Source: Nitrosopumilaceae archaeon
GTDB lineage: Archaea; Thermoproteota; Nitrososphaeria; Nitrososphaerales; Nitrosopumilaceae
DNA length: 32,984 bases
Reading direction: 5' to 3'
Assembly (NCBI GenBank): GCA_052389415.1
Contig: JBQTHX010000059.1
Coordinates: 1-32,984 of the forward strand
Shown: positions 1 through 32,984 of the stretch, piece by piece
Layout: the number at the start of each line of letters is the position of its first letter
How positions within the stretch are numbered: position 1 is the first letter of the stretch
The notes under the pieces: generated by a model
The model's database searches: none
What the model saw: the letters and a program-made list of their open reading frames with translations, nothing else
Told to the model about the DNA's origin: nothing
Made by a program: the position numbers and the translations under genes

Positions 1-841
1 CTTCATCAGATGAATTTGGAACACAAGCAAGTTCTCTGTCAGCCAAAGATATTCTATATTTTCCAAGCGACTGTTCAGAAACTCTGAGGTAGTCACTGCA
101 TATTTGGTGACCAAAACCTCTTGAACCGCAGTGAATTAAGACGGTCACTTGTCCTTCATTGTATATTCCCATTCGTTTTGCAGCTTCTTTATCATGAATC
201 TCTGCTACTTTTTGCACCTCAAGAAAGTGGTTCCCTGAGCCAAGACTGCCAAGTTGTGGTGCACCACGTTTTCTTGCCGTTGCAGATACTTTGTTAGGAT
301 CAGCATTTTTCATTTGACCGTTTTCTTCACACACATCTGCGTCGTCGTTTGTTCCGTATCCATTGTCAACTGCCCATTTTACTCCTTTTACTAGAACTTC
401 ATCAAGTTGTGAGAAACTTAGTTTAACTGCTCCTTTTGAACCAACGCCAGATGGAATGGAATTGAAAAGCTCGGTTACTAGATTTTTTAATTGTGGTCTA
501 ACTTCATTTTCGGTAAGATTGGTTCGAATCAATCTAACACCACAGTTAATGTCGTAACCTACACCTCCTGGACTTATCATTCCATCTTCTGCATCCATGG
601 CAGCAACTCCACCTACAGGAAATCCATATCCTTCATGTCCATCAGGCAAGACTACAACATGTTTTTGAACTCCAGGCAGAGTTGATACGTTGATAGCTTG
701 AGTAATGGTTCTGTCTGTCAACATTTTTTGTAACAGTCCTTCATCTGCATAGATTGTAACAGGAACTTTCATTCCACGGTTTGGATCAACATCAATTTGA
801 TAATGCATGTTCCCAATTTTTTTTGGAATTAATGATGACAT
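1..841 (-). CDS. rtcB: tRNA-splicing ligase RtcB, 5' part; runs off the left edge
   Basis: Not in the ORF track. Manual translation from ATG at 841 gives MSSLIPKKIG...LPDGHEGYGFPVGGVAAMD...ISPGGVGYDINCGVRL...QLGSLGSGNHFLE...IHCGSRGFGHQIC, all RtcB signature motifs. Confidence 0.96.
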   Translation of the reverse strand, partial: MSSLIPKKIGNMHYQIDVDPNRGMKVPVTIYADEGLLQKMLTDRTITQAINVSTLPGVQKHVVVLPDGHEGYGFPVGGVAAMDAEDGMISPGGVGYDINCGVRLIRTNLTENEVRPQLKNLVTELFNSIPSGVGSKGAVKLSFSQLDEVLVKGVKWAVDNGYGTNDDADVCEENGQMKNADPNKVSATARKRGAPQLGSLGSGNHFLEVQKVAEIHDKEAAKRMGIYNEGQVTVLIHCGSRGFGHQICSDYLRVSEQSLGKYRISLADRELACVPNSSDE

Positions 842-921
842 GTAGATCAGTGAACAAAGGTTGCTTTTGCACAATTTAAATCATAAGTAGGTTTATTTTC
901 CTAATTCAGTTCAAATTCATT

Positions 922-2283
922 ATGCCCATTTTACCAATCGATGGTGGACGGTATGGTACCAAGGAAATGCGTGAAATTTTTGATGAACAAAAAAAGATCC
1001 AATATCAACTTGAGATAGAGGCTTCAGCAGCAGAATCTCAGTCTGAGATATCTATGATTCCAAAGGCAGCTGCCCAAAACATAGCCAAAATGGCAAGATC
1101 TGGAAAGATCACAGTGAAACGAGTAAAGCAACTAGAAGCAAAAAGTGACCACGACACGGCAGCCTTGGTTGAAGCATTAAGCGAAATTTGCACTATTGCC
1201 GCAAAACCTTGGATACATTATGGATTGACAAGTAATGATTTGGTTGATACAAGTACTTCAATGCAGATTAGAGATGCACTTGCTATTATAGAACCAAAGG
1301 TAGCAAGATTATCAATTATTTTAGCAAAGCTTGCAATGAAATTCAAAGACTTTCCAGCAGTGGGAAGAACACACGGACAACATGCAAGTATCATAGCATT
1401 TGGTTTAAAATTTGCAAATTGGGCACTGGAAATGTCAAAACACATAGAAAGAATCGAACAGTGCAAAAAGAGAATTTTGATCTGCAAAACACTTGGTGTT
1501 GTTGGAACGGGTTCCCTTATGGGCTCAAAGGCATTAGATGTTCAAAAAAGAGTAGCAAAGAAACTTTCTCTTTACTCTGCAGATGTTACTACTCAGATCG
1601 TTCCAAGGGAAGGATATGCAGAATATGTATTTTGTATTGCATTAATTGGAGCTACATTAGAGAAAATGGCAGTAGAGATTAGAAATCTTCAGAGAACAGA
1701 GATCGGTGAGGTTGCAGAGCCATTCAAAAAAGGCCAGATGGGAAGTAGTGCTGTTCCTGTAAAGCGAAATCCTGTAAAAAGCGAACGGGTAACTTCGCTT
1801 TCTAAGATGCTGCGCAGTCAGATCAATGTATCATTTGAAAATATACCATTATGGCATGAGAGGGATTTATCAAATTCAGCAAATGAGAGATTTACTCTGC
1901 CCACAAGTTCCATCTTGTTGGACGAAATGTTAGAAGCAATGACCAAGATTCTTTCTGACCTTTATGTGAATAAGGAAAAAATAAAGAAAAATCTAGGCGT
2001 AACAAAAGGTCAAATTTTTGCTGAGTTTGTCCTTGATGCCCTAATCAAAAAAGGAGTTCCACGTTTCAAAGCATATCGAGACATACAGAGAGTAGCTTTT
2101 GCGGCTTCTGATGGAGAGATTGAATTTTTACAAGCTGTAAAAAACGACAAAGCGATATCTACGCATCTAACTAAAAAAGAAATAGAAAGTATTTTTGTGG
2201 CAGAAAATCAGCTTGGAGCATCTGGCATAATAATCAAAAATGTCTTCAACAAAGTAAAAAAAACGTGTTCTAAATTTACTTGA
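922..2283 (+). CDS. purB: Adenylosuccinate lyase
   Basis: 453 aa with HYGLTSND, GRTHGQHA, fumarate-lyase signature GSSAVPVKRNP and HERDLSNS. Confidence 0.96.
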   Translation: MPILPIDGGRYGTKEMREIFDEQKKIQYQLEIEASAAESQSEISMIPKAAAQNIAKMARSGKITVKRVKQLEAKSDHDTAALVEALSEICTIAAKPWIHYGLTSNDLVDTSTSMQIRDALAIIEPKVARLSIILAKLAMKFKDFPAVGRTHGQHASIIAFGLKFANWALEMSKHIERIEQCKKRILICKTLGVVGTGSLMGSKALDVQKRVAKKLSLYSADVTTQIVPREGYAEYVFCIALIGATLEKMAVEIRNLQRTEIGEVAEPFKKGQMGSSAVPVKRNPVKSERVTSLSKMLRSQINVSFENIPLWHERDLSNSANERFTLPTSSILLDEMLEAMTKILSDLYVNKEKIKKNLGVTKGQIFAEFVLDALIKKGVPRFKAYRDIQRVAFAASDGEIEFLQAVKNDKAISTHLTKKEIESIFVAENQLGASGIIIKNVFNKVKKTCSKFT

Positions 2284-3025
2284 TTTTCATCAAGGCTTTG
2301 TGAATAAGAGAACCATATTGAAGAGCTTTTTTAGGTTTAAATGCCGCTTCTTTTGGAACTCCAATCTTTAAGGCAAGGTCTCTAACAATATGTTTGCGGA
2401 GTAGATCATCAGGTCCGTGGATTTTTTCTTTGATTGGAATTTTCTTTGCAAAGGTAACAAATTCCTTTGAAAGAAATGGTTGCAGAATCTTGACACCAAA
2501 TTCAGAAGAGATTTTGTTAACTGCTTTCATCATGTTAAGTTCATTTTCAATTTTTGATTCCATTATATTCATAATGCCATCTTTACCATCTTTTACTGCA
2601 TCTCTATATGCATTATAGCCACAAAAAAGCTCATCAATCCCATTTGCTGTGAGGACTGTATCAATATTGTTCCGCTCTGCAAGTTTTGATACAAAATAAA
2701 ACGCTATGCAATTTTCATTCCATGAGAGATTATCTGTTTTTATTGTTTTTCTAATCTGTTCAACTATCTTAGGAAATGTTTTTGGTGAGATTTTTTCAAT
2801 TTTATGTTCATAACCAAAGAGACTGGATATTTCCTTGGAAAATTGTATGTCATGTGAACCTGCAAATCCAATTGTCAACAGTGTGACGTCATATCCAAGA
2901 TCAGTGCAAAGTTTAGCTAAAAGCGAACTATCAACTCCTCCCGAAAACGCAATTCCTATTCTCTTCTTAGTTATTTGCTGAATAGATTCATTCATCTTTT
3001 CATGCAGTATATCAAGATCAGTCAT
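2276..3025 (-). CDS. Asparagine synthase C-terminal-domain protein (PP-loop ATP pyrophosphatase) without a glutaminase domain
   Basis: AFSGGVDSS PP-loop, NGIDELFCGY, QPFL and KKALQYGS motifs; only 249 aa. Confidence 0.85.
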   Translation of the reverse strand: MTDLDILHEKMNESIQQITKKRIGIAFSGGVDSSLLAKLCTDLGYDVTLLTIGFAGSHDIQFSKEISSLFGYEHKIEKISPKTFPKIVEQIRKTIKTDNLSWNENCIAFYFVSKLAERNNIDTVLTANGIDELFCGYNAYRDAVKDGKDGIMNIMESKIENELNMMKAVNKISSEFGVKILQPFLSKEFVTFAKKIPIKEKIHGPDDLLRKHIVRDLALKIGVPKEAAFKPKKALQYGSLIHKALMKIK

Positions 3026-3075
3026 TTCTTTAGATTGTAAAAATCCGCCCTAAGTTAGTTGTTATGTTTTGATAG

Positions 3076-3082
3076 TTAAATA
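3076..3082 (+). promoter_or_regulatory. Archaeal TATA box (TTAAATA), probably for a leaderless mRNA
   Basis: TTAAATA ends ~21 nt upstream of the ATG at 3104; no Shine-Dalgarno sequence. Confidence 0.55.
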
Positions 3083-3103
3083 CTGGAATCGATAAAAACA
3101 TTC

Positions 3104-3388
3104 ATGGGTTTGAACAAACTATCAGACGAGCAAATCAAAAAGGAATTGACAAATTTGCCAGGATGGAGTACAGTCAACGGAAAACTACACAAGGATTTTG
3201 TCTTCAAGGATTTTATCCAAGCATTTGGGTTCATGAGCACCGCAGCATTACATATTGAAAAGATGAATCACCATCCAGAGTGGTTTAATGTATACAATAA
3301 GATCAAAGTTGATTTAACAACTCACGATGCAGGAGGAATAACTCAAAACGATATCAATCTTGCAAGAATTCTAAACTCACTGGAATAA
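3104..3388 (+). CDS. phhB: Pterin-4-alpha-carbinolamine dehydratase
   Basis: 94 aa with the signature [29 protein letters not shown]. Confidence 0.93.
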
Positions 3389-3460
3389 ACCAAGGAAAGT
3401 TCATCCATTTGATTTTCGCTATACAGAATTTATATACAGAAGAATATCAAAAATTTTCAA

Positions 3461-4282
3461 ATGACAAGCGAGTCAGCAATTTTGGATTCAGATTTTAGAT
3501 ATATAGACAAAAAGGGCAATCTCATGAAAACAAGAACTGAGCTTTCCATAGCGGAAATGCTCTCATTTTTAGACATAAAATACGAATACAATCACAAGTT
3601 AACTCTCAAAGATGGGAAAAATGTCATCGTAGATTTTAAAACAGAAAAAGGTCTAATAGAAATAATAGATAGCGAAAAAGACATCACAAAATACAAGGAG
3701 ATAAAACGCGAATATCCTGAAACAAAAATAATTGCGGTTGGTCATCCAAAATTTGCTGCACAGATAAAAGAATTAGAAGACATTGTGCTTTACAAGACAA
3801 GAGATGTTCAAACAGGTTCTATCTTCATGGAAGATCCATCATTTGCGTTTGATTATGCCCACATTCTTCCACTAGTAGAAAAGTGTTCGATACTTCATGG
3901 TCACACATCATCTGTAATGGTTGAGCTTGTTGGGGAAATGAAAAATAATCTGTTGATAGACTTTAGCGAAGCAAAAAAAATCATCAAGGAAGTTATCAGT
4001 ATTTTAGATCACAAGTTTTTCATCAATAGAAAATATCTAACCAAGGAAGATAATTTACATTACAAGATTGCATTTGATGGTCCAAAAGGCTTGTTTGATT
4101 TGCAGGTTCCAAAAAATACGACCTATCTTCTTGAAGGCGAAGCTACAGTAGAAAACCTCTCTACAGAAATCATAAAGCTCCTTGTTCCAAAAATGCCAGA
4201 AAACATAGAGGCAGTAGGAGTTTACATTTACGAAGGATACAACAAAGGAGCCCACATTATATCACATATCTCCAAGTCTTAA
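3461..4282 (+). CDS. queD: QueD/6-pyruvoyl-tetrahydropterin synthase family protein with an extra ~120-aa N-terminal domain
   Basis: C-terminal half has FDYAH, CxxxHGH (CSILHGH), LIDF, LDHKF and ATVENL. TTTATATA box at ~3429-3436. Confidence 0.8.
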   Translation: MTSESAILDSDFRYIDKKGNLMKTRTELSIAEMLSFLDIKYEYNHKLTLKDGKNVIVDFKTEKGLIEIIDSEKDITKYKEIKREYPETKIIAVGHPKFAAQIKELEDIVLYKTRDVQTGSIFMEDPSFAFDYAHILPLVEKCSILHGHTSSVMVELVGEMKNNLLIDFSEAKKIIKEVISILDHKFFINRKYLTKEDNLHYKIAFDGPKGLFDLQVPKNTTYLLEGEATVENLSTEIIKLLVPKMPENIEAVGVYIYEGYNKGAHIISHISKS

Positions 4283-4285
4283 GGC

Positions 4286-6601
4286 ATGGAATCTAAGATT
4301 AAAGAGACTGCATGGAATCCAGAATTAGAAAAACAGATTCTAAAGCAATGGAATGATTCTCACATTTATGATTTCAAACCTGAAGGCGACGTTTTTGTAA
4401 TAGATACCCCGCCACCTTACCCGTCTGGAAGACCTTGGCACATAGGCGCTGCAGCACATTACGCACAGATAGACATGATTGCTAGAACAGCAAGAATGTC
4501 TGGCAAAAATGTTCTTTTTCCAATAGGGATAGACAGAAACGGTTTGCCTGTTGAGATGTACACAGAAAAAAAATACAACATAAGAATGCGCGAAACAGAT
4601 CGTGGAGAATTCCTAAAGCTTTGTGCAACTGCCTTAGATGATCTAGAAGCAGAAATGATTGAAATAATGAAAAATCTAGGTCTTAGTGGGAATTTTTCAG
4701 AATATTACAGAACAGATTCTGAAGAATACAGGACATTAACACAATCAACATTTATCGAGCTTTGGAAAAAAGGCTTGGTGTATCTTGCAAATATACCTAA
4801 CAACTACGACTGGGTTACTGGCACCACAATTGCAGATGCAGAAATAACATACCAAGAGATTCCTACAAAATTAGTGCATATGAAATTCAAAATAAAAGAC
4901 TCTGAAAAATCTTTGATTGTTGCAAGTACTAGACCAGAACTTTTGTGTGCATGTCAGACTGTAATTGTAAATCCTGATGATCAAAGATATACAGATTGGG
5001 TTGGAAAGAAAATAACAATTCCAATAGTCAATCGAGAAGTGGAAATTTTAACACATCCATCTGTAGAAAAAGAATTTGGATCGGGTGTTGTCATGGTATG
5101 CAGTTATGGTGACCAGAATGATGTTGCGTTATTTAGGGAACTAAAATTACAGGAAATTGTAGCCATTGGAAAAGATGGTCGGATGACCGATGTTGCTGGT
5201 GTGTATACAGGTCTAAAGGTCAGACAGGCAAGAGAAAAGATAATCGAGGATTTGCAAAATCAGGGATTTGTCGAAAAAATAGAAAACATCAATCATCGTA
5301 CGCCTGTCTCTGAGAGAAGCAAGACTCCAATTGAGATAATACCAATGGAAGAATACTATGTAAAGCAAAAAGATTCTGTAGAGAAAATAAGAGATCTTGG
5401 CTCAAAGATTAATTTCCACCCTCCCATGCACAAACAGATTCTAATGAACTGGTTGGACTCTATTTCAATTGACTGGCCCATATCAAGAAGACGATTCTAT
5501 GGAACAGAGATACCAATATGGCACTGCAAAAAATGCTCCGAGCCACACGTTCCAGAACCTGGTAAATACTACAGACCATGGAGAGACAACAGCCCAATTA
5601 CAAAGTGTACAAAATGTGGTTCAAATGAATTTGTTGGTGAAGAAAGAACTTTTGATACTTGGATGGACTCGAGTGTTTCACCACTTTTTGTTACAAAATA
5701 TAAACGAGATAATGAATTTTTTATAAAGACATATCCTACAACGTTAAGACCGCAATCAAAGGATATCGTAAGAACTTGGTTATACTATACTCTTTTGAGA
5801 TGTGAACAGCTAACTGGCAGTGCACCATGGTCTGAAGCATGGATAATGGGTTATGGAGTTGACGAACATGGCACAAAGATGAGCAAGAGTAAAGGAAATG
5901 TAATAGATCCCTTGCCAGTCATACAGAAATTCGGTGCTGATACTTTTAGATTCTGGAGTGCAAGTGAGATCAATTTAGGATATGACTTTAGATGCTCAGA
6001 ACAAAAAATTGAATCAACTAAAAAGTTTCTTAGCAAACTTTGGAATGTTTCAAGATTTCTTTCTGGTTTTCCAGTTTTAAGTACTAGAAAACTAGATCCC
6101 GCTGACAAGTGGATTCTTTCAGAGCTCGACAAAGTGGTAGAAGAGTGCATAAAGGGATATAACGAATACAATTTTTTCATTCCTGCCACTGCTCTCAGAG
6201 AGTTTACTTGGAATCTCTTTGCTGCACATTATATTGAGATGATAAAGGGTCGCTCTTATGGAACAGGGTTTTCAGAAGAAGAACGAGATGGTGCCATATA
6301 CACTCTCCACAAGGTTCTTTCTACAGTTTTGCTTTTGCTTGCTCCAATAACTCCCTTTATTACAGATTATCTGTGGCAGAATCTCTATTCAGATAAAAGC
6401 ATCCATAAAGAAAGACTGCCAACGAAGGAAAATTACCAAGACTGGACAGAATTTACAAAGAACATAGTGGAATTCAATTCTAATGTCTGGAACAAGAAAA
6501 AAGAATTAGGGTTGTCACTAAAAGATTCGATTGATTTTGAAATACCTTCAACTCTTTCACAGTTTGCGAATGATCTCAAAGCTATGCACAACCTAAAATA
6601 G
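4286..6601 (+). CDS. valS: Valine--tRNA ligase (short archaeal type)
   Basis: IDTPPPYPSG, HIGA (HIGH variant), STRPELL, GSGVVMVCSYGD, DWPISRRR, DTWMDSS and KMSKS. Confidence 0.95.
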   Translation: MESKIKETAWNPELEKQILKQWNDSHIYDFKPEGDVFVIDTPPPYPSGRPWHIGAAAHYAQIDMIARTARMSGKNVLFPIGIDRNGLPVEMYTEKKYNIRMRETDRGEFLKLCATALDDLEAEMIEIMKNLGLSGNFSEYYRTDSEEYRTLTQSTFIELWKKGLVYLANIPNNYDWVTGTTIADAEITYQEIPTKLVHMKFKIKDSEKSLIVASTRPELLCACQTVIVNPDDQRYTDWVGKKITIPIVNREVEILTHPSVEKEFGSGVVMVCSYGDQNDVALFRELKLQEIVAIGKDGRMTDVAGVYTGLKVRQAREKIIEDLQNQGFVEKIENINHRTPVSERSKTPIEIIPMEEYYVKQKDSVEKIRDLGSKINFHPPMHKQILMNWLDSISIDWPISRRRFYGTEIPIWHCKKCSEPHVPEPGKYYRPWRDNSPITKCTKCGSNEFVGEERTFDTWMDSSVSPLFVTKYKRDNEFFIKTYPTTLRPQSKDIVRTWLYYTLLRCEQLTGSAPWSEAWIMGYGVDEHGTKMSKSKGNVIDPLPVIQKFGADTFRFWSASEINLGYDFRCSEQKIESTKKFLSKLWNVSRFLSGFPVLSTRKLDPADKWILSELDKVVEECIKGYNEYNFFIPATALREFTWNLFAAHYIEMIKGRSYGTGFSEEERDGAIYTLHKVLSTVLLLLAPITPFITDYLWQNLYSDKSIHKERLPTKENYQDWTEFTKNIVEFNSNVWNKKKELGLSLKDSIDFEIPSTLSQFANDLKAMHNLK

Positions 6602-6623
6602 TTATTTTACATTCATCTAATCA

Positions 6624-7616
6624 TTGAAAGCTGTTGTCATCAGGAAACATGGTGGATCTGAAGTTCTGTCATATGAAACCATTCCAGATCTAAAATCAAA
6701 AAAAGATCATGTGATTGTAAAAGTGAATCACTGCGCAGTAAATCACTTGGACATTTGGGTTAGAAATGGTCTGCCAGGTAGAAAAGTTTTTTTTCCCCAC
6801 GTCTTGGGCTGTGATGTTTGCGGTACTTTGACTAGTGGTTTTGGAAATTTCAAAAAAGATGACAAAATTGTCATATATCCTGCAATAAAAAGCAAAACTC
6901 CAAGAGTTTCATTTGCAATCATAGGAGGTTTTGGAGAGTACAAAGGAGGATATGCAGAATTTATTCAAGTTCCACAAAAAAACATTATCAAAAAACCAGA
7001 TTGGTTCTCTGATGCAGAAGCTTCTGCACTTAATGTATCCTATCTTACTGCTTGGAATATGTTAGAAAGATCTGAATGTAAGAAAGGCAATACAATCCTA
7101 ATTTGGGGTGCAAACAGCGGAGTAGGCTCTGCAGCTATAATTTTAGCCAAGGAAAAAGGAATCAGAGTAATTACTGTAGTTTCGGATTCAAAGAAAGCTA
7201 GTTTGGCAAAAAAATTAGGTGCTGATTTCATCATAAATAGGAACAAATCAGATGTTAATACTGAAGTTCTCAAATTTACCAAGAATCGTGGAGTGGATGC
7301 AGTAATAGACCATGTAGGAGCAAAGACTTGGCCTATCAGCATCGAGGCTCTCAAAGTAGGGGGAAGAATGATTGCATGTGGTACCACTACAGGAACAGAA
7401 GCTATAGTGAATATACGTGCCTTGTATAGTAAGGAGGCGCAGATTATTGGAACCTATCTTGGCTCAAAATCACAGCTTGTCTCACTTTATAGATTTATGA
7501 AACTAAAAAAGCTAAAGCCAATAATCGATAGCATATTTGATTTAAAAGATGTAAAAAAAGCACATAAGAGAATGGAATCAAGCAATCAATTTGGCAAGAT
7601 TGTTTTAAAAATCTAG
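6624..7616 (+). CDS. Medium-chain dehydrogenase/reductase (quinone oxidoreductase-like)
   Basis: TTG start; VNHLD, HVLGCD, GANSGVG nucleotide-binding loop, GVDAVIDHVG and FGKIVL. Confidence 0.88.
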   Translation: MKAVVIRKHGGSEVLSYETIPDLKSKKDHVIVKVNHCAVNHLDIWVRNGLPGRKVFFPHVLGCDVCGTLTSGFGNFKKDDKIVIYPAIKSKTPRVSFAIIGGFGEYKGGYAEFIQVPQKNIIKKPDWFSDAEASALNVSYLTAWNMLERSECKKGNTILIWGANSGVGSAAIILAKEKGIRVITVVSDSKKASLAKKLGADFIINRNKSDVNTEVLKFTKNRGVDAVIDHVGAKTWPISIEALKVGGRMIACGTTTGTEAIVNIRALYSKEAQIIGTYLGSKSQLVSLYRFMKLKKLKPIIDSIFDLKDVKKAHKRMESSNQFGKIVLKI

Positions 7617-7849
7617 TTTACAAAGTGACTGCAGTCACAATTTAGTATAAGACATGTTTCTTTAGCTCTTACGTGTTCATCCATTGAATGTTTACATTTA
7701 ATGTTTTTGCAGATCCTCCGTAATAGTTCTCTTTGCACTATTGTTTGAGCAATTTCATTGGCGCTTTCTTTGGAATAACTTTTTTTGTCTATGTAATAGT
7801 GAACAATTCTGTTGTATAGGGCATTTGGATCAAATTTTTGTCCCAACAT
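7613..7849 (-). CDS. Small hypothetical protein with a Cys/His-rich C-terminus (possible zinc finger)
   Basis: Start moved to ATG 7849 (MLGQKFDP) to avoid overlapping the upstream gene; CKNIKCKH..EH..CLILNCDC. Confidence 0.65.
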   Translation of the reverse strand: MLGQKFDPNALYNRIVHYYIDKKSYSKESANEIAQTIVQRELLRRICKNIKCKHSMDEHVRAKETCLILNCDCSHFVN

Positions 7850-7871
7850 ATTAATCACAAAAAGAGGGAAT

Positions 7872-8471
7872 CTATGTTGCCGGCATAGATCCCGATTCAA
7901 GATCTGTGATTTTCTTTGTAATCTTGTAGTCTTCGTGCAGTACCATTCCGCTAAACAGTCCCATTATTGATCCATAAAGTATATGCAGCATTAGTGATCC
8001 CCACATTATCAAATTGATATTTTGTTTTAGCATAGTTGCAGCCATTCTTTCTTGAGCAGTTACGATGGACTGACTTCCATCAATTATAGTCGAGTCGATT
8101 GTTGGTATCATAAGATATAGTGTGATTGGCATGAAAAATATCACATATACTTCAAGACCAGTGACAGCACCAGCAAAGATACTTTTCCAAATGCTTGTTA
8201 GATTAAGCACTCTGTGTAGTGTTGAACAGACACAAAAGACAGCACCAATGGTTGCGGCAGTGAGCATATGAGCCATAAATCCAAAAACAATCGCGGGCAT
8301 GCCATCCAATCCAACTGCAATTCCCAACATCTGATAGAATGTTCCCGGTGCTACGTTTAGTTGTGAGTCTATTCCAAACAGCGATACAAAGAGAGCAAAT
8401 CCTCCAACAAGACCTGCTACAGTTCCGACTTTTGCTTTTCCATAAATTTCCTTACGAGAAGGCAACCTCAT
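7872..8471 (-). CDS. Integral membrane protein, ~4 TM helices
   Basis: 199 aa with four long hydrophobic Gly-rich segments and intramembrane His (AHML, LHIL). Confidence 0.8.
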   Translation of the reverse strand: MRLPSRKEIYGKAKVGTVAGLVGGFALFVSLFGIDSQLNVAPGTFYQMLGIAVGLDGMPAIVFGFMAHMLTAATIGAVFCVCSTLHRVLNLTSIWKSIFAGAVTGLEVYVIFFMPITLYLMIPTIDSTIIDGSQSIVTAQERMAATMLKQNINLIMWGSLMLHILYGSIMGLFSGMVLHEDYKITKKITDLESGSMPAT

Positions 8472-8586
8472 GTATTTTAATAGACTCCAAAATATTTTAA
8501 TCTAGTGGGTCATTTTGTGTTCTGATTATAAGAAAAAAGAAAATTAATATAATATTAAGTTAATCAACACGATTTTTTTGTAATAA

Positions 8587-10863
8587 TTACATACTATTTT
8601 TATTTAGAACATTTAACGCGGAACCAGCACGAAACCATTGGATCTGAAATTTGTTGTACGAGTGATTAAGCAGTATTTCCTCGCTAGTCCCATTTTCATG
8701 GTCTATGATACATTTTACTGGTTTTCCTTGTTCTAAATGGTTCAGGTCTACAAGACTAATTCTGTCATTTTCTTTTATTTTTTCATAATCATCCTGGTTG
8801 CCAAACGTAAGAGCTAGAATGCCCTGTTTTTTCAGATTAGTTTCATGTATTCGAGCAAAACTTTTTACAATGACAGCAGCACATCCCATGAATCTTGGTG
8901 ACATGGCAGCATGTTCCCTACTACTTCCTTCGCCGTAATTGCGGTCACCAATAACTATCCATTTGATTTCTTTTTTCTTGTACTGTCTTGCAATATCGGG
9001 AAATGGTTCTAAATTTCCTGTAAGACTATTTTTGCCTTTTCCTACTTCATTACTGTAAGCGTTAACTGCGCCAAGAAACATGTTATCACTTAGCTTGTCA
9101 AGATGACCTCTATAAAACAACCAAGGACCTGCAGGAGAAATATGATCAGTTGTGCATTTTCCCCTTGCCTTGACTAGTATTGGAAGTTTTAAAAAATCAT
9201 TTCCATCCCATTTTGAAAACGGCTCTAATTTCTGTAGTCTTTCACTGTTTTTACTTATTACAACTTCAACAGAGTCAGGATCTTTTGACGGCAAGACAAA
9301 GATCCCTTCAGGTTGTTGAAATCCATCGTTTGGAACTTCGGGTGCTTTTTTTGGAGGCTCTAGTTTAAACTCTGAACCATCTGGTGCAATCAATGAATCT
9401 TTTAGTGGATTAAAAGACAATCTCCCACCAAGGGCCAGTGCAGTAACCAATTCTGGGCTGCCTATGAAATTCATTGTCTCCCTTTTTCCATCATTTCTTC
9501 CCGGAAAATTTCTATTATATGAGGTGACAATTGTGTTTGGCTCCCCTTTTTTTAGTTCAGGTCTATTCCATTGTCCTATGCATGGTCCACAGGCATTAGC
9601 TAGAACTGTTGCCCCTATGGATTTGAGTGAGTCCATCTGACCATCTCTTTCTATTGTAGCTCTAATTTGTTCCGAGCCAGGAGTAACAAGAAGTGGTATT
9701 TTTGTTTTGATTCCTTTAGATCTTGCTTGCTCAGCCATACTAGCTGCGCGCGACATGTCTTCATATGAAGAGTTTGTACAACTTCCTATCAGTGCAACTG
9801 AAATGTTGTCAAGATAATTGTTTTTTTTCACGTCTTCTGCCATTTGTGAAATTGGCCTAGCAAGATCTGGTGTGTGTGGACCCACTAAATGTGGCTCTAA
9901 CGTTGAAAGATTGATTCTAATTACTTGATCAAAGTACTTTTCAGGCATTTGTTCAATTTCTGGATCTTCAATCAACAAATTTTTGAACTTGTTTGCAAGG
10001 TCTGCTAACTTGCCACGATTTGTTGCTCTAAGATATGTATCCATTCTTTTATCATATGGAAACACCGAACATGTTGCGCCAATCTCAGCACCCATGTTTG
10101 TTATTGTTGCTTTTCCTGTGCAACTTATAGATTCTGCACCAGGACCAAAATATTCAATGATAGAATTTGTTCCTCCAGAAACTGTAAGTTTTGATGCAAC
10201 GTATAGTATAATGTCCTTTGGTGCAGTCCACCCATTTAGCTGACCTGTCAGGTAAATGCCTATGCGTTTTGGATAGAGGAGTTCCCATGGTAGACCAGCC
10301 ATTGTTTCGGCTGCATCCAATCCTCCAACACCGATTGCAAGCATCCCAAGACCACCCGCATTTGGAGTATGAGAATCTGTCCCAATCATCAGGCCTCCAG
10401 GAAACGCATAGTTTTCAAGAACTACTTGATGAATGATTCCAGCGCCAGGTTTCCAAAAACCAATTCCATATTTTCTGCTTGCAGATTCTAAGAATTTGTA
10501 TACCTCACTGTTCTCATTAATTGCTGCTTTAGTGTCTGAATCTCCTTCTATTCTAGCTTGAATTAGATGATCGCAATGTACAGTAGTAGGAAGTAATGTT
10601 CGCTTCAATCCAGCTTGCATAAACTGCAGAATTGTTGTTTGACCAGTTACATCCTGTAAAGCAACACGATCTGGACGCAGATAGACATAACTCTTTCCAG
10701 ATTCAACATTTTGTGCATCTTCAATATCTTCAAAATGTCCTATCAGTATTTTCTCTGAAAGTGTCAGTGGTCGGTTTGTTCTTTTTGTAAAGTTTGTAAT
10801 ATTTTGTTCTGTTTTTTTATAAACAGCTAACACCAGATCTGGTGTAGATTCTATTTGGCTCAT
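8587..10863 (-). CDS. acnA: Aconitate hydratase (mitochondrial-like type)
   Basis: VHCDH, GIIHQ, GTDSHT, IGSCTNSS, NACGPCIG (three Fe-S Cys), TTDHISPAG and YGEGSSREHAA. Confidence 0.96.
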   Translation of the reverse strand: MSQIESTPDLVLAVYKKTEQNITNFTKRTNRPLTLSEKILIGHFEDIEDAQNVESGKSYVYLRPDRVALQDVTGQTTILQFMQAGLKRTLLPTTVHCDHLIQARIEGDSDTKAAINENSEVYKFLESASRKYGIGFWKPGAGIIHQVVLENYAFPGGLMIGTDSHTPNAGGLGMLAIGVGGLDAAETMAGLPWELLYPKRIGIYLTGQLNGWTAPKDIILYVASKLTVSGGTNSIIEYFGPGAESISCTGKATITNMGAEIGATCSVFPYDKRMDTYLRATNRGKLADLANKFKNLLIEDPEIEQMPEKYFDQVIRINLSTLEPHLVGPHTPDLARPISQMAEDVKKNNYLDNISVALIGSCTNSSYEDMSRAASMAEQARSKGIKTKIPLLVTPGSEQIRATIERDGQMDSLKSIGATVLANACGPCIGQWNRPELKKGEPNTIVTSYNRNFPGRNDGKRETMNFIGSPELVTALALGGRLSFNPLKDSLIAPDGSEFKLEPPKKAPEVPNDGFQQPEGIFVLPSKDPDSVEVVISKNSERLQKLEPFSKWDGNDFLKLPILVKARGKCTTDHISPAGPWLFYRGHLDKLSDNMFLGAVNAYSNEVGKGKNSLTGNLEPFPDIARQYKKKEIKWIVIGDRNYGEGSSREHAAMSPRFMGCAAVIVKSFARIHETNLKKQGILALTFGNQDDYEKIKENDRISLVDLNHLEQGKPVKCIIDHENGTSEEILLNHSYNKFQIQWFRAGSALNVLNKNSM

Positions 10864-10938
10864 AGTATCAATCTACTCTTATTTTTAATATAAATTGTCC
10901 TAGACAGTTTACAGAATTTGCGTGCATATCAAAAACGA

Positions 10939-11556
10939 TTATTGGTTTTCTTTAACTAGATTAATGAAATACTTGTGTACCGATAAATCACTTGTTAATT
11001 CAGGGTGGAATGAAGTTCCAAGTATCATTCCTTGTTTTATTGCAATAATTTTCTCGTTAAATTTTGATACAACCTCTACATTCTTTCCTATTTCTACTAT
11101 TGATGGAGCCCGAATGAACACGCCCTGAAATTTTGGAATTCCAATTTTTTCCATCGAGATTTCTGATTCAAATGAATCACACTGTCTTCCAAAGGTATTT
11201 CTTTCGATTTTCACGTCTAGCAAATCTAAAAGTGGTTGATTCGTATCACCTACTACTCGATCCTTTACCCTTTTTGAAAGCAATATCATTCCCGCACAGA
11301 TTCCCAAAACTGGCATACCTGATTCAATTTTTTCTTTGATCTGTTTCAGAGAACCATTGACAAGAGATAGTTGTCCTATTACAGTACTTTCTCCTCCCGG
11401 AATGATCATTCCATCAAGCTCAGAAATTTGTTCTGGATATTTGATTTCATTTACAATTCCCTCAATGCCAAGTTCTTCCATTGCCATTTTCGTTGAAATT
11501 ATATTTTCTTCAACATCTCCTTGAACTGCAAGGACTCCGATATTTAATCCGCTCAC
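10939..11556 (-). CDS. pdxT: Pyridoxal 5'-phosphate synthase glutaminase subunit
   Basis: PGGEST, GICAG, FIRAP and FHPEL; 4-nt overlap with pdxS. Confidence 0.97.
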
Positions 11557-12521
11557 GCTGTACTTCCACGCTCTTGCATCTTTAGTTCAAGGTTTTTGGT
11601 GTCTAGTCCCAACATAGATTGCCTTTCATCTATCATTTTTTGTGCTTCCTTAACCTTGTCTGCATCTTCCCAAAAAGTAGTAGCAAGAACTATTGCTTGT
11701 GCACGTTCACTTGCATCCTCAGCTTTGAATATTCCAGAACCAACAAAAATTCCGTCACAGCCAAGCGACATAAGATATGCAGCATCAGCAGGAGTAGATA
11801 TGCCTCCTGCTGCAAAATTTACTACAGGCAATCTTCCAAGACCTGATGTTTCTTCTACAAGTTCATAAGAAACTTTGAGATCTCTTGCCATTCGAATCAA
11901 TTCTTGTTCATCTCCAGAGTCATAAATCGATTTTATTTTTCTAAGTTCGTCATTTACATTTTTTATGTGAGTGACAGCTTCTGCTACATTTCCTGTTCCA
12001 GGTTCTCCCTTGGTTCTTATCATGGCTGCACCTTCTTCTATTCTACGGAGCGCTTCACCCAAATTTCTTGCACCATTTACAAAAGGTGTGGTAAAATCCC
12101 ATTTCCAAATATGATGCAATTCATCTGCTGGAGTTAGTACTTCGGATTCATCAATCATGTCGACATTTGTTTCTTGCAAAACTTTAGCTTCGTATACATG
12201 ACCAATCCTACATTTTGCCATAACAGGAATTGTAATAGAATCCATGATTTCTTGAATAATTCTAATGCTTGCTGTTCTTGCAACACCTCCAGCCTTTCTC
12301 ACATCGGAGGGAAGCTTGTCTAGAACCATAACGGAGACTGCACCTGCATCCTCTGCTATCTGTGCTTGTTCAACAGTAGTAACATCCATCACAACTCCAT
12401 TTTTTAACATGTGAGCAAATCCTCGTTTTAGAGTAGAGGTCCCGCGCTTGACAGAATACGATTCTATTTTTTCATCAATAATTCCTTTTGAATTATCAAG
12501 ATTTCCAGAAAGTGGTATCAT
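11553..12521 (-). CDS. pdxS: Pyridoxal 5'-phosphate synthase lyase subunit
   Basis: [44 protein letters not shown] and C-terminal MQERG. Confidence 0.97.
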
Positions 12522-12546
12522 GTTTGTTAATCGTTACGAGTGTTAT

Positions 12547-13080
12547 TTATTCTATTATTCCAGAAATTATCCTATCAAATTCATCTTTTACGTGAATAAT
12601 TAATGGCGGAATAAAATCACTAGTAGCATTTTGTTCAGGCCATTGAATATTGCTAGTTACACCGTTTAGAGTTATTTTAATTCCAAATTTGTCAAATTCA
12701 GAAACGTTATTTTTAACAGCAAAAGAATTTTTTGGAATTTGCGTAAATCCTGTCTCTTTTATCAGAGCCTTGAGTCTTTTCATTGTATTTTTTTCCAACA
12801 CATCCTTAACATCAGGTTCAGGTTTACCATCAATTGTTACGCTATATCTTAGATTTCCATCATTTTGGATTGACAACAGTTCTGTCTTTGTCGCCCCTAT
12901 AGTTTCTGTCATTCCAAACGATATTTTCTTTAGATGTTGTATGCTATACTCAATTGAAATTTCATCAGTTGAATCTGTGGCAGAGGTAGGAATTTCAGGT
13001 TGAGTCAGTTGTGGAATCACAATTAAGAGGGCTATAGTTACTGGAATGGCTCCAACCAAAATCATTATTGGCTTTACCAT
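12547..13080 (-). CDS. Membrane-anchored hypothetical protein
   Basis: 177 aa; N-terminal hydrophobic anchor followed by a soluble domain. Confidence 0.75.
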   Translation of the reverse strand: MVKPIMILVGAIPVTIALLIVIPQLTQPEIPTSATDSTDEISIEYSIQHLKKISFGMTETIGATKTELLSIQNDGNLRYSVTIDGKPEPDVKDVLEKNTMKRLKALIKETGFTQIPKNSFAVKNNVSEFDKFGIKITLNGVTSNIQWPEQNATSDFIPPLIIHVKDEFDRIISGIIE

Positions 13081-13271
13081 TTCTAACCAATCACCATTTT
13101 CCTTTGGTTTGTTTCCATATTAATTTGAGAACAATTATTTCCTATTTGATGTTTTGAAATAATTTGTAAAGTCAAGTTTTGTATTTTTGTGTTGAGAAAT
13201 GCATAAAGTTAACATGTATATTTTCAGCTCTCAAGTAAATTAAAATTCAAGTGTATTTATCTCACTTGCGT

Positions 13272-13428
13272 GGGGTCGTAGCCTAGCCAGGCATGGCGAC
13301 AGGATAGATCACATGATCACCGCTAAGGGCTCCAGTGGTTTCACAAGCTTCACTGACGAAAGGATGATGTACAGTTTGGAGCTGTAGTGACCCGTGTGTC
13401 GCCGGTTCAACTCCGGTCGGCCCCACCA
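13272..13428 (+). tRNA. tRNA-Trp(CCA) with two introns: 13301-13326 (position 28/29) and 13336-13389 (position 37/38); CCA end encoded
   Basis: Acceptor stem GGGGTCG/CGGCCCC-A-CCA. Removing both introns gives the anticodon arm ACGGG-CT-CCA-GA-CCCGT. BHB central helices are GGCG/CGCT and CTCC/GTAG (one mismatch). Confidence 0.92.
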
Positions 13429-13532
13429 TTTTGATCCATGTTCTAGCGAACAGTTATATGCGAAAAGCGAGTTAGTCAATTCCTACATGGTTACTATTAA
13501 TTTTATATTCAACTTTTTGGGAGCATTTTAAA

Positions 13533-14165
13533 TTGAGCCGTGGAAATTTTCCCAGTTTTGGCATCTCAAAAACAGGAACATTTGTTTCTGCTCTGAAAAA
13601 TTATAATCTGCCACATTTCATTCTTGAAAAAGTGGCAGAAGATTGCGAATCCGATCTAATCAAAAAGGGAAGAATTGAGGATCGGCTGCAAAGTATGAAT
13701 GATTCTGCTCTTGAACTTCTTCACAAGGTTTTTGTTGAATGCGAGGAAGACGTCGATGGTGTTTTTGCTAATTATCGTTTTTGTGCTTATATTTCTAGTA
13801 TGTTTCACAAGTGCGAAATCCTACTGAATGAAAGGATTCAAGGTCATTCTGGCAAGGTTCACAAGGTACCTGTTGCTGTTAAAAATAATGGAATGTATGT
13901 AGCAATTGGTTTTAACAAATCAACTGGCGGCCCTATAACCAAAAAAGATGCCATAAAATTTTATCAAATTGTAGATGATGTTAAAAAGGGCGAGCATGGC
14001 ACACTTTTGACGGACGGGATCTATGGCTCCTCAGTAGGTTTTGAGGGAGAAGCCCTTGTAAATCTTGAGAATCTTAGCAAGTCCCGTAAAAAAGATCCTG
14101 AAAATAAGATAGATTTCAAAACAGCAAGTTTTGAAAATAGAATATACTCAGTTACCAAATGTTAG
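13533..14165 (+). CDS. Hypothetical protein with a degenerate Mrr-like restriction-endonuclease fold in its C-terminal half
   Basis: TTG start, TTTTATA ~25 nt upstream; IQGHSGKVHKVPV...KFYQIVDD...GIYGSSVGF resembles the Mrr_cat pattern. Confidence 0.7.
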   Translation: MSRGNFPSFGISKTGTFVSALKNYNLPHFILEKVAEDCESDLIKKGRIEDRLQSMNDSALELLHKVFVECEEDVDGVFANYRFCAYISSMFHKCEILLNERIQGHSGKVHKVPVAVKNNGMYVAIGFNKSTGGPITKKDAIKFYQIVDDVKKGEHGTLLTDGIYGSSVGFEGEALVNLENLSKSRKKDPENKIDFKTASFENRIYSVTKC

Positions 14166-14316
14166 ATTAACTTTGTTCTTTATTGGGACAAAATTTAGCG
14201 TGAACTCCCTTTTCAATATTTAATGTAGTTTCGTTTTCGTGAAATAGTCTTTTTCCACAGTCTGGACAGACAAATTCAGGCATGAAAAAAAACCATCTTG
14301 ACCTCCTTATAGTCTT

Positions 14317-14538
14317 TTACAGCCACTTTATGCCGGCTATTTCATAATACTTTTCTTTGGCACGAGAATGTCTGGGCCTAACATGCAATACAGAGTTACA
14401 ACAAGGGCATTTTGATCCGCACCATTTGAAGTACACACTGCACACACCACATCTTTTTTGTCCGTTCATGTAACGAAAAGTTGTTTTTCCTAACGACTGC
14501 TTGAAGATAGTTTTACATTCTCCTTTACAACTAAGCAT
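14317..14538 (-). CDS. Small Cys-rich zinc-finger-like protein
   Basis: 73 aa with CKGEC, CGVC and CPCC; basic. Confidence 0.75.
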   Translation of the reverse strand: MLSCKGECKTIFKQSLGKTTFRYMNGQKRCGVCSVYFKWCGSKCPCCNSVLHVRPRHSRAKEKYYEIAGIKWL

Positions 14539-14583
14539 GAATGAAATTTAGATTTCCGAGATTAAAAGAAACTGGTGATTCTG

Positions 14584-15144
14584 CTATAACCGAATTTCAG
14601 ATGTGTCAATAGTTGAGAATGTTGTAAACTTGTCTGTTTTTTTAAAAGTTTCATCATAGTGTTCGAAAGGCAATGACGCGAAAAGGTGTTTTGTCCAGAT
14701 CTCGTGAACGAGTTCAACATAATTTTTGTTATTGGATTGTCTAAGAAACTCATGAGCCAATTCGTGTGATACTACAGTACAGTTTTTTTCTGCTAGAAAT
14801 GGAATATCATGGTTGATTACAGGCTGCCACCAGATCATACTAAAATTTTCTGCATGATATCCTTCACAGGTACAATCTGTCCACAGTGGTCTGAAATACG
14901 TAAGGTAAAAATGGTAAATATCCTCCCCCCTTTGCCTATGATCATTTAGGAGCGATCCCATGTTAATTCTGTGAAAAAAAGAGTGATTAACTGGCATTTG
15001 ATCTGCTTGTACATCGATTTTTTTTGAGAATGTTTTTTCAATCCAAATTTTATAAAATTTTGCCATATGTACAACATATTCAAATTCCAACGCTCTTTTG
15101 TCTAAATCTTGTTTTTTCACTACAAAAATAAAATGTAATAACAC
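14584..15144 (-). CDS. Zincin-like (HExxH) hypothetical protein
   Basis: GTG start; TVVSHELAHE zinc-binding motif and CTCEGY. Confidence 0.78.
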   Translation of the reverse strand: MLLHFIFVVKKQDLDKRALEFEYVVHMAKFYKIWIEKTFSKKIDVQADQMPVNHSFFHRINMGSLLNDHRQRGEDIYHFYLTYFRPLWTDCTCEGYHAENFSMIWWQPVINHDIPFLAEKNCTVVSHELAHEFLRQSNNKNYVELVHEIWTKHLFASLPFEHYDETFKKTDKFTTFSTIDTSEIRL

Positions 15145-15197
15145 AAGTCCAAAAACTAAAGCTAGAGTTAAAAGCTATTCGTCTTTGAGAAATTAAT

Positions 15198-16055
15198 ATG
15201 CCCAGATTCGATCCAATAAAATACAAAAAACGAATCATAGATACATGGAATGAATTTGCACCGAAATATCATTCAGAATGGGCTAGTACAAACAAAGGTC
15301 CATTTGAGAGTACATCAAAGTTAGTAGCAATTTCTGAAATAAAAATAGGCGATTCGGTTCTTGATCTAGCATGCGGAACTGGAGTTGTTACAAAGAAAAT
15401 TGCTTCGAAGATAGGTTCCGATGGAAAAGTTTTAGGAGTAGATATTTCCCCCGGCCCCATAAGAATCGCAAAGAAATGGATCTCAGAAAAAAATGTAAGA
15501 TTTGTTAATACTGACGCTGAGAAAATGGATTTTAATGAAGAGTTTGACGCAGTGACATGCCAATATGGTCTAATGTTTTTCCCCAACATACAACTTGTTC
15601 TAAGAAAAGTTCGTAAGTTTCTAAAAAAGGGTGGAAGAATCACTGTTGCAGTACACGGTAGTAAAAATACTACTCCATATTTTAGTTGTATTTCTAATGT
15701 AGTGTTGAAACTAATACCAGATCTTTTTCCAGTAGGAACTCCAACCGTACATCGATTTGGAACAAAAAATCTTTTGAAAACAGAGTTTGAAAAAGCTGGT
15801 TTTGAAAAGATCAAAGTTTACAGATTTAATTTTGAGTATTCCCCAGGAACATTCAAGGATTATTGGGAAGATTATTTTACAAATCTTACGATTCCACTTA
15901 AAGAGAAATTCAAATCGCTTGACTCAAATCAATTTGTGTTAATGAAGAAAAAAATAGAAAAAAATACTAAAAGATTCTCAAAAAATGGAAAGATTACTTT
16001 CCCATGGAGGGTTTTGATTCTTACAGCGGTTAATCCAAAAAAGTTAAGTGATTAA
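15198..16055 (+). CDS. Class I SAM-dependent methyltransferase (UbiE-like)
   Basis: VLDLACGTG, GVDIS, DAE, FDAVTCQYGLMFFP and LKKGG. Confidence 0.92.
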   Translation: MPRFDPIKYKKRIIDTWNEFAPKYHSEWASTNKGPFESTSKLVAISEIKIGDSVLDLACGTGVVTKKIASKIGSDGKVLGVDISPGPIRIAKKWISEKNVRFVNTDAEKMDFNEEFDAVTCQYGLMFFPNIQLVLRKVRKFLKKGGRITVAVHGSKNTTPYFSCISNVVLKLIPDLFPVGTPTVHRFGTKNLLKTEFEKAGFEKIKVYRFNFEYSPGTFKDYWEDYFTNLTIPLKEKFKSLDSNQFVLMKKKIEKNTKRFSKNGKITFPWRVLILTAVNPKKLSD

Positions 16056-16291
16056 CTCTGTCCTTCTATTCCCATCAGAGTTAAAGTAGAACGGATTTTT
16101 TCTATCTTTCGAATCTTCCACGTAATTACTTCTCTTAACGCTTCTACTGATGGCGATTCTATTTTGGCCAAAATATCATATGCACCAAATGTTCCATGTA
16201 CTTCCTTTACGCCTTCTATGGATTTTAGTTGTCCTATGATAGATTCCTCAGAGCCAAGTTCGCAGTTTATTAAGACATATGCTGTTGCCAT
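16052..16291 (-). CDS. Lrp/AsnC ligand-binding (RAM) domain protein without an HTH
   Basis: 79 aa; AYVLIN...GVKEVHGTFGAYDILAKI...IRSTLTL. Confidence 0.9.
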   Translation of the reverse strand: MATAYVLINCELGSEESIIGQLKSIEGVKEVHGTFGAYDILAKIESPSVEALREVITWKIRKIEKIRSTLTLMGIEGQS

Positions 16292-16356
16292 GGGCTAGTT
16301 ATACAAATCAAATATATCAATAGATCTGTTTCAAGCCACTTTGATTAGAACCCTGA

Positions 16357-16767
16357 TTAATTATTTGATCTCTTCATTATTATATCCCAGATATTCTTTG
16401 GCACAGGCATTACTGATAAGCGCGATATGCGTAAGAGTTCCCAATTTTTGAAAACTGGTTCTTTTTTCATCTCTTCCAAGGTCACTGGTCTCTTGAGTAG
16501 TTTTACAGGTTTAACATCTACAACAACATATCGTCTATCATCTTCGTTGGGATCGGGATAGGGTTGAGACATTATAGCAATAATTCCCACAACCTGTTTT
16601 TCATCTCCTGTATGATAGAAGAGAGCGTGATCTCCTTTTTTCATTGATCTGATGTGCATTAGAGCTAGGTTGTTATGCACCCCATCCCAAACTGTCTTTT
16701 TCTCTTTTTCAAGATGAGTATAATTATAAACTGAAGGTTCCTGTTTTAACAACCAGTATTTTTTCAT
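16357..16767 (-). CDS. EVE domain protein
   Basis: YWLLKQEP, WDGVHN, MKKGDHALFYH and RLSVMPV are typical of EVE/thymocyte nuclear protein. Confidence 0.92.
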   Translation of the reverse strand: MKKYWLLKQEPSVYNYTHLEKEKKTVWDGVHNNLALMHIRSMKKGDHALFYHTGDEKQVVGIIAIMSQPYPDPNEDDRRYVVVDVKPVKLLKRPVTLEEMKKEPVFKNWELLRISRLSVMPVPKNIWDIIMKRSNN

Positions 16768-16813
16768 TTAATTATTTTGTATCACTTTCTTTATGACTTT
16801 TTTTATTATAAAG

Positions 16814-16952
16814 AAATGTTCCCCGGGTCTGACCCACAAAAAGTCATTGGTAGCATTTGCTTTCCCTCATCTTTGTTCTTACACCGGGGTGCCCTGTCGC
16901 ACGGCTGGGTGGACCAAAAATCATGTTTTATCATTCCAGTCCGTCTGCGTGC
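16814..16952 (-). ncRNA. Two-hairpin box H/ACA pseudouridylation guide RNA
   Basis: Minus strand reads GCACG[CAGAC]GGACTGGAA-TGA..ATGA-TTTTTGGTCC[ACCCAGC]CGTGC-G-ACA, then CCCCGG[TGTAAGA]ACAAAG-ATGA..AATGA-CTTTTTGT[GGGTCAGAC]CCGGGG-A-ACA, then a T-rich tail. Each hairpin has a lower stem, pocket, upper stem, K-turn/K-loop GA pairs and an ACA box. Confidence 0.82.
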
Positions 16953-16976
16953 ATTTATGGGCAGATTGTTTTATTA

Positions 16977-18617
16977 CTAGTCAAATATTAATCCAGTTAG
17001 TTTTATTTCGAAACCCACGATTGGAATTCTTAGTTTGAAATTATCAATAATTTCAGGTGAGATTTCACCTATCATACCTATCGGTTTTTCATTAATCATG
17101 ATATTAGCAGATCTCCCTTCTGAAAACATTGGTATTGATGCTCCAATAGTCTTACATTCTAATCCACATCCCATTTTGAGAACAGATTGTAAAACAGATT
17201 TACCCTCACTAAAATTGGCATCGTTGGATGCGCAAACAGATGCAAGATGAATCTCTTCTTTTATCTGGTTTGAGAATCTGGAAAATATCACACCAGTTTC
17301 AAATAGTTTTTGCGGATATGGTTCGTGTATGTTTTTGGAAAGGGTATCGATCAATCCTGGAAGAATGCTATCACGCAATATCGTATGCCCTTGACTTTTA
17401 GAATCAATCGTGGATATTATTTTTGAAGAATCTCTCCCTGTTAAATCATATTGAATTTCTTTGCTTACGAGTCCAAAATTCATAGCTTCAAAATAACCCA
17501 GACCGATCATGACTGAGCTCAATTGGTCTAATGATTTTGTAATCTTATTTTTCTGTCCAACATGTGCAGAGGATGGAATGACAGGTTCCAAATTTTGGAT
17601 CCCATAACCAAGAGCAACCTCTTCTACCAGATCCATGGCTCCAAAAATATCTGTTCGATGTTTTGGGACTGTGCAAATGATTTTTCTTCCTAGCAATTTT
17701 GCGTCCAATCTACTTTTTCTTAATGAAGATGTAATTGTAGAAGGAGAAAGATTAACACCAAGAATTTTGTTTACCAAGTCTACTTCAAGAATCATTTTTC
17801 TTGGATTCATCGATGCTGTAGAATTATTGGCTCCAGAAATTTTGGTTGAAAAGATCGTAAATCCTGCATCATTTAATGCATTAGATACAATTGCAAGAGC
17901 GTCCTCAGCAACATTTTTGTCAATGGCGGTAATCTCTACAAGAAGATTTTGTGTATCTTTTGAAATTGTTGTAAGGTTAGAGTTGATTATGGGTGGAAAA
18001 GAAATAGTATTGCCAGATGCGTCAAAAACAATAGGCATTTTTTCTGAACTTCCAAGAATGTTCCCATATTTTGTTCCTACATCTGTATTCTGGAGTATCT
18101 CCGAGATTGACATTTCTGAAGTTGATGCCAAAGGAACAAACCTGTGGTCTTTGTTTACGGTTGTATAGGTGAGTGGAAATTTAACTTTGTCAAGATCATG
18201 GATTCCAATAGATGCTTTTTTTCGTCTTCTACCTATTCCATTATGGAGATCTTCTTGCATTGCGATTATTTGTCTTATTGTTTCATCGTCAAGTTTTCCG
18301 TTTTTTGCTACCACTGAAGTGATAAATGGTCTTACTTTTTTAACAGATGAATTTACTTTGATGTGATATTTTCCTTTTTTTATTTTTAATTTTGGAATTC
18401 CAGTCTTTATTCCAAGAAGTCCCTGCAAGCCTGAAACAATTCCATAATCAGTAGAATAGTCAGGTCTGTTTGGACTGTATTCTACGGATATGTAGTTTTT
18501 TGTTTGTTCTTCTATGTCTAATCCTATGAAAGGTAAAATTGAGATTATTTTTTCTAATGCTACTTTTTTACCTAGTAGTTTTTGCAACCTATTAAAATAC
18601 AAAGTCACTATAGGCAT
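16977..18617 (-). CDS. pheT: Phenylalanine--tRNA ligase beta subunit
   Basis: Start placed at MPIVTLY (18617); PNRPD, QEDLH..IGRRRKKASIGIHD, DLVEEVALGYG and YPQKLFE. Confidence 0.95.
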   Translation of the reverse strand: MPIVTLYFNRLQKLLGKKVALEKIISILPFIGLDIEEQTKNYISVEYSPNRPDYSTDYGIVSGLQGLLGIKTGIPKLKIKKGKYHIKVNSSVKKVRPFITSVVAKNGKLDDETIRQIIAMQEDLHNGIGRRRKKASIGIHDLDKVKFPLTYTTVNKDHRFVPLASTSEMSISEILQNTDVGTKYGNILGSSEKMPIVFDASGNTISFPPIINSNLTTISKDTQNLLVEITAIDKNVAEDALAIVSNALNDAGFTIFSTKISGANNSTASMNPRKMILEVDLVNKILGVNLSPSTITSSLRKSRLDAKLLGRKIICTVPKHRTDIFGAMDLVEEVALGYGIQNLEPVIPSSAHVGQKNKITKSLDQLSSVMIGLGYFEAMNFGLVSKEIQYDLTGRDSSKIISTIDSKSQGHTILRDSILPGLIDTLSKNIHEPYPQKLFETGVIFSRFSNQIKEEIHLASVCASNDANFSEGKSVLQSVLKMGCGLECKTIGASIPMFSEGRSANIMINEKPIGMIGEISPEIIDNFKLRIPIVGFEIKLTGLIFD

Positions 18618-20080
18618 TTTTGCACACTCCTTAACCAACCCAAGTTGTTATTGTAAAATTCACGAACATCGTTTAAAGCAAATTTTAGCATAGCAATTCG
18701 TTCAATACCTCCTCCCCACGCTAGTACATGGTTGGTAATTCCCAGTGGATTAGTAACTTCTGGTCTGAATATTCCCATCCCAAAAAGCTCCACCCATTTG
18801 TCGAGTTTTTCATTATAAACCATTGATTGTAACGAAGGTTCAGTGTAAGGAAAGAAAGTCGGCCAGAACTTTACTTTCTTGAGACCCATCTTGTAGTAAA
18901 ATTCACGTTGTAGACCCATCAAGTCCCGAATTGTAACATTCTTCCCTACAACTATGCCTTCCACTTGATTAAATTCAACAAGATGCTTGTAACTGACCTT
19001 TTCGTTTCTAAACACTCTACCAACAGAGAAAATTCTTGCTTCGTCTGGCTTGTAGTCCGCCAGATGTCTAATGGTTACACATGTTGTATGTGTACGCAAA
19101 ACCATTCGTTTTGCCTCATTTAATTTCCAATTATAATGCCAACCTTTTTCGTGTGATTTGGATACATTATCTATTTGCCTCGTGGACGCAATTTTGTCTA
19201 CCTTGGCATCTTTAAGATAGAAAGTATCTTGCATTTCTCGTGCGGGATGATCTTGTGGAGTAAAGAGTGCATCAAAATTCCAAAAGCATGGTTGGGTAAG
19301 ATTTCCATATACTTCTGTAAATCCAAGACTAACAAAAATTTCTCTTACCTCATTTATTACATCTTGCAAAGGATGCGATCTAGCTGCAAAAATTTCTGGT
19401 GCTGCAGCCTCTACATCGATTGGTGCAAGAGAAACATCTCTCCATTTTCCACTAGTAAGCATTTCAGTAGTAATCTTTCTTTCACCCGTTGACTCTGATG
19501 TGTCAATCATTATCTGTAACCCTTTAGAGGTAAGGTTTACTAGAGTAGTTTTTACCGAATCTAGTTTAATAAAATCAGGTCTTTTCTTAAGAGTTTCAAA
19601 TGCAGACTTGTCTTTTATTTCTGAAACTGGTGTTCTAGCTGCCAAAACTAAAAGTAATTCTTCTTCTGGAGATTTTGTGATATCATCTTTAAGAGAAATG
19701 ATGTTCGTATTCTGACTTTTTGTTATTTCAATCCAACCGTTTTGTCTTGCATTTGAAATTGCCGCACTAAATTCTGATTCTAAAAGAGCAGTTCTGGCGC
19801 TTTCAAATGTACAAACAGGATGTTTTGAGAGATAGTTTACTAATCTTCTCTCTGGCAATCCCTTCTCAAGTGATTCTTTTCCATTTTTGCCAAGGCTAGT
19901 AAATAATAATTCTGATTCTTGGATTTCTATCAAGTTTTTGTATTTGAGCCACTCCAAACCGCGTCTAATCTGATCTATTGAAAGTTGTGTATTTTTTGCA
20001 AGTTCGTCGGGGCTGATGTTGGGTGTTTGTTTCAGAGTCTTGATTATTTTATGTTCTATTGGATGAAGAACTTGCGACAT
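18608..20080 (-). CDS. pheS: Phenylalanine--tRNA ligase alpha subunit
   Basis: Start placed at MSQVLHP (20080); WNFDALFTPQDHPAREMQDTF, LRTHTT, FRNE, FPYTEPS and GIERIAM. Confidence 0.95.
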   Translation of the reverse strand: MSQVLHPIEHKIIKTLKQTPNISPDELAKNTQLSIDQIRRGLEWLKYKNLIEIQESELLFTSLGKNGKESLEKGLPERRLVNYLSKHPVCTFESARTALLESEFSAAISNARQNGWIEITKSQNTNIISLKDDITKSPEEELLLVLAARTPVSEIKDKSAFETLKKRPDFIKLDSVKTTLVNLTSKGLQIMIDTSESTGERKITTEMLTSGKWRDVSLAPIDVEAAAPEIFAARSHPLQDVINEVREIFVSLGFTEVYGNLTQPCFWNFDALFTPQDHPAREMQDTFYLKDAKVDKIASTRQIDNVSKSHEKGWHYNWKLNEAKRMVLRTHTTCVTIRHLADYKPDEARIFSVGRVFRNEKVSYKHLVEFNQVEGIVVGKNVTIRDLMGLQREFYYKMGLKKVKFWPTFFPYTEPSLQSMVYNEKLDKWVELFGMGIFRPEVTNPLGITNHVLAWGGGIERIAMLKFALNDVREFYNNNLGWLRSVQKCL

Positions 20081-20132
20081 TATCACAAAAAGCAGAAAAG
20101 ACTTTTTAAACCTTAACCTATCTGAATGATGA

Positions 20133-21248
20133 ATGCCAGAAGACGATTTCATAGTTACTCCTTGGAGCGTTGATGGCGACGTTGATTATGACAAACTTGT
20201 CCACAAATTTGGGACCGAAAAAATTTCACAAGAGCTTCTTGAGAAGATAAAAAAGAAAACGGGCGAGCTGCATCCAATGTTAAAGCTAGGATACTTTTTT
20301 AGCCATAGAGATTTGGATAGAGTCTTATTTGAATATGAAAAAGGGAACAAATTCTATCTTTACACAGGTAGGGGGCCATCAGGTTCAGTACATATGGGAC
20401 ATTTACTTCCCTGGATCTTTACTAAATATTTACAAGATAAATTCGATGTTAATTTGATCTTTCAAATAACAGATGATGAAAAATTTCTCTATAGTGACGA
20501 GAGATCCTTTGAGGACGTATCAAAGTACACTTATGAAAACATCTTAGATATCATCGCAGTGGGATTCAATCCAAAGAAGACAAAGATCTTAATTGATTCC
20601 AAGGATATACAACGAATTTACCCAATCTCTTTGGAAATTGCTAAACGAATTACATATTCTACAGTAAAGGCAGTTTTTGGGTTTCAAAATTCTACTAATA
20701 TAGGAATGATAGGATTCCCACCTATCCAGGCAGCACCTTGTTTTCTTCCCTCAGTAATAGAAGGCAAACCTACACCTGTTCTCATACCTGCTGCAATTGA
20801 TCAAGATCCATATTGGCGAGTAACAAGAGATATTGCAGAAAAAATTGGATATCCAAAACCTGCACAAATTCATTCCAAGTTCCTCCCAGGTCTAGGAATG
20901 CAAGGAAAGATGTCTTCTTCCATACCAGAAACTGCAATTTTTACCACAGATGAAGAAGATGCAGTTGATAAAAAGATCTCAAATTCGTTTACTGGAGGTC
21001 AGCCAACTATTGAATTACAACGGAAACTAGGAGCCAACTTCAACATATGTCCAGTGTTTTGGTATTTACGATATTTCTTTGATTCCGAAAAAGATTCTGA
21101 TGAACGAGCAAGAAAATGCAAGGGCGGTGAATTGTTATGTGGTGAATGTAAATGTGATCTTAAAGATTCTACAAAACCTTTCATAATAGATTTCAAGAAA
21201 AAAAGAGAAAAAGCAAAAAACCAGTTGAACCAGTTTTTGTTTGAATAA
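20133..21248 (+). CDS. trpS: Tryptophan--tRNA ligase (archaeal/eukaryotic type)
   Basis: VTPW, YTGRGPS, HMGH, QITDDEK, AIDQDPY and KMSSS. Confidence 0.96.
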   Translation: MPEDDFIVTPWSVDGDVDYDKLVHKFGTEKISQELLEKIKKKTGELHPMLKLGYFFSHRDLDRVLFEYEKGNKFYLYTGRGPSGSVHMGHLLPWIFTKYLQDKFDVNLIFQITDDEKFLYSDERSFEDVSKYTYENILDIIAVGFNPKKTKILIDSKDIQRIYPISLEIAKRITYSTVKAVFGFQNSTNIGMIGFPPIQAAPCFLPSVIEGKPTPVLIPAAIDQDPYWRVTRDIAEKIGYPKPAQIHSKFLPGLGMQGKMSSSIPETAIFTTDEEDAVDKKISNSFTGGQPTIELQRKLGANFNICPVFWYLRYFFDSEKDSDERARKCKGGELLCGECKCDLKDSTKPFIIDFKKKREKAKNQLNQFLFE

Positions 21249-21252
21249 TAGA

Positions 21253-21534
21253 ATGAAAAAAAGTATTGCGTGTGAAGACAAGTATGAAGCAAAGAAACTC
21301 TCCGGTTTAATTTATGCTAAAGAAAACAAAGAATCCTTCATTACTGGTATTTTAGAGGTTATTGATAATGAAGTGATTATTTCTGTAAAGGATAAATCTG
21401 CACACAGTATTTTGTTAAAAGATAAATTTGAAGTAGAATCATTTGCGGATTTTATACAGTCAGTTATTGAAGAAAAACATAGAATTACAAATACTACAAT
21501 TAATAATGATGTAGTCGAGATTACAAAAGAGTGA
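21253..21534 (+). CDS. Hypothetical protein
   Basis: Open frame directly after trpS; ATG at 21253 preferred over the TTG at 21241. Confidence 0.7.
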   Translation: MKKSIACEDKYEAKKLSGLIYAKENKESFITGILEVIDNEVIISVKDKSAHSILLKDKFEVESFADFIQSVIEEKHRITNTTINNDVVEITKE

Positions 21535-21873
21535 TCATACTAAGGATTTGTCCATTTCCGAAGTCATTATTTCTTGTACCTTAAGAAAATATAATCTAGT
21601 TGAATAAGGCATGTCATCCAAGTGGTTTTCTATAGCCATCATAAAGTATCTCACAGCGCGTTTTGATATATCCAAATTAAACTTCATTTGTAGCACAGGA
21701 TCCTGTTTTACGTTTATCTTGTCTACTAGCCATGGCGGAGCATTATCCTTTGCTTCTTGAATGACTTTGTCATACCATTCTGCAATGTTTTCTGGATTAA
21801 GACCATCTCTTAGATCTTCAATATTCTCAGTCATTTTGTTAATCATGAAATTTGTCAGATTTTTCATCAGCAA
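21535..21873 (-). CDS. Hypothetical protein
   Basis: 112-aa ORF filling the gap, protein-like composition; start uncertain (21873 or 21867). Confidence 0.72.
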   Translation of the reverse strand: MLMKNLTNFMINKMTENIEDLRDGLNPENIAEWYDKVIQEAKDNAPPWLVDKINVKQDPVLQMKFNLDISKRAVRYFMMAIENHLDDMPYSTRLYFLKVQEIMTSEMDKSLV

Positions 21874-21931
21874 ACATACACAATTTTTGTTTTAATTCCC
21901 TTACTCAAAGATAGACAAGTTGTTTGTCAAC

Positions 21932-22396
21932 TCAACACAAATTTCCGTCAGCATCAACTTCAGAGTCTTTAATTCTTGTTGTGGATATGCGTTTACCATC
22001 TTTAGCAAGAACCATTGGTACACTTTCTACAGATACTGGTGGAAGATCTTTCTGAGAGCGCAATTTGTTTAATATTTCACCTTTCTCTACAGTCTCTTCA
22101 CTAACCACTAATGCTTCTACTTCCTTTCTTAATACCGCAGGTCCGAAATCATTCTCAAGTTTGCTTATTTCATAATGAGAGTTTGGAAAATTTTTGTTAA
22201 GAAAGGATTGGAGAGATTCTAATCTTTGAGAATAATTGTGCAATAGGTTTTTTCCTTTTTTTAATGCAAGTTCATCGCTTGTGAGTCCAATAATAACTTG
22301 GGACGATATAGAAAATCCTTTTTGTAACAACGCATGGTGTCCTTTGTGGATAATATCAAATGTTCCTCCAAGGGCTATAATCTTGAATTTAGACAT
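21932..22396 (-). CDS. coaD: Phosphopantetheine adenylyltransferase (archaeal type)
   Basis: GGTFDIIHKGH, IGLTSD, ALVVSEET and RISTTRI. Confidence 0.92.
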   Translation of the reverse strand: MSKFKIIALGGTFDIIHKGHHALLQKGFSISSQVIIGLTSDELALKKGKNLLHNYSQRLESLQSFLNKNFPNSHYEISKLENDFGPAVLRKEVEALVVSEETVEKGEILNKLRSQKDLPPVSVESVPMVLAKDGKRISTTRIKDSEVDADGNLC

Positions 22397-22426
22397 AGAG
22401 ATACTTTGTTTTCTTTTAGATTTACT

Positions 22427-23506
22427 TTACTTTACAAGCATCACGTTGATATGACGACTTGGCTCAGCAAGAGCTACTGCATCTGGGTCCCATACATAAA
22501 CCTCAACAAAGAACGCCCCAGGTCTCTCTGGGATCCAATTTACTGATATTTCTTGTTTTTCCATACCATGGAATACTCCTGGTATAGTACCTATGAATTC
22601 AACTATGGCCGTGTCATCTTGGATTTCTGCTGATTCTGTCCCAATCTGTTTGATTTGAACATATGCAACATAAGCCTGTTCAGAATTTTCAGGAGCATAT
22701 TTTATCCATATTTCACTAGTTATCTTTGTTGGATTTCCAACTGGTATTGAAGAATATTTGTTTCCAATCAGGTCAGTAACTGACACGTCATTTATCGTAA
22801 CAAGTTCTGTAGCTGAACGCAGTGTGGTTTTTACATCGGTAATATCAGTTAATGAAGATTGATAATTTTCCGATTCTGCAACGAGTCTGTATGATTTTGT
22901 AATAGAGTTAGGAGTAGAACTTATTGTAAAGATAGATGTTTTTCCAACACCAATATCTCCTGGTTGCGTTATAGATGATGATACTCCAACAACTCTTCCA
23001 AAAGGATCGTATGAGATCAGATGTATGGTAGTACCGCTCGTCAAAATGGTACCAGTATTAAGTATGGTTCCTGAAATTACAAGTTGATCAGAAATTTCTA
23101 GAGTTCCTGGAGTGATTACAAGCATCTGTTGTATCCCAGGAGAAGAATTGAACCCCGTTAAATTAACTGAGATTTCTGTTATTGATGGATCTGGTTTTGA
23201 GATAATTGAAAATGGCGCTTTTCCACCTGCTGGAATGACTTTGAGTAGTGTTGTACCAGTCTTGTATTCTATAATTTTTCCAGTTTCATCATAAAACGAG
23301 ACTCCTAATTTTACACCAGTAACTGGAAAGTTGTTTTTGTTTTGTACTTCACCCAGAACTACTGTTGAGCCATCTTCAGATTTATAGCTATAAGGGGTTA
23401 AGACCTCAACAGTTAGTGTGTCACTAGGTTTGACGTTTTGTGCCCATGAAAGTTGAGACGGAAGAATAAGAGATGCTAGCAAAATAGCAAAAACGATTGA
23501 TTTCAT
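22427..23506 (-). CDS. Secreted/surface protein with tandem Ig-like (FxLYD-type) domains
   Basis: Signal peptide MKSIVFAILLASLILPSQLSWA; repeated 'V.GEV.N...SFYDETGKII' / 'ISGTILN...SYDPFGRVV' units; C-terminal VNWIP..PG.F.VEVYVW. Confidence 0.8.
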   Translation of the reverse strand: MKSIVFAILLASLILPSQLSWAQNVKPSDTLTVEVLTPYSYKSEDGSTVVLGEVQNKNNFPVTGVKLGVSFYDETGKIIEYKTGTTLLKVIPAGGKAPFSIISKPDPSITEISVNLTGFNSSPGIQQMLVITPGTLEISDQLVISGTILNTGTILTSGTTIHLISYDPFGRVVGVSSSITQPGDIGVGKTSIFTISSTPNSITKSYRLVAESENYQSSLTDITDVKTTLRSATELVTINDVSVTDLIGNKYSSIPVGNPTKITSEIWIKYAPENSEQAYVAYVQIKQIGTESAEIQDDTAIVEFIGTIPGVFHGMEKQEISVNWIPERPGAFFVEVYVWDPDAVALAEPSRHINVMLVK

Positions 23507-23631
23507 ATCGACACATTTCAAAAGCGATTAATCATATGCTGTATATCATAATCTAAACAACGTGGACTAGAAGGTTTTACCTACATATAGGCAAACAAAA
23601 TAAGAAAAAGAAAACAAAGATGTTAGTACAT

Positions 23632-23733
23632 CTATTTTTTACTCTTCATAGCGGTAATTGCAAGCCAGTATACTAAGCCTGGTGCTAATCCCACTATCAA
23701 AGGAATGAAAACTGCTACTTCTTCGTTTGGCAT
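23632..23733 (-). CDS. 33-aa single-TM microprotein MPNEEVAVFIPLIVGLAPGLVYWLAITAMKSKK
   Basis: ATG 23733 to TAG 23632; acidic N-terminus, ~22-aa hydrophobic helix and basic tail; TTTAAATA box ~33 nt upstream and T-rich tract downstream. Confidence 0.65.
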   Translation of the reverse strand: MPNEEVAVFIPLIVGLAPGLVYWLAITAMKSKK

Positions 23734-23811
23734 TTAATTTCCCTACACAGCAGAGAACCAAATCATATTTAAATCCATCTTTCACAGGCATGAATCTTGT
23801 ATCTTTAAAGA

Positions 23812-23883
23812 TGGACTGGTGGGGATTTGAACCCCAGACCCCCCGCGTGCAAGGCGGGTATTCTACCGCTGAACTACCAGCCC
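23812..23883 (-). tRNA. tRNA-Ala(TGC), no intron
   Basis: GGGCTGG/CCAGTCC acceptor stem with G3:U70; anticodon arm CCCGC-CT-TGC-AC-GCGGG; GTTCAAATC T-loop. Confidence 0.96.
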
Positions 23884-23968
23884 ATCAATGGGAGTTCAAG
23901 ACCTGTGGATTTTAATTGTTGCCTTCGTTTAGGCAAAGATTTTATTGATATTGTTAAAACAATTTTTT

Positions 23969-24529
23969 ATGGGTGTGCTAAAATCAGAAGTTGTCTTAAA
24001 GACAGGTGACAAGGCGCCTGATTTCAAGCTTTTAGGTATTGATGACAAGTATCATGAACTTTCAGATTACAGAGATTACAAGGGTTTGTTAATAGTTTTC
24101 ATGTGCAATCATTGTCCATATGTTCAAGCCAAGACCAAGGCATTGGTTGAACTTTATGATAGATTTAAAGACAAAATTGCGATAATTGGAATTAATAGCA
24201 ATGATCCTACAAACTATCCCGATGATAGCTTTGACAATATGAAAAAGTTCTCCATGGAGAAAGGAATCAAATTTACATATCTTGTTGACGAAACGCAACA
24301 GGTTGCCAGGAGATATGGTGCGGTTTGTACCCCAGATCCATTCCTTTTTGACCAAGACCGAAAGCTGATTTTTCACGGGAGAATAGATAATGCCATGAAG
24401 CCAGAAGACATTGCATCAGAAAAAACAATGATTCAAAACCTAGAAAATTTCCTTCAAGGGAGGAAGATAGAGAAAGATTTTGATCCATCTATGGGGTGCT
24501 CTATCAAATGGAAAAGCCAGCAAACTTAA
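23969..24529 (+). CDS. Thioredoxin-fold/AhpC-TSA family (PRX-like) protein
   Basis: GDKAPDF, FMCNHCPYV, INSND..YPDDS, CTPDPF, GRID and SMGCSIKW; ATG 23969 preferred as start. Confidence 0.9.
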   Translation: MGVLKSEVVLKTGDKAPDFKLLGIDDKYHELSDYRDYKGLLIVFMCNHCPYVQAKTKALVELYDRFKDKIAIIGINSNDPTNYPDDSFDNMKKFSMEKGIKFTYLVDETQQVARRYGAVCTPDPFLFDQDRKLIFHGRIDNAMKPEDIASEKTMIQNLENFLQGRKIEKDFDPSMGCSIKWKSQQT

Positions 24530-24554
24530 ATGACCGTAATCTTGAAAAATTTTT

Positions 24555-24642
24555 GGGCCGATAGCTCAGCTTGGCTGGAGCGTTCGACTGATAAACTTAT
24601 TCAGATATCGAAAGGTCGTGGGTTCGAATCCCATTCGGCCCA
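24555..24642 (+). tRNA. tRNA-Ile(GAT) with a 13-nt canonical intron (24594-24606)
   Basis: GGGCCGA/TCGGCCC acceptor stem; TTCGA-CT-GAT-A|intron|A-TCGAA; BHB central helix CTGA/TCAG. Confidence 0.95.
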
Positions 24643-24696
24643 TTTTTTAATAGAAAAGACTTATTTTATTCAGAATCTACGGACGGACAGCGGACA

Positions 24697-25494
24697 ATGA
24701 GAGAGAAATTTGTTAATGTCGGTCCCAACAAGATCAGATATCTTGAGGGAGGATATTCCGACAACAGTGTTCTTCTAGTTCATGGTCTTGGAGCTTCTGC
24801 AGAAAGGTGGACGCGTGTAATTCCGCATCTTAGTGAAGAATACCATTTAATCATACCTGATCTTATTGGCTTTGGTTTGAGTGACAAGCCATCTGTAGAT
24901 TACACACCTGAATTTTTCTCAAAATTCATCTTTGATTTTCTTGACACTCTTGGCATTACTAAAATCTCTATGATAGGCTCTTCGCTAGGCGGTCAAATCG
25001 TTGCGGAATGTGCTATTAGTCATAGCGAAATGATTGAGAAGATAGTTCTTGTATCTCCCTCTGGAATAATGAAACAGTCCACTCCTACATTTGATGCGTA
25101 TACTTTAGCAGCTTTGTATCCAACAGCTGAAGGTGCAAAGACTGCATTTCAAATGATGTCAGGTGTTCATAAAGAAATTGATTCTGATACCATAGACGGA
25201 TTTATTCACCGCATGACACTTCCAAATGCGAAAATGGCTTTCATGTCCACAATTTTGGGTATCAGAAATACAGTTTCATTCGCAGAAAGGTTAGAAAGGA
25301 TTTCAACACCTGCTTTGATAGTGTGGGGAAAACAAGATACACTTATTCCAATAGCTTATTCAAAAAACTTTGTTTCCTCAATAAAAAACTGTCAGTTTGT
25401 AGAAATGGAAAATTCTGGACATACTCCGTTTGTTGAGGAGCCAGCTAAATTTTCAGAAATTGTTCTAAGGTTTTTGAACCAAAGACCAGTTTGA
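24697..25494 (+). CDS. Alpha/beta-fold hydrolase
   Basis: HGLG oxyanion motif, DLIGFGLS, GSSLGG nucleophile elbow, WGKQD and SGH. Confidence 0.92.
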   Translation: MREKFVNVGPNKIRYLEGGYSDNSVLLVHGLGASAERWTRVIPHLSEEYHLIIPDLIGFGLSDKPSVDYTPEFFSKFIFDFLDTLGITKISMIGSSLGGQIVAECAISHSEMIEKIVLVSPSGIMKQSTPTFDAYTLAALYPTAEGAKTAFQMMSGVHKEIDSDTIDGFIHRMTLPNAKMAFMSTILGIRNTVSFAERLERISTPALIVWGKQDTLIPIAYSKNFVSSIKNCQFVEMENSGHTPFVEEPAKFSEIVLRFLNQRPV

Positions 25495-25539
25495 GTAGAT
25501 GACCAAATGAATATATAGATTAATAGACATTTAAAACCT

Positions 25540-25947
25540 ATGACAGGCAGTAGTAACCAATATGATCCATCTACATTATTCAAGGAATGGATACAAAAAA
25601 GCGGAAAAGCTCAGGCTGAATTTATGAAAACATTTGGAGCAATGATGGGTCAGCAAAAACAAGAATTTGATCCTGTAGAGACATTAAAAGAAATGGCAAG
25701 CAGAGGAGCAAAAGCCCAGTCAGAAATTATGGAAAATCTTGGAAATATGCAATCCAAAGCAATGGATAGCGCTTTTAGAATTGCACAATCAATGCCCCAG
25801 TTTGTATCATGGGGTGCATTCAAGACCACAGTTGGCAGCAATGGAAGAATTTCTATCCCAGAAGCAGAAAGAGATGCACTTGGATTAAAAGAGGGTGACC
25901 TAGTTCAAGTGGTAATTATTCCCGTAGAGAAAAAGTCAAAAAAATAA
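25540..25947 (+). CDS. AbrB/MazE-domain protein with a helical N-terminal region (PhaR-like candidate)
   Basis: C-terminal TVGSNGRISIPEAERDALGLKEGDLVQV is an AbrB swapped hairpin; the N-terminus is Met/Gln/Ala-rich and helical. Confidence 0.82.
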   Translation: MTGSSNQYDPSTLFKEWIQKSGKAQAEFMKTFGAMMGQQKQEFDPVETLKEMASRGAKAQSEIMENLGNMQSKAMDSAFRIAQSMPQFVSWGAFKTTVGSNGRISIPEAERDALGLKEGDLVQVVIIPVEKKSKK

Positions 25948-25954
25948 ATTATTT

Positions 25955-27019
25955 TTAAGATCTTTCTTTTAGCCATTGTCCAAGCTCTGGAAGAACAATC
26001 TTTTGTGAAAACGAGCTTGCAATCATACCAACGTGACCAGTTGGATAAATTCTTAGAGACTTATCTTCACTTCCCACTGCATAATGTAAAGGCATGCTAC
26101 ATTCGGGAGAGACTAGGTGATCGCCTACAGCAACTTGGGTAAATATTGGCATTGTAATATTCTTAAGAGATACAAGTTTTCCCCCTACATACATGTTATT
26201 TTGTATCAATACACTATCTTGATATATATCGCGGATCCATTGTTTGAAAAGTTCACCTGGTATTGGAGGGGTTTCATTTAACCATTTTTCAATACGTAGA
26301 AAATTATCAACATAGTTTTTGTCTTCCACATTTCTAAAAAAGTTGATGTATTTTTCTATACCTTGTTCAAAAGGCTTCAAGACGGAGAATACATAGTACA
26401 TGAATTCTGGAGGCATATTCCCTATCGTTTCGACCATCTCATTTACATCGACATGTTTTGCTAGATTCCCCACCACGGTTGTGTCTCGCTTCCCATCAAT
26501 CACAGGCGCGGTTGCAATCAAATTTTTAATCTTATTTGGGTGCAATGCAGCGTAGACTGTCGCCAAGGTTCCTCCTGTACAATAACCTTGCAATGTTACT
26601 TTTTCAGAGGATGCCTCATCCCGTACAAAATCTACACAATTATCAATGTAACCGTTTACATAATCATCAAAGCCAAGATACTTGTCTATCTTAGCGGGGG
26701 TACCCCAATCAATCATATATACATCAAAACCTTGAGCTAAAATATTTCTGACCCAACTTTTTTGCGGATGAATATCCAAAATATGGTACCGATTTATCAA
26801 GGCGTATGCTATAACAATCGGTGTTTTGTGTTGCTTTTGTGTTGTAGAGTTAAAATGTAACAAACGAACTTTATCTTCAGTATACGCAACATCATAAGGT
26901 GTCATTTCAAGATTAATTTCGTTTGGAGCTGGTACCATCTTTGGTGCTTCAATAATATTTTTGTTAAATTTGAAAAATTCATTAACAATCTTTGGATCTA
27001 TCTTTAATTCATTTTCCAT
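25955..27019 (-). CDS. phaC: Class III poly(3-hydroxyalkanoate) synthase subunit PhaC
   Basis: TP.D, YALINRYHILD, DVYMIDWG, lipase box GYCTGG (Cys), GDHLV (Asp) and TGHVG (His); start placed at MENELK. Confidence 0.95.
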   Translation of the reverse strand: MENELKIDPKIVNEFFKFNKNIIEAPKMVPAPNEINLEMTPYDVAYTEDKVRLLHFNSTTQKQHKTPIVIAYALINRYHILDIHPQKSWVRNILAQGFDVYMIDWGTPAKIDKYLGFDDYVNGYIDNCVDFVRDEASSEKVTLQGYCTGGTLATVYAALHPNKIKNLIATAPVIDGKRDTTVVGNLAKHVDVNEMVETIGNMPPEFMYYVFSVLKPFEQGIEKYINFFRNVEDKNYVDNFLRIEKWLNETPPIPGELFKQWIRDIYQDSVLIQNNMYVGGKLVSLKNITMPIFTQVAVGDHLVSPECSMPLHYAVGSEDKSLRIYPTGHVGMIASSFSQKIVLPELGQWLKERS

Positions 27020-27581
27020 TGTTGGTTTCCCTTTCATTTTTTTCTAGTTTACTGACTCTCTTTCGTAAAGAGTGCAATTCTTTGTAAACATCATCAAGAT
27101 CATTTTTGGTTGGAACATTTGCAGTTTCAAGTAACGCGGAAAGCATACTATTGTAGTGTTTCGAAAGTTCAAGTTCGCTTGATATTAACTTGCCAAAGTT
27201 TTCTCCGAATTTTTGAGAATCAAAAAGTTGTGTAAAATCATTTTCAAATATATCAATCCAAACACGCTTTGATGCTTCTAGATGTTCCATATCCTGAGGA
27301 ATTTCAGGAATTTTTTTATTGACTTTTTTCTGTGCTTCCATCCATGTGTCTGAAAGCTGTTTATAGTATTCTGCAAGTCTTGTATTGAATTCCATCAAAT
27401 CTTCATTTGCCTCTACCATTTCTGTGGCAAGTTTTTTTGCCTGCATAGAAAACTTTCTCATTGGACCAGCTGACGTAAGTGCAGCCGGTTTGCTTGCCAT
27501 GAGATATACTATGTCAGTCCAGAATAGTGAGAGATGTTTGTAATATTCAAGTGATTTCTTGTAATCAGGTTCTGTTGTCAT
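27009..27581 (-). CDS. phaE: Class III PHA synthase subunit PhaE
   Basis: Overlaps the phaC start; WID..E..F..LF and C-terminal NVPTKNDLDDVYKELHSLRKRV. Confidence 0.9.
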   Translation of the reverse strand: MTTEPDYKKSLEYYKHLSLFWTDIVYLMASKPAALTSAGPMRKFSMQAKKLATEMVEANEDLMEFNTRLAEYYKQLSDTWMEAQKKVNKKIPEIPQDMEHLEASKRVWIDIFENDFTQLFDSQKFGENFGKLISSELELSKHYNSMLSALLETANVPTKNDLDDVYKELHSLRKRVSKLEKNERETNNGK

Positions 27582-27684
27582 ATTTAGAGAATAGAAAGAG
27601 ATCGCAATAAATAGATCGTGAATTATTATTTTTCATTGACAGTCTGTTTTATGAGAAAAAATACTGGATGTGAGAGCCAATATT

Positions 27685-28035
27685 ATGGATTTTGAGAAGA
27701 TATGCAATAAAGTCATGAGTTTGGACTCGAAGATAAGATTTGCAGGAATCATAAATAATCAAGGCAGGCTTGTTGCAGGTGGTATGAGAGAAGGTAAAAC
27801 CCCACTTGAAGATGAAAAAGATGATGAGATGTTGTTCATGGAGCTTGTTCTGAGAACAAAAATGAGAAAAGAGTTTGACAAACAGCTAGGGGCTGTGAGA
27901 TTTGCAATGTCATACAGAGACAAGGCAGTTGTAATGAGTTTTCCAGTTAGTGAACATGTCATGCTGATATCAGCAGAGAAAGAGATAGACTTTGCAAAGA
28001 TTCCATTTAAAATATTAAAAATACTAGAAGCTTAA
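27685..28035 (+). CDS. Conserved thaumarchaeal roadblock/profilin-like small protein (DUF6659-like)
   Basis: C..V..LDSKIRFAGIINNQGRLVAGG...R.EFD..LG.V.F.MSYR pattern; ATG 27685 preferred as start. Confidence 0.78.
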   Translation: MDFEKICNKVMSLDSKIRFAGIINNQGRLVAGGMREGKTPLEDEKDDEMLFMELVLRTKMRKEFDKQLGAVRFAMSYRDKAVVMSFPVSEHVMLISAEKEIDFAKIPFKILKILEA

Positions 28036-28928
28036 GATTTTGTACTTTCGTATACAGTCTGACACCATTGAAGAATGGTGTTTATATCGTCAGTGATCAA
28101 ATCTGCTTTTATCTTTGTTTTCTTGGTTGGTTTTGCATAAAAAACAAGATATAGTGATTTGCCAAATTTCATTTTTATTGAGGACAACGTTTCAGAAAAA
28201 AATTTTGAACTGCCTTCAGTTGATGAAAAAATCACTATTATCATCAAATCTTGCTTGTTAAGCCAGATCTTATTTAGAAATTTTTGAAAATCAATATCAA
28301 ACATGACATCTATTGTTGATGACATGTCTCCGAGTTGGGAAACTTTCCATCCATCTGAATGTAGAGCGGAAGCGATAGTTTGTGACAACAGCATACTGTC
28401 ACGGTCTGCAGAAAATACAACAGCGTTCTTTTTTGAATTTGCATCTACTTCAGTTAGATTAATAATTTGAATAGAGCTAGAGATAATCTGATCAAGAAAA
28501 TTTTTCTCAGATTTGCCAATTTTTCCCTTCAAAAATAGATCTCTGACTGAATCTATTGCTGGAAGGATTACTTCTGTTAAAATTGTCATTGGATTTGCCT
28601 TTGAGTGAAGCGAGTTCCTAAGTAGACTGTATGCTTCGTAATTCTCGCCTGAGAGTATGTATTCCAAGTATCTATTCTGTACTTGAAAGAGATCGTTAGG
28701 AAAATTAAAATGATCAACCCCTTGATCTATCGACCAGAGATTTACATTTCCAATGTTTTTTTGCTTAATTAGACCTTCAGCAGCAAATATGTTAAGATAT
28801 TTTGTCATTGTGATTCTATTTATTCCAAGTTTTTTAGATATTTCAACACCTGTAAGACCTGTCTTTGAATTTCTTAAAATATCAATGAGTTCTTCTTTGA
28901 TCTCTTCAGATTTGTAACCTCGTGTCAC
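28032..28928 (-). CDS. Winged-HTH transcriptional regulator with a degenerate cobalamin-binding-like domain
   Basis: GLTGVEISKKLGINRITMTKYL HTH; ILTEVILPA...GKI..SE cap; LHSDGWKVSQLG Rossmann-like strand; GTG start with a TTTATA box ~24 nt upstream. Confidence 0.8.
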   Translation of the reverse strand: MTRGYKSEEIKEELIDILRNSKTGLTGVEISKKLGINRITMTKYLNIFAAEGLIKQKNIGNVNLWSIDQGVDHFNFPNDLFQVQNRYLEYILSGENYEAYSLLRNSLHSKANPMTILTEVILPAIDSVRDLFLKGKIGKSEKNFLDQIISSSIQIINLTEVDANSKKNAVVFSADRDSMLLSQTIASALHSDGWKVSQLGDMSSTIDVMFDIDFQKFLNKIWLNKQDLMIIVIFSSTEGSSKFFSETLSSIKMKFGKSLYLVFYAKPTKKTKIKADLITDDINTILQWCQTVYESTKS

Positions 28929-28975
28929 TAATTCTGGAAATATACAGTTAGTATAAAGTATTACCAGAAAATTTG

Positions 28976-29030
28976 ACCAACAGTGGGCATAACACGACGC
29001 CCCACTGTGGCCGGGTACTTTGGTATGGTC
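28976..29030. other. GC-rich stem-loop element in an AT-rich intergenic region (candidate ncRNA or cis element)
   Basis: ACAGTGGG/CCCACTGT 8-bp stem enclosed by GACCA/TGGTC. Confidence 0.4.
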
Positions 29031-29314
29031 TGTAGTTACGAGCGCACTATCTTATGCAATTCATTTTCAATAAATAAAAGACGCGTAGGATTTATACTTA
29101 ATACTTAAATGAAATGATTCACGATTTTAAAATTCCGTTTCAATTGCAATTAGAAATAATTTAGTTTTCAAAAACATTCGCTGACAACAAGCCAGGCAAA
29201 TAACAAAAAATTTTTCTAAATCATATTTTCTAGTCGGAATACCAATGATTAAGAAGTTTGATTCAAAACTATTAAATACTTGTGTACTTTAAAATACGGT
29301 AACAGGTTAGTAAA

Positions 29315-29701
29315 TTGCCAAAAGCAGGATTCAAATCAATAACAGTTTCCGAATCAGTGTATAATAAATTCCATGATGTTTACAAGAAGAATAAACAGGA
29401 ACTTGCTATGAAGGGCGTCAACAGTTTTGCTGGTTACATCACTTTCATGATGGAAGATCTGATGCAAAAGGATGAGACCTTTGCTAGATATGCTCCGAAA
29501 CTTGAAAAAATTGCAGTGGATGATAACAGAGTAGTTCTAAAAGACAACATCAAAAATAGAATTGCCGAAGTAGCTATTCAAAATGGCGAGCTTTATTGCA
29601 TGTTGTGCGAGGAAAAAGATTGCTTCCACGTAGGGTTTGTGTTTTCGCTTCCTGATGTTTACGAAGTTTTGAATGCAAGAGGCATCAAACACAAGGGATA
29701 A
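29315..29701 (+). CDS. Hypothetical protein with an RHH-like N-terminus and a C-terminal CxxC-x4-C-x-H metal site
   Basis: TTG start; FKSITVSESVYNKF and CMLCEEKDCFH. Confidence 0.78.
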   Translation: MPKAGFKSITVSESVYNKFHDVYKKNKQELAMKGVNSFAGYITFMMEDLMQKDETFARYAPKLEKIAVDDNRVVLKDNIKNRIAEVAIQNGELYCMLCEEKDCFHVGFVFSLPDVYEVLNARGIKHKG

Positions 29702-29706
29702 AAAAG

Positions 29707-29827
29707 TGCAGGAGGTGGGATTTGAACCCACGAACCCCTAAGAGACGGGATCACCCATTATTATGATCTTAAGTCCCGCGCGTCCAAAGGCCTAAAACCT
29801 TCTTTGGCCAGGCTCGGCGACTCCTGC
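29707..29827 (-). tRNA. tRNA-Leu(TAA) with two introns: 29782-29801 (D arm, position 22/23) and 29752-29767 (position 37/38)
   Basis: GCAGGAG/CTCCTGC acceptor stem; spliced D arm GCC..GGC; CGGGA-CT-TAA-GA-TCCCG; long variable arm; BHB CCAA[AG|A]AGG..CCT-TTGG[AC|G]. Confidence 0.93.
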
Positions 29828-29923
29828 GTTTTATTAGCTAAAAGTTGTCAGAATTAAACGTTTTAGAAAAAAATTTTCAAAATCAAGTAAGATTAATAAG
29901 GTTTCAAAAAACGAGTTTGTCAT

Positions 29924-29997
29924 GCTTCGATAGCTCAGCCTGGTAGAGCGTTACCTTGGTAAGGTAAAGGTCGCGGGATCGAATCCCGCTCGGAGCT
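29924..29997 (+). tRNA. tRNA-Thr(GGT), no intron
   Basis: GCTTCGA/TCGGAGC acceptor stem; TTACC-TT-GGT-AA-GGTAA; T arm GCGGG-ATCGAAT-CCCGC. Confidence 0.95.
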
Positions 29998-30089
29998 TAT
30001 GTTCTTTTACAGAAGTGTTATTATTTTTCGTAATATTGTTATAGAATTCGGTAATCCAGCTTTTTGTATTAATGTAGATTCTTAGTGAA

Positions 30090-31802
30090 TTATTTGAAAG
30101 ATTCTTTGATTTCTCTTAACTTTTCTCGTTTTCTCTTAATAACACTTTTAAGAATTTGTCTTGCCTCTGATCCCCAAACATGTCTTGCAAAGAAATTATG
30201 TAATGTCATCTTATCTCTTCCGTCTTCATCTTGCCGTATAGACAGTGTATGTTCAAAGAACTCGTCAAGGATTTCATCTATCAATTTCAGTAATTTTTGA
30301 TTTGTTTCATAATTTGTAAAATACTTATCAAGGGTATTAGGATCCTTTTTGATATCCACTTTGCCATCCATTATATGTTCTGTTAACGTCTGAAAATATG
30401 CTGTCACGAATAACAATCGTGCATATTTTTTTTCATCCATGTTTGCTTTTTTAGTTCCATAACTGAATTCCTTCTCACAGTATGATTTGATCAGATATGG
30501 GTATAATAAAAAGCGGTGATTATCATCCAATTTTCCTTCTTCAAAAATTTTATGATATTCGGTTCCTCCTGGCATGTATTTACTAACACTACCATACGCC
30601 TTAGCCGGATCTTGCTCCAAGGCTGCTGCCATAGCCTGAATTGCGTCACTTGCTGGTATTCGTTTGTCATGATCATATGGAAGGTATTTTTTAAAAACCT
30701 CATTTCCTTCGTATGATTTCCGTTGTTTTTCATTCAAAGCCATCCATGCGCCTGCCTGTTGTTCATAATAATAACCAAGTTGCTCTAATTGAAGAGAGAT
30801 CGAATCGTGAAATCTCTCTAATGAAATTAAATCTCTTCCCTTAACTGCATTCTGCGAGTTTCTATATCTTGTAATGTTATTTCTTGTTGCTCGCACATCT
30901 TCTTTTATTATTGTGATTTGAATTGATCCATTGATGTGCGGATCCCCACTAACCACATCTGCTATGGTTGTTGATGTTTGCGCTCCATTAACTATCTGAG
31001 GAGCATGAAGTTTGATCGATTTGTCACCTAATTCTTCAAAATCAGTTACTACTATCGTAATTCCATTATTATAATAAAATACTTCTTCAGGTTCTTTCAC
31101 CAGAGTTTCTCTTAACTGTTTATTCACCTTTGTCTTTACAGGCAAGAATTTTCGTATGTTTGATTCAAAAATGTACTTCCTAGTCCTTCTCACAAAGTGG
31201 CCAAGTTTTCCGAGTGCTATTGCTCCAATTATTGTGTTGTTATTTCTCAAGTAATATTCAAGTTCCACAGTTTCGGTCTTGCCTGCTGCTGGTTCAGTAA
31301 TCTCGTTCCATAACTTTTCAACAATTTGATTAAATCCAAGAATCTGGAAATTTTCTTCATTTTTGAAATCTACTATTTGATCAGTAACATAGACTGCTTC
31401 AACGTCCCAGTCTTTGTTTTTTATCTGTATTAGTGCATCTCGAATTCTTCCCGGAGGCAAATCGTTTGGTTTCTGTTTTAATAGATCTTCTATTTTCGAT
31501 TTGAACGCCCTAATTGCATCGACTGAATGTGATTTTCCATATTTTGATTGAATTATTCTGAAAAAATTCATTTCTGAACCATGAATTTCTAATATCGCAT
31601 CGATACCTTGATCATTTGGTCCGTCTAGTATTGAAATTTCTGCATCATCATCAGAGGCGTGAAAAGCTTTTGTTAATACCCATTTGAGAAATTCATCACC
31701 TTTTTCTGTTGAAGTCTGTTTTTTAGAAATAGCGTCGTCAACACCATTTCGGACACTTTTCACAAAATTTTCAGGTGGATAATTGTACTCTTCTTCGAGC
31801 AT
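30090..31802 (-). CDS. AIPR family protein with an N-terminal restriction-endonuclease-like domain
   Basis: IFESNIRKFL, VNKQLRETL, FYYNNGITIV, QIVNGAQT and NSQNAVK (AIPR core); N-terminal DGPNDQGIDA...IIQSKY. Confidence 0.92.
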   Translation of the reverse strand: MLEEEYNYPPENFVKSVRNGVDDAISKKQTSTEKGDEFLKWVLTKAFHASDDDAEISILDGPNDQGIDAILEIHGSEMNFFRIIQSKYGKSHSVDAIRAFKSKIEDLLKQKPNDLPPGRIRDALIQIKNKDWDVEAVYVTDQIVDFKNEENFQILGFNQIVEKLWNEITEPAAGKTETVELEYYLRNNNTIIGAIALGKLGHFVRRTRKYIFESNIRKFLPVKTKVNKQLRETLVKEPEEVFYYNNGITIVVTDFEELGDKSIKLHAPQIVNGAQTSTTIADVVSGDPHINGSIQITIIKEDVRATRNNITRYRNSQNAVKGRDLISLERFHDSISLQLEQLGYYYEQQAGAWMALNEKQRKSYEGNEVFKKYLPYDHDKRIPASDAIQAMAAALEQDPAKAYGSVSKYMPGGTEYHKIFEEGKLDDNHRFLLYPYLIKSYCEKEFSYGTKKANMDEKKYARLLFVTAYFQTLTEHIMDGKVDIKKDPNTLDKYFTNYETNQKLLKLIDEILDEFFEHTLSIRQDEDGRDKMTLHNFFARHVWGSEARQILKSVIKRKREKLREIKESFK

Positions 31803-31956
31803 TTATTCACTACTCCTTAAGTAAATTTAAGAATGATCGTACTTTTCATTTGATTTCTTGTTCTTCTCTCTCATATTTTAGATCAAAAAATATTGAATGG
31901 TGTGTGATCTTTTCTTGCCTATTCTAGTTTACACAATATTTTGAAACTACATCTTC

Positions 31957-32820
31957 TTGAAACAGCAATACAAGCAAATTCTATCTCTTGTACCAAAGCC
32001 ATTCGTTAAGTGGGCTGGGGGAAAAAGGCAACTAATTCCTATATTATCACAACACATACCAAAAAAATTTGGTACTTATTTTGAACCATTTGTTGGTGGT
32101 GGTGCAGTTTTATTTTATCTCACTATTGAAAATCCAAAAATTGAATGCTTTGTTTCTGACTTGAATTCTGATCTAATTCTTTCCTATGTAACGATTAGAG
32201 ATAGAGTAGAGGAATTGATATTTGCATTGGAAAATCACTCTGAGAATTATTTTAAAAATCCAAAAGAATACTATTATGAAATAAGGGAATCCCACCCAAA
32301 AAATCAAATTGAAAAGGTTTCAAGATTGATCTTTCTAAACAAAACGTGTTTTAATGGATTGTATAGAGTAAACAGTAAAGGAAAATTCAATGTCCCACTT
32401 GGAAAATATACAAATCCAAACATAACTAATAAAGAAAATCTGTTAATAGTAAGTCATGTTTTGCGGTCAAAAAACATATCCATAAAATGTCAAGATTTTA
32501 TAAAAGCCCTTGAAAATGCTCAAGAAAATGATTTTGTCTATCTTGATCCCCCATACCAGCCAGTAAGCCAAACCTCTAACTTCACTAGCTATACAAATGA
32601 TAATTTTGGTTATGAAGATCAAGAAAGATTATTTTTAGAATTTGAGAGATTGGATTCCTTAGGTTGTAAGGTAATGTTATCAAATTCAAAATCAGATGAA
32701 GTCTTGAATCTTTTCGAAAATTACACGGATAACATCATAGAGATAAAGGCAAATCGTTCAATAAACTCAGATTCAAAAAAGAGAGCTAACCATTCTGAAC
32801 TAATAATAAAAAATTATTGA
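31957..32820 (+). CDS. dam: Dam-family (D12 class) N6-adenine DNA methyltransferase
   Basis: PFVKWAGGK, EPFVGGG, FNGLYRVNSKGKFNVP, YLDPPY and MLSNS; TTG start. Confidence 0.93.
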   Translation: MKQQYKQILSLVPKPFVKWAGGKRQLIPILSQHIPKKFGTYFEPFVGGGAVLFYLTIENPKIECFVSDLNSDLILSYVTIRDRVEELIFALENHSENYFKNPKEYYYEIRESHPKNQIEKVSRLIFLNKTCFNGLYRVNSKGKFNVPLGKYTNPNITNKENLLIVSHVLRSKNISIKCQDFIKALENAQENDFVYLDPPYQPVSQTSNFTSYTNDNFGYEDQERLFLEFERLDSLGCKVMLSNSKSDEVLNLFENYTDNIIEIKANRSINSDSKKRANHSELIIKNY

Positions 32821-32884
32821 TCTTGCAAGAGAAGATTCAGTATAAACTAGACACATCAAAAATAAAGTAAAAGGAAAGGGAAGT

Positions 32885-32984
32885 TTAGTCCCACTTAGAC
32901 CAAGCTGCCATCCACCTATACGTCCACGTTGTCAGCTTACAACCTAATGCTGCCATCGTTGGAGCCAATACAGCACCAGCTCCT
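32885..32984 (-). CDS. amoA: Archaeal ammonia monooxygenase subunit A, 3' end only
   Basis: Manual translation gives GAGAVLAPTMAALGCKLTTWTYRWMAAWSKWD*, the characteristic AmoA C-terminus. Confidence 0.95.
   Translation of the reverse strand, partial: GAGAVLAPTMAALGCKLTTWTYRWMAAWSKWD

Follow-up and report, generated by a model that had tools for sequence, protein, structure and literature searches.

What occupies the gap behind pheT in the genome of this Nitrosopumilaceae archaeon? In the window, that is, the whole stretch of DNA analysed (32,984 nucleotides), the program-made reading frames at this locus are overlapping ORFs of 42-81 aa. The earlier note had called them spurious, and indeed no support of any kind was found for them; the protein-coding reading was dropped on the grounds of covariation and of insertions and deletions in the loops. 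The pheT-downstream gap contains a conserved small RNA of the archaeal H/ACA type, a new member of a known RNA class, and this minus-strand sRNA most likely directs Cbf5 to two uridines of the 23S rRNA, to be converted to pseudouridine. Very probably, the locus is a box H/ACA sRNA gene with its own promoter just past pheT, some 150 nt long and comprising two guide hairpins. The two-hairpin core occupies 16952..16814 on the minus strand, and each hairpin is composed of a lower stem, an internal loop and an upper stem in which a K-turn or K-loop is set, with an ACA box behind it. The elements are given below in the order of the predicted transcript.

16983..16991, minus strand: TATA-like box TTAATATTT, within the final pheT codons, 20-28 nt upstream of the leader helix
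16811..16963, minus strand: full extent of the predicted sRNA (some 150 nt), running from the 5' leader through hairpin 1 with its ACA, the linker and hairpin 2 with its ACA to a U-rich tail
16959..16963, minus strand: P0a, UGCCC, 5' strand of the helix enclosing hairpin 1, pairing with GGGCA at 16894-16890
16947..16952, minus strand: hairpin 1 lower stem, 5' strand GCACGC, with covariation
16941..16946, minus strand: hairpin 1 5' guide strand AGACGG, in which GACGG can pair with 23S CCGUC (E. coli 2590-2594)
16911..16942, minus strand: hairpin 1 upper stem with K-loop (GA at 16932-16931 and 16922-16921; 8-nt loop)
16905..16910, minus strand: hairpin 1 3' guide strand ACCCAG, whose complement in the 23S is CUGGGU (E. 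coli 2579-2584)
16899..16904, minus strand: hairpin 1 lower stem, 3' strand CCGUGC, with covariation
16895..16897, minus strand: hairpin 1 ACA box, 13 nt downstream of the A opposite U2584
16890..16894, minus strand: P0b, linker strand GGGCA, partner of the 5' leader
16883..16889, minus strand: hairpin 2 lower stem, 5' strand CCCCGGU, with covariation at pairs 6 and 7
16877..16882, minus strand: hairpin 2 5' guide strand GUAAGA, in which UAAGA can pair with 23S UCUUA (E. coli 1923-1927)
16836..16876, minus strand: hairpin 2 upper stem with K-turn and variable apical loop; compensatory pairs
16828..16835, minus strand: hairpin 2 3' guide strand GGGUCAGA, of which GUCAGA is complementary to 23S UCUGAC (E. 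coli 1915-1920)
16821..16827, minus strand: hairpin 2 lower stem, 3' strand CCCGGGG, with covariation
16817..16819, minus strand: hairpin 2 ACA box, followed by UUUCUUU

The ends of the sRNA are predicted ones, the boundary at 16963 being taken from the conserved leader-linker helix, and a covariance model matches 16811-16955 at 149.9 bits. The stop codon of pheT lies about 14 nt before P0a at 16963 (16964-16976) and 24 nt before the lower stem of hairpin 1 (16952). The TATA-like motif was spotted by eye; the 27 relatives listed have a comparably placed A/T box (TTAATAT, TTTTTAG, TATAAAA), even those in which pheT ends further upstream. The gene pheT is found immediately upstream in 30 of 30 relatives, with protein identity down to 40%, and an EVE-domain gene follows downstream in 20 of them. 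The covarying leader-linker helix, the conserved TATA-like box and the strict pheT synteny are three features that were absent from the earlier note.

Of 61 related genomes searched at the DNA level, 30 contain the stretch, and these 30 sequences form the alignment. Over 29 base pairs, 92.0% of the cells are paired, compared with at most 58.7% when the partner strand is slid. Covariation among relatives, proposed beforehand as a check, came out in favour of the structure: compensatory changes were found at 13 of the 29 pairs in the 30 relatives and at 23 of 29 in 75 matches, and none of 500 shuffles attained any of the covariation measures. Single-sequence folding gives a weak signal (MFE z-score of -1.76, with 12 of 200 shuffles equally stable). 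The covariance model finds one copy in 101 of the 151 genomes of the class, a tally that includes one unpublished genome (G175), and in 79 of the 80 genomes of the own family. The locus had been described as unannotated. In the Rfam search, no H/ACA family (HgcE, HgcF, HgcG etc.) reached the gathering threshold across the whole window, and none appeared on 16700-17050 at E values up to 10. Apart from a U4 fragment without meaning, the Rfam output comprised three tRNAs located in other parts of the window.

The two H/ACA units with K-turn motifs and ACA boxes, as proposed in the earlier note, are conserved in the 30 relatives, the motif of hairpin 1 being a K-loop in this genome. At the level of sequence, the locus shows every hallmark expected of such an archaeal guide, and each is conserved. 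Both ACA boxes are invariant (30/30) and stand 1 nt beyond the lower stem. In the lower stem of hairpin 1, both-sided changes affect 5 of 6 pairs in the 30 sequences and all 6 in the 75 matches. Its upper helix is 96.2% paired, with the 3' UGA of the K-loop invariant and the 5' GA conserved in at least 90% of the 30-sequence alignment; an extra small stem in relatives converts this K-loop into a K-turn. The lower helix of hairpin 2 is 94.8% paired, its seventh pair being a U-C mismatch in this genome. The parts of the hairpin 2 K-turn are a GA at 16868-16867, a GG/CC stem, an AAU bulge and a GA at 16845-16844; in the upper stem, compensatory changes were found at 4 of 7 pairs (30 sequences) or 7 of 7 (75 matches), and the 3' UGA is likewise invariant. 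The GA...UGA arrangement of both hairpins corresponds to the K-turn/K-loop signature of archaeal H/ACA sRNAs and forms, judging by the motif, a putative L7Ae site. From the base of the upper stem to the distal G:A there are 8-10 positions, within the range given in PMC7075261.

The leader-linker duplex is present in 30 of 30 relatives despite differing sequences, and was compared with own-versus-foreign and shuffle controls. It reaches 10 bp in the relative G041, and the sequences of G017, G011, G056 and G039 also differ. Behind hairpin 2, ACAUUU is frequent in the own family, and the oligo-T (UUUCUUU) after the ACA box is what we take to be a likely archaeal termination signal.

The genome assembly itself contains no 23S rRNA gene and half a 16S only, so the target assignments rest on the 23S sequences of relatives, the nearest genome containing the target region being G008, of the same genus. 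These sequences confirm the stated complementarities, in the segments ...GUAACUCUGACUCUCUUAAGG... and ...GAGCUGGGUUUAGACCGUCG..., and in each 23S examined both CUGGGU and UCUGAC occur once. Neither target segment differs among the 34 loci read, which makes guide-target covariation impossible; the helix 69 sequence that the earlier note had given proved exact in all 34, two of them split by an intron. For the GUUCAGA variant of two genera (g54, g66), no matching change in H69 was found. An initial scan that admitted wobble pairs and stem bases returned many meaningless matches and was superseded by fixed-geometry scans with shuffled guides. The spacing rule applied was 15 ± 1 nt from the ACA to the target along the 3' pocket strand; the spacing is 14 nt in hairpin 2, and 13 nt in hairpin 1, or 14 nt with an extra A:U2585 pair.

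Hairpin 2 can pair on the 3' strand of helix 69, with UCUGAC and UCUUA bound and UC left unpaired, as had been claimed, which amounts to canonical geometry with 6 + 5 bp around U1921-C1922. In a scan restricted to this geometry, H69 was the sole match in the 16S and 23S, and 15-20 of 1000 shuffled guides were as good; under loose rules, 352 of 1000 were as good, which is not significant. The GUCAG of the 3' strand is invariant in 52 of 52 rows, which comprise the own family and its two neighbours f4 and f6. Of 20 distant loci, 15 have GUCAGA. In all families, the G that pairs with C1920 is always the 14th nucleotide before the ACA. On the 5' strand, the AGA adjoining the upper stem is retained in most relatives, with 6 exceptions among 30 (AAA in four, AGU in two). 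In the families f29, f25 and f21, GUCAGA abuts the upper stem or sits 1 nt off, so that the pocket is canonical and U1921 and C1922 are unpaired; f29 carries UUGAGA opposite UCUUAA. The distant homologues, with their canonical pocket and constant 14-nt spacing, favour the E. coli-equivalent U1921, which had also been the first choice of the earlier note. It is therefore U1921 that is probably the target of hairpin 2, with U1923, or both sites, as a distinctly smaller possibility. The G and R between the hairpin 2 upper stem and GUCAGA vary among purines only; they could pair with C1922 and U1921, and the target would then shift to U1923.

Hairpin 1 can pair with CUGGGU and, 5 nt further on, with CCGUC, again by 6 + 5 bp. 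This requires a loosened geometry with 4-5 unpaired target bases, for which 48 of 1000 shuffled guides were as good; overall, the statistics of pairing are no more than moderate. The opinion that the 5' strand of this hairpin fits poorly did not hold, since GACGG pairs with CCGUC once these bases are left unpaired. ACCCAG is invariant in the same 52 of 52 rows, and AGACGG is kept in the 30 relatives except for the first A, which is U in G041; in distant families this first base becomes U or C, able to pair with G2595. In 9 of the 20 distant loci ACCCAG is lengthened to AACCCA(G), whose pairing takes in U2585 as well and brings U2586 to the same spacing of 14 nt. Of the earlier proposal for hairpin 1, the complementarity of ACCCAGC to GCUGGGU stands; as the target, the comparative data lean to U2586 more than to U2585. 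The assignment to U2586 seems slightly better than an even chance, and U2585 is a tentative second choice. In the 23S of G015, the equivalents of E. coli 1921, 2586 and 2585 are positions 2031, 2692 and 2691.

The genome encodes matches to Cbf5 (379.9 bits), Nop10 (73.5 bits) and L7Ae (99.3 bits), every score lying above its cut-off, and a weak candidate for Gar1 (21.6 bits, under the Pfam cut-off of 29.3). In one groundwater metatranscriptome, 12 short contigs span 16820-16958, of which 6 are at least 99% alike; among the 8 contigs listed, lengths range from 37 to 115 nt. The differences of the RNA contigs concentrate in the apical loop of hairpin 2 (16855-16864). No contig of this run covers the 400 nt flanking the sRNA on either side. 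The RNA evidence comes from one run of one study, with a 0.07 share of words, and flank cover was judged from contigs, which carry no information on strand, expression level or the ends of the transcript.

Structure, conservation, complementarity, partner genes and RNA-library cover confined to the sRNA were observed directly. Protein binding, the exact sites and the modification are what we infer for the following route. Transcription would start from the sRNA's own promoter directly after pheT. L7Ae would bind the K-loop or K-turn of each hairpin, and Cbf5-Nop10, possibly with Gar1, the lower stem as well as the ACA box, while the leader-linker helix would enclose hairpin 1 together with its ACA box. 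The internal-loop strands would then pair with the 23S rRNA on both sides of one uridine, hairpin 2 on the 3' strand of helix 69 and hairpin 1, with an unusually long unpaired stretch, on the peptidyl-transferase region, and Cbf5 would isomerise the flanked uridine to pseudouridine.

A real H/ACA guide acting on other sites, hairpin 2 on U1923, hairpin 1 on U2585, or one of the hairpins on another RNA, is a rather improbable explanation of the same facts. U1923 would be guided by means of an 8-bp duplex UCUGACUC/GRGUCAGA: throughout the 52 rows of the own family and its neighbours, the two positions preceding GUCAGA are occupied by G and G/A, which are able to pair with C1922 and U1921; opposite U1915, too, variation is limited to purines in 29 of 30 sequences, and the spacing would be 16 nt, within the 15 ± 1 rule. 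Moreover, according to PMC11077068, a pseudouridine is mapped at this position in S. islandicus, guided by a 3' strand only. However, the base facing C1922 is U, C or absent in f24, f25, f29 and f21, so it is the 14-nt register that is conserved and not the 8-bp duplex, and a target at U1923 would leave the 5' strand with only 2 bp. As for U2585, the own family has a C opposite it, which makes U2585 the most 5' unpaired U, the one converted in Haloferax (PMC7075261). Against other targets, no further rRNA site was found in canonical geometry, and among tRNAs, which were scanned by loose rules only, none scored above 10/13.

The constant presence of pheT upstream (30/30) and the frequent EVE gene downstream (20/30), as well as the short distances from the pheT stop codon to P0a (about 14 nt) and to the hairpin 1 stem (24 nt), could be expected of a cis element of pheST, namely a structured 3' UTR, a terminator or an L7Ae-binding regulator of pheT or the EVE gene that guides nothing in trans. 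This is very unlikely, given that the distance from the TATA-like box to the RNA stays constant even where pheT ends 60-185 nt further upstream and that the RNA contigs lie on the sRNA, with none on pheT or the EVE gene; it would also leave unexplained the invariant ACA boxes, 13-14 nt from strands that match functional centres of the rRNA. It is hardly credible that an H/ACA-shaped RNP serves as a folding chaperone of 50S assembly on H69 and the PTC, non-catalytic at one or both sites. The 4-5 unpaired target bases in the hairpin 1 pocket are atypical for catalysis, and both targets are, by general knowledge, late-folding functional centres, but the catalytic requirements are all conserved (ACA, spacing, K-turn, an intact Cbf5 match), and atypical pockets are active in Haloferax (PMC7075261) and Sulfolobus (PMC11077068). 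The pseudouridine guide with sites in H69 and the peptidyl-transferase region remains the preferred reading.

Related guides are known from other archaea. In Pyrococcus, Pab35, Pab105 and Pab40 carry several K-turn or K-loop H/ACA motifs per transcript, as in the RNA described here, and motif 3 of Pab40 guides a uridine of the helix-69 loop (P. abyssi 2016); the sequences and sites of these guides are unlike those found here (PMC2377435). Pab91 was considered as a counterpart of hairpin 1 and rejected: by the offsets in PMC2377435, its site, 2685, lies 13 nt past the E. coli-2580 equivalent and corresponds to about E. coli 2593, not to 2585/2586.

A close parallel, judged by its published description, is sR-h45 of Haloferax (PMC7075261). 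There, too, one transcript has two K-turn hairpins, one of them with an atypical pocket, the 5' hairpin guiding a PTC uridine (Hv 2605, E. coli 2586, two bases past the m3U equivalent) and the 3' hairpin acting on H69. In the same account, the sites of sR-h45 in H69 are loop positions, equivalent to E. coli 1915 and 1917 and arranged as UNUN, and it has a 56-nt linker with a possible pseudoknot, and an AUA H-box (PMC7075261). Unlike it, the RNA described here pairs with 1915-1920 and points at the stem position 1921, its linker is 5-12 nt long and paired to the 5' leader, and its first box is ACA. A second parallel comes from the TACK archaeon S. islandicus, whose atypical H/ACA RNA sR148 is an H69 guide that likewise reaches the 3' strand and, according to PMC11077068, guides U2066 (equivalent to yeast 2266 and E. 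coli 1923) and U2060 (E. coli 1917). Unlike sR148, the RNA described here has the classic hairpin form, complete with its two guide strands and an ACA box, and most likely points two bases upstream of the U2066 site, to 1921.

Eukaryotic H/ACA snoRNAs have a hairpin-hinge-hairpin-tail layout similar to that of this sRNA; unlike it, they lack the K-turn, and they have an ANANNA H box and different proteins (Nhp2). Yeast snR3 and snR84 and their human counterparts guide the pseudouridines of the H69 3' strand, at 2264 and 2266 of yeast 25S; the equivalence of yeast 2266 is backed by a published paper. The description of the H69 guide as eukaryote-like can be retained in a narrower sense than was claimed, because S. 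islandicus has the yeast-2266 equivalent, that is, an H69 stem pseudouridine.

Ammonia-oxidising archaea belong to the planet's most abundant microbes, and the assignment of the host to this group agrees with the archaeal amoA found in its genome. Full-text searching of the published literature found no description of pseudouridine guide RNAs in ammonia-oxidising archaea: for H/ACA guides of Thaumarchaeota, Nitrosopumilus and Nitrososphaera nothing relevant appeared in full texts, and no pseudouridine map for these organisms was found in the literature searched. PMC4652768 does not mention Thaumarchaeota, Nitrosopumilus or Nitrososphaera. The covariance model can be used to annotate one conserved sRNA gene throughout the class, and the sRNA predicts two specific modifications, placed in the two functional centres that matter most to the large subunit. 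If the H69 site is true, a TACK archaeon would use an RNA guide for a stem pseudouridine that is known in eukaryotes.

The order of hairpins common to this RNA and sR-h45 raises the question of the age of multi-hairpin guides. It may be speculated, with considerable doubt, that the double hairpin of a PTC guide followed by an H69 guide is an ancient unit shared by descent between this class and the haloarchaea, predating the divergence of the major archaeal lineages and a plausible forerunner of the eukaryotic hairpin-hinge-hairpin-tail RNA. In this lineage the H69 hairpin would then have moved from the loop uridines to a stem uridine, with the leader-linker helix replacing the hinge.

Supplementary tables of the papers, such as the table of sites across species in PMC11077068, may include further archaeal H69 sites. 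In the maps consulted, modification of the stem uridine equivalent to yeast 2264 is confined to eukaryotes.

On the minus strand, positions 16952..16814 contain two consecutive hairpin units built on the same plan, each with a K-motif and an ACA box, downstream of pheT. The hairpins, which had been described in the earlier note, are confirmed by conservation and covariation in 30 relatives. The small ORFs overlapping the sRNA are without support, and the note rightly took these frames for spurious; what it overlooked was a helix between the leader and the linker, a TATA-like box and the synteny with pheT. The parts of the sRNA and the neighbouring genes are as follows.

16977-20152, minus strand: pheST, with the sRNA gene directly downstream
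16977-18638, minus strand: pheT, preceded by pheS; upstream neighbour of the sRNA
16991-16983, minus strand: TATA-like box TTAATATTT in the last pheT codons, 20-28 nt upstream of the leader-linker helix (motif picked by eye)
Within 16952..16814, minus strand: lower stem of hairpin 1, GCACG(C)/(C)CGUGC
Same RNA, minus strand: internal loop strands of hairpin 1, AGACGG and ACCCAG
Same RNA, minus strand: upper stem of hairpin 1, unbroken into GA...UGA around an 8-nt loop (K-loop)
Same RNA, minus strand: box of hairpin 1, ACA, 1 base 3′ of the lower stem
Same RNA, minus strand: lower stem of hairpin 2, CCCCGG(U)/(C)CCGGGG
Same RNA, minus strand: internal loop strands of hairpin 2, GUAAGA and GGGUCAGA
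Same RNA, minus strand: upper stem of hairpin 2, terminating in a K-turn (GA, 2-bp GG/CC stem, bulge AAU, GA)
Same RNA, minus strand: box and tail of hairpin 2, ACA then UUUCUUU
16357-16767, minus strand: EVE-domain (PUA-like) protein gene, downstream neighbour of the sRNA
23812-23883 (minus), 24555-24642 (plus) and 29924-29997 (plus): three tRNA genes, the sole Rfam matches in the window at gathering thresholds

As was found by the DNA search, the sRNA stretch is present in 30 of 61 related genomes, comprising 26 of the 36 other genomes of the same family plus members of two other families. The gene pheT lies upstream in all 30 (loci L004-L033), down to 40% protein identity, and the EVE-domain gene lies downstream in 20 of them. 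In a MAFFT alignment of these relatives (A1), both ACA boxes, the 3′ UGA of both K-motifs and the segments ACCCAG, GACGG and GUCAG are invariant, which bears out the boxes and K-motifs of the earlier note. The stems show compensatory changes, among them GCACGC/GCGUGC, GCACAC/GUGUGC and GCAUAC/GUAUGC, GGACUGG/..GGUCC versus GGAUUAG/CUAAUUC, and CCCCGG/CCGGGG versus CCCCGU/GCGGGG. All four helices were recovered independently by RNAalifold. Standard pairs occupy 92.0% of the alignment cells of the 29-pair structure and at most 58.7% after displacement of the 3′ partner by 1-3 columns; both sides change in 13 of the 29 pairs, and none of 500 column shuffles attained any of the five measures. The folding energy of the sRNA is ordinary (z = -1.76; 12 of 200 shuffles fold equally well).

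Of the searches proposed in the earlier note, that against Rfam gave no family match for the sRNA, whether gathering thresholds were applied or E values up to 10 were allowed. A covariance model built from A1 (R1) matched 101 of 151 genomes sampled from the window's class, once per genome except for three genomes of family f9. Matches were found in 79 of 80 genomes of the window's own family (f1), 3/3 of f9, 8/10 of f24, 2/2 of f29, 2/3 of f15, 2/8 of f25, 2/14 of f22, 2/9 of f21 and 0/17 of f26, a tally that counts one unpublished genome, G175, supporting no other claim. When 75 matches from 72 loci were aligned to R1 (A3), 92.2% of the cells were paired, 23 of the 29 pairs were compensatory and 0 of 500 shuffles attained the observed values, although A3 leans towards the structure because it is fitted to the model. 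Distant families carry wholly different stems, e.g. GCGUAG/CUACGC and CCAUGU/ACAUGG. In the three f9 genomes (G044, G059 and G177; loci L113, L116 and L117), the hairpins lie apart and give two separate R1 matches each, the spacer being about 30-65 nt compared with 5-12 nt; here two genes may be arising from one unit, or the unit may contain an insertion.

UGCCC in the 5′ leader (16963-16959) forms a duplex with GGGCA (16894-16890), the linker that joins the first ACA box to hairpin 2. This duplex is present in 30 of 30 relatives, its sequence varying on both sides (GCUCGC/GCGGGC, GCCCAC/GUGGGC, GUGCCUC/GGGGCAC, UACCUC/GAGGUG), and it reaches 10 bp in one genome, G041 (GGCUUUCGUC/GACGAAAGCC). 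For G041 and G017, good pairing of the leader is confined to the linker of the same genome, and shuffled leaders equal the real pairing energy in 0-15 of 300 trials. Hairpin 1 and its ACA box are predicted to be enclosed in a closed junction, and because of the helix the 5′ end of the RNA would lie at or before about 16963. In the 27 relatives displayed, an A/T box, again recognised by eye, stands about as far upstream; it reads TTTTTAG, ATTTAG or TATAAAA where pheT ends 60-185 nt further from the sRNA. In the window's genome the last codons of pheT appear by eye to double as the TATA-like box.

Expression data were available as contigs from one public groundwater metatranscriptome run of one study (0.07 share of words), aligned to 16400-17400. 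Twelve contigs span 16820-16958; the eight listed measure 37-115 nt, and six of the twelve agree with the window at 99% or more. No contig of this run covers the approximately 400 nt of flanking coding sequence on each side. The contigs differ mostly at 16855-16864, in the hairpin 2 apical loop, the region that is variable among relatives. This cover, by contigs of a single run that record neither strand nor ends nor level, suits an abundant short RNA better than DNA carry-over or pheT mRNA.

The window's genome encodes an archaeal amoA (366 bits), and the organism is therefore an ammonia oxidiser, in agreement with the earlier note. Cbf5 (379.9 bits), Nop10 (73.5 bits) and L7Ae (99.3 bits) are each encoded above the curated cut-off; for Gar1 there is a weak candidate only (21.6 bits against a cut-off of 29.3). 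The search of the assembly for 23S rRNA found none, and the 16S rRNA is represented by its first half, at a contig end (C16:29132-29871), as is typical of a metagenome-assembled genome. Claims on rRNA targets in this organism therefore rest on relatives: complete 23S and 16S sequences were taken from the family members G015 and G020, and the segment from 23S helix 69 (H69) to the peptidyl-transferase region (PTC) from 34 genomes, namely 30 relatives and four genomes of f24. One of the 34, G008, belongs to the window's own genus. The H69 target segment GGGAGUAACUCUGACUCUCUUAAGGUAGCC, intron-interrupted in two genomes, and the PTC target segment CUGGGUUUAGACCGUCGUGAGACAGG are identical in all 34, so the H69 sequence given in the earlier note was correct. 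UCUGAC and CUGGGU each occur once per 23S examined. The E. coli numbers of the target sites are presumed assignments based on the E. coli sequence. They were cross-checked with the table for S. islandicus (U2060 = E. coli 1917; U2066 = yeast 2266; PMC11077068), the distance between m3U and Psi in Haloarcula and Haloferax (PMC7075261) and the P. abyssi offsets (PMC2377435).

In hairpin 2, GUCAGA can pair with U1915-C1920 and UAAGA with U1923-A1927, leaving U1921 and C1922 unpaired; the G opposite C1920 is the 14th base before ACA. A fixed-geometry scan gave the H69 site as the sole match in 16S and 23S, with shuffled guides performing as well in 15 of 1000 trials (G015 guide) and 20 of 1000 (window's guide). 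Under loosened rules the pairing is not significant (352 of 1000 shuffled guides), and the case for U1921 rests on the fixed geometry and conservation. In yeast, a pseudouridine occurs at 2264, the equivalent of E. coli 1921. Of the two sites named in the earlier note, U1921 at 14 nt is probably the target, since distant families keep this register while the bases before GUCAGA differ. U1923 at 16 nt, ranked second and rather unlikely, would be reached through an 8-bp duplex, because G and G/A before GUCAGA can pair with C1922 and U1921. The variation of these two bases in the window's own and neighbouring families, which is only purine-purine, agrees with such a duplex, as does a pseudouridine mapped at the equivalent S. 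islandicus position (PMC11077068), but in distant families the bases are UG or CG (f24), C (f25), U (f21) or none (f29), with GUCAGA constantly 14 nt from ACA. The remaining and smallest share of probability falls to both uridines or neither. With U1921 as the predicted target, the f29 pocket is fully canonical (UUGAGA opposite UCUUAA), and the 5′ strand GAGAGU of f4 and f9 could pair with C1922-U1926, leaving U1921 free.

Only hairpin 2 is recognisable in 4 of 20 distant loci (f15, f21 and one of f25). In f22 (L109 of G078 and L118 of G089) the PTC guide of hairpin 1 is kept, and hairpin 2 has the 3′ guide strand GGGUUGGA or GGGUUAGA and a different lower stem; the changed guide implies a different target.

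In hairpin 1, ACCCAG pairs with C2579-U2584, and in the window's genome the next base, C, pairs with G2578, in line with the complementarity of ACCCAGC and GCUGGGU pointed out in the earlier note. The poor fit which that note ascribed to the 5′ strand did not hold, GACGG being the exact complement of C2590-C2594. The pairing leaves U2585, U2586, A2587, G2588 and A2589 unpaired. The pyrimidines closing the upper stem are alternative partners for two Gs of GACGG (G-C or G-U; the changes are one-sided), so both pairs would need opening for the target. GACGG does not vary within the own and neighbouring families, and of the 16 distant loci with a recognisable hairpin 1 it is kept in 15, G071 having AACGG. 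The own family has A as the preceding base; distant families have U or C, either able to pair with G2595.

The PTC site proposed earlier is retained, with U2586 modestly preferred to U2585 as the predicted uridine. In the own family a C stands opposite U2585, which is therefore the first unpaired U from the 5′ side, at 13 nt from ACA, and U2585 is a possible though less probable target; nevertheless, AACCCA(G), present in 9 of 20 distant loci, pairs through U2585 and places U2586 at the 14-nt spacing seen in hairpin 2. The equivalent of U2586 is modified in Haloferax (Psi2605) and Haloarcula (PMC7075261). With loosened geometry, 48 of 1000 shuffled guides score equally well, and the pairing statistics of hairpin 1 seem suggestive, not strong.

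Judged at the sequence level, the molecule is an archaeal box H/ACA sRNA. Its closest described relative in function is sR-h45 of Haloferax volcanii, a double stem-loop in which the 5′ hairpin guides Psi2605 (E. coli 2586). Its 3′ hairpin has an atypical UNUN configuration and serves two sites of the H69 loop, Psi1940 (E. coli 1915) and Psi1942 (E. coli 1917) (PMC7075261). The order of targets is the same, the PTC guide being 5′ and the H69 guide 3′, whereas the H69 site, the linker (56 nt with a possible pseudoknot in sR-h45, a short leader-pairing strand here) and the first box (AUA in sR-h45, ACA here) differ (PMC7075261). Sulfolobus islandicus sR148, which lacks ACA, uses one 3′ strand to guide the equivalents of E. 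coli 1917 and 1923 (PMC11077068), and motif 3 of Pyrococcus Pab40 is a guide for an H69 loop uridine (PMC2377435, PMC6138745). Pab91 was ruled out as a counterpart of hairpin 1, its site lying at about E. coli 2593 by the offsets of the paper (PMC2377435, PMC6138745). The equivalent of E. coli 1921 is absent from the main-text maps of Haloferax, S. islandicus and P. abyssi, the supplementary cross-species tables of which may differ. The sRNA family is well supported and belongs to a well-known RNA class; it is apparently undescribed, since full-text literature searching for H/ACA guides of Thaumarchaeota, Nitrosopumilus or Nitrososphaera turned up none; PMC4652768 mentions none of the three. 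New are its breadth across the class of ammonia oxidisers, the leader-linker helix, the predicted stem site in H69 and the parallel with sR-h45.

Several relatives possess an insertion of about 700 nt inside the H69 region of 23S (~2264-2971 in L065 of G056, ~2259-2941 in L043 of G018), and G041 and G059 give split matches over this region. The G018 insertion follows ...AAGGUA, and its longest ORF has no Pfam match. The insertion of G056 follows ...CUGACUCUC, within the predicted pairing stretch of the hairpin 2 5′ strand, and has a LAGLIDADG endonuclease gene (63.7 bits) in the same orientation as the rRNA. These insertions look like rRNA introns; if guiding precedes splicing, G056 would lack the 3′ half of the target duplex.
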